Shown piece by piece: positions 1 to 64,000 of a DNA stretch of 64,000 nt. The translations under genes were made by a program, and so were the position numbers. The DNA lies in contig NW_005434662.1 in NCBI RefSeq assembly GCF_000315625.1, positions 847,615-911,614 on the forward strand. Reading direction: 5' to 3'. The notes under the pieces were generated by a model. The model was not told where the DNA came from. It worked only from the letters and a program-made list of their open reading frames with translations, and did not search any database. Source of the stretch: Guillardia theta CCMP2712 (Eukaryota > Protista > Cryptophyta). Position 1 is the stretch's first letter, and each line of letters begins with the position of its first letter.

Positions 1-778
1 CTGTTGCTCTAGCATTCTCCTCTGCTCTCCGTGTCTCCTCCTTGATAGCTCACTTGATAGCTCAAGGTCCCTCCCCCTCCCTCCCCTTCGCTCCCCCTCC
101 CTCCCCTTCGCTCTTCTTTTTCCCCATCATTTTGGACTCAGCCAAAGACCTCCAGCGATTAAAATGTTGGCGTCAGGGTCTCACAACTTGGGCTATTATT
201 TGAATGACTATATGAATATGTTTCTTCTTTTGAAAATATAGAATTAAATTTTGGCTCTAATCTTGAATTTAGAAAATTTTGTGTAGCACAAGGCACCCGA
301 GCTCGATCCGCTGACTCAGCGCGATGAAGTGATGAGCCAGTTAGGTTGAGGGTAGAGAGAGACAGGAGGGAGGAACAGAAACACACACACACACACACAG
401 GGAGGGAGGGAGGGAGAGACCAGGAGGGAGGGAGAGACCAGGAGGGAGGGAGGGAGGGAGGGAGAGAGAGACCAGGAGGGAGGGAGGTGCTTCATACAAT
501 GGTGTTGGAAGAACAGGGCAGCAAGAAAAGAGTGAAAAGGATGATTTTAAACGAGAAGGAAACGTTGCGAGGAGGTAGCTATCGAGGGAAGCTCTTCTGA
601 TGGAAATCAAATAAATGGCAAGAAGGATGCTACATGATTAGACAAAAGTTGGCTTGTATCAGTCCGTGGTCGTTGTATTAAGATTAGTGATAAAAGCAGG
701 GAACTAGTAAAATGCAGGCTAGAGGAATTGAATGGATGTCAGTTCATCTGAGCTACTTGCAAAGTCTGCAGGAACAAG

Positions 779-1973
779 ATGGAGGACTTCGCTATGCTCG
801 TGCACAAACTAACAGAACCTGCGAAGCAAGGCGATTCAGCGACGGTCCGTGTGCAGGGGGACTGAATGTCAAGCTGACCTGAATATTCAGGTTCGAGAAG
901 TTTTGCGCGATTCAAAGCGATTGCATTTTCTATGGCAACCGACGACGGTACAGCAAGAAGCCATCGACAAGTAAGAAACCAAGCAACATTGCTGGTATCA
1001 TGACTCTTCTTGAAGGTGCATCGACACTTGTCTACCTTCGGGGGGTGGGGAGCAGCATCTCAAGGGCTGGGTTGTCACCTCAGTCAATGAGTGGGGAGGA
1101 GATCAAGAGCGGATATTCCTTCTCACCGACAAGCGATGTTACCGTATAAAGTTTGACTTCGACTCGAAACAAGTAACTGCTTCCAAAGCCATCGAATTGG
1201 TGAGACACGACTACAACTTTCGAGGCCTCTGAGACGGATTTGATGTCAGAGTGAAGTCATACGGGTGGAGTATGGATCCTTCAAAGCAGCAAAAGCGTCC
1301 CTCACGACTTGGGTAACCTATTCGTGTTCCTTCATCCTCACTATATTCTTGTTCCTCCCGACCCTCCCTAATGATATCTGCCCCATGCATTACACTTCCC
1401 TTCCTCTCTTGTAAGACATGTTCAATTGCGATGGACAGGTGTGGAAGAAGGAGATAGAGCAGCAGCAGGTGAGCTGCCTTCTCCTGCTCTTGTCAAGCTC
1501 ACGACCCTCCTTCAGGGATTTCGCATCTTCACGCGAGAGTTGGATGGCAACAAGAGCATCAACGCGATCGCTCGCGAGCAGCTGCCGGCACTGCTGGGCA
1601 CTGAGCCAACGCCACAGGTGGAGATTGTCAGGGATCGTAATCAAGCAGGTTAAGGCTTGAGCAGGAGGAATTCTACCGCGAGTATAGAGCTTTCGGTGCA
1701 GAGGAGGAGCCGTGGAGGGAGGAAGTGTTCGCACAGGTGAGCATGGCTGTCCATTCGCCAAGGTGACTGGCGCACAGGAACTCGCTGCTGCCTTCATGGC
1801 CGCGTCGATTCTCAGCGGGGCAAACTTTGACGTCCGTCCAGCTGAGATGGACAAGGAAGTACCGGGTGGAGTTTTTTCAATGTGATGAGTCTCAGCTCGG
1901 GGGCTGTGCTGATAAGACGTTGGGCAGGTTCTATAACAGTTTGAGTCTTGGCAAATACTCCAAGACAGCTTGA
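779..1973 (+). CDS. Multi-exon hypothetical protein
   Basis: Short open segments joined by ~45-nt GT..AG introns (MEDFAMLVHKL..., ...LQGFRIFTRELDG..., FYNSLSLGKYSKTA*). No domain recognised; the start may lie further upstream. Confidence 0.5.
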
Positions 1974-2191
1974 GGCGTGTGAGAAACCAACGAACTATTG
2001 AAATGATGAAAACGAGCGAGAGGGCAAGCGGGGCGGGTTGTCAGCGATACCTGCGAAACGGGGCCTGAGGACATAAATACCGTGAAATGTTTGTGAATAT
2101 GAGTCAACTTTTGTTCGTTACGAAATATTCTTCTAAGCTTGAAACAATGATGGGAGGCTGAGCCTTCTTGGGCTGATTGTGAACAAACAAG

Positions 2192-4000
2192 TTAATCTAT
2201 CATCGCACCAACACACATTAAACTCACCGTCGCGAAATTTCCTTGATTCTCTGACGTGGAGATGGCAATCGTGGTTGTGTTTCGACAAACGTTTTGAAAC
2301 CAGCCGACACTCTCGGGGTTGTCGTCAACCATCAACGCCAGCTTATTTTCGGCCGAATATTCTCCAAGCACTCGCCCAAGGTATCCTCGTCCTTCTACTG
2401 TCTCGCAGAACAGGATGTGGGTGGAGTTGAGACCAGCATCACAGATTCCTGCTTCCCTCAGGGCCTCCACTACCACGCCCTCGCACTCGTCGTCCTTCCA
2501 AGACCCATGCGGGTACGTCTCGTTCACCACCGTGTGGTTCTCCATGTAGCGGGTCAAGGTGTCATGCCCCGAGTGAGGGAATTGAGTGACAAGAAACAGG
2601 TCGGTAGAAGCAGCGAGATGCATCAGGACGGGTCCCACGCCTTCAATCATCTGCAGGTGGGTCTCGCCTTGAAAGAAAACTTTCTGAATGTCAGATTCTT
2701 TGAAGACCGCATTGTTAGTCACGACCAGCACTCGTCGCCCTTTCAGCTCCTTCAGCTTCCTCGAGTCCATGCTCACTGAGTTCATCATGTCATGTACGTG
2801 CTGCGGTAACCCCTTTTGTGGCGCTGCGGAAGCCGAGTGGGTGCCCTTGCCGGCGAAGCCCAACGAGCGGAAGAGCTGGACAGACAACAACTTGATCATC
2901 GCAAAGATCCAGGAGGAGATGGAAGGGTAAGACCATGGCAAGTACGCCTGCAGATCGCTTGTCTCTTCACCTCCACCGCGCAGGCGCATTGATGAAGGTC
3001 TTTCTGCTGCTCGCGGCCTCACGCCCTGGACTGCTTCTGTGCCAGAACGAGCCTTCGGCTTGTTCTTCTGAGATTTCTTCTCTTCTTCTGCCTTGATAAA
3101 TTCCTTGAGCTGCTCTCGCTCAACCTGTCGAGCGTATCGATTGGTCACACGTCGGATGACAAGGAAAGGGTTGTTGGGATCTTTCTTCTGCTTGGTTAAC
3201 GCCTGCACCTTGGCTTTGTCACGGAGGAATTCGCCCAGCAACTTGATCATTTCATCTTCAGGCTTTCTTTTCTTGGTCTTCTTTGGCTTGCCCCCGGCGT
3301 CCGTCTGGACCGGCTTGAATCGCTCGTTTCCCTTGAAACCCAGCGACTTGCTGCCGTCTGTTATCATGGGCTTGGGGGCGCTTGCCTCGAGAAGCTGCTT
3401 CTTCTCTTCCTCGTACTTCTTGGCTGCAATCAAGTTCAACACATTCACCACAGTCTTGCGGACAATGCGCTCCTTCGCCTTCTCTGCTTGCACGTCCGGA
3501 TAAGCTTCGGAGACATTGCGCATGCGGTTCACTTCCGACCAGAACTTTTTGTGTAAGCGAGAGATGTCACTTCTCTTCTCGGTCGGGGCCTCGAGGTCAC
3601 TACCACGAGTGATAGAGATGAGGCCGGGTATCTTAGCTGACTTCCTTCGTTTGACCTCACCGCTCATAATCAATGCTGCGTCTTTGAGCATCTTATGCAT
3701 GTTACTTGTCCACGAGTCCTCCTCTTCCTCCGGGGCTAGAGAGTTGTTGAGACTCTCCCGAACCTCCTTCGAGAAACGTTCTGTGCCTGATGCATCCGAC
3801 CTATGCAAGGCTTGATTGTCCTTGCCCCTCGATATCCTAGCAGACCCCGAAGACGACAGAGGAGTCGATGATGGCATCTCACAACTCTTAGCGAAGGCCC
3901 TAGAGTCAACAAAGAGGAGGAGCAGCATGAGCAGAGCTCTAGCCCTAGTCGGCATCATCTTCCAGCCCCTTCTCCTTGACTTCATTGCTCTCCTTCCCAT
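2192..4000 (-). CDS. 602-aa single-exon protein: signal peptide, charged region, MRLRGG motif, hydrophobic segment, C-terminal plant-type PEX22-like domain
   Basis: The C-terminal DLFLVTQ..DDECEGVVVEALREAGI..ILFCETVEGR..VDDNPE resembles the plant PEX22 motif order (DLYL..DDESE..VL.ALE.AG..VLFCST..GR..IDTNPE). Hydrophobic N-terminus ALLMLLLLFV. Confidence 0.65.
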   Translation of the reverse strand: MGRRAMKSRRRGWKMMPTRARALLMLLLLFVDSRAFAKSCEMPSSTPLSSSGSARISRGKDNQALHRSDASGTERFSKEVRESLNNSLAPEEEEDSWTSNMHKMLKDAALIMSGEVKRRKSAKIPGLISITRGSDLEAPTEKRSDISRLHKKFWSEVNRMRNVSEAYPDVQAEKAKERIVRKTVVNVLNLIAAKKYEEEKKQLLEASAPKPMITDGSKSLGFKGNERFKPVQTDAGGKPKKTKKRKPEDEMIKLLGEFLRDKAKVQALTKQKKDPNNPFLVIRRVTNRYARQVEREQLKEFIKAEEEKKSQKNKPKARSGTEAVQGVRPRAAERPSSMRLRGGGEETSDLQAYLPWSYPSISSWIFAMIKLLSVQLFRSLGFAGKGTHSASAAPQKGLPQHVHDMMNSVSMDSRKLKELKGRRVLVVTNNAVFKESDIQKVFFQGETHLQMIEGVGPVLMHLAASTDLFLVTQFPHSGHDTLTRYMENHTVVNETYPHGSWKDDECEGVVVEALREAGICDAGLNSTHILFCETVEGRGYLGRVLGEYSAENKLALMVDDNPESVGWFQNVCRNTTTIAISTSENQGNFATVSLMCVGAMID

Positions 4001-4335
4001 CCCATTTCCATCCCCTCACGATCTCTACTACTCACCCCCACCCACCCACACAAGGCAAGTTGAGATATCGTACCCCCTTGTCTCCCATTTTCATCCGTCG
4101 ACATCAGGACCCCTACCTCACACTTTATACCACCACCCCCTCCTTTAGATGCGGCCTCTGCGGCGGCCGAGGTCAATTGGATTACGTATTCTAATTTCAA
4201 TTAGAGCACGTCTGGTCTGCGTAACCACTGTAATCGGCCGTAACGGTTACACAGCGCGGGAGAACGAAAATGAAAGAAAGCGATTCGGATGCACAAGGAC
4301 GATCTCGATGAGGCCATGCTCTCCTTATACTAAGT

Positions 4336-4635
4336 TCCTTCCTCCTATGCCTTCCTCCTATGCCTTCCTCCTATGCCTTCCTCCTATGCCTTCCTCCTAT
4401 GCCTTCCTCCCATGCCTTCCTCCCATGCCTTCCTCCTATGCCTTCCTCCTATGCCTTCCTCCTATGCCTTCCTCCTATGCCTTCCTCCTATGCCTTCCTC
4501 CTATGCCTTCCTCCCATGCCTTCCTCCTATGCCTTCCTCCTATGCCTTCCTCCTATGCCTTCCTCCCATGCCTTCCTCCCATGCCTTCCTCCTATGCCTT
4601 CCTCCTATGCCTTCCTCCTATGCCTTCCTCCTATG
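4336..4635 (+). repeat. 13-bp minisatellite (CCTTCCTCCTATG)n, ~23 copies
   Basis: Directly visible tandem repeat with occasional CCCATG variants. Confidence 0.95.
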
Positions 4636-5060
4636 CTCCGCCCTCTCATGCTCCGCTCTTCTGTGATTCTCCTGTCCATGCTCGTCTCTCCTACGCTTCT
4701 TCCTGTCAAACTCCTTCCTCTATTTGTCTTTCCTTAGGTAACCCTTATTTCAATGCTCTTCCCTCCTTTGCTCATTCCTCTCCCTTATGCTCCGCCTAGC
4801 CATTCCTCACGTAATCCTCCGTCAAGTTTTCTTGTTCCTGTGCATCCCTTCAACCTTCACTGATACTCTCATCATCCTTCTTCCTGTGATCTTTCTTATG
4901 CACTTCATATTGCACGTTGCTATGAAATCTACTCTCCCTGTCTCAAATCCTCTTGTCCTCATGTGCTCTCTTCGTCCTCCTTCTCACCTTCTTGTATCTG
5001 GCTTTCTCACTGCATGAACACGTTACTCTGGGCTTTTCTTCGGTCTTTCTTCCAGCTTCA

Positions 5061-8025
5061 CTCATTGTCGAGGAGCAACACAAGGAGGAGAAGAGGCCTT
5101 TGCTTTTCTCTGATGAATTTTCTTTCGCTGGCTCTCAAATTGACGGTCTGTTGCTGCTTGTAGGACTACATGATCGAATATCTTGAGGACGCTTCCGTCG
5201 ACGTCTCTCCGACCTATCACTGCTTCCACCATTTTGGTTGAGTCCAAATTACGCTCAAGGACGTTTGTGTCCTGCCAGACAGTGCGGTCGAATACCTAGC
5301 AATGTCAGCTAAGAGGAGTCATAGCGAGGTAGAGGAGCTTTCTTCCAAGAGAAGCAAAAAGGGCACGGAAAAAGATCAAAGTGGTCTTGAGATCGCAGCC
5401 TATTCCTTCTGACGCAAGTACAGAGCGACTGTCTCCAACTCCGAGCAATGACAAGTCGAGCAAGAGTGATCTTGGAGATTGCAACGGTGAGATAAGATGA
5501 GTACCCGCAACGAAAACGTGAAATGATAGGCTGCTGTTAGGAACAGACGCCAACCGAGAGCTGCAGCCCATGAGTAGGTGAGTTGCTTCCCTCGTTCACT
5601 GACACGAGCCGTGACAACCTCCACCGTAGAATGCGGGAGGAGCAGGACTTGAATGCCATCGTGTTGAAGTCTCAGAGCATCTTTGCTGACCCGTAAGCTT
5701 CCATCGATTCAAAGGAGGAAGCGACGACCTAACTGTAAATCACAGCATGTTTCGAGAAATGTGGCTGAAACGAGAATTCTGTGACTTGTTCTTTCGTGTC
5801 GAGCCCAACAAGGTGTTGTGCGCTCATCGAGTTGTAAGTTGTGATCGTGACTTTGAGGGTGAGTGAATCTCTGTTGAGGTGCTCGCTGCACATAGCTCGC
5901 ATCTTCAAAGCAGGTTGTACAGGCAAGAAGAGAAAGACAAATCAAGAACCGGCAGCACCACAGCTGTCGGTGGATTTGATGATGATAGCACTTTGGGGCC
6001 AATCATCGAGTTGCAAGACAGCCAGGCATGTAGCAAGGGACTTGTCGGAGAGACGGCTGACTTCAAATCTCTTGTATAGTATGAAGCCGTTCTTGCCCTA
6101 CTCGACTACGTCTATAGCGGTTCTTGTTGCATCGAACGATCAGTCGGACGAGACCTGATGGATCTTGCGTGTCGCTGGGGACTTGACGTGATGCGATTTA
6201 AAGCTTCTGACGCGAATCTGAAGTCTATACAGGGAATACGTCAAGCGTTAGAGACGCAGGGGATGCTTTCTCTCACAGTTACAACCTGTGCAGAGTTCCT
6301 GAAGAAGTAGAGGGTGTGGGATGGTGGAGGGTCTTATGACGGCTTTCCTAAGGTGTTTTTTGGATTATGTAGCTGCTTCCGATGGGGCCGGGGGGATGGA
6401 GCAGCACGGACTGTCAGCTGATGGAGAGGTGAACGAAGACTGGATCGACTCGGTCGATGCTCGTAGGGGAATGGAGTTGGCGCTTGCTCGGTTCGAAGAA
6501 GTTGCCGAGACTCCTCAGTTCCTCGACCTTCCTGAGCCAATTGTTGCTGCTTTGATCGCGAATGATCGATTGGCCGTCACTTCGGAGAAGGTCTAGACCA
6601 TCTGGTCGCCCGAGAGCTTGTGATGAGTGGGCAGGTTGTCCTCAATGTCATCTACGAGTGGATGACAAAGAACGCTGCTGAGTATGGGCCGGAAGTGCTT
6701 GTCAAGGACGGAGGAAAGAAAGTCAGGGGTGAAGATCTGCTCCGACTGGTGCGATGGACCCAGTTACAGGTGATCTTGTGCCTCTCCTTCCTGACCCTCA
6801 GCTGGGTGCTACAGACTGACTTCCTCGCGTCCTTCGGCTACTGGAACAAACCAAGTCATCTGAAGTTCGTGGTCGCGCTTCCTCGTGGGGTGAACTCAAA
6901 CCTGCGACAGGGACTGCCGGCTGATGGAAATGCACGTGTTTGAGGCGATGGCTTACGGGCATCTTCCTCCCGACATGAAGGTGAAGGGAGAGGACTGCGA
7001 GCTAGTCTCATGCGGTCTCACAGAACGTGTTCGAGCCGAGAATTCTCAATCCTCGATCTCTGCGAGCCAGAAAGGTTTGTGATGATTCCCATGTCCTCTG
7101 TCTCAAGCTTCACAGGCGGCTGTCTTGTTTCGTCCGTTGGAGAGGTCGAGGAAATCGCTCATCCTGAAGGCCAGTGGGAGGAAGGTGGCGGTCTCTGCGC
7201 AGAGCAGGACGTCTGAAGTTCGTCATGGCGCAATGGAGAGCGTTGGGATGAACGGAAGTGACGGCATCGATGCTGCTGCTGCTCCGGCTGTCTGCACGGC
7301 TGTCTTTGGACACTCCACGCAGTCAGCCACACACTCCTACGTTCTTGAATGGCATGCGGGCACAGAGTCGTCTGGTGATCTGCTGCTCTTCGCTTTTTGT
7401 CCGCTCACCTGAGGTAGGCGAGGCCGACGGCTACATTGGAGTGATGAACGCAACAACTCTGGAGGAGAACGACAGGTCAGCAGCTCCTCCTCGTCCCCCC
7501 TCCTCATCGTGTCATGTAGCGCTTGCTTCGTGCTCAGACTACGAGGAAAGTTGGGTGAGGGTCAGATCGGTCTGGCACATGTAAGAGGGAGGAAGGAGAC
7601 TGAGGGGAGCAAGTGACCTGCTGCCTGCAGATCTCAGAGTCAGGGACAGATGCGCTCTTATCAGGCTGTAAGATCCAGGCAAGCTCTGCTCTTGGAGTTC
7701 TCCGCTCACCCGTTGGCAGCTCACCGTCAATGTGCTCGAGCGACGACTAGCGCTCTTTCGTGTGGACGAGAGCGGTGAGAGGAGAGGGAGGCAGGAAGGC
7801 CGTGATGGTTTGATCAAGGAAACTGCATATTGCTTCAAAGCAAGGACGCCAACAACGTTGCGGTGCTCCAAAGCTCTTTGACCGCATCAGCTGAGCCTAC
7901 GGCAGGTGCCATGGATTCCTTGCGTGGGCTTGTGCTTTCCGGGCAGCAGGTGCGTGTGAGGTATGAGTTGCTCACCCTTGACGTGCCGCAGCTTCACATG
8001 GACGCACACCGAAGAGCTTCCCTAG
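5061..8025 (+). CDS. BTB/POZ-BACK domain protein, multi-exon, possibly with a C-terminal SPRY-like beta domain
   Basis: Spliced AHRV|VLAAHSSHLQSRLY (BTB) at ~5820-5920. FEEVAETPQFLDLPE..LIANDRLAVTSEK|VVLNVIYEWM (BACK) at ~6490-6665. Predicted stop TAG at 8025; 5' end uncertain. Confidence 0.75.
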
Positions 8026-8027
8026 CG

Positions 8028-8898
8028 TCACTTCTCTCCTCCCACCAGGTCTGCATGGAACCGTCCGACTCGCTTGTAGTTGTCGTTGCCGCTATCTTTC
8101 AGTATCTCTCCCTCCATGAACGCGTTCGGAATTCCCTTCCCTTGCTGTTAGTCTCCCAACACCACCCGCATATGCCTTGCCTTGAGCGTCTCCTCCTCCC
8201 GGGCCGTGACGTCGCCGCGGAAGATGAAGGAGCCCTCGGCAGCTCTCAGCTTCCATCGCGCATTGAACTGGATCAGCCCTCCTTCAAACCTGCTCCTCGT
8301 CAGCTTCTACCCTGCCCCCTCATGCTCACCTGCTTGGTTTCATCCGCCATGGCCCTCGCACCGGCTTGTCAGGTCGGGTGCTCGAGTAGCAGTCGGAGGA
8401 AGTCAAAGTGACCTCTCCTCGGTTCGGCTGGTCGTACTGCCCTGTAAACTCCAAGTTTCCCCGGCATCCTCGTCCTCCCACGTCCTGCTGGAAGCGCCAC
8501 ACGCCCCGCATGGTCTTGAGCGGCATCGCCTGCTCGATCTGCTCCTGTCAGCGAGACCCCCAGCAGCATGCGCGTACCTGCTCCGCGTAGAATTGCGGCT
8601 CTAACGCCAATGCGGCATCGACATGGCTGTAGCAGAGAAGGAGGAGGGAGCAGAACACTGCCTTCCATGCACCCTGGGAGGGCCTGTGGCGACTAGCCTG
8701 GGAATCGAAGGAGGAGGAAGCGCAGGGGGAAGAGCATGAGAAAGGGGAGGAAGCGAAGGAAGCGACGCCTGATCTAGATGTTGAGGTCGATGAGAGGAGA
8801 GAAGGTGGTTGATGCGGAAGAGGAGAAGTCGAGAAGGAGAAGGAGAAGCAGGCGTGCGGTAGCAGCACCAGGAGCGTCACATAGCCCAGGAGGGACAT
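8028..8898 (-). CDS. Hypothetical plastid-targeted protein, possibly thylakoid lumen
   Basis: Signal peptide ending ACFS-F, Ser/Pro-rich transit peptide, then a second hydrophobic stretch ending ALA. Three short introns. Confidence 0.55.
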
Positions 8899-8977
8899 TT
8901 ATAAAAGTCCCTGATTTGAGTTTGATCGGGCGTGGGGACGGGGAAGGGGAGGGGGACGGGAGTGAGTGCGAAACGGA

Positions 8978-10843
8978 ATGCGGGGAGCGGCCGTGATGGT
9001 CATGGTGTTGACAGTCGGCGTGGGATGGGCACTGGAAGAGGGAGGGATGAGAGAGGGAGAGGAGACAAGGAGAGGGGAAGAGGAGGCACGAGGAAATCAA
9101 GGAGGAGTGTCCATGATGTTTCCGGTCTCTTGGATGGTAGGAGGAGGTGGACAGGAGCTGCGAGTGCTGGCGGACAGCGAGCCTCCTCTCTTGTTTGAAG
9201 TTCGCTGTGGGAAGAGGAGGGAAAACTGTTGCTTGGGCCATGACGGAAGACGATGGGAGATCTGGGTTGACGGCGGGCTGGCGGGTCAGGGTCAGGGTCG
9301 TCAGGTATTGGAGGTGAGCGCGGCTGAGGAGAGGCTGACCGCATGCTAGAGGAACAAGCTGAACGTGAGCGTGACGAGCATGGGAAAGCACGCCATCGAG
9401 TGTCTGCTGCTGGAGGAGGAGAAGCTGCTGCACACATCCTCTACTGCTGTCTCCTTCGCCCCTGCAGGAGCCACGCCTCGTCTTGCCCTTCCCTCCGCCT
9501 TGGGCGACTTGCTCAGGTGGGGATCGGAAGACTTGTGGGCGGAGGAGGAGGCGCTGGAGAGGGTCCGAGCTCAATTCTTCGCCCTGTGGGACGCAGCATC
9601 ACGTGAAGTCTGTCCGGATGTTGCCAACCGAAGCACATGCAGGGAGCATTCATGCTCGGGGCACGGGAGGTGTAGCGATGCTGGTGTCTGTCTCTGTGTT
9701 GGGGATTGGTTTGGAGATATTTGCGACCATCATCCCTTCCTCAACAGCTCCTACCTCCCCCGCGAGCTTCACCTCTCCTCCCCTTCCACTTGTCCCGCCG
9801 TCGTCAAGTGGAGCATCGGGAGCTCCGGGCTAGTCGAACTTCTCGACCAGCTGCAGGCAAGACGGTGTGAGGAGAAGCATCCGCTCCTCCTCGACACTCT
9901 CGGCCTGGCTCTTGGCGGCCAGATCAACTTGGCGTCACTTGCCCTCGCGCACGCGCTCAATCAGAATCGCTCTTTCTTGTTGCACGGGAGGTGGCGATAT
10001 GGCAGCCATGCCGGCTGCCTGCGACAGGGGAGAGCATGCTACTTTCAAGCGAAGCTTGCATGCGAGGAGGAGAGGCTGCGGAGCAACGGAGTTCGCGTGT
10101 GGCCCTTCAAGGATGGAGGAGCGGTGCTTGAGCACTTCAACACACGTGAAGTGAGGGGGGGGGTGGTGGCGGCGGGGAGGTTGAGGGTGCAGGGACTCTT
10201 CTGGTGGACGAGCCACCTCCTCGCCTACGTCACGAGACCTTCGAGCGACCTGGAGGCGAAACTGCGAGCACTGAGACTTCAGCTCAACTTCGCTCCTCCT
10301 CTCATGGGTCTTCACGTTCGCCATGGCGACGCCTGCGTGCACGCTGCGCAGTCGAACACGCGGCCGCTCTGCCGCCCTCTTGCTGACTACATCCCAGCAG
10401 TACTGAAGCTCCGTCGCACGTATGGTCTGGAGGCAGTGTTTCTATCCACGGACGACGAGGAGGTGGTGGAGGACGCGACTAGGTGGTTGGGGCGTCACGG
10501 CATGCGGGTGTTGCACCAGCCCCTTGACCGCAGCGTCTTCGAATCCTCGTGGTTTATCGAGCACCGGATGGAGGCAGGTGCTCTCGACGCAGGCGTCATC
10601 ACAGACAGCATGCTTCTCGACCTTCTCCTCCTCCGCGAGTGCGATGCCTTCGTGGGGACCCTCTCCTCGCAAATGTCTCGGCTCGCGCTCTCCCTCATGG
10701 CCCATCGCATCGGTGTCATCCCTCCCTTCGTTTCGGTCGAGGACATGCCATGGGGCTGCTGCTCGTGGGCTGGCGAGAGCCTCGAGCAGAAGGACGGCGA
10801 GGCAATGAGACGAGTGAGTTTCGGGTACAAGGAGCAACTGTAA
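8978..10843 (+). CDS. GT23 alpha-1,6-fucosyltransferase-like protein with EGF-like domain
   Basis: Motifs GLHVRHGD, VFLSTDD and DLLLLRECDAFVGTLSSQMSRLA; EGF-like CSGHGRC..C.C..DWFGDIC; N-terminal signal peptide. Confidence 0.85.
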
Positions 10844-10856
10844 TCTCACGACGACC

Positions 10857-12239
10857 TCAAGCTGCCGAGGCCTTGAAGGTGGGGGCGATCTTGTCAAACA
10901 TGGCGTCTGCTTCTGCTCGTCGCTTGAGGAGCGCACATCCAGGAGCAGCCTTGGAGAGCGTGTTGATATACCTTGAGACGACCTCCGGGGCCTTGCGAGT
11001 ATGCTGGGAGCACACGACGAGGTTCTGAGGGAAGGGAAGAAAACGACGAGAGAGATCAATCGTCAGAGATGGGAGGAAGGACGTGAGCGAGACCTGAAGC
11101 GTTTGCACGTCGGTGGCACTCTTGGAGAGAGCCTTAAGGAGGTATTTATCCGCGTCCTCAAACTTGCCCAGATGCATCTGAGTGACGGCCATGCCGTTGA
11201 GGAGCAGAGGAGTCTCGTTGTACTTGTCGGCAAGCTCCTGTAGGAGGAGGATGAGGGGAAGAAAGAAACCTAGATCTCCTGCTGCTGACTCGCCTGAAAG
11301 ATGTAGAAAGCCTCTTGTACCTTCTCTCCTCCAAGCGCAGTGTAAACCCATGCCTGTTTCCCTCACCGTCAAGGAGCGACACTAGAAGGGTTTTCTGGCG
11401 TGATCACCGTTGTGAGCTGAGTCAGAGTCGCGTCGTCCTCCATGCGCGACATGAGACTGTCACATGTGAGAAGAGAGCGACCGCAGCCTCATGTACCTGA
11501 GCGACTTCTCTGCGATATCCACACGAGACATGCGCAGGTACACCTGCCCATGCAGAATGAAATTACATGGATGTTAAGCAGTGCGCGATAAGGGTTGGTC
11601 TCACTTGAACTTGCATCGAGACAATCTCAAGCGTGGTTGCCGAGTGCAAGACCTGCATCATCATTGATTTCCCTTCCGGCAAGGAAAGCAAGGCACCTTG
11701 GCTGCTTGTTCCAGCTCCCCAAGATCGAGGTATATTATGCCAGCAACCAACTGAGGGGAGCGAGGGAGGACGATGCCGTCACTCGGTCACTGCTGCAGTG
11801 GTTTCAAGTATCGTTACCTGAAGTGTCGGGTTGTTGAGAGTCTGCGAGTCCGACAGCCACTCCAGCAGAGTCATCAGCACGATGTCCTTCGCGTCCTGAA
11901 GTCACGAGCCTTCAGCGCATGGCCCTCGCAGTCGTGTGCTCACACCGGCTTCGAGAGGTACGTCGACAACAGCTTCACTGCTTGCAGAGCTGTAGGAGCA
12001 TCGTCCCCGATTTCCGACTCAACAACCTCATGCTGACCCAACGCGATGTATGACCTGTAAACCTGAAGATCCGCGTCAGCAGCTGCATCGTCCGAAGCCG
12101 GTCTACTCACGATGATATCTCTTTCTCGCTCATCAGCTGGCGAAGAAAGAACAAGATCGGGTGATTGAGCTTCGTTGATCGCGCCTTGATAATTTCCGAG
12201 GTAAAACTCGTTTTTGATGGAGAAAAGGTCGTCAGACAT
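10857..12239 (-). CDS. COPE: Coatomer subunit epsilon, multi-exon
   Basis: N-terminus MSDDLFSIKNEFYLGNYQGAINE, YRSYIALGQ, and TPR-like TPLLLNGMAVTQMHLGKFEDA. Confidence 0.92.
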
Positions 12240-12934
12240 CTGCTTGCAAGTTCGGGCAACCGTCAGCCATCGATTTTAGCAAGCTTCTTCAATAATCATC
12301 CTTTTTCTCGACTTTGTGTCACTCTTCTGCTTCCTTCCTCCATCTATAGCTTATCAGGAGAAGAAGACCGACGTTCTATTGCTTATTCCTCTTACCCAAC
12401 TCCTATCTCCTCTCTACTATCCCTACCGGTCGCCACTCTACTCTCGCTCCTATCCCGCTCCCCTCTTCACCTCCCCTCCCCTCCCCTCCTTATCTGTCTC
12501 ACTCTCTCCCCTCGTTCCTGGCTCCTCTCTCTCTCTCCTCCTTCGCATCTCCTGCCTCCCTCTCCTCCCTTCCCCTCCTCTGCTCCCTCGCGCTAGCTCG
12601 AGCCAGCTCATGAGCTGGCTGAACCGCGAATGCAATGAGCGGGGATGAGGGCTCTAGTTGTTTAGAATACCCCGCCTGAGGCGGACTCATCCGACACGCA
12701 AGAATCTCAGTGACTACTAGGCTATGCGGCAACGAAGGAAGGCACGGGCAGTAATGAAACGTTTCAAGTGAAGTTCACTGATTCACTTCCCTCTCTGGGT
12801 TATTAGAGCTCAATTGAAGTTACACACAAATTTGGTCGCCAGGAAGTTCAGACCTGATGGAAAACCACCCAGTCACTCAAAGCAAAACACTGATCTTGAC
12901 TGCATTCAAAAGAACAGAGCAATCCTCAGAAATC

Positions 12935-13213
12935 TCATGTAGAACGCGCAGCAACAGAAGCATTTGCTCCTCTATGGTCAAGAAATATATGTTTCATCAT
13001 CGGATTTCTCGGTTCAGAGACAAGGACAACAAGCACTGAGACCAAGAGAAGACGTGCATACCTCTCAGCCATCAACCAAGCTTGTCTGACCTTCCATGCC
13101 TTATCGTAGGTCTCGTTCTCTCTCGGGTCTCGTGAGTCTCGGGTTCCTTTGGCCAATGCAAGTGCATATGTCTTGAGAACAGCATTATCTACATATGAAT
13201 AATCGGCCATCAT
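12935..13213 (-). CDS. Small hypothetical protein, probably spliced
   Basis: ATG-started ORF with protein-like composition; no domain recognised. Confidence 0.3.
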   Translation of the reverse strand: MMADYSYVDNAVLKTYALALAKGTRDSRDPRENETYDKAWKVRQAWLMAERYARLLLVSVLVVLVSEPRNPMMKHIFLDHRGANASVAARST

Positions 13214-13291
13214 GGTTGATAGAATTGATGTCCTTGATTCAGGAGGGAAGTTGAAGTTTCGTGACTGAAGAATAAGATGAAAACGATCAAA

Positions 13292-13884
13292 TCAGATGTT
13301 TTCTTCCCCTTCCTCCTCCTCTGCCTCGTCGCTCTCACTTTCCTCGAACGAGTCGTCATGAAGACGGTTCTGGTTCACAAACAAGTCAGGGTCACTCCCT
13401 GACCCATCAGAGTCCTCGCCATCTTCTTCATCGTCACCCCTCACTGCTTGTGACGGCCTGCTCGATGCCGCAGACCCTTCTTGTCTGGACTCAGTGCTAT
13501 CAAATCCAGCTGGCCAACAGCTCAACTTTCTGAGGTGCTGAACTTGTTCAGGAAATAGGATATGAGAGATCGTCGCTGCTACTTTGCTCGATTCCTCCTT
13601 TGCGTTTGGGGCAACGATAAGAAAATCTCCCCTTTGAGCCCACACCACCTTGCTGAACTTTGCAGGAAGCCAACATAGTATGGTCTGCCCATCCTCACAT
13701 TCGCACTCCATGGTATTTCCGCCTCGAGAACGAACCAGACGCACGATGAACTCGTTGTCCTTCGGTTCAGGAAAGCCATGCTCGGCTGTCAAACTTCACA
13801 ACCATAAGTCAGGCGTTCAAACGAGGAGTAAGGTTCGGGTCATTACCGGACATGCTTCGATACGAATTGACTTCTCTTTCCCAT
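13292..13884 (-). CDS. EIF1AD: eIF1A-domain (S1) RNA-binding protein with acidic tail
   Basis: IVRLVRSRGGN..C.LPAKFSKVVWAQRGDFLIV..ISHIL..QVQHLRK..WP and DLFVNQNR. First exon MGKRSQFVSKHV starts at 13884. Confidence 0.85.
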
Positions 13885-14084
13885 TGGAGTGCTTTAGTTC
13901 TGTAATTTTTCATGGTCAAGACTCAATTAAGAACTGTTGGCCATGCCGATCATGAATCGAGCAACCTAAGTCTCTACCCTCAACAAATAGTACTTCACTA
14001 CAAGGAGCATCAGTATCGGAGATGCATCCAGTCAGATGTCTGTGCCCCATCCCCTCTCTCCTACCCTCCCTCGTCTTCTCCCTC

Positions 14085-14430
14085 TCCCTATCTCCCTCTC
14101 CCTCTCTGCCTCCCCCTCCCCCTCCCTCTGCCTCTCCCTGTCCCTGTCCCTGTCCCTCTGCCTCTGCCTCTCTGCCTCTCCCTCCTCTGCCTCTGCCTCC
14201 TCTGCCTCTGCCTCTCCCTGTCCCTCTGCCTCTGCCTATGCCTCTGCCTCTCCCTGTCCCTCTGCCTCTGCCTCTGCCTCTGCCTCCTCTGCCTCTCTGC
14301 CTCTGCCTCTGCCTCTGCCTCTGCCTCTGCCTCTCTGCCTCTGCCTCTGCCTCTGCCTCTCCCTCTCCCTCTCCCTCTCCCTCTCCCTCTCCCTCTCCCT
14401 CTCCCTCTCCCTCTCCCTCTTCCTCCTCTC
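14085..14430 (+). repeat. Pyrimidine-rich hexamer microsatellite (CTCTGC/CTCTCC)n
   Basis: Directly visible. Confidence 0.95.
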
Positions 14431-15691
14431 CGAGAAATGTTGGGCTGCATGGCCGCACGTGCCTGATTGACCCTCATACCCACTATGATCCCTCATTTCC
14501 GTTACACATACGGTACATCCAATCATGGCAAGGCTGCGACAACTGAACGACTGCGTAAAACTGCGATGCAGTCCTGCCTCCCGGCCATCTCATCGACCGC
14601 GACTGCAGCTGCCAGACGGCCGCCCATCCCCCGCTGCCGGACCTCCATCCGCTCCAGCGCCGCCCGATGGCGCGGCGCCGCCGGGCCCGACTCGCCGAGT
14701 CAGACCGTCGACAACAGCAGCGATCGGACCTCGTCAGCTTGACCTGCGGGAACGAGTATCACGCGGATTGCTTGAAGCGCCTGCTCGAGTCTGCCGTCAA
14801 TGACCACGAGCAGCAGCGAAGCGTCGGTGAAGTGCGACGGCTGCTTGTGCTCCTTTCAAGTTGCGAGCCTGGGGCGGGGAGGCTGGTACCTACCTTCCCA
14901 TGGTATCGTCAAGTGCGAGTCACGGGTCGACTGAGTACCTCCTGCGCAGGCTCAGGCCCGCACTGCCACTAGCATGCTTTTAAGAAGTGGATGGTGAAGC
15001 AGTTGAACCTGAACCTTTCACCCCTGGACAATATGATCGCACGATTTTCGTTTTTGGTGAGTTGGACTTGTTTTGCGTTCTCCTTAATCATCTGACCTTG
15101 CGCTTCTTTGATCGCTTCTGTTCTACACCTGTACACTCACATGCTCTATACGCTCAGGAATGTCTTCCATTCTCTCCCTTGGACCTTGGAAATGCTTGTC
15201 CATGTCATCAAGGGGCTTCTGGCCTGACTTCTTCGCCATAAGTTCAAAGCTTTCTCATTCTTCCACCTCCACTTAGTGAACTCTGTGAGCAACAGCTTGA
15301 AATGTCTGAGAGTATGTTTGCCACTACTTACGTTCTGATACAGGATGAAGGTACTACAATGCCTTTTCGACTCCTACATCGCCAACGAGCTTAGACAACA
15401 AGAAGTCCCTACAGGAGATCGCGGACGAGATTCTCAAACAGGTCGATCTCAAGACAATTGAGTCCATCAAGTCGAGTGAATCATGTAGTAACCCGCCCCC
15501 ACATGCCTGCAGTTCTACCAACACATTAAATCTCATTCAAGGGGAGGGTTAATTCAAGGGGAGGGATAACGAGTGCGTGTTCAACAGAGATGTACTCGTT
15601 TCGCTGAACAAGATAGATGGCCATGATGTGTCTCAAGAACTTGTCGGCTCTTAAAAGACGTCCTAGTTGACCTCTCAGTAGTCTCCGTGCT

Positions 15692-16008
15692 CTAGTAGAT
15701 GCCTCCGCCGACGTTCGAGAGCCACGAGTCGACAGAGCCTGTGTCTACAGGGGTGCTGATGGACTTGAAGGGAGAGGAGCGGTCATCGAGGTCGTTCCAC
15801 GCGTTGTAGTACGGGTCTGAAACTCTGCAGCCAACGAAGGTGTTGGACATCTGACCTGCAGAGTGCAAAAATCTCGCATCTCCTTCTGGCTGTTCCATGT
15901 CCAGATGTTGTTTTTCCAATTGTAGATACCAGCCCCGCTGTTGTACCCAGCAGCATTGAAGGTAGCCTCACCAGGAGGCTGACCGCCTCCGATGAAGGAG
16001 CGGCATGG
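15692..16008 (-). CDS. Small hypothetical protein, spliced
   Basis: Exon ending MSNTFVGCRVSDPYYNAW..LSNVGGGIY*, preceded by a CAG acceptor. Upstream ATG near 16008. Confidence 0.4.
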
Positions 16009-16452
16009 CGGAGCAGCGACTGTTCGTGGCGACCTGCCTTTCCCTTTAAAAACGTTCCTAGGACTCCCTACAAATATTTCCTAGAAGGCCTAAGACCCAC
16101 TTTAGCTAAGGCCGAGGAAATACCGAAAAATCCCTAGGACCTCGGTAAAGGCTTCCTCTACCTGAGGTCCTAGCGGAGTGCCATACGGAAACCGAGTAAA
16201 AATACTCTTCTCGTCGCTGATATGGGGTGTGGGCCGTTACATATACGTTACATCCAGTCAACTGAGTTGTTTTGTCAACTGAAGGACTGACTGCCGCAAT
16301 GCAGCAGTGGAAGAGCGGAAGGTGAGGGAGGGGGAGAAGAACTTGGGGGAGATGAGGAGCACATTAGGAGATAATGGGACAGTAGAAAGGGAGGAAACAT
16401 TACCAGGCTACGCCTCGAATGGAATTACTAGAGTTGGTTTGAAACGCCTTCG

Positions 16453-19429
16453 GTGTCTGATGCAACTGTCAGGCTGCACATTGACTATGGAAGTTTGAGC
16501 GAACAATCGTCAAGCCCTGAAGCAAGCAGGGAAGCGTTTGAAAGACAGGTGTCGGTGATGCTTCCTCCTCGTCTGCAGCTCAAGTTCAAACCTCTTCCTC
16601 GCAAAGCACTGATCGAAGCCAACAATCTCTTGGTACCTGCCACTGTTCCTCCGCCTCTTTCTGACCGTGAGAAGCTCTCAAGAGATGGGATGCCGTTCGT
16701 ATCTCGTCATAGGTGGTGCGAAGTCCGTAAGACGGGAGAGATTGCATCGCTAGAGGAGGAGGACTCTCTATCTCAGCCAGAAGTACGCGAGGCAGCTCGA
16801 CCCTCCACTTCTCCTGATCGACGACGCGACGGCAGGGCTGCTCACCTTGCTTATCAGCGGCCTTTGAGACCAGCCACGGCGTTCATTGCTCGGCAACCCT
16901 CGGCGACGAGAGCGAGCAGACAGGACGTGGCTCGTTCGGCGGCCGACTCTCGGTCCTTGTTGTGCTTGCTTGTAGCTCAGCTCACAAGGTGGCAGAGAAA
17001 GGCGTTGCCATGCTCCAGCAGGACCTCCAGCAGCAAAGTGACTTGAAGTGACATGTTTGACTCGACTGACCCTCTCCTTCAGCTCGCGCCCGGCTCCTTT
17101 CGCGTCGTCAGGCCCTCAGCGTCGTAACGCTCGGGAGAAGTCAGAGGTTCGAGCTAAACGATATTGCGCAAGGTGATGGTAGGTGTGCGGCAGGTGCTGG
17201 GCGTCAGCGAGCAGATGAGGAGAGGCGAGGAAGGTGAGGGAACGACTTGACTTGCTTTCGCTTCCTCATCATGTCAACGGTAGGTCCTCAGACTCGTCGT
17301 CCGCCACTCGAGACTGTGGGACCAAAGATGTCGCAGGTGGCAATGAACTTATCGATGTTCGCGATGATGAACAAAAACTATTGTGATGCCGTCAACAATG
17401 TGGGGGGACGATGAGATTGCGATGTATGAAAGAAGAAATTGCGATGACGGGGAGGCGGACAATAGAGGAGAATGAATTTGACCTCGCTTTTCACCCAGCA
17501 CGAGTCTCGTCCGATGCAAGGTGTGGAACAAGATGGAAGAGACTTCATTGCGGCATGGTATGATCGTCCCAGCATCAAGCATGCCTTTGAAGCCATTGGA
17601 AAGGTACCAACAGATCAAAATTTTGGAAGCAATAGGGTATAGCAGCACTAGTAAGGGCAGGCGGGCCTTGGAAGGAAGAAGTTGTAGTGACGAGAAGGAG
17701 TGCAATGGTATCAAGTGACGTTGACAATAGGCGGAGGAGATTCTTTCATGGATCAAGACCCTCCATCATCCTCGTCCTTCCTCCTCTCGCACCACAGCAA
17801 GTCGTAACCGAAGACGTTCTCCTCCCAGGTCAGTGAGTCGAACTTGGGGCTACGGTTCTGTTCCTGCCCCGCAACCGCTCCAGGTGATGATTGGGAGGGG
17901 AGGAGGGAGGAGCTTGTCGTGACGCACTTGCACAGCTGGGAAGCCAGGTCACTGGCCGCCTGCTCTATCGCTCGTCTGTGGTGACTCGTTTCCTTTGTCA
18001 AACATCCCCCCGTTAATCTTCCGCGTGCGGCAGCCACCGCCGGCAACCGCTCCTCCTCGTCTGAGGAATCCTCTGGCGCGAGGAACGAGACCCCGGGGGC
18101 GACGTGAGCATCCGACTGAGACTGATGCATCTGACGATCGTCCAGCAGCCTCGTTTAAGGAGGAGATTCCCGTCCATCGTCTGCCGTCTATCGACATCCC
18201 TGGAGGATGGGATGCTGCTGCTCCTCCTGCCTCGCCTGCTTGTCGTTTACCAGCGTCTGCCTCTCACGCTCCTCACCTAGGACGCAGACCCTCGGCCTCC
18301 ACGGCATGGCAGGCAAAAGCCTCCGATCCCCCTGCAGCAGAAGACCTTCAGCCTTTACCTCCCTCACGCCTGTCTGCCTCGGCATTTCCATCAGCACAAG
18401 GTCGACCTGTCGCCCATCAGCGATCAGCTACTCAAGGTTTGACATCCCGCCCAGATCCCCGTCTTCCCTTCCCTTTCTGCTAGTCATCGAGCTACTCATC
18501 CTCTTTTTTCTCTTTCTCGCTCCTCCTCCATTTCGCTCTTCCTCCTCCTCGCTCCTCCTCCTCGCTCCTCGTTCCTCCTCCTCCTCCTCCTCCTCCTTCC
18601 TCCTCCTCCTTATTCTTCCTCTTCTTTTTTGCTGTCATGGTTACATGGCTCATGATTCTTGTATCGTATCACAGGACCTTGAGAAGTACGATTCCATGGC
18701 TGATCAGATCCTCGCCAAGTATGACACCTACTCGCAGTTTCCTTCTAGCTCCTCTCCCAAGGCATGCTACTCTCCTTCCGTCTCCTATGCCCCCGACCTT
18801 TCGTGCTCCTTTGTTTCCTATTCCCCCCTCCCTTCCTCTCCTTTTCGCACTTTCCTTCGCTTTCTCCACCTGAAATCAGGCAGGAACCCACAAGCTCACA
18901 CGGCACTCAAGACTACGAGGAAGTCGTTGACGAAATACTTTGGGAGAGTGCTGACCAAAATGCGAAAGCAAGCGGGGGGGGGGGGAGGGAGGAGGAGCAG
19001 GAGGAGCAGGAGGAGGAGGACATGAGTCCGAATGGGACTTGCCTTCCATCAAGCGAACCGGGACCCGAGCCTGTCACTCACTGGTGGCAACAAAAAGAGC
19101 CAGAAGCTGTTTGCAGCCCGAGGGAGCAGGAGGAGCAGGAGGAGCAGGAGGAGGAGGAGGAGAGAGAGGAGGAGAAAGAAGAGGAGCCTGCATGCAGCAA
19201 TGGTGAGGTGCTCGGGAGGATGGATATGAACGATGAAGAGGCAGAGCTGAGATTGGAGATAAATTGGGAAGAGAGTTCGAGAGATCACGAGGAGGTCTGG
19301 CGAGGATTGATGGAACAAGGGCTTTTGATGCTGTCTCGCCTCCCTCCCGACGTTCTGGATCGGCTGATCGTCGACATAAGCAAAGGGGATAGCGCAATAG
19401 CAAGATATATCCGGTCCACATGCAGATAA
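16453..19429 (+). CDS. Low-complexity hypothetical protein or proteins, multi-exon
   Basis: Several long ORFs (16453-17046, 17995-18483, 18764-19429) with splice-like junctions; no domain recognised. Confidence 0.4.
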
Positions 19430-19532
19430 ATGTGAGTTTGCAATGATGGTGATGACGATGTTGTAAATAGAAGGGTTGCTGAGGCCATCTTACAGCAACT
19501 AGTGTGTTTCTACTTCTCCAGTCATCGTTGCT

Positions 19533-20525
19533 TTATTTCTTGCTCATTCGCTTCACAAGCTCGTAGGCCGTGACAAACATGATGGACGACTGGACGCTCA
19601 CGAGGGCTCGAGCTTCGACTCCCTTCAGCAGGCTTGTCAGTCCCTCCGTCCGCACCAGCTTGCGAAGGATGGAGAGGAAGTCGGAGCTGCGGTGCTGTCC
19701 CTCGCTAAGCTGCATCCTAGTCTTAACCACGTCGAACGGGTTTGTCAGGTAGACTGCAAGCACACCAGCCAGCCCCCCAGCTGTTGCCTCTTGCGCCATT
19801 CGCCAGCCCTTGCCCTGTGCTGGCATTCGCTGAGCCAGTTGCGACTTGAAGTGAATGTAGGCTGCCCACCATACCGAGTTGTAGGGAGCATGAACCAGCA
19901 GCGAGGCCCCGAAGCCCCTGTAGAAGCCTCTCCATCCTTCCTTTCTCCACGTCTCCTTCACCACGCGCATCAGCGGAGGGGTCGCGGAGTATGACCCATC
20001 CTTGCGCCGACTCATCATCTGCTTTTGCGCCAACACCTCAACAGGCACGGAGACGGTGTGGGAGACAAGAGCTGCCAAGGCTCCAGCGGCTGAGTTGCAG
20101 AGGAAGTCAAAGCCTGAGAGGACCAGCGAGTCTGTTTGCAGCCTCATCAGCTCATGCCTAGACACCTCCAACACCGTGTTGTCCAGCTGCATGGCTAAGA
20201 TGCCAACACAACCGACGCCGAAGCCTTTGAAGAGCGAGCGAATGCCTTCATGCCGCGACATCTTCTTGAAGGCGTCGAACGTGCCGTCATAAACAAGGTC
20301 CGCGTTGAGGCGATGCGACGCTCTCACTGGCATCTTGAGGCTGCGCATAGAGTGCAAAGAGGCTGGGACGGCATGCGGAGCCGCTGGCTCCAACTGCATC
20401 TGCAACCTCGTCTTGACCACCCAGAAGGGATGGGTAGGAATGCGGATGAGGAGGAAAGCAGCATACCCGAACGAGTAGTACCTGACTTTATCAATGTCTT
20501 GCCACGAAACCTCGTCAGTTTGCAT
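19533..20525 (-). CDS. Mitochondrial carrier family (SLC25) protein, SLC25A44-like
   Basis: Three Px[DE]xx[KR] repeats: PFWVVKTRLQ, PVEVLAQKQM, PFDVVKTRMQ; also EGWRGFYRGF. Confidence 0.92.
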   Translation of the reverse strand: MQTDEVSWQDIDKVRYYSFGYAAFLLIRIPTHPFWVVKTRLQMQLEPAAPHAVPASLHSMRSLKMPVRASHRLNADLVYDGTFDAFKKMSRHEGIRSLFKGFGVGCVGILAMQLDNTVLEVSRHELMRLQTDSLVLSGFDFLCNSAAGALAALVSHTVSVPVEVLAQKQMMSRRKDGSYSATPPLMRVVKETWRKEGWRGFYRGFGASLLVHAPYNSVWWAAYIHFKSQLAQRMPAQGKGWRMAQEATAGGLAGVLAVYLTNPFDVVKTRMQLSEGQHRSSDFLSILRKLVRTEGLTSLLKGVEARALVSVQSSIMFVTAYELVKRMSKK

Positions 20526-21277
20526 TGTGTGTTATGAGGATTGAGATGAGGTGTTGAGGAGATCAGCTGACGATGAGAGGCAGGTGAACACGTAGAAGTC
20601 TTCGAATCTTGAAGAAACGGATGCAGGCGCACAGGATCCCGATCATATCCTCCTCCTCCTCCTCCTCCTCCCTTCCTCCCTTCCTCTCTCCTCCCAAGCC
20701 TTTGCCACCGTCTGTCTCGTCTTTCTAGAAATTCTCCTTTGCCCCGGTACCCCTCTTACGTATGTTCCAAGCTTCGTGACAAGGGGGTAGGGTACATTGG
20801 TCCTTTCAAGTTTGCCGCACCCGGGGTGACGGCGGCGGCGGGCCCCGCGCGCGGCGGCCGGCCGGCGTAACGGCCCGGTGTCCGCGTGACCGCCGAGTCT
20901 ACTACGTCTACTGAGAATCCCCAGTCACCCGTCACTCTCTTATTAGTATCATCCGAAAAAGAGGTGATAGTCACGTCGAGATGGCGAGAGGGATGACTAT
21001 GTTCACTGACTTTTCGTCTCTCTTAAGTAGCTGTCCTAGGCAATATTGTTTCTTAGGAAATTAGATTACTTACTTTTCTTTATCTCTAACGTCGGTTTAG
21101 AATAAAGTACCGTTGGTTTGTGCATTGCGGTCGCGCGCTTGCTCTTTCAAGTTTGGTTTCTTGACGGGATCACTTCGTGTGTCGACACTAGGTTGAGAGA
21201 TACTTGTAGGAAGTTTTCATAACATTTTGGTACGCGAAGGCCTGGTTTTCCTCTCGGAGTTGTTGTGTTGAAAGAAG

Positions 21278-21640
21278 TTGTTCAAGAAAACATGGATAGG
21301 ACTCCGGACGAGCATTCAGTCGGGTAGTGTTGTCTCGGACTTTGTGAAGGAGACATTGAATGGGTCAGCAGAGCAGCGCTTTCCTACGGTGACAGTGATG
21401 TCGTCGCAGTCACATGCGTACGATCCGTTGGAAACTGTCATCCGTCCGGAGGGACGAAATTGGGTGTAGGCTCAAGTTTCAAGAGTAGTGGATCGTTCTA
21501 CATGCTTGACTTGCCGCATGCGGACATGATCCTCTCATGGGAGTGGATGCGGGCGAACAAAATCGTGATCGATGCGGGTCATCCCAGAGTCTTTGCCAAA
21601 TGGCGCAAGAAAATGGTCGAGCTGGGGAACGTCCGAGAGG
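21278..21640 (+). pseudogene. Decayed retropepsin (LTR-retrotransposon aspartic protease) fragment
   Basis: FYMLDLPHADMILSWEWMRANKIVID matches the retropepsin C-terminal pattern D.ILG..WL....ID. Frameshifted, with no intact D[ST]G. Confidence 0.55.
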
Positions 21641-21900
21641 AAACTCCCCTAGACGCGATACCCGGAAGCAGCCGACTGACCACTGTCAGTCAAGACGTCC
21701 GCCGCCGCCACAAAGCTGGCGGCCGCGGACGGAGAAAGGGCAGCCGCCGACAAGGAGCCGGCGCTGCCCGGGGGTCCGCCTGTGAGGGAGGCTGGGCACA
21801 GGAGCACGGTACCGCTCGAGGTGACGCATGTAGTCCTCTTCGCTAGCCTCCGAGTCAGCAGTAGCCGAGACCAACACCACCCGTGACGGCGGCGACGCCG
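21641..21900 (-). mobile_element. Diverged fragment of the CRE-like retroelement ORF 3' end
   Basis: Reverse complement matches 38880-39140 (ADSEASEEDY..LERYR..TDSGQSAASGYRV*). Confidence 0.9.
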
Positions 21901-22915
21901 CATCGATGCAGACGACGCATTGCTGGCTGCGATCTTATGATCAAATAGACTTGAGGAGAACATGATGACGGAGCCGCTAGTCGCTCCCCGTACACAACCC
22001 TGGGTCCTACAAGCGAATCGTCGGTGATGGCCCAGTAAGGGACTTTGCCGTAAGTCCAGACCAGCCACATGGTCACCCCGAACGCCCACACGTCGCTCTT
22101 CTCCGAGTACTGTCTTCTCTCGATGCTCTCCGGCACCATCAACCGCACGGGCCGAGCCGTTGCAAGGTGATCCTGCGGGTCGAGGCTGAACACAAGCACG
22201 TTCCTTGCTGCCAGGTCCCGATGCACAACCTCAAGCAGCGACAGCTGGTCCATCCCGTCACAGATCTGCCTCGCCACCTGCAGCTGCACCAGCGGACTCA
22301 TCGTCTCCTCCTCCTCAGCAAAGTTGGACAAGATCACATCGAGAGAGCCCTTGGAAGCAAACTCAGTCAACAGGCAGTAGTCGCCGGAAGCTGCTGGAAG
22401 ATCTTGACCTCCTGCTCGAACTCCTCTCTCCTTCCAGTGGGTCCGCTGCCTAGGATTCGCTGGATGGCAACCTCAGCGCTACTCCCCCGCGGCTGCAGCC
22501 ACCGAGCCCTGTAGACGAGCTTGAAGGAGCCTGAGCCGATCTACTGCAGGTGCGTGAAGGACTTGAAGTCCAATGATGATATATGGCCAAGAAAAAAATC
22601 TTGCTGCTCTCTCTCTCTGGGCTGCTTCTCCTCCCTCGCTTTGCGCTCCTGGTCCTCCTGTTGCACGCATCCTTTCGTCGATCCAGTGTATGGTAGAGAC
22701 ATGTACGGGCCGGAGATTTCTCTGGTATCAGGCTGGTAAGGAGTGCTCCAGACGGCAGTTCCAGTAAGAATCTCATTCGCCGGGTAAGTGCCGTGGGCAG
22801 TTCCAGGAGTCGTGTAGGTGCCGTAGACAATTTCAGGAGTTTTGCCGTAGATAATTTCAGGAGTCGCGACATAGTTCACGTTGGCAGTTCCAGGAGTCGT
22901 GTAGGTCCCAGTCAC
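21901..22915 (-). pseudogene. Tyrosine-kinase-type protein kinase pseudogene
   Basis: G-loop IGSGSF, HRDLAARN, SDVWAFGVTMW and YGKVPY. In-frame stop at 22541, a frameshift, and the DFG segment is missing. Confidence 0.85.
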
Positions 22916-22970
22916 ATAAGCATTAGCTACAGTACTGACCCGTTTCTCGCAATGTTCGCATGCAAACTGC

Positions 22971-23172
22971 CAATAGCATCCGTCAGTTCAAACGTCAATA
23001 GCATCCGTCAGTTCAAACGTCAATAGCATCCGTCAGTTCAAACGTCAATAGCATCCGTCAGTTCAAACGTCAATAGCATCCGTCAGTTCAAACGTCAATA
23101 GCATCCGTCAGTTCAAACGTCAATAGCATCCGTCAGTTCAAACGTCAATAGCATCCGTCAGTTCAAACGTCA
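22971..23172 (+). repeat. Perfect 25-bp tandem repeat CAATAGCATCCGTCAGTTCAAACGT x8
   Basis: Counted directly; no spacers between units. Confidence 0.97.
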
Positions 23173-24299
23173 GGTTTATATGCATCACTCAAAACAATCA
23201 TGCACCCTCTCATAGTTCATCCATCCTCGAGATTTGATGCACTGAGTCAACCAGTCAATACAAGCAAAACCATTACCCATGAACTGTTTGGAATTTGATT
23301 GACTTACATTCTGTGAGGTTTTCAATACAAGATTGAAGCCAGAACAATGTCAGATCAGGATGAAAGTATGTGACGATGTCAATTCTTACGCAGCACTATT
23401 AGATCCATTCGAGATGTTACCATTCGTTGAGCAAGACATACCAGAACAAGAAAGATCGAAGCCAGCATCCCTATGACTTGCCAGCCTCAGCACCCGCTGT
23501 CGCACTTGCCTCCCCAGCAGGTGACCGAGCAGCTGCAGGACCGAGCAGGCGAGCTGCCGGCCATGGCGACCTCAACGCGCGCTGTCGGCAGGCTGAGGGG
23601 ACGCGAGGGGAAGAGAGGTTGGGGGAAGAGAGGGGTGGGTGGTTGTGGCTGGAGGTGAGCCGGGCCCGGGGGAGGGTGGGGGTCATGAGAGAGAGTAGGG
23701 GAGGAAGTTAACGAGACGAGAGGGGAAGGGAGGGGTGGGAACGGACAAGGAGGGTTGGGGTGGAGGAGGAATGGGGGAAAGGGGTCCTTCACCCGCCAGG
23801 CCCGGGCCCTTGTAGTGCAGCCGGGAGGACAACGTGACCCTCAATGAGAAAGAGGGTTGAACTCTCGACCCCACCCCACCACCCCCTCCCGCCCCTTCCT
23901 CCTCCACCCCTCCCTCCCCCTGAGCCTCTCTGGTAGGATTATAGTTGGACCGTGGGGGAGGGGTGGGAGGGAGGGATAAAGGAGGGGTCCTGACAGAGCT
24001 CGGTAGGATAAGCAGAGGAAGAGGAGAGGATCGAGGGGAGGGAAACAGAAGGGAAGGGAGAAGGAAGGGAGAGGTCAGGTGATGTGAGGGAGAGACAAGG
24101 AAAGAGAAGCGATAGATAGAGAAAAGGGAAGGGAAGGGAAGGAGAGGAAGGAGGAAGGGAGGGAGAAGGGAAAGAGAGGAGGAAAGGGAGGAGGAAGGTA
24201 GGGCAAGGCTTGCTTAATATGTCTTCTCGATGGACAAGAGAGACGGACACATGGACAAAGAGAGGGCAGAGGAGCAGGAGCAGGAGGAGCAGGAGCAGG

Positions 24300-24356
<57 letters not shown>

Positions 24357-24644
24357 GGCATTTAATCCCTTTCTGGTAATTAAAAAGTCCTTCATGAGGG
24401 GTAGGGTGTATAACCTTACCTTCGCGTGGAGAGGAGAAGAGAGGACAGGACAGGACAGGACAGGGGGAGGGAGCTGGAGAAGGAGGAGGGAGCAGGATGA
24501 GAAAGACAAGGAGAGGAGACAAAAAAAACATGACAAGTTGACGGCAGTGGCAGCTGCTGCACACAACTACCGTGGAACCGGAGTTCCCACATGCTCCTGG
24601 TCGAGTGAGGATTCATGACAAGGGCTTGGATGTCTCCCGATCAG

Positions 24645-27600
24645 ATGATCACGAAGATGCTCAAGATCGTCATCCTTCTGCTCCTCTGTCCTCCCTTGCA
24701 ATCAAGGGTACAACAGGCAGTCGGAGGTAGCAGCAGCACGTTCTCCAGGATCTTTCAGCTCCGGAGTCGCATACATCCGTGTAGAGGAGGAAACGACTGG
24801 CAGTCTGATAACGAGGAGAGCAGCTCAGGTGGAGGAAACGACTGGCAGTCTGATAACGAGGAGAGCAGCTCAGGTGATGGTTCTCCCTTTTCTCTCCCTT
24901 CTTTCCCTCCCTGCTCCCCTCATCTTATCGCATCAGGGGCGATGAGCAACGATTTGGAGTGGAAAGTGACGCGGCTCATGGAGATGGGAGCATCGAGGTC
25001 AATGGCAAAGGTCGCTGCAGAGCACTCCATCATATCATATTGACTCTTCACTGCAGAGGGCTGTCGCTCAGGATCCGCAAGGAGATGTCGAGGATGCCGT
25101 GAGGTGCTTGGAGTTGGCAGTGGTCTCAAGTGAGCTACGGCAGCAGATGGATCATCAGCAATCTCGACCAAGGAAACCAGTCAGTGACAGAACAAGTCCC
25201 GTCTCATGCTGTTGGACGAGCCAATGATTTGTTTTCTGTCTGCAGCAATCTTGACGACGATGCCAAAGATACAGCCAAAATTGCTTTCCCTGCTGTTCGT
25301 AATCCCTGGAAAGAATCTCGGACTTCATCGGAGCTCCTCGGAAGCTGTGCGTATTTGTTTCTGCCCTTGTGACTGTTCATCCTCCCTCTCTTCCTTCGCA
25401 TCTCCCTTTGGATTGCTCCTCTCTGCTGCTTCGATAGCTTTCCTTCCTCCTCCTTCCTCGATCTCCTCCTCCTCCTCCTCCTCCTCCTCCCTCCTCCTCC
25501 TTCCTGCTTCTCCTCCCTCCTCCTCCTCCCTCCTCCTCCTCCATCCTGCTCCTCCTCCTCCCCCCTCCTCTTCCTCCTCCCTCCTCTTCCTCCCTCCCCT
25601 TCCTCCTCCTCCTTCTTCCTCCTCCTCCTCCTCCTCCTCCTCCTCCTTCCTCCTTCCTCCTTCCTCCTTCCTCCTTCCTCCTTCCTCCTCCCTTCTACTC
25701 CTCTTTCCTAATCCTCCACCACCTCCTCGTGGCTCCATTCTCCATACTTTACTCCTTTACTTCTCTTCTTTCTTATTCAAACTCCATGCTAATGCAAGCA
25801 GCCGTTGCAGCTCCCGATTGCTTTCACCGTCAGCCAAGTCTCCGTCCGTTTGTCTTCTCCTTCCTGTCTTCATCTAAGTGCTTGCAGCAGGTGTGGATCC
25901 TACAGCCAGTCCCTTCACGTTCGGTTTGCATCGCAGAGTGGAAAGGAGGAGATCGTCGAACAGAGAGCCTCAGAAGCGGACGAGTACGCTCATTGCAAGA
26001 ATGAACGCGACATGTGTTTTCACCAAGAGCATGAGAGATGTCAATGTGCACTGGGGATTTGAAGTAGACATAGACATATTGAGAAATGTCTGCCAGGTGA
26101 GATGGGATGATATGATATCGAAGATTTCAGATGAACAATTGCTTCTTCGCAAACTCTAGGGTTTTGCGATGTTCTGATTGGATTTCAACTCCTGTTTCGT
26201 GTTGTAAACTACTTCATCCTCTTTAGAACGATTGACATTCTTGCAGATTTGCGAAGCTTATCAACTTATAGGCTTCGTGGACGGACCAGTCGCCCGTTTT
26301 CTTTGCAAATTCATCCCATCGGTATCCTGGAGGAAGCGCTGTTGGGCGCGAGTGTACCTTCAAAAATTTCTTCAAGAAAACGAAAGTTTGCAAGGAGAGG
26401 ATCCCAACGATGAGAAGGAGAGAAAGGAAGTGTGGCATTGCGACGTCAGACTATCAGGAGGCAGTAATGTTCGAGAGAGGGCGATCAAGGCCTTGAGACG
26501 GTCGGGACTACCTTTCACCATAGTGAATGCTACTCAAGAAATCTTTGACACCCCAATCGTGATCAATCGGACAGCTGGGACTGTACAAAACTCACAAGAA
26601 TCGCTGGAGGGTATCATTGATGATTTGCAGAATATTACAAGCTCCTTCAATCTCTCGCTTGTCTGCATGGAAACATTGCGGACCCTCGGGCTACGAACCA
26701 CTCTGTACGATTACCAGTTGCGAGGGATTAACTGGATGTTGAGTAGAGAATGTCAACAAGATGGGGATGGAGGAGAAGACGCAACCGTGAGCACTTGTAC
26801 AAACGCATCACTGAACAAACAAGACTGCAAACTGATCGATAGCGATGGGAACAGGAACAACCTCCACAGCCAACTCAAACCTGACAACGTCAGCAATCGT
26901 TCTAGCACGGATGAATTCGTTCACTCAGCTCTCTGGAGGAAAGTGACGGCGTATGGAGGGATATCTCACTACGAAAGCGTGATCGCAAAAGTCCGGAGGA
27001 CCTCACGACCTGAACCTATCTTCGGTGGAATTCTCGCAGATGATATGGGATTGGGTGAGCTGCCTGTTGAAAAACTGTCCCCTTCAAATGATGTGATGCG
27101 GTTCAAACAGGCAAGACAATACAGGTTCTGTCTCTCATCCTATCCAACGATCCCGATCGCGCTCTCCGAGCTGACAAGGCTGAAAGTGGATGCAAGCGAG
27201 CAAAGACACTGATTGTCTGTCCGGTTTCTGTCTTGACCAGCTGGGACTCGCAGATCGAAAGGCACATTGAGGATGGCAAGATGACCAAGATGGTACTCCA
27301 CTCGAAATACCTGCAAAGAAGTTGCAACGTGTCCTCACGCAGTCTGTCTGATTACGATGTTGTTCTTACAAGCTATGAGACCTTGAGGAATCTCTATCAA
27401 AGATGGCTCTTGAATCGCAATGCAACACATGTCAAGAAGGACGGTGAGTTTGCATGTGGATCCTATCATCTTTCATCACTCTTGTATTATACAGGACGAC
27501 GATCTTCGAAACAAGACATCATCGGAAACCAGAACATCGACATGTTCGACATGAGATGGTGGCGAGTAATCCTCGATGAAGCGCATTGGATCAAGAACAG

Positions 27601-29192
27601 GAAAACAAGAAGTCATCGAGCTTGTCTGCAACTGACGGCAATTAACCGGTGGTGTTTGACAGCAACGCCATTGCAGAATGATGTGGACGATATCCAGTCT
27701 CTCTTGCAGTTTCTTAGAGTGGAACCGCTCGACAAGTATTCTACCTGGCTGACATACGTCAAAAAGTGAAACCTCTTCTTTCCTCCTCCTCCTCCTCCTC
27801 CCTCCTCCTCTCACCTTTTCATTACGCTAATTCCGTTGGTTTTCCTTGACAGGCTCTTGAAGACGCAGGGTTCCCTCGGCATCACGCGACTGCGGGTGGT
27901 GATGCAGGCATTCTGCTTGAGGCGATCCAAGGCTCTCCTCGCTTCTTCTCTTCCTCCTCTCTCCATCCAGACTCACACTGTCCGTCTCCACGGCCATCAC
28001 CTTGACATGTACAACTTGCTCTTCGAGTCCGCCAGCTCTGTCTTCTTTGCCCTCGACGAGCATGGAGGAGCAGCGGTCATGAGGAGGTACTCCTCAGTAC
28101 TCGAGTGTATCCTCCGCCTCCGACAGACCTGCTGCTCCTCTCGCGGGGTCTCCCAGCAGAGGATGGAGAGGGCAAGGTACGTGTTGAGGTATATGGAGAG
28201 GAAGAAAGCGCAGCAGGCAGGAGACGAGGAGAACGCGACGAAGCTGCTCACGCGGGAGGAGGCGGACAAGATGTTGGAGAAGCTTTCTGGCAAGGAGGAA
28301 ACCATGGAATGTGTCGTCTGCCTGGATGACCTCGACGAGGAGACGAAGCGGGTAATTCGCTCCTGCTGTCACTGCTTCTGCGAGGACTGTGTCATGAAGC
28401 TCCTGCAACTTTCTTCCGGCGGAGACGCTGTCTGTCCCCTATGCCGCGGCAAATTTTCAAAGGGCGACGTGTTCTCGGTAGAGCAAACGCGGGAGGCTCA
28501 ACAGAACCTTGCTCGCAACGCATCCGACGAGGACGAGGACGGGGAGAGGCAGACGGATCGGGTGCAAGCGGAAGAGGAGGAGCGGGAAGAGGAGGAACAG
28601 AGGCTGAACCCCAAGATTCATGCGCTTCTCCTCGATGTGCAGGAGGCTCTGCAAGCAGACAAGACAGTCAAGTCTGTCGTGTTTTCCAACTTCCTCTCAT
28701 GTTTGGATGAGACAGAAAGTGCCTTGATCGCTGCTGGCATCCCCGTCTTTCGTATCGATGGCAAGACCAGCATCGTCCAGCGCCGGCGGCTGATACAAGA
28801 CTTCGACTCTTATCCTCAAGGCGCCCTGCTCCTCCTCAGCACCAAGGTCAGAATCCTTTCCATCTCCTTCCCCCTGCTCCCATCACCTCGCTCTGACCTC
28901 CAGCTAGGTGGGAGGCGTGGGGCTCTCGCTCACCATGGCGTCAAGAGCTTACATGATGGAACCATGGTGGAACGCGGCAGTTGACGAGCAGGCCATGCAT
29001 CGGCTCCACCGCATCGGGCAGACGCGCCCAGTCACCATCATCCGCTACATGTGCCAAGGGACCATTGAGCAGAAGATCATGGAGATGCAGGAGAAGAAAG
29101 ATTGGCTGGGGAAGGCGGCGATGATGAGGATGGCAGCCGACGAGCTGCTGGAAATGCGCCTGCGGCTGTTCAGGACGCTATTCCTGAGATAG
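24645..29192 (+). CDS. Rad5/HLTF-like SNF2 helicase with RING E3 ligase (UBA, HIRAN-like, SNF2_N, RING, HELICc), multi-exon
   Basis: LYDYQLRGINWM, GGILADDMGLG, VILDEAHWIKN, RWCLTATPLQN, RING CVVC..C.HCFC..C..CPLCR, and EPWWNAAVDEQAMHRLHRIGQ. UBA-like RLMEMGASR and HIRAN-like IGFVDGPVARFL. Linking the 5' exons to this gene is inferred. Confidence 0.88.
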
Positions 29193-29210
29193 AGTCAGGG
29201 ATTTCGTGGC

Positions 29211-29314
29211 AGACGACTACTCGGTGAGAGACGACTACTCGGTGAGAGACGACTACTCGGTGAGAGACGATTACTCGGTGAGAGACGACTACTCGGTGGG
29301 AGACGACTACTCGG
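29211..29314 (+). repeat. 18-bp tandem repeat AGACGACTACTCGGTGAG, ~5.8 copies
   Basis: Directly visible just after the helicase stop, at the left edge of the island. Confidence 0.95.
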
Positions 29315-29439
29315 ATCTGATGTGAAATTTATTCTTATGTTCATTCTGCTTCCACCAGCCTCGGAAGTCCCTGGGCGTCGCCGACTTCTCCTCTCTCAAA
29401 CAAGAGGCTGCTGGAATCCGGCGGCCTGCTTTTGAGGCC

Positions 29440-32400
29440 GGCGGCTGCTTTGTTTTGCTTGAGGCACTTTTTACCTTCTGCCAGTAAATCCTTTATTCGG
29501 CGGCCTCCTAAACCAATAAAACCTAAAACCCTAAACCAAGCGCGAAGGCAAGCATAACAAAGCAGGAACAAGCTAAACCCGCTTGCACACAGCGCACAGC
29601 GAGAAGCTGCACAAACACACACAAAACACAAGCCCGAAAAGAACCAGCACTGCTGGCAGCAGGACGGATTTACTGGCAGAAGGTAAATGGCAACCGTCAG
29701 CAGACCCGGCATCGCCAGCCCAAGCGCGAAGCCGCGCAGACAAGCAGCCTAAGGGTCAAGCAATCAAGCAACAAGCAGCAGGAGCATGCAGGAGGAATAA
29801 CATCCCTTAGACGCGATACCCGGAGGCAGCCGACTGACCACTGTCAGTCGAGACGTCCGCTGCCGCCACAAAGCGGGCGGCCGCGGACGGAGAAAGGGCA
29901 GCCGCCGACAAGGAGCCGGCGTTGCCCGGGGGTCCGCCTGGGGCAGCGGACGGAGGGAGGCTGGACACAGGAGCACGGTACCGCTCGAGGTAGTCCTCTT
30001 CGCTAGCCTCGGAGTCAGCGGTAGCCGAAACCAACACCGTGGTGTCGAGCTCTCCGGAGGCACCCGACGTCACAGTGAGGGACGGAGACGCCTCGCCAGC
30101 TCCGCGCCAAGGCGAAGTGTTTCCCCCATCGGAGTCGGAGACCTCCGGCGAAGACTCCTCCTCGGGCGACTCGACAAAGTCCGAGGAGGAGCTGTCCTCG
30201 GGCTCGAGAAGTGCTTGTGCCCGCAAGGGCGTCATGCGCCTCGCACCCGGAAACAAGAGCGCCTCCAGTGTCAGCTGCATAGTGAGGCAATCCGTATTCC
30301 AGAGGGGCTGATAGGTGGCGGCGCGTTTGCGAGCTAAGACCTGAGCAGCAGGTCCGTACGCGGCCGCCAGCTTTGCTGACAGTGGTCAGTCGGCTGCCTC
30401 CGGGTATCGCGTCTGAGGGATTTTCTTCCTCCTGCATGCTCCTGCTGCTTGTTGCTTGATTGCTTGACCCTTAGGCTGCTTGTCTGCGCGGCGGGCTTCG
30501 CGCTTGGGCTGGCGATGCCGCGTCTGGTCATCTTGCGGCCATGAGGATGGGAGGGTACCTGCCGTCGAGGGATTTTATTCCTCCTGCATGCTCCTGCTGC
30601 TTGTTGCTTGATTGCTTGACCCTTCGGCTGCTTGTCTGCGCGGCTTCGCGCTTGGGCTGGCGATGCCGGGTCTGCTGACGGTTGCCAGCAGTGCTGGTTG
30701 TTTTCGGGCTTGTGTTTTGTGTGTGATTGTGCAGCTTCTCGCTGTGCGCTGTGTGCCAGGAGGGTTAGCTTGTTCCTGCTTTGTTTTGCTTGAGGCACTT
30801 TTTACCTTCTGCCAGTAAATCCTACTTTCGAGAACGAGAGTCCCCTCGAGCGTTCATCCCTCTTGCCATCTCGACGGACGGTACCCTGAGGCACTTTTTA
30901 CCTACTGCCAGTAAATCCTACTCCATCTGCATCCTGACACCCTCCGCTTCNNNNNNNNNNNNNNNNNNNNNNNNNNNNNNNNNNNNNNNNNNNNNNNNNN
31001 NNNNNNNNNNNNNNNNNNNNNNNNNNNNNNNNNNNNNNNNNNNNNNNNNNNNNNNNNNNNNNNNNNNNNNNNNNNNNNNNNNNNNNNNNNNNNNNNNNNG
31101 ACGCTGGAGGCGCTCTTGTCTGGTGCGAGGCGCATGACGCCCTTGCGGGCGCAAGCACTTCTCGAGCCAGAGGACAGCTCCTCCTCGGACTTTGTCGAGT
31201 CGCCCGAGGAGGAGTCTTCGCCGGAGGTCTCCGACTCCGATGGGGGAAACATCCAGAGTGGCGCCGACGATCGGCGCGGAGCTGGCGAGGCGTCTCCGTC
31301 CCTCACTGTGACGTCGGGTGCCTCCGGAGAGCTCGACACCACTGGGGTGCTTGCTGCTGGTCCGAGCTCGCCTGCTTCCTCCCCGGCATCAGTCGGGTCA
31401 CGCCGGTCCTTGGGCATTGCTGCGGCGTCGCCGCCGCCGTCACGGGCGGCTACCGCTGACTCGGCTACCGCTGACTCGGCTACCGCTGACTCGGCTACCG
31501 CTGACTCGGAGGCTAGCGAGGAGGACTACCTCGAGCGGTACCGTGCTCCTGTGTCCAGCCTCCCTCCGTCCGCTGCCCCAGGCGGACCCCCGGGCAGCGC
31601 CGGCTCCTTGCAAGTTGTCGGCGGCTGCCCTTTCTCCGTCCGCGACCGCACAGTGGTCAGTCGGCTGCTTCCGGGTATCGCGTCTAAGGGATTTTCTTCC
31701 TCCTGCATGCTCCTGCTGCTTGTTGCTTGATTGCTTGACCCTTAGGCTGCTTGTCTGCGCGGCGGGCTTCGCGCTTGGGCTGGCGATGCCGCGTCTGGTC
31801 ATCTTGCGGCCATGAGGATGGGAGGGTACCTGCCGTCGAGGGATTTTATTCCTCCTGCATGCTCCTGCTGCTTGTTGCTTGATTGCTTGACCCTTCGGCT
31901 GCTTGTCTGCGCGGCTTCGCGCTTGGGCTGGCGATGCCGGGTCTGCTGACGGTTGCCAGCAGTGCTGGTTGTTTTCGGGCTTGTGTTTTGTGTGTGTTTG
32001 TGCAGCTTCTCGCTGTGCGCTGTGTGCCAGGAGGGTGCTTGATTGCCTGACGCTTTGTTTTGCTTGAGGCACTTTTTACCTTCTGCCAGTAAATCCTATG
32101 CCTTCAAGTCCTCCTCGCTAGCCTCCGAGTCAGCGGTAGCCGAGTCAGCGGTAGCCGCCCGTGACGGCGGCGACGCCGCGGCAATGCCCAAGGACCGGCG
32201 TGACCCGACCGATGCCGGGGAGGAAGCAGGCGAGCTCGGACCAGCAGCAAGCACCCCAGTGGTGTCGAGCTCTCCGGAGGCACCGACGTCACAGTGAGGG
32301 ACGGAGACGCCTCGCCAGCTCCGCGCCGATCGTCGGGGCCACTCTTCCTCCTGCATGCTCCTGCTGCTTGTTGCTTGATTGCCTGACCCTTAGGCTGCTT

Positions 32401-34995
32401 GTCTGCGCGGCTTCGCGCTTGGGCTGGCGATGCCGCGTCTGGGTGCCAGCAGTGCTGGTTCTTTTCGGGCTTGTGTTTTGTGTGTTTGTGCAGCTTCTCG
32501 CTGTGGACTGTGTGCCTGCCGGTTCATCTTGTTCCTGCTTTGTTTTGCTTGAGGCACTTTTTACCTTCTGCCAGTAAATCCTATGTCACTCGAAGGGTGT
32601 CCCCCATCGGCAGCTTGTTCCTGCTTTGTTTTGCTTGAGGCACTTTTTATCTTCTGCCAGTAAATCCTATATCTATCGGACAAAAGAGACCTTTGGCGAA
32701 GACTCCTCGGGCGACTCGACAAAGTCCGAGGAGGAGCTGTCCTCTGGCTCGAGAAGTGCTTGCGCCCGCAAGGGCGTCATGCGCCTCGCACCAGACAAGA
32801 GCGCTTCCAGCGTCAGCTGCATAGTGAGGCGCTGATAGGTGGCGGCGCGTTTGCGAGCCAAGACACCATAGGATTTACTGGCAGAAGATAAAAAGTGCCT
32901 CAAGCAAAACAAAGCAGGAACAAGCTGAACCGGCAGGTACACAGTCCACAGCGAGAAGCTGCACAATCACACACAAAACACAAGCCCGAAAAGAACCAGC
33001 ACTGCTGGCACCCAGACGCGGCATCGCCAACCAGAGCGCGAAGCCGCGCAAAAAACCTCAGCAGCAGGTCCGTCATCAGGCACGAAGTGCCGACCAAACG
33101 CCGCATCCTCAAGAGGCATTGAGCGCTGAGCAATGATGTCCGCCAGATACCAGATGAAGCGGAGGGTGTCAGGATGCAGGGTACCGTCCGTCGAGATGGC
33201 AAGAGCATAGGATTTACTGGCAGAAGGTAAAAAGTGCCTCAAGCAAAACAAAGCAGGAACAAGAGGGATGAACGCTCGAGGAGGAGTAGTCATGGCATAT
33301 GCAGCGCGATGTTTGCGAATCTTCTCAGACGCTGCAACATGGAGGGCGTCGAGGTTGACCTCCCCCCACTTGGTCAGGTCGGCAGAGCTACCAATGTAAG
33401 GGTGGACATAGGATTTACTGGCAGAAGGTAAAAAGTGCCTCAAGCAAAACAAAGCAGGAACAAGCTGAACCGGCAGGCACACAGTCCACAGCGAGAACCT
33501 GCACAAACACACACAAAACACAAGCCCGAAAAGACCAGCACTGCTGGCACCCAGACGCGGCATCGCCAGCCCAAGCGCGAAGCCGCGCAGACAAGCAGCC
33601 TAAGGGTCAGGAGGCACTTTTTACCTTCTGCCAGTAAATCCGACAAATAAAATCCCTCAGACGCGATACCCGGAGGCAGCCGACTGACCACTGTCAGTCG
33701 NNNNNNNNNNNNNNNNNNNNNNNNNNNNNNNNNNNNNNNNNNNNNNNNNNNNNNNNNNNNNNNNNNNNNNNNNNNNNNNNNNNNNNNNNNNNNNNNNNNN
33801 NNNNNNNNNNNNNNNNNNNNNNNNNNNNNNNNNNNNNNNNNNNNNNNNNNNNNNNNNNNNNNNNNNNNNNNNNNNNNNNNNNNNNNNNNNNNNNNNNNNN
33901 NNNNNNNNNNNNNNNNNNNNNNNNNNNNNNNNNNNNNNNNNNNNNNNNNNNNNNNNNNNNNNNNNNNNNNNNNNNNNNNNNNNNNNNNNNNNNNNNNNNN
34001 NNNNNNNNNNNNNNNNNNNNNNNNNNNNNNNNNNNNNNNNNNNNNNNNNNNNNNNNNNNNNNNNNNNNNNNNNNNNNNNNNNNNNNNNNNNNNNNNNNNN
34101 NNNNNNNNNNNNNNNNNNNNNNNNNNNNNNNNNNNNNNNNNNNNNNNNNNNNNNNNNNNNNNNNNNNNNNNNNNNNNNNNNNNNNNNNNNNNNNNNNNNN
34201 NNNNNNNNNNNNNNNNNNNNNNNNNNNNNNNNNNNNNNNNNNNNNNNNNNNNNNNNNNNNNNNNNNNNNNNNNNNNNNNNNNNNNNNNNNNNNNNNNNNN
34301 NNNNNNNNNNNNNNNNNNNNNNNNNNNNNNNNNNNNNNNNNNNNNNNNNNNNNNNNNNNNNNNNNNNNNNNNNNNNNNNNNNNNNNNNNNNNNNNNNNNN
34401 NNNNNNNNNNNNNNNNNNNNNNNNNNNNNNNNNNNNNNNNNNNNNNNNNNNNNNNNNNNNNNNNNNNNNNNNNNNNNNNNNNNNNNNNNNNNNTCTTCTC
34501 AGACGCTGCAACATGGAGGGCGTCGAGGTTGACCTCCCCCACTTGGTCAGGTCGGCAGAGCTACCAATGTAAGGGTGGACCAACGTCACGTCATAGGGGG
34601 TCAGAGGATTTACTGGCAGAGGGTAAAAAGTGCCTCAAGCAAAACAAAGCAGGAACAGCTGCATATGCCATGACTCCTCCTCCTCGAGTGTTCATCCCTC
34701 TTGCGTGACATTCTTACCGTGCCCGAGTAAAACTCAGTTGCACAGCCGAAGGACGTACTCGCTCAAGTCGCAGGATAGGGTCTTGCAGTCTACCATCTTC
34801 GCTCATTTTTCTGAGCGAGGCTATAGGATTTACTGGCAGAAGATAAAAAGTGCCTCAAGCCTTTGGAAGTGCTTCCGCGGCTCATCTCACCCAGCAAGCG
34901 CTTGCAGTACTGCAGGTGGATTTGACTGACATCCTCGACACCACTAGCCTGATCCAGGCGATCAAGCACTTTTTACCTTCTGCCAGTAAATCCTA
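29440..34995. mobile_element. Nested patchwork of 5'-truncated copies and fragments of the CRE-like element, with 14 copies of its 3'-terminal motif
   Basis: Motif on + at 29461, 30792, 30888, 32066, 32551, 32637, 33611 and 34966; on - at 29666, 32871, 33210, 33411, 34606 and 34826. Most intervening DNA matches 36840-39260 in either orientation. Contains two N gaps. Confidence 0.92.
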
Positions 34996-37900
34996 TATTG
35001 CAAGCGCTACAGCTCCTTTGCGGGGACCGATGACCAAGGGTGGAGGATTCGGCAACACCTGTCACCCCTTTCTAGTCATCCTGCAGCTTTGAAGCTCTAC
35101 TGCCAACATATCCTCCAAGGGGTCCTTCTTGGCCGGATGCCGGATCTTCTTATTCCTGCCCTGTCAGCCATTCGTCGAGGAGGCAGATTTATTCCCCTCT
35201 CCAAGGGAGCTGATAAACCTGGTCTCCGGCCAATTGTCATCGGTTCTGCACACCGTCGACTCGCGACGAAGCTTGCTTTGGCAGGGATTCGCTCATTTCT
35301 TGACCAGCACTTCCTCTCGTCTCACCCTCGAGCGATTCAGTTCGGGCTCGATCGAGACGGCTGTCTGAAGTTCTCGCAAACCGCGTCAGCGCTCCTGCCC
35401 CTTCACGCTCGCGGTGATGATGAGGATGTTGCCAACCCCACAGTGCTGGTGAGTTTGGATGCAAAGAACGCCTTCAACTCCCTCGACCGCCAGGCTCTCT
35501 TCGATGCAATCGAGGGACGTGCGAGTCGCGACTACTTTGATGGGAGCATCACTGAAGGCGCAAGCTTGCCCTCTTGCGAGCATCTCCGTTTGTTCGCCTC
35601 CTACCTCTCCAGCTACTATGGAGACTCTGCTGACCTTCGACTCTTTCACAAAAGTCAGTCAGCCTCCGTTCAGTGTACCTCGGGCGTCTGTCAGGGCGAT
35701 GTCCCCTCCAGCGTGTTTTTCTGCCACAGTATCCACCCCCTGCTCCTCCATATCGCAGAGCTTTTTCCCTCTGTTCGAGTCTTGGCCTATGCTGACAACG
35801 TCGTGCTTGTCGGTCCACTCGAGGATGCCGTTGCAGCTACGTCCGCTATGAAGAAGTACATGGTGGCTGATCTGAAGCTAGAGATTCAACCTCGCGAGTC
35901 GAAAGTTTACATCCCCTCCTGGCATCAACACCCTGATCTCTCGCAGCTGAAGAAGAGCCTTAAGCGCCGTCTCAAGACTCAACTTCTTCACTTCGAGGTC
36001 GTCACTGGCGGGATTACACTTGGCGGCCTGCCTATCGGCACGGATGGATTTCATGCTAGTCAGCTCCGAGCGAAGGTTTCTACCCTCAACGAAGAGCTCT
36101 CAAAGCTCGGGCTCGTCCAGCATGGCTTCATGTTCAAGACGCTGGTGAGGGCGAGCCATCTCCAGAAGCTGCGCTTCTTCCTCCAGGGGTCATCTCCGTT
36201 TCTCCCGCGGGTCCAATCACAGATTCGTCGCTTTGACCTCTCTGTCCACCTGGCGCTTGAGAAATACCACCGCTGGCCTTCCTCGCAGTACCTCGCCGCG
36301 CATCCCGACCTGCTAGAGTTTGCGAGGTTCAAGCGGGAGCTTCCGCATAGTCGGGGAGGGGACGAGTTCACGCCCTCTGAGGGTCTACACCCCGCTGTTT
36401 ACTATACGGCTATCGCTCGCTTCCTCGCTTGGTACTCTGACCAGCCCATGTCCCGGACCTTGCCCTCTCCTCATAGCCTGGACGTTCACTGCTCGAGATC
36501 TCTCCGTGCCCAGAAGCATCCTCTGGCGACCTTCTTCGTTGAGGCGCACGACTTCGTTCATAATGCTGGAGCGATCCTCTACCGTCGTGTCAAGGCTCCT
36601 GCACCGGCTGCAGATGGCGCGGCGATCCCACCTGCCCCGGCTGCTGTGCCTGATGACGCAGGACGCCCCCCGGCATCTGTGGTACACATCCCTGGTTTGC
36701 GCGCTCTCGTCGACTCGTCTCATGAGCACTTCATTCCTCCCCCTGCGCAGCGAAATGTGACCCCTCTTGTCATGCGCGTCTTCCCTCGCCATGTGCATGC
36801 TCGCGCTGCGCTGACCGATCAGCAGCGTGATATCCTCACCTTGCACAGCCGCAGGACACACTCGCTCAAGTCGCAGGATAGGGTCTTGCAGTCTACCATC
36901 TTCGCTCATTTTCCTGAGCGAGACCTGAGCCACTCTCCGATGCGAGTCTCGAGCTACTACCCCCTCAAGGCCTTCCCGCACCGCTATGCTCAGATGCTCG
37001 ACTGCTATCTCCATGGCATGCCGATCTGCCAGTGTCCGACGGAATGTGATGGATGTCAGCGCGAGCTCGATCCCTCCGTTGCTGCACATCATCTCCAGAC
37101 CTGCAAACGCCGATCCTCCAAGCTTCCCACGGCGCATGACAACCTTACTCGTACGATTCGGTCGATGCTGAACGAAGCTGGTCTTCAGAGCGTCATCGAT
37201 ACAGTGGGGGATCCTCGTTCTCGACGGCAGGTACCCTCCCATCCTCATGGCCGCAAGATGAAGGGCGATATCCACATTCCTGGAATCCGCGATCGAGGGT
37301 CCGAGCAGTACGAGGGCTTGATGGCGGACGTGACGTTGGTCCACCCTTACACGGACGTTCACTGCTCGAGGTCTCTCCGTGCCCAGAAGCATCCTCTGGC
37401 GACCTTCTTCGTTGAGGCGCACGACTTCGTTCATAATGCTGGAGCGATCCTCTACCGTCGTGTCAAGGCTCCTGCACCGGCTGCAGATGGCGCGGCGATC
37501 CCACCTGCCCCGGCTGCTGTGCCTGATGACGCAGGACGCCCCCCGGCATCTGTGGTACACATCCCTGGTTTGCGCGCTCTCGTCGACTCGTCTCATGAGC
37601 ACTTCATTCCTCCCCCTGCGCAGCGAAATGTGACCCCTCTTGTCATGCGCGTCTTCCCTCGCCATGTGCATGCTCGCGCTGCGCTGACCGATCAGCAGCG
37701 TGATATCCTCACCTTGCACAGCCGCAGGACACACTCGCTCAAGTCGCAGGATAGGGTCTTGCAGTCTACCATCTTCGCTCATTTTCCTGAGCGAGACCTG
37801 AGCCACTCTCCGATGCGAGTCTCGAGCTACTACCCCCTCAAGGCCTTCCCGCACCGCTATGCTCAGATGCTCGACTGCTATCTCCATGGCATGCCGATCT

Positions 37901-39280
37901 GCCAGTGTCCGACGGAATGTGATGGATGTCAGCGCGAGCTCGATCCCTCCGTTGCTGCACATCATCTCCAGACCTGCAAACGCCGATCCCGGAGTCCAAG
38001 CTTCCCACGGCGCATGACAACCTTACTCGTACGATTCGGTCGATGCTGAACGAAGCTGGTCTTCAGAGCGTCATCGATACAGTGGGGGATCCTCGTTCTC
38101 GACGGCAGGTACCCTCCCATCCTCATGGCCGCAAGATGAAGGGCGATATCCACATTCCTGGAATCCGCGATCGAGGGTCCGAGCAGTACGAGGGCTTGAT
38201 GGCGGACGTGACGTTGGTCCACCCTTACATTGGTAGCTCTGCCGACCTGACCAAGTGGGGGGAGGTCAACCTCGACGCCCTCCATGTTGCAGCGTCTGAG
38301 AAGATTCGCAAACATCGCGCTGCATATGCCATGACTACTCCTCCTCGAGCGTTCATCCCTCTTGCCATCTCGACGGACGGTACCCTGCATCCTGACACCC
38401 TCCGCTTCATCTGGTATCTTGCGGACATCATTGCTCAGCGCTCGATGCCTCTTGAGGATGCGGCGTTTGGTCGGCACTTCGTGCCTGATGACGGACCTGC
38501 TGCTGAGGTCTTGGCTCGCAAACGCGCCGCCACCTATCAGCGCCTCACTATGCAGCTGACGCTGGAAGCGCTCTTGTCTGGTGCGAGGCGCATGACGCCC
38601 TTGCGGGCGCAAGCACTTCTCGAGCCAGAGGACAGCTCCTCCTCAGACTTTGTCGAGTCGCCCGAGGGGGAGTCTTCGCCGGAGGTCTCCGACTCCGATG
38701 GGGGACACCCTTCGAGTGGCGCCGACGATCGGCGCGGAGCTGGCGAGGCGTCTCCGTCCCTCACTGTGACGTCGGGTGCCTCCGGAGAGCTCGACACCAC
38801 TGGGGTGCTTGCTGCTGGTCCGAGCTCGCCTGCTTCCTCCCCGGCATCGGTCGGGTCACGCCGGTCCTTGGGCATTGCCGCGGCGTCGCCGCCGTCACGG
38901 GCGGCTACCGCTGACTCGGCTACCGCTGACTCGGAGGCTAGCGAGGAGGACTACCTCGAGCGGTACCGTGTTCATGTGTCCAGCCTCCCTCCGTCCGCTG
39001 CCCCAGGCGGACCCCCGGGCAGCGCCGGCTCCTTGTCGGCGGCTGCCCTTTCTCCGTCCGCGGCCGCCCGCTTTGTGGCGGCAGCGGACGTCTCGACTGA
39101 CAGTGGTCAGTCGGCTGCCTCCGGGTATCGCGTCTGAGGGATTTTATTCCTCCTGCATGCTCCTGCTGCTTGTTGCTTGATTGCTTGACCCTTAGGCTGC
39201 TTGTCTGCGCGGCTTCGCGCTTGGGCTGGCGCTGCCGCGTCTGGGTGCCAGCAGTGCTGGCGTCTGGGTGCCAGCAGTGC
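34861..39280 (+). mobile_element. Non-LTR retrotransposon with restriction-like endonuclease (CRE-like); 5' end missing, disrupted
   Basis: RT motifs AG.D..GW..HL, LRPIVIG, QFG, SLDAKNAFNSL, SGVCQGD..S and YADN; zinc knuckle CDGC..HHLQTC; RLE HD..KGDI..DVTLVHP..K.RKH..FIPLAISTDG. ORF stop at 39137, followed by 3' UTR. Confidence 0.92.
36480..38229 (+). repeat. Internal tandem duplication (36480-37351 and 37353-38229) of the linker, CCHC and first part of the RLE
   Basis: Near-identical copies with an 873-bp in-frame period. The second copy has a 5-nt insertion (CGGAG, ~37990) that shifts the frame. Confidence 0.93.
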
Positions 39281-39960
39281 TCGCTAGGAACACGGTACCG
39301 CTCGAGGTAGTCCTCCTCGCTAGCCGGGCAACGCCGGATTCTGACCTTGGTGCTGAGGAGGACCCTAAGTGCCGACCAAACGCCGCATCCTCGAGCCAGA
39401 GGACAGCTCGAGTCGCCCGCCGGCCCGAGGAGTGTTCGCCGGAAGTCTCCTACTCCGATGGGGGACTTTGAAACATCCGGAGTGGAGCCGACGAGCTCAC
39501 TGCAACGTCGGATGCCTCCGGAGGCACTTTTTACCTTGTAGCCGCGTAGACAAGCAGGCTGAGGGTCAAGCAACAATCAGCAGGAGGGGAGGGACTTCCG
39601 AGCTGAAACTCCCTTAGACGCGATACCCGGAAGCACTGATCCGACTGATTCCTGCTTTTTTTTTGCTTGAGGCACTTTTTGAACAAGCTAAACCTGCATG
39701 CACACATCGCACAGCGAGAAGCTGCACAAACCGTGGCACACACAAAACACAAGACCAAAAGTAACCAGCACGTTTTGTGTGTTTGTGCAGCTGCATGCGG
39801 GTTTATCTAATCCGACTGAACATTGTCAGTCGCCGCCGCAAAGACAAGTCAGCCAGAGCTCTGCAGTCTCACCGACGAGGTGAGACGCAGTGACATGAGG
39901 ACGGAAGCGCTCATGAATGTAGAGGAAGACTCGGAGGTTGGAAGACATAGGATTTACGGG
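39281..39960. mobile_element. Older, diverged scrambled fragments of the same retroelement family
   Basis: Degenerate matches to the ORF end and 3' UTR in both orientations; partial terminal motifs at ~39521, ~39669 and ~39950. Confidence 0.8.
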
Positions 39961-40332
39961 CCATAAGCCCTCCTGCCAATGGGAGGTGGCCTCTCGGGTC
40001 CATGGCAATCTGCTGCAACGTGGGGGTACCGGGCCTACCACCTCCACTGGTGGAATTCTGCAGGGCAACGGGTGAGTGGTCGACCCGAAGGACTACCCCT
40101 GTGATACCTTTACTTACCGGGAATAGGGGGGGTGGTATACAGTACCGGTGGCTGAAAAGATAGACATGTAAATATTTCGCGGGACGTGATTGGTGTCCCC
40201 TACCCTACCGTGGTTTACAACTGAGGGGAATAAGGGGAAGGGGGGTAGTCAACCACCCCCGAGGGGAGAAAAGCGGAGTCGGCGGGCGAGTCCCCGTGAA
40301 AAATGGAAATGCGAGGTGTGTGCCGACAGGGA

Positions 40333-40833
40333 ATGGGAGAAGGTGTTCGATTGTTGGCTTTGCTCTTCTTTTCGACTTTTTTGAGCGTCAATGGCTCGTT
40401 CATTGATTGTCCCAGTTGTCCCAGCAACAGTTATGAAATTTTTGGTTGCAGTACTTCCTATGGAACATGCTTGGACGTCAATACAGGGAACACAGCACCG
40501 GCATGCTGGTGTCGATGCATCACTGGGTATTATTATTACCAGTACACTGACAGCCTGGGAGTCGTTGTGGATGCCTGTTCGCCTTGCACAACGTGCTCTG
40601 CCAACCAGTATCAGTACAGCACATGCTCAGCCAATGGTCAAGATACTGTTTGTAAGACTTGCAGTGTCTGCCCGACGGGGAAGTATGCATCATCTGCGTG
40701 CACACGTACCACGGACACAGTCTGCACATAATGATTGTACCCGGTATGCCCATATTATGAATTCGATGGCGGAAAGGCAAGCGATTGCCTCCTTTGCCCA
40801 GTTGGATCGTACAGCAATTATCCGGAGACATAA
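40333..40833 (+). pseudogene. Secreted TNFR/NGFR-type cysteine-rich repeat protein, truncated
   Basis: Signal peptide MGEGVRLLALLFFSTFLSVNG; CSPCTTC..C..QDTVC..C..C..C..TDTVC repeats. The Cys-rich frame continues past TAA-TGA at 40729-40734 (CLLCPVGSYSNYPE). Confidence 0.65.
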
Positions 40834-41059
40834 CATCGTAGGGACGTGGTTGTGCAGGTGGGGAAACTGTGGGGACGACGTCCATGACCTTCACAACCCT
40901 TGACTTTGGCAGGTTCCCCTTGTACTGCACGATCCTCTGCCTAGGATTTTCACAACGCGGTGTGGTCGATCCAGACTTTTTTTAATTTTGAGAAATCAGT
41001 GATATCGCTGATGATTTTCAACGAGCGCGTATACATGGTGTTCTGACGCGTCAAATCTG

Positions 41060-41869
41060 ATAGGTTGAGCTGCCGTTCATTGAACTTTCAACTCCCCCGA
41101 GTCTGCCTGCCGGCTCATCACCCACTCGGCCGCGCGATGTGGACGTGCAACACTCAGGGATCCTGCCCGAGCTTGACGATCCACATCGTGCGGCAGCTCC
41201 TCCCGGAGCCAATCCAGGTTCTTCAGCTCCACTGCAGGGTGATCATACCCCTCTGATTCTTGAACATCTCGAGGAGGATGGAGTACCTCTTCTGCGGGGG
41301 CAAGCCCTCCACGCTCACCCCGCGGTGCATCACGATGTCGTAGGTCAGCACCCGCGGCTCGTGCCTGTTGATCGGCGCCCTGTCCTCGAGGAAGTGGGCG
41401 AGGACGAGCGTGCCCGGCGGCATCACGTTGCCCTGCATCGCCTCGTCCGAGGCATCAGGCGCCCCCTTATGCCGACAAAGGTCCGCCTCTCCCTGTCGAC
41501 GTAGATGCTGATCCCCACGCGATCCTTCGGAAGCCACGTGGCGAGGGGGGTGCAGCAGGCCTCCGCCTGCGCCGGCGCTTCAGGCAGCGCTCGTTGGTGC
41601 AGTCGGGATGCGAGCCGCGGTAAAAGCAGTGGAGCTCCACCTCCGTCCTCCACCTTCGTCTGCCGTGTGACGCAAGGAGGGAGGCTCAGGAGCTCGAAGC
41701 TCTCGCACATGCAGAGGTGGACAAGGGCCTTGGCGCACAGCCTCTCGCTCCAGAGGTCTGCAACCTCCATCCTGGCAAATTCGGTCGGATTTGGATTCGC
41801 CCGACAGGGACCTCCGGTGACATTTTCTGCAATGCATGATACATGACGCTGCGATGTTGACTGAAGCAT
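41060..41869 (-). pseudogene. Frameshifted intronless ORF resembling part of a covalent nucleotidyltransferase (mRNA capping enzyme or ATP-dependent ligase)
   Basis: VLTYDIVMHRGVSVEGLPPQKRYSILLE resembles motif IIIa ([FY]D....G..V..LP...R...L). No clear KxDG motif seen. Confidence 0.35.
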
Positions 41870-42121
41870 GCATCCTCGCCATCACGGCAATCATTATGTC
41901 CGCTTTTGCCTCCTACCTGAAGCAAAACCTTTTCCCGGACATATGCTTCCACGACGTGTTGAAGATTCTGACCGGGAACCACTTTGTGCTGCTGAAGTAC
42001 ATCGACCCCTCTTTGTGCATCGTCTACGTGATGCTCTTCAAGTTCGCCTTCGCCTACCTGTGCTTCCGGCTTAAGCATCTCAAGAACAACATATGGGGCA
42101 GTTTCAACACAGGACCAATGA

Positions 42122-42192
42122 GTTTACTCGCAGGAGGTAAAAAGTGCCTCAAGCAGAAGAAAGCAGGAACAAGCTAAACCTGCATGCACACA
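42122..42192 (-). mobile_element. Diverged short 3'-terminal copy of the CRE-like element
   Basis: TTTACTCGCAGGAGGTAAAAAGTGCCTCAAGCAG..AAAGCAGGAACAAGCTAAACC matches the terminal motif. Confidence 0.85.
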
Positions 42193-42460
42193 GGAAGTTA
42201 GCCTAGATAAAGGGCCTGACATGCGCCCGCAATTGGTCTCCGGTGGCTTCCCGGGTGTGACCAACCTGACCTCGCTTCTCAATGACAAGGGGAGCGCGGC
42301 TATTGTTCGGTTTGTTATGACTGTGAAATCAATAGTTGGCTTGCGATCTACGAGCGGGTGACAGATGCTTATGGAGCCTTCAGTGTCTCTGCAAGTATGG
42401 CCTGCGCCTGGTCGGACAGTGGCAACAAGCCCTGGGTCAAAAGACTTCAATGTGTATAGC

Positions 42461-42832
42461 AGCGAGATTGACTACTTCATAGACTACATCAAAGCGAGAT
42501 TGACTACTTCATAGACTACATCAAAGCGAGATTGACTACTTCATAGACTACATCAAAGCGAGATTGACTACTTCATAGACTACATCAAAGCGAGATTGAC
42601 TACATCATAGACTACATCAAAGCGAGATTGACTACTTCATAGACTACATCAAAGCGAGATTGACTACTTCATAGACTACATCAAAGCGAGATTGACTACT
42701 TCATAGACTACATCAAAGCGAGATTGACTACTTCATAGACTACATCAAAGCGAGATTGACTACTTCATAGACTACATCAAAGCGAGATTGACTACTTCAT
42801 AGACTACATCAAAGCGAGATTGACTACATCAA
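42461..42832 (+). repeat. 32-bp tandem repeat AGCGAGATTGACTACTTCATAGACTACATCAA, 11 copies plus a partial
   Basis: Counted directly; nearly perfect, with an internal GACTAC(T/A)TCA subrepeat. Confidence 0.97.
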
Positions 42833-43747
42833 CCGACTGGATGTCGGAGTTTGCCATCGACAAAGAGAAAACAACGATGGACGTAGCCAAAGCCAAGGAA
42901 TGGTTCAGGGAGGACAATTACCGTCGATTGAAGAGAATGGTGCATTCATATTACATTCATACCTCAAGCTCCTTCTGGGATGATGCAGAGATATGCACTT
43001 TCAGGGGACTATGCATATTATCCACCACATTGCGATTCGCCATAGCGGGTAACTTTGTCATGCACCCGGGTCAGGTGGATCCCATAGAAATGCACTTCCC
43101 TGACTACAAACGACCAACAAAGAGCAACATTTGTACATATACAAGCTGAAGAAGACATCAATAGCGATCTACATTCAAGAATGTCTTACTGTCTTACTGG
43201 AGAACGGAATGCGAAGTCCTCATCTTACCATCTTGTTTTAATTACACATCCTCACTGGAAAAGTACATCGGCATGAATCGAAGCGAGCTGCTCTCAAGGT
43301 GGTCACCGCCCCTCCCTTGCGACCGTTCTGCCAAGCCGCGCATGTCGTACACCATAACAGAGAGGAAAGCCCGTCATTCAACCGACCAGTATGAGAAGGC
43401 TTGAAGTTTTTGACGCAACAACAGGGTTTTCATTGTACATACGAGGATTGAAAAAGCAAGAGACGCGGAAGCTCTCAAGGGCAGGCTCTCCACACCAAAC
43501 GCCAGATCCCCCCCCCATCCCTGCCTCCATATTCGACGAGGTAGACCTGCTCAAGGAGCTCAAGGCGGCCGCCCTCCTCTACGACTACGCCGCCGAGTAC
43601 CTCACCGACGACGACGACGACAAGGCGGGGGCGGCGGAGAGATACCTGAACATAGTCAAGTCGCTGGCAAAGAGGCCAGAGGCGTACCCTTGTTCGATTT
43701 CCCAGTAAATTCTCGCTGTCGCGCATAAATCTTGCAATGGCATGATA

Positions 43748-43940
43748 GCCGGCGCTGCCCGGGGGTCCGCCTGGGGCAGCGGACACATGGAGGCTGGGCG
43801 CATGCTGACGGTACCGCTCCAAGTGATGCAAACAGTCCTCCTCACTGTCCTCAGCTGGCGCAGCGGCAGCCGAGACCGAGACCGCCAGTGACAGCAACGA
43901 TGCCGCAGCTGTGTAAGTAACCAGCACTGCTGGCAACCAG
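43748..43940 (-). mobile_element. Diverged CRE-like element fragment at the right edge of the island
   Basis: LERYR..SAAPGGPPGSAG translation and CCAGCACTGCTGGCAACC UTR motif. Confidence 0.8.
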
Positions 43941-44107
43941 GTAAAACTCTAAAACTTTGCTGGCCTTGCCTGATCCAATGTCTCCTCCTTCACTGTCTAA
44001 CGCGACAGGACAGAAACCCTTCGCAAAGCTGGTTCCTCCCCCCCCCCTTGAGGCTTCAGAGCTGAGGAGAACAAGACAAGCACGCGCTCTTTACATGATT
44101 TACAAGG

Positions 44108-45959
44108 CTACCAAAACAAAGGGTACACCCTCTGCTTCGACATGTTGTTGACCAGTAGGGCCAACGTCGTCATGATCTGCCGAACGAGTCAGAGCAGCCG
44201 CGAGGCTCAGGGAGGGCGGGCATACAAGGCAGTCAACTAAGACGGGGAAGAGGATGTAGATGTAGCCCAACTGCTTCAGCTGCTCTCCCTCGTCATTCCC
44301 GTCGCAGTCAAGCTCTGCTTCTCTCACCCGAGCTCCTCCACTCACAAAGATGGTACAGCAAGCAGTTGCCGGAGGATGCATCAGCCCTGACACGCCATAT
44401 CAGTTGCAACCTCACGCGTCGTCAACGCACCTGTGTACGTCATGACCATGATCGACACAGTGGGTGCTAGCGCGTTCATGACGTACTACCAGCAAAAGAG
44501 TCAGAGCAGCGAGGACGGGAAGTCTTGCCTGTGGCATGAAGTCTGGCTTGTTGGAGTCCATGAAGACTGCGATGCCTGCTGAGAGCATGTGGCCACCTAA
44601 GACCTGGAAGCATCAAGTCAGTTGTAAACCCTCCCCTGCCATCCTCATCTGCCTCACATTCCTCGGCTGTCCGAAGGGAGAGGTTGGGGTCGAGAACAAG
44701 ATCAGAGCAACAGCGGAGAAGGAGGTCACAAGCGCGTAGAGCGGGTACTCATTGTGCATGTAGAAACCAACGCGGTAGTCGAGGTACGTCATCGACACGA
44801 TCGCTAAGAAGCTTCCCAGGAATGTCCACATGCAGTAGTTGCGATCCGTCTTGGCAGGCGGCGCTCCCCCAGTTCCCTTGAACTTCCCCAAGTACGCGGT
44901 GAATTGCGATGCAAACTTCCCCTTGGCCCATTCAGCCTCTACTGCCGTCAGCGTCCTGCTCCGGCTTTCGAGCTGCTGCTTCATATTCATGAAAGCTGCC
45001 GTGACTTGCGCTCCCTGCCGTCGCAGGAAGAGCGTGTACCTCGAATCTGTGAAGCTGTACATGTTGAAGTCTTCGTCCGCCTCTTCCTCGTCTCTCTGAA
45101 GATCAGACCCCGTTTCCTCCATCAGAGCCTCTGCCCACGCATGCTGCGCGTTCTTCCACTGAGGGAGGAGGTCGTGGTAGTCAACAGCCTTGGGGGCGAC
45201 CAAGCAGGCATGGTCGAGCAGCCGCTTGAGGTTCTCGTTCTTCGTGGGGTCGAGCATGGCCGGCATCGCCTCCTGCGATTCGCCGCGGTGGCGGTAGAAG
45301 ACCATGACGGCCATGACCTTGGAGAGGTGAGGATGCCGCACAGGCACAGCCACCGACGCGTCGAACATCTTCATCATCACTTCGCTCCTGCCGTCCGCCT
45401 GCAGCTGCTCGTCCAACACCTCATAAGCCGACAGATTCTGCCAGTTAGTGTCCCCTCGTGCCCACGCCAACCCGGGGATGCCCTGGCCCTTGACGTAGCG
45501 GACGTCTTGAGCGATCTTGAGGAAAGAGTCCAGCACTCCCTGAATGTTGCGAGCCTCAGCAAACTTGACGGGGTTGATGTAGTACTGCCCCGAGTAGCGC
45601 ATCACGAACTCCCACTGCACTCTGATCCCTTCCTGTTCAGGCACGATCCGTCGAGGGCGAATCCAAACCTCTCCGAAAGCAAACCCCGCGCTATCACAAA
45701 CATCCTTCAGCAGCGCCTTCAGCGGCCCTGCATACTCTGCCTCCTCGCGTTCGGCCTCCTCCTCGAGGTTTCGTGGAGAGGTTCGCTTCAGAGCCTTGGG
45801 ACTTCCTGCCCTGATCTCTTGCACGATGCGATGAGTCGCCTGCTTCAGCTTGGCTGATGCCTTCTCATGCGCTTCTTTCGCGTGATCGCTTGCTCGTGCT
45901 GCGAGTGACTGGGCTTGAGAAGCTGTCTTGCCTGCAAACTCCAGCACGCGGTTTGACAT
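44108..45959 (-). CDS. GAF-domain / HPP-family membrane protein fusion, multi-exon
   Basis: GAF-like FGEVW..P, KGQGIPGLAWARG and AVPV. HPP family: TFLGSF, SFSAVALILFSTPTSPFGQPRN, GGHMLSA, MHPPA and terminal RVYPLFW*. Confidence 0.88.
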
Positions 45960-47383
45960 GTGCGAAGTTTTGAAGACACACCTGCATTCGCGATCAGACC
46001 TCTTTGCGCTCACCCAGATCAACAGGAAAGAGACGAAGTGAAGAAGCAGGATGAAGGAAGAAGCAGAGAGATATCTCGTGCCAAACAAATCACACGAGAG
46101 AAAGCGAAAGAATGCTGAGCGCTAAAAGCTGCTGCCTTGTTTGCCTGTACCACGCAAAGAGGGAGAAGTATTGCAAAAGAAGCTCGAAGTGGGAACGAGT
46201 GAAGCTTGTGCGATAGGAAGCAACGAGATGGTAATGGAGTTTTCCGTGACGTGCGGGAGTAGGTGCGAAAGAAGTGCAGGCAACAAGGAGTGCTCATTAG
46301 GATGTCAAGAAGGAATTCTTGGGGAGGGAGGGAAGGAGGAAGGAGGAGGAGGGGAGGTTGGGAGGGGGAGGGAAAGGTTGGAGGAAGGAAGGGGAGGTTA
46401 GGAGGACAAGGGAGGAGGAGGGAGGAGGGAGGGAAGGAGTGGAAGGAGGGGAAGTGGGTGGGGTGGAAGGGGAANNNNNNNNNNNNNNNNNNNNNNNNNN
46501 NNNNNNNNNNNNNNNNNNNNNNNNNNNNNNNNNNNNNNNNNNNNNNNNNNNNNNNNNNNNNNNNNNNNNNNNNNNNNNNNNNNNNNNNNNNNNNNNNNNN
46601 NNNNNNNNNNNNNNNNNNNNNNNNNNNNNNNNNNNNNNNNNNNNNNNNNNNNNNNNNNNNNNNNNNNNNNNNNNNNNNNNNNNNNNNNNNNNNNNNNNNN
46701 NNNNNNNNNNNNNNNNNNNNNNNNNNNNNNNNNNNNNNNNNNNNNNNNNNNNNNNNNNNNNNNNNNNNNNNNNNNNNNNNNNNNNNNNNNNNNNNNNNNN
46801 NNNNNNNNNNNNNNNNNNNNNNNNNNNNNNNNNNNNNNNNNNNNNNNNNNNNNNNNNNNNNNNNNNNNNNNNNNNNNNNNNNNNNNNNNNNNNNNNNNNN
46901 NNNNNNNNNNNNNNNNNNNNNNNNNNNNNNNNNNNNNNNNNNNNNNNNNNNNNNNNNNNNNNNNNNNNNNNNNNNNNNNNNNNNNNNNNNNNNNNNNNNN
47001 NNNNNNNNNNNNNNNNNNNNNNNNNNNNNNNNNNNNNNNNNNNNNNNNNNNNNNNNNNNNNNNNNNNNNNNNNNNNNNNNNNNNNNNNNNNNNNNNNNNN
47101 NNNNNNNNNNNNNNNNNNNNNNNNNNNNNNNNNNNNNNNNNNNNNNNNNNNNNNNNNNNNNNNNNNNNNNNNNNNNNNNNNNNNNNNNNNNNNNNNNNNN
47201 NNNNNNNNNNNNNNNNNNNNNNNNNNNNNNNNNNNNNNNNNNNNNNNNNNNNNNNNNNNNNNNNNNNNNNNNNNNNNNNNNNNNNNNNNNNNNNNNNNNN
47301 NNNNNNNNNNNNNNNNNNNNNNNNNNNNNNNNNNNNNNNNNNNNNNNNNNNNNNNNNNNNNNNNNNNNNNNNNNNNNNNNNNN

Positions 47384-47436
<53 letters not shown>

Positions 47437-47440
47437 GAGA

Positions 47441-47498
<58 letters not shown>

Positions 47499-47540
47499 GA
47501 GGAGAGCAGAAGCGAGGCGAGCAGAGCAGAGCAGAGCAGA
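47384..47540 (+). repeat. (AG)n / (AGAC)n / (GCAGA)n microsatellites next to an N gap
   Basis: Directly visible. Confidence 0.95.
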
Positions 47541-47638
47541 GGGATGGAAGGGTAGCAGAAATGCAGCTTGGGGGTACTTGAGCAGAAAGACTTTAAAAGG
47601 GGAAGGGGATGGTGGAATAAGCTGAGGAGATCTCGATC

Positions 47639-50600
47639 ATGACGTCGATCACGTCGAAGAAAGCATCACACAGTCACACGGTGTCGAGCCTCGTTTCTCT
47701 CTTGTTGCTGGCGTTCAACTTTGTTCATTCCCAAGCTCGAAAGGACAAGCGGAGAGCATGCATCGGGGTGCTGACAGTCCTCTTGGTGGTCACCTTCATC
47801 GGGTTTGTGTACAACGTGATCCTGAGGAGCCCTGTCATCTTCCTCAAGCTCGCTGAGACTCAGGTGGGGGAGACGGACATGGTTATCTTTCCGAGCCTCA
47901 ACCGACTGGATCCTCTCCTCAACCTGGACAAGCAGATGGAGCAGGTCGACGTGTACCCCTTCTTCAATGCCTCTCAAGTCCGCGACACGCTCTCTGACAT
48001 CCCGCAAGTCTTCGGCGTGTCTCCTCGTTGGATCGTCCGGGGATCGATCGCTAGCAGCAGGGAGCCGAGCAAGCGCGTGGTGACCTACATTCTCGTGTGC
48101 GACTTGGAAGAGGAGGAGAGGATGGGGGTGGGACGCGCATGGCCGTACAGGAGGCTCGGGGCCTTGGAGGCGCATGTGACTGCGTCTGTCCTCAAGTCTC
48201 TCAAAGTTCGTCCGAATCGCGGGGATCGCGTGCTGATCGACATGGGTATGCAGAAGCTTCTCAACTCCTTCGGGGTCAACGCAGACGCTCTCAAGCAGCT
48301 TCTCTTCCGCTCTGTGCTGGAGGACGGGGTCACAGTCAGGCTCAACGGGACGATGATCCGCCTGTACCTGGAGGAGCAGGGCTTCCTGGTCCCCCCCGGG
48401 CTCATCAGTGACACCATCGTGACGCGGCAGCCAGTCTCGTCCCTCGTCAACGTCGACCGACTGATCGAGGCGAGCATCGAGGGCGTCAAGCGAGGAGAGC
48501 TGATGAACCTCGACGTGTCTGTAGCCGACGCCATCGAGAACTCCTACGAGAAGTGGCCGCCCATCGGGAATATCGTGCTGCTGGAAGCCAAGTACTTCTT
48601 GCAGGCTGTGAAGGCCTCGATGAATCAAGTGCCGCTGGTGCAGATGCTCAACCTCGGAGTGCTGGTGAACCGAACTGGCAACGTAGAGGAGGCCCTCCTG
48701 CTCACAGAGACGCCCCTCACGGACGAGTGGCTCAACTTCAACCTCATGGATTACGCTTTCCTCGTGCTGGTCCAGTACCGTGACCGATACATCGCCTACC
48801 TCAAGAGCGAGGCCGGTCGACTGTCCGACATGGTCAAGTTCTCAAACGAGGTCGGAGAGAAGCTTGGGTTCACGTCCAACCTCTCCATCACCCTCCCCAT
48901 CGCCACGGCTCTGCAGCCTCTCATGTTTCTGCGCGTCTTCCTGCAGCAGATTTTCAACGCTGTCGTCGCTGTGCTGGTCGTCCATGGCTGCATCACCGTC
49001 TACTCGCTGCTGCTCACCGACGTCAACGCGCGCACCTACGAGTATGGCATGCTCAGGGTGATGGGCTTGACCAAGACCTCCCTCCTCACCCTCCTCCTAG
49101 TCCAGGCCCTCTACTATGCCGTGCCCGGCCTTCTCCTCGGCCTGCTCCTCTCTTGGGCTGCTTCTTTCCCCGCCATCGATGCCATCTCCAAGTACGCATT
49201 AGTGTCCTTGGACTACAACCTGGAGGCCATGGCGCTGACGTCGGCGATCGCCATCGGGATAGCGATGCCGCTGGCAGGAAACATCTTCCCGATCAAGCGA
49301 GCTCTCTCCCGCACCCTCGCCGAGAGCTTGGACGTCTACCACAAGACCCACGCGGAAACCATCGTGCATTTCCAGCGGCTAGCAGACCTGGGCCTCTCTC
49401 CCTCCCAGGTGCTTCTCCCTTTCCGCTTCACGCCTGACAATGCTGCAGACGTTCGGAGCCGTGGGGATGGTGGTGACGGGGGTCCTGATCTATTATGTCA
49501 TCCCGCTCTCCTTCCTCCTGCAGAACTTCAGCCTCCTCCTGTCCTCGCTCAACTTCATCCTCCTCGGAACTGTTGCCGGATTGATCCTCCTCTCCGTGCT
49601 TCTCCAGCCCACGGGCGAGTGGCTCGTGGCGCAGTTGATCATGCAGGGGGAGGACAGGAGGTTCTTGGACATCGTGCTCAAGAATCTGACGTCGCATCGG
49701 CAGCGGAGCATGAAGACGTCGCTCATCTTCTGCTCGACCCTCGCGTTCATCGTCTTTGCGGGCTCCATGTTCTCGCTGCAAGCTCACTCCATCATCGGCA
49801 ACATCAAGGTCCTCGGCCCCTCCGCTCCTGGCGCCTGACGAGCGGCAGGTGGCGTTAGGGAGCGACATCAGGATAGAGAGCAGTCAAGGGCCCCTTAAGG
49901 AGTCGAACCTCTCCTCCTTCCTCCTCCGCGAGCGCCTCCGCCCTGACAGCTGCGTCCTTGACTTCGCCTGGGCCTCTTGGCCCTTGTGGAACGTGGATCC
50001 TCCAGTCTCTCGCGTGATCATGGGAAACATGGTACCCCTCCTCGTCTCTCGCTCCTCGTCTCTCGTTGTTCGTCTGACGCGGTCCGGCAGGTTGGGTTTC
50101 CCCAGGGCTTCAACGCTGAGACTGTCGCCATCTCCGACAACTATCTCGACGTGACCTACAGCGAGTTCTTCGTCCCTCTCAGCGCCGACGGCTGCTCTCG
50201 CCAAGACTGCAGCAGAGGCCTGGACTTCACCGTCAACCCGAACCGCAATGAGGACCAGCTTGAGGTGTCTCTCCCTCCCTCTTGTGTCCTCGTCCTCCGC
50301 TCACTCTCGGGCTCAGGTCAATGTTCTCAGTGGAGCTCAGCACGCGTGCGAGAGGGTCCCTTCCTCTTGCAGGCCGCTGGAGTCGAGCAGGGCGAGGACG
50401 AGGCCTCGAGTAGCGGCACTGAGGCTGAGGAGAGGAGAGTGACGAGGCTGCGCAGGTTCGAGGGATCCTGCCGGCGAGCCTGGCGACGTCGATAGGAGCA
50501 GAAGTGAAGAGCCTCCTGGTGCTCGTGCTCATCGCACAGAACGAGCGCGAGTACTCCCCCTCGCGCTTCCGCAGGAACATCTTCATCGAACTGGAGCCTA

Positions 50601-52598
50601 AGGTCCTCGCCAAGAAGTTTCCTGGTGATGCTCCACCTCTGCTGCTTTTTGGCCTTCAAACGCAGAGATCTCCCCCCCTCTCTCTCTCCTTCCCCCCCCT
50701 CTCTCCTTCTCTCCCGCTCTCCTTCTAAGCCTACTCCCCCCCCCTCTCTCCTTCTCTCCCGCTCTAAGCCTACTCCCCCTCTTCTCCTCTCCTGCTGTCC
50801 TCTGGCTCTCAAGATTCGATCTCAGGTTTCTTCTTCTCCTCCTATGAGGCTGCCACCTCTGTCTCCGACCCTCCGGTACGCCTGAGCCTCTAAACCAGAA
50901 ACCTCAAGTCCTCTCCCTCCCACTTGTCCTGCCTTGCTCTCTTGCTGTCTTCCTTACTACCACTGCAGCTCTTGGTGAACGAAGACACGTGGCAGAAGCT
51001 CTTCGACCTTGCGGTGGAAGCAAGCAACTTGAACGCTACGGTGATTTCCTTGCCTCCTCGTCCTTGTCCGGTTCGCTGTCCTTGTTTTCATTTCTCTTCC
51101 CCACTTGAGTTCATCTCTGCTCCTCTTCTTCGCGTGGCTGCGCGTCGCTTCCTCTTCCTTCCTCGTCCTCATGCTCTTGTAGAGACTTGGGCTTCCGAAG
51201 AGACCGCCCAAGCGAACTCTCCACATCCGCCTCAAGGAGACGGCAGACGAGCAGGAGCGAGTGGATCTGATCAACAGCCGTGAGGAGGGAGAGGCAGAGG
51301 GAAGAGAAGTGACACCCCTGCGACTAGTTCGCCCCTACCTGGAGGAAAGCACGAGCATCAGCGACACCCTACAGCTTGTGGAAGTCACGTCGGGGACGGT
51401 GAGTGAGTGAGTGAGTGAGTGAGTGAGTGAGTGAGTGAGTGAGTGAGTGAGTGAGTGAGTGAGTGAGTGAGGGAGGGAGTGAGTGAGTGAGTGAGTGAGT
51501 GAGTGAGTGAGTGAGTGAGTGAGTGAGTGAGTGAGTGAGTGAGTGAGTGAGTGAGTGAGTGAGTGAGTGAGTGAGTGAGGGAGGGAGGGAGGGAGGGAGT
51601 GAGTGAGTGAGTGAGTGAGGGAGTGAGTGAGTGAGTGAGTGAGTGAGTGAGTGAGTGAGTGAGTGAGTGAGTGAGTGAGTGAGTGAGGAGTGAGTGAGTG
51701 AGGGAGGGAGGGAGGGAGGGAGGTTGTTTTGGTTTTGAGTGCAGGGCAGGTCAACATGATGATGCTATTCTTCTACTTGATCGCTTTCATCGCTTCCGTC
51801 CTCTGCTTCTTCATGCTCTTCATCACCTTTGAGGTTCAGCCACGATCGGGAGGAGGAGGACCCGAAAGTGACAGGAGAACAGGCGAATGTGCGAGAGAAC
51901 CTGTGGGAGTTCGGAGTCCTCAGAGCTCTTGGCATCAGTGCTAACGAGGTCCCCTTGTTTGCTTCCTCCTCGTCCCCTCTGCTTCCTCGACCCCCCTTCG
52001 CGCGCTTTCTCCCTCTAACTAAGACTTGCTCTCCTCCTCCATGCTCTCACTGCCTCCTCACCTTCTCTTCCTCTTCCTCACATTTCTCGTCAGCTTGCTC
52101 GCATCTTCGTCTACGAATCCTTGAGTATGATCATCTCAGCCATCGCCATGGGCTCCACCATCGGCCTCGTTGTCTCCTCGACCCTCACCTTGCAGCAGGT
52201 GACCCTCTGCTCTCGTCATAATCTGCTTGTCGCTGATAGTCGTCGACAGAATCTCTTCACGGAGATGCCTTTCCTCTTGATCTTCCCCTACTGGCTCTTC
52301 ATCTCCGTCATCGGTACTCGACCTGCTCTCCTCCTCTCGCTCACTCGCCGCCAGTCCTCTCCCTCCTCGTCGCGGCTTTCGGGGCTCTACTGCCGGTAAG
52401 AGCAGGAGGAGGCGAGAGGGATGACGAGGGAGAAGAGGAGCAGGAGGGGAGGGGAGGTCAGAGAGTAGGGATGAGGGACGGGAGGATGAGGGACGGGAGG
52501 ATGAGGGACGGGAGGATGAGGAACGGAAGGAGCTAATGAGGAAGCAGGTCAGGAAGATGCTTCGATGCTCGATCTCGGAGGTTCTCAAGAAGACATGA
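47639..52598 (+). CDS. FtsX-like (DUF214) permease family protein with two repeats, multi-exon
   Basis: DVNARTYEYGMLRVMGLTK and NVRENLWEFGVLRALGIS, with multiple TM segments. The true start may lie upstream of the gap. Confidence 0.88.
51399..51722 (+). repeat. (GAGT)n/(GAGG)n intronic microsatellite
   Basis: Begins exactly at a GTGAGT splice donor. Confidence 0.95.
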
Positions 52599-52650
52599 GG
52601 AAGCGGAAGGCAGGTGCTGGACGGGAGCTGGACGGGAGCTGGACTAAGAT

Positions 52651-55600
52651 CTACATTAGATACCACAGACATGTCATCATCATCATCATCATCACAAGCC
52701 TCATCCTCCCCGACTCCTTCCCCTCCAGTCGCCAAGTCCCTGACATCACAGTCGACACGTTCATATTCTGCCTGCCTGTCAGTAGCAGTCCCTCTCTGTC
52801 CCTCTCTCCCTCTTGCCTGATGCAGGAATGTCGCGCTCGCTGGCTCGGAAGTAAAGATGGGATCTGCCGGCCTCCTAGCGCCGGACTGAAGCTCCACGAT
52901 CTGCGAGAGGGTAAGAAGAGAAGAGAAGAGAAGAGAAGAGAAGAGTAGAGGAGAGGGGAGGAGAGGGGAGGGGAGGGGAGGGGAGGGAAGAGAAGAGAGG
53001 AAGCAGTTGTGGTAGTGATGGTGGAGGAGGAGGAGGAGAGAAAGTAGTTCTTACGATGGCAACGAACTCTCCTTCCTCGATCTTTTTGTTCTGGTTCGTG
53101 TCCGCCTCGTCGAACATCGACTGCTGCTGCGTGTCTGTCGTCTGCATGATCGAGTCGTTAGAGTTCCTTCTCCACCCCTCTATCCTCCTGCTCCTCCTGC
53201 TGTTCCTTCTCCACCCCTCCATCCTCCTGCTCCTCCTGCTGTTCCTTCTCCACCCCTCCATCCTCCTGCTCCGTTCCTCCTCCCATCTCCTTCTCATCCT
53301 CCTCTCGTTTCCTGCTCCTCTTCGATTACCGTAGGGAACAGGATCTTGAGGTCTCGCAGAAGCACGTAATTCACTCCGAACACGTCGAACTGCTTCCACC
53401 CGGCAGCATTTCCATTCGCTACCAACTGCCGCAAGTCAGAAGGTTGGGAGGAGGCGGGGCGGTGAGGAGGGGAGGAAGAGGCGGGGCGGGGCGGTGAGGA
53501 GGACGTTGAGCGGCACCTGCAGCATCTTCTGCTTGATCGGGCTCTGCATCCACTCGTAGTACTTGGGTCGGAGCAAGCCAGCCACCACGAGCGAGTAGGC
53601 CTGCAACAAGATCAGCTGAGCTACAGCTTGGGGGAGGGGGGGGGGGGGAGCTGACCTGCTTGAGCTGCCCCTGGTACTGGTGGAGGGAGTAGGCGACGAC
53701 GACGATGGTGATGGAGGACTCCGGATGCTGCTTGAGCTCGATCTTCTCCACGGTGGAGGTGAAGTCCTTGACCCCCTGCCTGAGCGCGTCGTTGCCGTAG
53801 TTGAGCTCGAAAACGAGGGTGGGCGAAAAGGTCCCGGTCGACGTGTTGAACTCCATCACCTGCGCCGTCCGCTGCACCACCAGGTCAAGATCGTTCACGA
53901 GAGGAGCCGAGGAGCCGAGGGTGCTTGGAGGGTCCGTGTAGGCCAGCGTGATGCGGAGAGGCTGCTCGCCGTTCATGGCGAGCAGTCTGAAGGTGTAGGT
54001 GTGCATGTAGCCCTGCTGATCAATCTCGTTCTCCTTCAGCCAGTAGCTCCATGCTGAGTCCCCGAACCACAGCGAGTCCACCAGCCTCGGCCTGCTGGCC
54101 AGTCACCCTCCCGTCTCCTCCTCCTCCTCCTCCTCCTCCTCCTCCTCCGCTTCTCCTCTCCTCACCTTCCGTACCCCTCGTACGCGTTCGGGGATGACGA
54201 GAGCGACACGCGAACCTTCTGAGGAGGAGGCTGCACCCACACGGGGCAGGTCTCGGGGTCAGCGCAGGCTGGTGGCTCCTGGTACTTGTCGACGATCACG
54301 CCGCCTCCGATGGAAGAAGCTCCGTTGACCACCATCGCCTTGAGAAGCGACGCCGATGGTCTCGTCCAGGACGCGCTGGGGCTGCGGAAGCCGGAGGGGT
54401 AGTACCCATCTGCAAGGTACTGCCGGAAGAGAAGGACGGCGCCTTGAGGGGAGAGGTCAGAGGAAGAGGAAGGGAGGGAGGCTAGAGGAAGAGGAAGGGA
54501 GAGAGCGGCTGACCTGCGATGAAGCCGGCTGAGATCGAAGTGCCGCTCGCAGAGATGACGGCAGCCATCTCGTCGTAATTGTCTGCTGCCGTCACTGAGC
54601 ACCCGTAGGCGGCTGTCGAGATGCTCGACCGTCTTTTGCACTGGACGCCATTCGGCGTGTCTGTGTTGCTCTGCGTGTTCCCGTCGGAGTTGGCGGTGAT
54701 CACCAGGTCTCCTGGCCCCACTACGTCTGGTTTGAACCTCCCGGCCCCGGGCCCTTCCGTCTTCCCCAGCCCTCCCCTCCCTGACCACTCCGGCACCTCG
54801 TTGGACTCGAAGGGCGTGCAGGTCGCCGCCGTGTCAGCGAACTTGCACTGCGAGCAGAAGTCGGAAACCTGCGAGAGGATCAGCACAAGCAAGGCAGGAA
54901 GCACAAGGAGCTCAAGCTCCTGCTGCGCTACCTGGGAGGCTCGGGTGTAGTTGACGCTACAGCAGGCAGCTTGAGCCTCGCAGCAGGTGGTGAGCGTGCA
55001 GGGGTACTCGGCCTTCCTTATCGTGATCTTTCCCGTCACGATCACCTTGTACAGCGCGAGGTTCCTGATGGCGATGCCGTAGCCCGAGTCGGCTTTTTTG
55101 AGGTTGGAGGTGTGTCGAACTACCCGAGAGAGCTTGTACCCCGTCTCATTGCATGGCTGGTTCAGGCAGAAGTGCATCAGAAACTCGTCATTGCAGCAGT
55201 TGATGGGCCCGTCTGCGTCTGAAGGGCAACCCTCGTACCAGAGCTGATCTCCAGGCTTCGGGTCTCGCTTGCACTGCACAGCAATCAGCTCGCCCTCTTT
55301 CCCACTTGTCTTACCTCCGCCAGGTGGCACGTGACGTCATCAAGCTCTGTGCTGCCTCCGTAGCTGACGGAGGAGCATCCGGGCTGAAAGAGATACTGGC
55401 TGATCTCCTGGCTGGCTGGTCGAGACAGACAGACTTCTGCCTTGGCAGACTGCTTCTGCTGCGACGTCATGCACGGGTTGGGACGCAGGCCGGTGGTGAC
55501 GCCGCTCTCAAAGTACTCGAAGAAGTCCAGGCGAGAAAACAGCATCACTTGCACTCTAGTCGTCTCCAGCCCCGCGTTGGGGGTGGCGAAGGGAGCTGGC

Positions 55601-58090
55601 GTCGCTTCGATCTCGTACTGTATGCTCGACCCTTGCGACGCCCACTGGAAATTGTCCTTGACGTACTGCTGGATGTTGGCGTCGAAGATGCTCATGTTGG
55701 GGATATGGAGGGTGAACATCTCGTTGGCGGGGATCTCAACGCTGTTTAGCGTGTACTCCACCTGGACGGTGTCGTTGCAGCACGGGGGGATGGACTGCAT
55801 GAGGGTCTGGTAGTTGGCAGAGGTCACGTACACGCCCTTGATGAAGTCTGACTTGCTGCACTCTCGCGGGTACGTGCATGGGCAGATGTCAGCGATGGGG
55901 TCGCGGTAGGTTGCGGCTACTCGGTACTCCTCGTTGAAGTTGTAGTTCGCCCCCACGCTGATGCAGTTCTTGCACGTAGCAGGCGATGCCACCGTGTCGT
56001 ACGTCCAGAGAGCTCCTCCGTCCCCCACTGCAGTGACGACGAGGAAGTCCGGATGATCCCACATGAACTTGTCCACGTCCATGGCCTGAGCGTTGTAAAC
56101 CGCACAGTAGCTGTGGTTCTGCCCTTGCGGCACCTTGCAGCCCCACGAGTCCAGGTGAACGCGCACGCCTGCGTCATAGGCGGGCTGGAGCAAGTTACTG
56201 TAGATGTCCAGAGGAACAGTCACGTCGTTGACCTTGATACAAGTCTCAGACGCGAAGTTGCAGTTGGGGTCAGCGTTCTGCATGAGGTCGCTGAAGTATA
56301 TCTTAGCCGCAGGAGCGATGCCGTTGAACTCTGACGCCTCTGCGACTTCATTTGCGTGTGACGTTGGAGCGAACGCCATGCCTGCGACGGTGCCCGTGAC
56401 ATGCGTACCATGACTGAGCAAGCATGCGTCATGCCTCACACACCCTCCCTGCCTGTGTCCCTCCTCCTTCTCCCTCTCTCTGTCGCTCACCCGCTCTGTC
56501 GTCTCCCTGGTCCCCGCAGGGTTTCTGTGGAGTCTTCATCTGCAGGTATCCTCGTAGGAGCAGGTTGATCCCCTGACCATTGGCGACTCCTCGGTTGACG
56601 ATGATGACCACGTACCCGCCAACCGACGGAGGAAGTAGGAGTCCTCCAGCTGGAGATGTTGGGTTTCTACTGATCAGGTCGCACTGGTTCAGGCACTTAG
56701 TGTAGTCCGGGTTTGCCGTCGAGAAGCTCGGGCCGTCTTTCCTCTTCAACACGAACACTTGTAGTTGACCTTGGGCGTCCAGCGCCCCCGAGCCAGGAGC
56801 TGAGTACTCTGAGGGGTAGTTGCTAGTGACGCCGATCACGTTGTACTCGATCGAAGCTCCGATCGCATCGTACAGTCTAGGAGCAAAACGTGACTGAGAT
56901 TCCACCGCAGGAAAGTTGGTGACTCTGCTGCTTCCCGAGGGCAGCAGTCCTCCGGGAGCTACGAAGTCAACCCTGTCCAAGGAGATGTCTTTGGGGCACA
57001 TGTCGCAGACAGCGCAGTCTTGGATGTAGTTGTAGCTCACTATCTTTCGTCGAGACATGTCGATACTGTTAAAGGGAGGTTGCTTCCCAGCTTCAGGATT
57101 CAGCTTCGAGTTGTCTTGATCCCAGTAGAAGCAGTTGTCCCAGTCGATCCCCGTGTCCGCAATGCCAATCACTTGTCCGCTTCCATTCAAACCTCTTTGA
57201 TACAAGGAGTTGTCTCGACTTCCTGTTCGTGTACCATCATAGAGCATCTGAATGCCGGCTGAGTTGTGCGGGAAGTACCGCAACTTGGGTTCAACAAAAA
57301 GCACCTCAGCCCTTAACTGCAGAGTTTGCAGCACCGCCTCTAAGTTCTCATGGCTTCCAACTCGAACTCTCAGGCGATCTTGTGACGCCTGGACGATGTC
57401 GACTGACAGCATAGCCAGGATGAAGCTCTCATCAAGGCTGCCTATGATTTCATCTTCCCCCACAAGGATATCACGAGCTCCCCGACGCATGCGCAGGGAA
57501 GACCTCACATCTCTAGATATGAGATGTACAATCAGAGACACTTCAGAGTTGGCTCCTTCAATTGGATCATCAAAGTTGGCTCCTTCGCTTGGATCATCAG
57601 GGTAGAAAGAATTTTGTATTCTTACTGTCTCCGCGCTCCCAAGGTACTGGGACAGCATATGAGCTTTGTCTCTTTTTCCGACCCACAAAACTCCTGTCAA
57701 ACTTACAAGGCGCCTAGCCACAGCTTCGCTCGCAAGTATGATATACGCCATGTTAGGCACGTAATGTACAAGCTTCGATTGCAATACTTCTTCTACTAAA
57801 GTCACATTTGCATCTTCACTTAGTTGTATGTACCATTGTTCAATAGAATCTCGTTTCCACAATCTTCTCAGATGACTCAGCAAGATTGATTGGTCGCGCA
57901 ATGAAGGAGCGTTTCTGGTATTGATGGCTTCCCCATTCACGAAGATCTTTCTGGAATCAGCGAGGTCTTGATGGGTTATGGTGTTTGCTGGCACAACTGT
58001 TGACACGAGGCAGCAAAGAACAAGGAGAGGAGCGAGAGAAGACAAGAGCTGACAGGGAGGCATCCTCTCGGCCGGTCCCCTCCTCATCAT
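52651..58090 (-). CDS. Large secreted subtilisin-like (S8, KP-43/TagC-type) protease with Cys-rich inserts, C-terminal EF-hand and hydrophobic tail
   Basis: Catalytic IADTGID, HGTHVTG and SGTSIS; KNCISVGA, GRFKPDVVGPG, LLKAMVVNGA, EGYGR and LVNDLDL; EF-hand DTNQNKKIEEGE; signal peptide. Confidence 0.92.
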
Positions 58091-58431
58091 CTCATCCTCT
58101 CCTCCTCTTCTCTCCTCCTCCTCATCTCATGTCGTATCACCCCAAGAGCCATTGTAACTTGACCGTACTTGACTTGCAATCTTTCTCTCTTCTACCCCAC
58201 CCCACCCTTTGTTCCTCATGTTACGCTATACTACCCCGCCCCTTAGCCTATTATACCCTACCCTTAGATACACTACCCCACCCCCACAAGTTGGCTTTTA
58301 TCGTCTAGAGCCGGCGGGCCGCTCGCAGCCCCGCCGAGTCGAAGGTCAGTGAATCCAGCAGGCAGGATGGTGTAACGGTAAACGTAACCGTATTATATCC
58401 GTTACATATGGTTTCACCAGAAGCTGCAGCC

Positions 58432-58772
58432 ATGCCGGAGAAGGCAGGCAAGGAGGGAGGAGGCGGCGGAGGCGGCGGTAAAGCAGCAGGAGGAGATAAG
58501 ACATCGCAGAGCTTCAACAAAGCTGTTGGCGGAAAGCTGAAACTGAAGGGAGTCGAATTTAAAGGGTGAGTTTGACATATACTTGTATCCCTAAAACTTT
58601 ATCCGGTTTGATTTCACTAGAATCGTGTCATTGGTTTTATGAACTCCTCTGTTTTAAGCTTCTGTGGTGAATGTTCTTTTCTTTTATGAAGCTATTTCAT
58701 GATTGGTTTCAATTTGAGCTAATATCATGTTTTTTTTATGTTCAGCAAGAAGATCAAGAAGAGCAAAGATGG
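58432..58772 (+). CDS. 5' exons of a basic protein with a FAM32A-like N-terminal motif
   Basis: MPEK..AVGGKLKLKGVEFK, then a GTGAG donor and a KKIKKSK exon. Downstream exons not resolved. Confidence 0.4.
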
Positions 58773-60441
58773 TACTCAGACGCTAAACCTTCAAGCAAAA
58801 ACGCGCGAGGATGAATTGAATGACCGCGTAAAGAAGAAGAGCGATAGATTTTGCATGCATACATAGTAAGTGATCCGATACACTTTCGAAAGTTGAGGCG
58901 AATTTTCCTGCGTGAAAACTCAGTATTGACACGAAGAATGTCTGAATTCCATAGCTGATCAGGAGGAAAACTTCTTGGCATCATGGTTTAGACCAATTAA
59001 ACATGATATCCTGTGTCATTAGAGCTGAAGAAAACAAGGATTCAACAACATTGTTATTCAACACCCAGCTCAACAGGCATGGTATTGATTGTACAACGTT
59101 GGATTCTGGGAGATCACAAATGATACAGAAGACGTTCCTGCTTCTTGCGTTGCCCTGGATCGATTTTACTGGCCCTGAAAGCTCTAGCAGGATGTGGAAG
59201 GGGAATGTGTAGAGAGAGAAGAGGGAAGTGGAGACAGAGCCGACGAGAGGTGGAAGGCACGAAAAGATGGTAGCGCATTGGTTGAAAGGTAGCACATTGG
59301 AAAAGGGGGGAGGGAGAGGGTTGAAATGAAGCATGGACACATGGAGAGCGTGCTGAAGGGAAGCGAGAGCGGGTGAGACGGGGATGAGTCGGATAACTTT
59401 GAGATAGAGATCATCGCATGGAGGCCGGCAGGGGAGGACACGCTTTCGGATATGCGAGGGGGTAGGAGGGCAAGAAGAATGCACAGTCTAGTCTCTTCAC
59501 TTTATCATGGCGGGCAAGGAGAATTTCTTTACCTGTATTTTTTTAATGAGGTTGACAACCATGCTGCTGTTTGCTCGTTTGATGAGCTTCAGTCCGACGC
59601 GTTGAACTTCATCTCGTTGTTCCATTTGACACAGTCTTCAGCTCGTTATTCCATTTGATGCAGTGTTCAGCTCGTTATCTGTATAGATATCTCAAGGAAC
59701 AAGGAATGCGGTGCAGATCATGACCATTTTTCACTTGGTGGTGCAGACAAGTCCGAGGCCTTCGGCTTCCTGGTGTGCTACATGGCGTTATCTCGCTGAC
59801 CCGAGCACTTGCGCTGCGATGCCCCAGATGAAAGCGCTTCCAGCTCTCGTGCTGGAGTTGGCTGAGAGCGTGTGCATGACGGTCAGACTATCGGCTCTTG
59901 TCATCGCTGGCCACTTGTGGGCTGACCTGACCAGTCTGCTCTTGGGAATGACTGCCGGCGAGTTTACACCTCTTTCACTGCACGCGAAAAGATTTGTTTT
60001 CATGTCCGAATTGAATTGCGACCATTGAAGCTCGAAAGAGAGCGATATCGAGAACGGCATGGCTAATTGACTATTTCTTCACGGTCACTTTCTTTACTCA
60101 AAGTTAAGTTAAAAATCAGCTCGGACTCCAGCGAGTCGGAGAACCAACCCTCATGCTGCCCTCTCAGTGCGACTCAATCGGTGAACAGCGACTTACCTGC
60201 CCACAGGCTCACCGCGGTGGCGCCGGGGAGACAAAAGGACTCAACTTAGGCTACGATACGGCCTGAGTCTGTGGCATCGAGCCCGGCGAACTGGCTTTCA
60301 ATGCTTTATGGACAAAAATCAAGTTCTGTTTCCTGATTCTCGTTACCGTACTATGTACAAGACAAAATCATATCACTCAAAAGGAATCCCACTCGATGTA
60401 TCTAGTATCTCACTGTTTGTATGTCATTGCTGCGGTATCCC

Positions 60442-61260
60442 TCAGGCTTTTTGGCGTTTGCTGAGTCCGTATCGCCTCATGAAGCCATTATACCAACCCC
60501 GTCCGGCACTGAAATTCAACATTCCCATCCTTCTTGCCAGATCGCTAGCGAACGCTTGTACCTTTGAACGCCGAAGAGTCTGTCCCTCAATCTTGAGCAC
60601 AAACTCTCTTACTGCTCGCTCAAAGTCTGGTACTTGCAGGACCGATCGCTTCACAGTAGGCTGGACCCCTGTTGCGGCCATTACCTTGAGTTTCATAATG
60701 TTCTCAGGTTTTAAGAGTTTTGAGATTGCAGAACGGCTTTTCCCATATGATTTTGCAAATTGTGTGTGCGTTTTGTGCTTGTTGTCGCTGTTTTCATATT
60801 GACGAATGATTTCTAATTTTTCACCCAGAGTAAGTTTTGAAGTTTGCCGATTCGCAGTGTAAGGAGCACAGGTTTTCTTCATCTTCATTGCATTCAAGGG
60901 AGCCACCGCCGGGGGGCAACCGGCACTGTCGGAATTGAGATCATTCCCATCGATGTAGGAGATATAGGGATTCTTGCTGTCACAACCATGACATTGAGTT
61001 TCGTTGCAGATCTCAAGAGACCACTTGACCTCCGATGTCTGCAACACTGCTTCAGACGAGGTTGTTATCCCTTCCGACTGCAGCGTCTTCTTGAGGTATG
61101 CATCGAACTCCTCAAGAGTGTGAAACTCGCTTGAGTCATTGTCACTCGAATCAGACAGGTCCATGTTGGCCCATTGTTCACTACCTATAGGCTTTAAGAG
61201 CCAAGAGTTCGAGTCCTCGGCACTGGATGATCGAGAGAGGCTGAATAGAGGGGCATTCAT
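60442..61260 (-). CDS. CENP-B/pogo-type double HTH DNA-binding protein lacking the DDE domain
   Basis: KLTLGEKLEII..FAKSYGKSRSAISKLLK (psq-type HTH) and FSAGRGWYNGFMRRYGL (Tc5-type HTH), followed by a stop. Confidence 0.85.
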   Translation of the reverse strand: MNAPLFSLSRSSSAEDSNSWLLKPIGSEQWANMDLSDSSDNDSSEFHTLEEFDAYLKKTLQSEGITTSSEAVLQTSEVKWSLEICNETQCHGCDSKNPYISYIDGNDLNSDSAGCPPAVAPLNAMKMKKTCAPYTANRQTSKLTLGEKLEIIRQYENSDNKHKTHTQFAKSYGKSRSAISKLLKPENIMKLKVMAATGVQPTVKRSVLQVPDFERAVREFVLKIEGQTLRRSKVQAFASDLARRMGMLNFSAGRGWYNGFMRRYGLSKRQKA

Positions 61261-62236
61261 AATAGTGACCAGGAAGAATGGGATGAAGGATGAACTGATA
61301 TTCGCACTGAGGACGAGAGCTTGTGATGGAGGAGGAGCACGAGAGCTTGTGATGGCGGGGGCAGGCGAAGGTCAGACCAACAAAGAAGAGACGGGGAGGG
61401 GGGGAGCTCGGGTCGACGAGGCGTAAAGGATGGTGCAAATGATCATCCCAAAGGGTGGGTAGTCAAGGGATGAAGTGGGGGTGGGGGGTATGGTTAGCTA
61501 TGGTAGAAGAGGTCAGATATACAACTTTATATGTCATCGATAACTTTACTACTGTCTTTACCACACGCAAGAAGTCACTTTTTTACAGGCTGACTGAAGT
61601 GACGCCAGCTATCCCTCATCTTTCTTTTAGCCCCCCCTACCCCTCAGCCTGACTGAGTGCCGTGACTTGGCTCCTTTACCCCTCACTGGGTAAAAGAGTC
61701 CCCTAAAGCTCTCGAGCATTGACCGCTTTTGACTGGCTGACCCACTAGGCCTACTGCCTGAATGAAGAGTGTACTACTATCACAGCTATCACAGCCTGCG
61801 TGCGGTAGCCGCGGTCACTCCCCGGGGGGTTGAAAGCGGCGCGGCCGCAACCGGAGGCTCCGGGGAGTCCGGGCGGCGGGTTGTGCCCCGTAGCCTGTCA
61901 CACGCGGCCGAGTGACCAGGTCGCTAATACGGTCCGGTACTTCAAGTAAATTTATATCCTGGCAACATATCGCCTAGTCAATGACTTTACTCAAAGTTAA
62001 GTTAAAAATCACCTAGTCACTTTTAAAACAAAGTAAACTTCCCGGACAGCTCTGCTCGGCCCGTCGGAACTTCCGAACGGTTCCGGCAGTGTGTGGGCCC
62101 GGGCCGGGCATACTGACCGTACACTCCCCCGTAGTACTGACTCTGAGTCAGGTTGCGATGAGTCACAATACCTGATGTATACCCCTCCCTCAGCCTCTAA
62201 TGAATGGGGTAGGGTAATCTCTTCTCCCCTCCAAAG

Positions 62237-64000
62237 ATGTCGACGCAGGAACAGTCAGCGGCAGGACGGACGAGCAGGAGCAGCAGGAGGAGCAGCAGGA
62301 GCAGCAGGAGGAGCACGAGGAGGAGAAAGATATGAGGAGGAAACGAATCAGTACCACGATGGGGAGCAGGAGAAGGACGAGGAAAAGAAGGAGAGGTGGA
62401 GAGGTGTTACATGAGCATGTGAAGGAGGAGGCAGGGAAGGGAAGAGGAAAGGCAAGAGTAGCGGCGAGAGGAGAGGGCAAGGAGACAAGAGAATGGCATG
62501 GAAGAGTCACAAAAAAGGGAGCGGGGAAGAAAGGTTGACGTGATCTGGTCAGGTTTGGCTGCCGAGATGAATTTTCTCTTCGGGAATAAGTCAAATGCAA
62601 AGACGACGGAGGAAGGCATTGATCCTGAGCAAGGTGGATGAGAACTGAAATGAAGGAGAGAGACCAAGGGCGGGAGGGGAGGGGAGGCGGGAGGCAGCAA
62701 ATGTCATAAGCTTGTGACTGATTGGAGTTGTCATATCAGGGACATCGGTGATGGACGAGAAAAGTTTTGACCCGGACGAAGCTTGTTTCGGTCTTACCTC
62801 CTGCTCCTGCTCCTGCTCCTGCACATGATCCTACATGCACCTGCTCCTGCTCCTTCACATGATCCTACATGCTCCTGCTCCTGCTCCTCCTTGCTCATAG
62901 CTTGACAGATGTGGCCAGTCAAAAAAGCTTCGATCCAGACGAAGTTCCGGGTGAGAAAAGCAGTACACTCCCTTTGTGAACGCTACCTACCTGCCCTGAT
63001 CCCCCTTGCCCTTGCCCTTGCCCTTGCCCTTGCCCTTGCCCTTGCCCTTGCCCTTGCCCTTGCTCTTGCTCTTGCCCTTGCCCTTGCCCTTGCCCTTCCC
63101 TTGCCCTTCTGTACTTCAGCTGTCCTGTGGCTGAACTCAAGTGCGTTAGATGTGACAAGCGAAAAGAGTTTTGACCCTGACAGCATGGAGAGCACGACGA
63201 TGAGCGAGAAGGAAGAGGAGGAGAGGGAGAGAGAGCTGTACCTGAAAAAATTGGCAGAGTTTCGACCCGGATGCCATCCGCATCGAAAGGAGCGAAGACG
63301 AAGATTCAGAGAAGGTAGAGCAGAAAGGAGGGGGTGATTAGATAGAAAGACAACAGGGAGAAGAGTGCGGAGAGTTTGGGAGGGGAGGAGGAGGGGAACT
63401 GAAGGGGGGAATGGCGGTGGAGGAGACAGTCTCATATCCTTTACAGTCCTTTGATGCATCGGAAGAAAGTTTCGACCCCGACGAGATGTCAGACGGCGAG
63501 AGCGAGGAGGAGGGAGGAGAAGAGAAAGGAAGCGGTGAAGCTGCGCGGAGGGTGAAGCTCGGTGTGAGCTACGAGAAATCCTTTGATCCTGACAGAGAAG
63601 CTCCGGTAAGGCTGAGAAAGGAGGAGAAGAGCTGGACGAGGAGGGGGGGAGGTTGTGATGCTCTACAGGAGGATGGCGGGAAGGAGAGCTCGCGCACTAT
63701 CTCAGCAGATGTGGCGGAGCGTGCCATGTCAAGCTTGACCAGCGCAGCTTCTGCTGAGATCTCGAGGCTGCGAGGAGAAGTAGAAGGAATGAAGAGGAAA
63801 GAGCAGGAGGCAGCGGCCGCTCTTTCTCGCTCCGAGCAGCTTCTTCGCGCTGAAAAGGTCTGACTAGCTGCTCGATGGTGGTGGTGGTGGTGGTGGTGGT
63901 GATGATGATGATGATGATGACGACGACGACGACGACGACGATGATGATGATGATGCTGCTGCTGCTGCTGATGATGACTGGACTAGGACTAGGATAGGGA
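62237..64000 (+). CDS. Multi-exon acidic protein with repeated (E/K)SFDPD motifs and a coiled coil; runs off the window
   Basis: EKSFDPDE-like motifs at ~62758, 62921, 63161, 63255, 63462 and 63574, each in a short exon, followed by heptad-like sequence. Confidence 0.55.
63003..63108 (+). repeat. (CCCTTG)n intronic microsatellite
   Basis: Directly visible. Confidence 0.95.

What the first reader, a model, noticed from the sequence alone, without database searches (positions are those of the whole stretch)
29440..35005. Self-targeting retrotransposon builds a repeat-spacer-like array from its own 3' end and fragments of its own body
Seen: the ~31-nt terminus GAGGCACTTTTTACCTTCTGCCAGTAAATCC (usually followed by TA) occurs 14 times in 5.5 kb (8 on +, 6 on -). 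Each copy carries 0 to several hundred nt of upstream element sequence. Most are followed by a few unassignable bases and then a different sense or antisense piece of the same element (RT, RLE, ORF tail or UTR). I saw no copy in any host gene in the window. Known: RLE-bearing non-LTR elements (R2, CRE/SLACS, MoTeR, Cnl1) prime reverse transcription at their 3' end and usually hit one fixed site. Inference: here the target seems to be the element itself, at many positions and on both strands. That would fit homology- or RNA-guided (R-loop) targeting, or strong local re-insertion, producing a self-limiting trap or archive locus.
Basis: partly seen in the sequence, partly recalled or inferred. 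Interest (0 to 1): 0.9.

Follow-up and report, generated by a model that had tools for sequence, protein, structure and literature searches.

The report
Self-nesting retrotransposon cluster, candidate centromere
A young jumping gene of the alga Guillardia theta piles up by inserting into its own older copies at one spot per large assembly scaffold, the pattern expected of a centromere; nothing here supports a CRISPR-like or RNA-guided archive.

Summary
The 31-nt terminus occurs 14 times in 29.4-35.0 kb (8 on +, 6 on -). Each copy is a 5'-truncated 3' end (22 nt to about 1 kb). Each is followed by a short tail and then another piece of the same element.

The element is a single-ORF non-LTR retrotransposon of Guillardia theta CCMP2712, with RT, a CCHC motif and a restriction-like endonuclease (RLE). 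These are real nested insertions. The host copy continues across the insert with target-site duplications (TSDs) of about 5 bp, and uninserted (empty-site) forms exist in four public sequencing runs. Both assembly gaps lie inside single collinear copies.

Genome-wide there are 699 termini, confined to one interval of 30 kb or less per contig. These intervals are internal and lie 530-880 kb from assembled telomeres.

Insertion sites show no motif and no strand bias, and they follow target availability. Related RLE families in the same genome are dispersed. Region-level targeting therefore explains the "self-targeting", and the region is probably the centromere. Homology or RNA guidance is not needed.

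The closest analogue is the Zepp/ZeppL clusters of green algae, built here by a different endonuclease class in a cryptophyte. Other first-stage readers of this scan noted the same clusters on other contigs; none had been followed up.

Centromere identity and the exact order of pieces at this locus remain unproven.

The parts
29445..29491 (+). Left-edge insertion: 47-nt 3' end of the element, inserted in non-element DNA just downstream of the SNF2/RING gene
29492..29548 (.). Unassigned junction DNA holding a degenerate telomere-like stretch (CCTAAACC..AACCCTAAACC)
29549..30357 (-). Antisense copy (C-terminal ORF tail plus 3' UTR, lacking its last ~30 nt), carrying a 22-nt micro-insertion of the terminus at 29666-29687
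30376..30822 (+). 447-nt 5'-truncated copy whose UTR holds a private 42-nt antisense patch. That patch junction is found only twice in the genome, both in this window
30844..32096 (+). Sense copy (RLE region to 3' end) with the same private UTR patch. It spans gap 30951-31099 collinearly and is interrupted by a 32-nt terminus micro-insertion at 30887-30926
32107..33407 (-). Antisense host copy interrupted by four insertions: 32345-32586 (+, 237 nt, TSD CACTC), 32612-32694 (+, 56 nt), 32865-33051 (-, 180 nt) and 33206-33263 (-, 54 nt)
   Evidence: empty-site joints 32862>33055 and 33199>33260
33411..33645 (.). Two 3'-end fragments lying 5' end to 5' end: 199 nt on the - strand (33411-33609), then 31 nt on the + strand (33611-33641) with its tail
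33646..34592 (-). Antisense copy spanning gap 33701-34493; flanks are collinear, 789 element positions against 793 N
34593..34860 (.). Two short - strand 3'-end fragments (52 and 35 nt) with two small sense body pieces between them
34861..37351 (+). Long sense copy A (pre-RT region, RT, CCHC, first half of RLE). It is broken by a 34-nt micro-insertion at 34968-35001 flanked by an AAGC duplication
37352..39260 (+). Sense copy B (CCHC, RLE, Ser/Ala-rich C-terminal tail, first part of 3' UTR). It restarts about 875 nt upstream of where A ends, so the 986-aa ORF 35089-38049 is an A/B chimera
39288..39942 (.). Older degenerate fragments of the element (76-97% identity) at the right edge of the cluster
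42123..42193 (-). Old relic of the 3' end (89% identity) in non-element DNA, followed by the ATTG-type tail
43747..43909 (-). Old relic of the ORF tail (74% identity)
21641..21909 (-). Old relic of the ORF tail/UTR (84% identity), 7.5 kb left of the cluster

Best explanation
The locus is one of many nests of a recently active, single-ORF non-LTR retrotransposon (RT + CCHC + restriction-like endonuclease) of Guillardia theta.

Shown:
- New copies integrate with a short staggered break, leaving TSDs of about 5 bp.
- They are heavily 5'-truncated, with a median of about 95 nt.
- They carry a few templated tail bases after ...AAATCC (TAT or ATT types).
- They land in older copies at positions without sequence or strand preference.
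- Across the genome, the family is confined to one interval of 30 kb or less per contig.

Inferred:
- Integration proceeds by target-primed reverse transcription.
- The integration complex is recruited to a chromosomal domain that exists once per chromosome, most likely the centromere, and not to its own sequence.
- That domain is by now 75-99% element DNA, so nearly every insertion hits the element itself. This produces the patchwork of 3' ends and body fragments.
For: Element class:
- RT with a YADN box, then a Cys/His (CCHC-type) motif, then GD...D(V/F)T...K motifs. These are conserved in relatives and align in register with R2's RLE.
- The best solved relatives are R2 proteins, E 2e-9.
- Pfam finds no other domain, so no AP endonuclease.

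Real insertions:
- Ten simple nested events on one reference piece have a continuous host copy. Six show a 3-6 bp duplication (CACTC, GTCCG, GCTGC and others); the rest show shorter duplications, 1-3 nt losses, or a doubtful mapping.
- Empty-site joints appear in up to four independent runs.
- An independent ENA contig shows other nested junctions that are absent from the reference.

Distribution:
- 699 termini genome-wide and 0 in the reversed control.
- All listed hits fall in one interval of 30 kb or less per contig, in at least 89 contigs. These include 33 of the 36 largest. The one outlier is C21:590 kb.
- Positions are at 22-86% of contigs 0.93-1.42 Mb long.
- The four assembled telomeres (C12 and C8 starts, C3 and C5 ends) lie 530-880 kb from the clusters.

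No sequence guidance:
- Information content is 0.13 bit or less at every position around 72 sites.
- Target strand is 48 sense and 37 antisense.
- Site usage roughly follows segment abundance.
- Clusters are 75-99% element DNA, which by itself predicts the observed 85/87 self hits.

Family-specific targeting:
- Related RLE families in the same genome (36-45% identity) lie dispersed on the arms, far from the clusters.

Insertion in trans:
- There is no excess similarity within clusters.
- Copies are 94-99% identical across contigs.

Long occupancy of the region:
- Relics of 74-89% identity sit in non-element DNA around the young core.
Against: - Centromere identity is inferred only from the one-per-contig pattern. 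There are no CENH3, genetic or cytological data.
- No contig among C1-C20 is shown to run from telomere to telomere, so 'one per chromosome' is really 'one per scaffold'.
- No chromatin-reading domain was found. The conserved N-terminal helical region resembles only the pre-RT extension of LINE-1 ORF2p, and weakly (Z 5.4-6.9).
- Site usage departs mildly from availability (chi-square p 0.025). A few positions were hit repeatedly, with different tails, on different contigs. A weak local preference cannot be excluded.
- The clusters are full of assembly gaps, and no long reads were available.
Confidence: 0.6

Rival explanations
1. Region-targeted, but not the centromere. The element homes to some other domain present about once per scaffold, such as a heterochromatin island or a safe-haven locus kept silent by the host.
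For: The same distribution data as above. Nothing in the sequence marks kinetochore function. GC content of the cluster is unremarkable.
Against: A strict single site per roughly 1-Mb scaffold, internal and far from telomeres, is what centromeres give. The only well-studied analogues, Zepp and ZeppL, proved centromeric (PMC3446292; bioRxiv 10.1101/2025.03.28.645958). No other once-per-chromosome domain is known.
Confidence: 0.13
2. Insertion is random, and only copies in the clusters survive. Purifying selection and deletion remove insertions from the gene-dense arms.
For: The genome is gene-dense. Nested insertions in dead copies are harmless. Old relics persist near the core.
Against: Even the youngest copies (exact 31-mers, 98-100% identical ORFs) are all in clusters. 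Of about 260 listed exact-match termini (not de-duplicated), only C21:590292 lies far from its contig's cluster. Related RLE families with long open frames do persist on the arms. So arms are not cleared of such elements.
Confidence: 0.12
3. True self-homing. The protein or its RNA recognises element DNA, so the element is its own target wherever it lies.
For: 85/87 flanks are element sequence. Some positions were hit repeatedly (element coordinates near the RLE and ORF tail). One parent-daughter pair lies 1.27 kb apart.
Against: - No motif and no strand bias.
- Tails instead of microhomology at the 3' junction.
- Usage follows availability.
- Edge insertions and relics lie in non-element DNA (29445-29491, 42123-42193, 21641-21909).
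- Self-recognition alone does not explain exactly one cluster per contig.
- The terminal RNA has no significant fold (z -0.5 to +0.8).
Confidence: 0.1
4. The patchwork is an assembly artefact: collapse or mis-joining of a repeat in a Sanger-era assembly.
For: Clusters are rich in N gaps: 9.6 kb of 18 kb in C34, and two gaps here. Some blocks recur within a cluster at about 1.8-kb spacing in C5. Only short contigs were available from public runs.
Against: - Junctions have the anatomy of retrotransposition: exact 3' terminus, templated tail, TSDs of about 5 bp, and 5' microhomology.
- Gap flanks are collinear, with matching sizes.
- Independent data sets hold many terminus-to-body joints and the empty sites.
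Confidence: 0.03

Closest known systems
Zepp (Coccomyxa subellipsoidea) and ZeppL (Chlamydomonas and relatives) LINE clusters
   Same: - Strictly one cluster per chromosome or scaffold.
- Clusters are built by nested insertion into existing copies.
- Arrays are dominated by 5'-truncated 3' ends.
- The family is essentially absent elsewhere in the genome.
- Clusters are taken as centromeres, and ZeppL has since been shown to be CENH3-bound (PMC3446292; PMC8226300; bioRxiv 10.1101/2025.03.28.645958).
   Different: - Zepp and ZeppL are L1-clade elements. By general knowledge they have an N-terminal AP endonuclease and poly(A) tails.
- This element has a C-terminal RLE and no poly(A): it ends in ...AAATCC plus a 3-4 nt lineage-specific tail.
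- Its host is a cryptophyte.
- Its clusters are small (about 2-30 kb as assembled).
Cnl1 (Cryptococcus) and MoTeR (Magnaporthe) arrays
   Same: Non-LTR elements that accumulate as arrays at one kind of chromosomal site on every chromosome, with dynamic expansion (bioRxiv 10.1101/2021.08.11.455996).
   Different: Those arrays are subtelomeric or telomere-repeat associated. Here the four assembled telomeres have no array, and the clusters lie 530-880 kb inside.
R2 and other site-specific RLE elements (CRE/SLACS, NeSL, R4, Utopia)
   Same: Domain order RT - CCHC - PD-(D/E)XK endonuclease in one ORF. R2 proteins are the nearest solved structures. TPRT-type products with 5' truncation.
   Different: By general knowledge, those elements cut one defined sequence in a repeated gene. 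Here 72 sites share no motif. No N-terminal zinc-finger or Myb domain was detected. Clade placement is unresolved.
Centromere-specific LTR retrotransposons of plants (CR chromoviruses) and Tcn elements of Cryptococcus
   Same: Retroelements that target or survive in centromeric chromatin and nest within each other (general knowledge).
   Different: A different element class and integration chemistry (integrase, often with a chromodomain). No such domain was found here.

Membership tests
RLE-bearing non-LTR retrotransposons (R2/CRE/NeSL/R4 group) | Reverse transcriptase of the non-LTR type in a single long ORF | tested here: met
   Pfam RVT_1 is weak (25.9-29.0 bits, just under the 29.6 cut-off). 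A profile of 12 relatives hits R2 RTs at E 1.8e-9 to 2.3e-5. A relative, P0004, has one 1511-aa ORF.
RLE-bearing non-LTR retrotransposons (R2/CRE/NeSL/R4 group) | CCHC-type Cys/His motif between RT and endonuclease | tested here: met
   CQCPTECDGCQ...HHLQTC in the window copy. CxxC...HHxxTC is conserved in the alignment consensus and aligns with R2's motif.
RLE-bearing non-LTR retrotransposons (R2/CRE/NeSL/R4 group) | C-terminal PD-(D/E)XK restriction-like endonuclease | tested here: met
   GD...(L/V)xD(V/F/Y)(T/S)...K are conserved in 8 of 9 relatives that cover the region. They are in register with R2's KPD / VDVTV / EKVRKY. This is motif-level only: that stretch alone has no significant HMM score.
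RLE-bearing non-LTR retrotransposons (R2/CRE/NeSL/R4 group) | No AP-type (Exo_endo_phos) endonuclease | tested here: met
   Pfam finds only RVT_1 in full-length relatives P0004 and P0174.
RLE-bearing non-LTR retrotransposons (R2/CRE/NeSL/R4 group) | Insertion at one fixed target sequence (usual for the group, not strictly defining) | tested here: not met
   72 mapped sites have 0.13 bit or less per position, lie on both strands, and are spread over more than 4 kb of element sequence.
CRE clade specifically (CRE1/2, SLACS, CZAR, Cnl1, MoTeR) | RT phylogeny grouping with CRE-clade references | not testable with these tools
   No named CRE-clade sequences were reachable. The nearest named relatives are unannotated proteins of Cafeteria and Salpingoeca. 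Other first readers' label 'CRE-like' is untested.
Zepp/ZeppL-type centromeric LINE clusters | One cluster per chromosome, and absence elsewhere | tested here: met
   Met at scaffold level. There is one interval of 30 kb or less per contig in at least 89 contigs, with one outlier. Whole chromosomes are not assembled.
Zepp/ZeppL-type centromeric LINE clusters | Nested insertion giving arrays of 5'-truncated 3' ends | tested here: met
Zepp/ZeppL-type centromeric LINE clusters | L1-clade element with AP endonuclease | tested here: not met
   The element is RLE-type. It works like Zepp but is not a member.
Zepp/ZeppL-type centromeric LINE clusters | Association with CENH3 / centromere function | not testable with these tools
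   No chromatin data are available.
CRISPR-like repeat-spacer array | Direct repeats in one orientation, separated by spacers of regular length from foreign DNA | tested here: not met
   8 + and 6 - copies at irregular spacing. The 'spacers' are the interrupted host copies of the same element.

The most novel reading that the evidence does not exclude
These nests are the centromeres of the Guillardia theta nuclear chromosomes. The RLE element would be actively recruited to centromeric (CENH3) chromatin by its uncharacterised N-terminal region. That would make it the first centromere-homing LINE of the restriction-like-endonuclease class and the first centromere candidates in any cryptophyte. 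It would also be a convergent counterpart of Zepp/ZeppL, and might itself help to specify centromere identity.
Probability: 0.5. Interest if true: 0.7.

Novelty: new variant of a known kind. Interest (0 to 1): 0.55.

Why it matters
I know of no description of cryptophyte nuclear centromeres, and the four library searches on Guillardia or cryptophytes found none. A simple sequence marker (the 31-mer) that tags one site per scaffold gives direct candidates for CENH3 mapping. It also helps with scaffolding and with artificial-chromosome work in a model secondary alga.

For transposon biology, it shows an endonuclease class usually tied to one fixed DNA sequence behaving as a region-specific, sequence-indifferent integrator. 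It thereby reproduces the Zepp/ZeppL architecture in an unrelated lineage. That makes the question of how LINEs find centromeres testable in a second, independent system.

It also removes a tempting but unsupported reading, the RNA-guided self-targeting archive.

Tried and rejected
- Rfam scan of the window: no family matched, so no ribozyme or spliced-leader RNA.
- Spliced-leader-gene idea for the reverse complement of the 31-mer: dropped. Conservation extends upstream of the terminus on the sense strand, which marks it as a 3' end with 5' truncation.
- 'Open frames' of 2559 and 1920 aa reported in C34 and C32: the C34 one runs through N gaps; only part of the C32 one could be read.
- Terminal stem-loop (lead from note s1-437755): only a 4-bp stem, with z-scores -0.5 to +0.8.
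- Target motif search: nothing found.
- Within-cluster relatedness: not significant.
- The two termini without element flanks abut the end of another dispersed repeat (177 copies). That repeat probably inserted into the cluster later, so they give no evidence on targeting.
- Subtelomeric-array reading: rejected, because assembled telomeres have no arrays.
- N-terminal domain:
  - The protein atlas gave chance-level scores.
  - The homologue search found only the query itself.
  - Foldseek against PDB found nothing.
  - VIA-align gave only weak matches to the LINE-1 ORF2p pre-RT region.
- PDB phmmer with the single protein: no hit.
- Long-range validation of this locus with reads: not possible, because all runs were short Logan contigs.
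The flank census therefore rests on 87 of about 699 termini.
- Literature: no paper on Guillardia or cryptophyte centromeres or this element in the held library. The G. theta genome paper and Repbase are not searchable here.

Full report
**Observation**

The 31-mer occurs 13 times in the window with up to 3 mismatches, all within 29461-34993 (8 on +, 5 on -). Shuffled sequence gives none. A 22-nt partial copy on the - strand at 29666-29687 makes 14.

I tiled the region against natural copies of the element. Every terminus is the 3' end of a 5'-truncated fragment, 22 nt to about 1 kb long. Each is followed by a short unmatched tail and then by a sense or antisense piece of the same element.

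**Assembly gaps**

Gap 30951-31099 (149 N) is flanked by sense body sequence exactly 149 element positions apart. Gap 33701-34493 (793 N) is flanked by antisense body 789 positions apart. Each gap is therefore consistent with the unread middle of one continuous copy.

**Organism and element**

Protein matches name the genome as Guillardia theta CCMP2712. The window is contig C12:847615-911614.

The ORF carries these features:
- an RT domain with a YADN box;
- a Cys/His motif, CQCPTECDGCQ...HHLQTC;
- an endonuclease signature, GDIHIPG / ADVTLVHP / EKIRKHR.

The last three motifs are conserved in distant relatives and align in register with the restriction-like endonuclease of R2. A profile of 12 relatives has R2 proteins as its best solved matches, at E 2e-9. 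Pfam sees only a weak RVT_1 and no AP endonuclease.

A 71%-identical relative from another public run has one 1511-aa ORF. Copies in the genome are mostly 94-99% identical, and many have long open frames. The family is therefore young.

The 986-aa ORF at 35089-38049 is a chimera of two copies. The second restarts about 875 nt upstream of where the first ends.

**These are insertions, not chimeric artefacts**

In ten simple cases both flanks map to one natural reference copy, and the host copy continues across the insert.
- Six show duplications of 3-6 bp (CACTC, GTCCG, GCTGC and others).
- The remaining four show shorter (1-3 bp) duplications, 1-3 nt losses, or a doubtful mapping.
- Microhomology is frequent at the 5' junction.

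Contigs of four public runs contain the uninserted forms, with joints 33199>33260 and 32862>33055. One DNA run also holds dozens of other terminus-to-body joints with different tails. An independent ENA metagenome contig shows two further nested micro-insertions. That junction is absent from the reference.

Only short contigs were available, so the long-range order of pieces at this locus is not independently confirmed.

**The tail**

After ...AAATCC come a median of 8 unmatched bases, starting with TAT in 37 of 85 termini and ATT in 13 of 85. Tail class correlates with a SNP 57 nt upstream (p 2e-6). Tail plus terminus is sometimes duplicated together. The first bases of the tail are therefore copied from the RNA and mark source lineages. 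They are not target sequence. There is no poly(A). The terminal RNA has no significant predicted fold.

**Genome-wide pattern**

The terminus occurs 699 times with up to 2 mismatches, and never in the reversed control. Four independent listings cover exact 31-mers, the ORF, and two tail-specific patterns. Together they place the family in at least 89 contigs, including 33 of the 36 largest.

Within each contig all hits fall in one interval of 30 kb or less. The single exception is one copy at C21:590 kb, 58 kb from that contig's cluster. In contigs of 0.93-1.42 Mb the clusters lie at 22-86% of the length.

The telomere repeat is CCCTAAA. It is assembled at the start of C12 and C8 and at the end of C3 and C5, 530-880 kb from those contigs' clusters, with no array beside it. 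The clusters are therefore internal, not subtelomeric. No contig among C1-C20 is shown complete from telomere to telomere, so the rule holds per scaffold.

**What is targeted**

The two exceptions abut the end of another dispersed repeat that probably arrived later.

By my arithmetic, the family makes up roughly 0.5% of the genome. The self-hit rate is therefore more than 100-fold above random. Within the clusters, however, 75-99% of the bases are element DNA. Any insertion confined to the cluster would hit the element about as often as observed.

Further points:
- The 72 mappable sites share no motif (0.13 bit or less at each of 40 positions).
- Target strand is 48 sense against 37 antisense (z about 1.2, my arithmetic).
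- The distribution along the element roughly follows how often each segment is present (chi-square p 0.025).
- A few positions were used repeatedly, with different tails, on different contigs. A weak local preference remains possible.
- Edge insertions and relics of 74-89% identity lie in non-element DNA around the young core (29445-29491, 21641-21909, 42123-42193, 43747-43909).

None of this fits guidance by homology or by an R-loop. All of it fits a target defined at the level of a chromosomal domain.

**Controls within the genome**

Two related RLE families (36-45% protein identity) have copies with long open frames. These are scattered along the arms, hundreds of kilobases from the clusters of the same contigs. 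Confinement is therefore a property of this family, not a general fate of such elements. This weakens a selection-only account.

Copies inside one cluster are not more alike than copies from different clusters (permutation p 0.09-0.27). Insertions therefore come largely from a genome-wide pool.

One local event is visible here. A 42-nt antisense patch in the 3' UTR occurs only twice in the genome. Both occurrences are in this window, 1271 bp apart, in copies with different 5' truncation points and different 3' flanks.

**Possible targeting domain**

The region upstream of the RT that is conserved among relatives folds as a helical domain (mean pLDDT 68). It resembles only the pre-RT extension of human LINE-1 ORF2p, and weakly (Z 5.4-6.9, against 4.1 or less for unrelated rows). 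No chromatin reader or DNA-binding domain was identified. The first roughly 235 residues are low-complexity. How the element finds its domain is unknown.

**Comparison with known systems**

[quoted passage not shown] It also matches the ZeppL clusters of Chlamydomonas (PMC8226300), now shown to be CENH3-bound (bioRxiv 10.1101/2025.03.28.645958).

Those are L1-clade elements. By general knowledge they have an AP endonuclease and poly(A) tails. This element belongs to the RLE class, whose known members are typically specific for a single sequence. It therefore works like Zepp but is not a member of that family.

Cnl1 and MoTeR arrays are similar in being self-accumulating, but they are subtelomeric (bioRxiv 10.1101/2021.08.11.455996).

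I found no paper describing this element or cryptophyte centromeres in the held library. The G. theta genome paper and Repbase could not be searched.

Other first-stage readers of this scan noted the same kind of cluster on other contigs and suggested a centromere. None had been followed up at that time. I reached the same reading, before seeing their notes.

**Verdict**

My best reading, at about 0.6, is a young RLE-type LINE that integrates without sequence preference into a domain present once per chromosome, probably the centromere. The nest grows by repeated, heavily 5'-truncated insertion into older copies. This is a new variant of a known kind, of moderate to good interest, mainly because it gives candidate centromeres for a cryptophyte and a second, independent system of centromere-confined LINEs.

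Noticed in passing
window 29510-29540; also C1:686,770-686,800 (held segment C1:680289, position ~6497): Short telomere-like stretches (AACCCTAAACC; the genome's telomere repeat is CCCTAAA) sit at or just outside the edge of two of the 14 cluster segments examined. They are far too long to be chance in 157 kb. Their origin is unknown. Zepp has been linked to telomere repair in Coccomyxa.
   Followed up: partly
G000 C19:796-800 kb, C22:193 kb, C31:86 kb, C4:599 kb and others: At least two further RLE retrotransposon families (36-45% protein identity to this one; P0174-like, 1468 aa) have long open frames. They are dispersed on chromosome arms and not in the clusters.
   Followed up: partly
C3:646,128; C1:686,491 and 175 other places: A dispersed repeat beginning (T)GTAAACCAAGACGACTTAC, often in pairs about 1.2 kb apart (LTR-like or a 1.2-kb unit). 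It is occasionally inserted into the clusters.
   Followed up: partly
window 42461-42831: Near-perfect tandem array, 32-nt unit x 11.6 copies (99% matches), between cluster relics.
   Followed up: no
window 29211-29314: 18-nt tandem repeat x 5.8 copies, directly downstream of the stop codon of the SNF2/RING-type gene that borders the cluster.
   Followed up: no
L032:8540-9100 (C32:584.5-585.1 kb) and L057:180-340: The element's ORF contains a long trinucleotide (Gln/Ala-rich) repeat upstream of the RT. Its length varies between copies, and it is nearly absent from the 71%-identical relative P0004.
   Followed up: partly
window 47639-49858 (+): A 739-aa ORF with an FtsX-like permease domain (E 1e-11) in this nuclear genome, next to a 909-N gap.
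   Followed up: no
window 40303-40731: A Cys-rich ORF lies between the cluster core and the outer relics. DNA that may be coding thus lies within about 0.4 kb of the nest.
   Followed up: no
C5:696,762 / 698,659 / 700,412 and C32:580,633 / 582,656: Identical terminus-plus-flank blocks recur at about 1.8-2.0 kb spacing inside clusters. This is either tandem segmental duplication within the nests or assembly duplication.
   Followed up: no

Follow-up and report, generated by a model that had tools for sequence, protein, structure and literature searches.

Very short 5'-truncated insertions in Guillardia theta point to abortive retrotransposition of an R2-like element within its own nests

Non-LTR retrotransposons that carry a restriction-like endonuclease (RLE), such as R2, R4, NeSL, CRE, HERO and Utopia, have one ORF that encodes, in this order, a reverse transcriptase (RT), a CCHC knuckle and a PD-(D/E)XK-type endonuclease. 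They lack a poly(A) tail and use target-primed reverse transcription (TPRT), with 5' truncation, untemplated bases and junction microhomology, at single targets such as 28S rDNA, snRNA genes or spliced-leader genes. Truncated, 'dead-on-arrival' copies of L1, R1 and R2 have a fixed 3' end, a variable 5' end, target-site duplications (TSDs) and 5' microhomology, and their typical length is hundreds of bases. Work on Drosophila R1 and R2 has described the junction features named for the RLE elements (PMC2718515). Zepp and Zepp-like LINEs of Chlorella, Coccomyxa and Chlamydomonas insert into their own copies and build nested clusters of 5'-truncated elements, proposed as centromere markers with one cluster per chromosome (PMC3446292, PMC8226300).

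Here we analyzed a 64,000-nucleotide stretch of Guillardia theta CCMP2712 DNA (the window), in which four micro-insertions of an element's 3' terminus had been predicted. A literature search found no paper on G. theta non-LTR elements. The element shares its domain order, the missing poly(A) tail and its junction features with the RLE group, and the fixed 3' and variable 5' ends with dead-on-arrival copies. Like Zepp, its insertions were confined to clusters of its own copies, as seen in loci chosen via the RT gene. Unlike the RLE relatives, it has no single target, and unlike Zepp, which belongs to the L1 clade and has an AP endonuclease and a poly(A) tail, it is R2-like, carries a restriction-like endonuclease and resides in a cryptophyte.

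The element and its protein

Judged from its sequence, the element is an R2-like RLE non-LTR retrotransposon, with a single predicted ORF for RT, CCHC knuckle and restriction-like endonuclease, and without a poly(A) tail. Close relatives are gene models of G. theta CCMP2712 itself, and outside this species the closest ones are about 25-39% identical. A single-sequence search of the PDB gave no match and a family profile was needed, for which R2 proteins ranked best (E = 3e-20), ahead of L1 ORF2 (E = 3e-8). The Pfam RVT_1 match was weak (E = 9e-6, below the cutoff), and the protein atlas returned only unnamed RVT_1 clusters. A third stretch aligned to R2, weak in itself (i-E 0.15), covers the CCHC knuckle (C..C..H..C) and the D..D..K positions of the endonuclease, and these motifs are conserved in alignment A1 of the protein family. 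No Exo_endo_phos (AP endonuclease) match was found in the element protein, and Pfam detected no N-terminal zinc-finger or Myb domain in the ORF, whose true start is uncertain. R2 in the strict sense inserts site-specifically into 28S rDNA; the targets found here are diverse and lie in the element's own sequence.

Four micro-insertions and their hosts

In the window, the element forms a nest that is interrupted by two assembly gaps (30951-31099 and 33701-34493) and that holds the four insertions, with TSDs and spacings read from the sequence:

29445..39800, both orientations: nest composed of a mosaic of element pieces, in which the 3' terminus occurs 14 times
34968..35000, + strand: micro-insertion 1, the last 26-28 nt of the terminus, then 7 extra nt (TATATTG), with 2 nt of 5' microhomology; TSD CAAGC (34963-34967 / 35001-35005), spacing 38 bp
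33206..33259, - strand: micro-insertion 2, a terminus piece of about 55 nt, microhomology of at most 5 nt; TSD CAAGAG, CTCTTG in element sense (33200-33205 / 33260-33265), spacing 60 bp
30889..30926, + strand: micro-insertion 3, a terminus piece of about 32 nt with additional bases; TSD CTG (30886-30888 / 30927-30929), spacing 41 bp
29659..29687, - strand: micro-insertion 4, a terminus piece of 22 nt with 7 extra nt, within a 3' UTR fragment; TSD TGGCA (29654-29658 / 29688-29692), spacing 34 bp

All four inserts contain the 3'-terminal motif with its final CTGCCAGTAAATCC. In the window this motif occurs 14 times, always within 29478-34997, compared to an expectation of zero in shuffled sequence. 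A metagenome scan with the same motif yielded four matches, all of them chance hits in unrelated sequence. At several terminal copies in the nest the flanks are non-collinear (for example 34606-34657 and 34826-34860), so that not all junctions represent a simple insertion.

Uninterrupted versions were found for each of the four sites, and both the coordinates and the duplications agree with the original prediction. Sites 2, 3 and 4 are contiguous in paralogues within the window: the flanks of insertion 2 (33055-33205 and 33260-33407) match 38509-38359 and 38364-38217, the flank of insertion 3 (30841-30888) matches 38339-38387, and site 4 matches 30683-30700. Site 1 is uninterrupted in ENA contig L008 (646-732), which comes from an independent metagenome. 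Moreover, Logan contigs from four runs of four studies contain the joint 34962->35001, the empty form of site 1 (38 letters skipped, 5 shared), as well as the joint 33199->33260, the empty form of site 2 (60 skipped, 6 shared). The inserts are not part of the family consensus, since other copies lack them. As predicted, removing the 38 bp of insertion 1 restores the reading frame, and in L008, whose ORF is intact, the peptide SLIQAIKRYSSFAGTDDQGWRIRQHL is found at residue 75.

Since the region is repeat-rich and gapped, we considered whether it had been mis-joined, with chimeric reads posing as inserts. The two gaps would fit this explanation, as would the result for the filled junction of site 1, for which a word search of public runs listed no run (3 words were sampled, and contigs lose rare variants); likewise, neither the Logan contigs nor this word search yielded an independent read or contig crossing a filled junction. 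Mis-assembly, however, does not create short perfect duplications flanking a fixed element terminus, and the same anatomy recurs at eight other loci, including an independently assembled metagenome contig. We thus regard the chance of an assembly artefact as close to negligible.

The sequences that received the insertions were placed on a coordinate ruler, used for mapping only and made by joining three stretches of natural sequence (L008 336-3286, window 38458-39146 and window 32345-32581):

34859..37351, + strand: host copy of insertion 1, ruler 269-2723, 5'-truncated and ended at 2723 by the next copy
37353..39260, + strand: further 5'-truncated copy, ruler 1852-3754, nested in the host of insertion 1 with the same orientation and splitting it at ruler 2723
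32107..33407, - strand: host fragment of insertion 2, ruler 2711-3446, endonuclease and C-terminal coding part
32611..32674, + strand: fifth clean micro-insertion, not in the original prediction, a 57-nt terminus piece with 7 extra nt; TSD ATCGG (32606-32610 / 32675-32679), paralogue 30122-30160
32345..32586, + strand: 237-nt 5'-truncated copy nested in the host fragment 32107-33407, TSD CACTC

Starting at ruler 269, the host of insertion 1 is missing its 5' end together with about 47 codons, and the nested copy at 37353-39260 accounts for an apparent 877-bp tandem duplication within the 986-aa ORF. The host fragment of insertion 2 holds four nested terminal copies, namely insertion 2 itself, a 180-nt copy (32871-33050) and the 57-nt and 237-nt copies, and the hosts of insertions 2 to 4 are all short fragments. 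Because the hosts were truncated at their 5' ends, split or short fragments, insertions 1 to 4 struck copies that were already dead. The proposal that insertion 1 knocks out the RT ORF, and that the element disables its own copies, is accordingly overstated.

Lengths and junctions of terminal copies

We extended the analysis to the window plus eight other loci (204 kb), the latter being pieces about 20 kb long of eight scaffolds or contigs, one of them the independent metagenome assembly; all loci outside the window were picked via the presence of the RT gene. Across this sample we observed 96 non-duplicate copies with a common 3' end, whose lengths form a continuum between 12 nt and 2.2 kb (median 65 nt). 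The majority (60 of 96) are below 100 nt, and five exceed 1 kb. The four micro-insertions are thus no special class, and represent the short end of a continuous length range. Compared to the RLE relatives, the truncation is far more extreme, and most products stay below 100 nt, unlike truncated L1, R1 and R2 copies with the lengths commonly quoted for them.

The abundance of inserts of 12-60 nt, together with some excess of 5' ends near 47-52 nt, might suggest a separate short non-autonomous element, or a stable small RNA from the 3' UTR, mobilized in trans. We consider this very unlikely, given that the lengths extend without a discrete class from 12 nt to more than 2 kb, that all inserts are collinear with the UTR of the autonomous element, and that shuffled sequence folds just as well as the terminal 64 nt (-6.3 kcal/mol, z 0.06), lending no support to a terminal stem-loop.

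For 21 events a paralogous empty site was available, allowing us to define the junctions directly. TSDs measured 3-14 bp (median 6), unlike those of RLE elements in their variability, and 0-12 extra bases (median 7) were present at the 3' junction. Microhomology of at least 2 nt occurred at the 5' junction in 9 of the 21 events, as opposed to an expected 1/16 per event (p = 2e-6). The same insertion pattern was seen on eight other scaffolds or contigs, including the independent metagenome assembly. In a few events, a target deletion of 8-29 bp replaced the duplication. Head-to-tail micro-copies (for example L005 14797-14929 and L008 3280-3367) are compatible with template jumping.

Extra bases and microhomology, the target deletions and the non-collinearity of some junctions would also be in line with break repair, in which terminus cDNA or templated patches are caught at random double-strand breaks, either endonuclease-independently or in a polymerase-theta-type reaction. 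In contrast, the clean 3-14 bp duplications of the 21 events require staggered nicks, and a single fixed 3' endpoint is common to all inserts, where patches from nearby DNA would end arbitrarily. Such an origin therefore appears extremely improbable. TPRT typically leaves TSDs, extra bases at the 3' junction and microhomology at the 5' junction, and the data accordingly favor real target-primed insertion, as originally proposed. We conclude that the inserts are very probably abortive, extremely 5'-truncated retrotransposition products of the R2-like element of G. theta, located almost exclusively within its own nests.

Such products could arise as follows. The endonuclease would nick one DNA strand, and the freed 3' end would serve as primer for copying the element RNA from its 3' terminus, often after the addition of a few untemplated bases. 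This terminus ends in CAGTAAATCC and a short tail that varies, with the forms TAT, ATT, ACTAC, GTC and GAC. Synthesis would usually halt, or the template be lost, after only tens of nucleotides; a second-strand cut 3-14 bp away would then give rise to the TSD, and the short cDNA would join the upstream end, often via 2-5 nt of microhomology. New events fall almost only in existing nests, so that copies interrupt each other.

The target sequences vary between events and have none in common, and they lie at varied positions along the element itself. On the ruler, bins 2701-2800 (7 events), 2001-2100 and 3601-3700 seem enriched, yet by a rough estimate fail the correction for 39 bins. The first TSD base was C in 12 of 21 events, a marginal preference. 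Of the TSD length distribution and the cleavage logo that the original prediction had envisaged, the former could be obtained for the window and the eight loci, whereas the latter is not justified.

Insertion into the element's own nests

In the sampled loci, chosen via the RT gene, insertions are confined almost only to nests of the element's own fragments. Priming-side flanks lay in element DNA in 71 of 92 cases, compared to a share of element DNA of 31% among the sampled bases (p = 4e-20). An element flank was present in 84 of 94 events, the remaining 10 also lay within nests, and no event was found in flanking genic DNA of the window and the eight loci. Insert and host had the same orientation in 50 cases and opposite orientations in 23.

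As the loci were chosen via the RT gene and selection purges genic insertions, the preference could partly reflect survivorship. A rather unlikely, if possible, scenario is active targeting of the element RNP to the element's copies in the genome, which would maintain one self-renewing nest per chromosome as a safe sink or centromere core in which mostly abortive inserts, tens of nucleotides long, accumulate. Steering could rely either on base pairing between the sense RNA and the antisense strand of copies already in place, a model that the 50:23 excess of same-orientation inserts would fit, or on recognition of centromere-like chromatin. If so, this cryptophyte would possess an R2-type counterpart of Zepp that evolved convergently.

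In sum, the insertions represent ordinary retrotransposon biology at an unusually small scale, and the mechanism is not new. In a little-studied eukaryotic lineage, the loci provide a clean natural junction catalogue of an R2-like element that is not site-specific, with its TSD lengths, the untemplated bases added at the 3' side, microhomology and what look like template jumps. The data indicate that most integration attempts of the G. theta element end after tens of nucleotides, and its self-nesting clusters, which resemble those of green-algal Zepp, could aid in locating centromeres in cryptophyte assemblies.

Micro-insertions and their empty sites

Direct reading of the sequence showed that the original prediction had placed all four micro-insertions (#1-#4) correctly. 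They lie within a nest at 29445..39800, a mosaic of fragments of a non-LTR retrotransposon in both orientations, and carry the 3'-terminal motif of this element. At #1 (34963-35005), two CAAGC repeats enclose 33 nt, comprising the last 26-28 nt of the motif, which ends CTGCCAGTAAATCC, and then TATATTG. The window contains 14 matches to the motif, always within 29478-34997, and shuffled sequence none.

Features of the nest in window coordinates (TSD, target-site duplication; ruler, element coordinates from L008 336-3286, window 38458-39146 and window 32345-32581 joined)
Insertion #2: CAAGAG duplicated at 33200 and 33260
Insertion #3: CTG duplicated at 30886 and 30927
Insertion #4: TGGCA duplicated at 29654 and 29688
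32611-32674: fifth clean micro-insertion, TSD ATCGG
32345-32586: 237-nt terminal copy, TSD CACTC
33407 to 32107, minus strand: host fragment, 736 bp of element, with four nested terminal copies
37353-39260: second 5'-truncated nested copy, ruler 1852-3754, same orientation as the host of #1

When the window was compared with itself, paralogous copies turned up in which the sequences flanking #2, #3 and #4 run together without a break. In the case of #2, 38509-38359 and 38364-38217 match 33055-33205 and 33260-33407, their overlap being the 6-bp duplication; for #3, 38339-38387 and onward match the flanks, and for #4 the match is 30683-30700. The window holds no paralogous empty site for #1, and this site is uninterrupted in the ENA metagenome contig L008, whose intact 947-aa ORF carries SLIQAIKRYSSFAGTDDQGWRIRQHL at residue 75. 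For both #1 and #2, Logan contigs from four runs of four studies contain a joint skipping exactly the insertion (38 bp with 5 shared letters and 60 bp with 6, respectively), at a depth well above that of the surrounding unique sequence. Filled junctions were absent from the contig tables of public runs, and a search with three sampled words returned no run for that of #1, contigs being prone to drop rare variants. Given these empty-site versions, the inserts lie outside the family consensus and are not common to every copy. The four micro-insertions are confirmed as an observation, and the interpretation attached to them is partly supported.

The predicted knock-out of the RT ORF by #1 stands in one respect, its 38 bp causing a frameshift; the copy hosting it, however, was defective in any case. 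This copy starts at position 269 of the ruler (roughly L008 position 604), lacking the 5' end together with about 47 codons, and stops at position 2723, where the second truncated copy is nested. An apparent 877-bp tandem duplication within the 986-aa RT ORF (36480-38229) is the junction of these two nested 5'-truncated copies (ruler 269-2723, then 1852-3754), which makes this ORF a chimera. The host of #1 had either died before the micro-insertion or would have been dead without it; the hosts of #2-#4 are short fragments.

Several further features were observed in and around the nest. A degenerate telomere-like tract of CCTAAACC / CCCTAAACC units at its left edge (29508-29540) adjoins a 47-nt terminal copy (29445-29491), and just upstream, at 26232-28984, is a split helicase of the SNF2 family that carries a RING finger and Helicase_C (Pfam). 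Two UTR copies contain, between two duplicated 125-bp UTR segments, an inverted 42-bp piece (30528-30569 and 31799-31840) identical to RT-coding 37220-37261 and 38098-38139. At 39649-39771, the 3' UTR of the nested copy lacks the terminal motif and stops at an inverted junction between ruler 3828-3858 (plus strand) and 3830-3748 (minus strand), which looks like a fold-back rearrangement.

Terminal copies and junction anatomy

We sampled eight more RT-encoding places, seven G. theta scaffolds and L008, bringing the total to 204 kb excluding L008. Together with the window, they contain 98 copies of the terminus, or 96 once duplicated segments are removed. Recurrence in nine sequences, one from an independent assembly, makes an assembly artefact barely credible. 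The copies form an unbroken length range between 12 nt (the detection floor) and 2.2 kb (median 65 nt; 60 copies below 100 nt, five above 1 kb), and the predicted 34-60 bp events simply occupy its lower end. This continuity, together with a terminus that folds no better than shuffled sequence (z 0.06), speaks against a discrete short RNA or SINE-like element, which we regard as very improbable. At L005 17046-18404, a further RT-encoding locus, copies end in AAATCT rather than AAATCC, with flanks that do not match the ruler, and probably belong to a sister subfamily sharing the nest.

Paralogous empty sites, matched on both flanks, were available for 21 events. Their TSDs span 3-14 bp (median 6), and 0-12 extra bases (median 7) separate AAATCC from the duplicated target. 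Among all copies, long and short alike, these bases most often begin TAT (43%), other recurring starts being ATT, ACTAC, GTC, GAC and GTA. At the 5' junction, at least 2 nt were assignable to either element or target in 9 of 21 events, against an expected 1/16 per event (p 2e-6). No clear target motif unites the 21 events; 12 of them have C as the first duplicated base, a marginal excess. Capture at breaks, without an endonuclease, is very unlikely in view of the 21 clean duplications and the fixed 3' endpoint. A few events deleted 8-29 bp of target without duplication, and some micro-copies stand head to tail (e.g. L005 14797-14929, L008 3280-3367), the arrangement expected from template jumping, in which synthesis passes from one RNA onto the 3' end of a second. 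All these features match those described for R1 and R2 of Drosophila, where junctions show microhomologies of 1-5 nt and non-templated bases, and off-target R1 insertions 3-14 bp duplications (PMC2718515).

Element identity and landing sites

The ORF of the element owning the terminus matches RVT_1 weakly; its close relatives are confined to G. theta CCMP2712 gene models and two environmental contigs, more distant ones sharing 24-39% identity. Against solved structures, the family profile scored best with R2 retrotransposon proteins (E 3e-20; LINE-1 ORF2p, 3e-8), and a further aligned stretch takes in the CCHC knuckle of R2 together with the D, D and K positions of the endonuclease. The ORF has no AP-endonuclease domain and the element no poly(A) tail. 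By these sequence criteria, the element is classed as R2-like with a putative restriction-like endonuclease. R2 proper was rejected because there is no rDNA target. One distant RT-protein relative, P0085 (1577 aa), has a ubiquitin C-terminal hydrolase domain (Pfam UCH, E 4e-29) in its N-terminal part. Lake-water, runoff and aquatic metagenomes (runs X1, X3, X4, X7, X8, X15, X17) contain 60-68% of the words of the G. theta element region, a share equal to that in single-organism-labelled runs.

Priming-side flanks fall in the element itself in 71 of 92 cases, the element making up 31% of sampled bases (p 4e-20), a preference to be read with loci having been picked via the RT gene and insertions in genes being removed by selection. 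At least one flank is element in 84 of 94 events, the other ten also lying inside nests, and none was found in roughly 130 kb of sampled flanking genic DNA. Inserts share their host's orientation in 50 cases and oppose it in 23 (p 0.002), a bias that template-jump arrays may inflate; clean events give 15 and 6 (p 0.08). Apparent hotspots on the element fail multiple-bin correction by rough estimate.

Very probably, these copies arise by abortive target-primed reverse transcription, which would make short inserts; the second strand would then be cleaved in a staggered manner and the ends joined with the help of microhomology, existing nests being strongly preferred as landing sites. The G. theta element resembles R2-group elements in its predicted enzyme type and, in behaviour, the Zepp and Zepp-like L1 elements of green algae, which form clusters of nested, truncated copies that have been proposed as centromere markers, one per chromosome (PMC3446292, PMC8226300).
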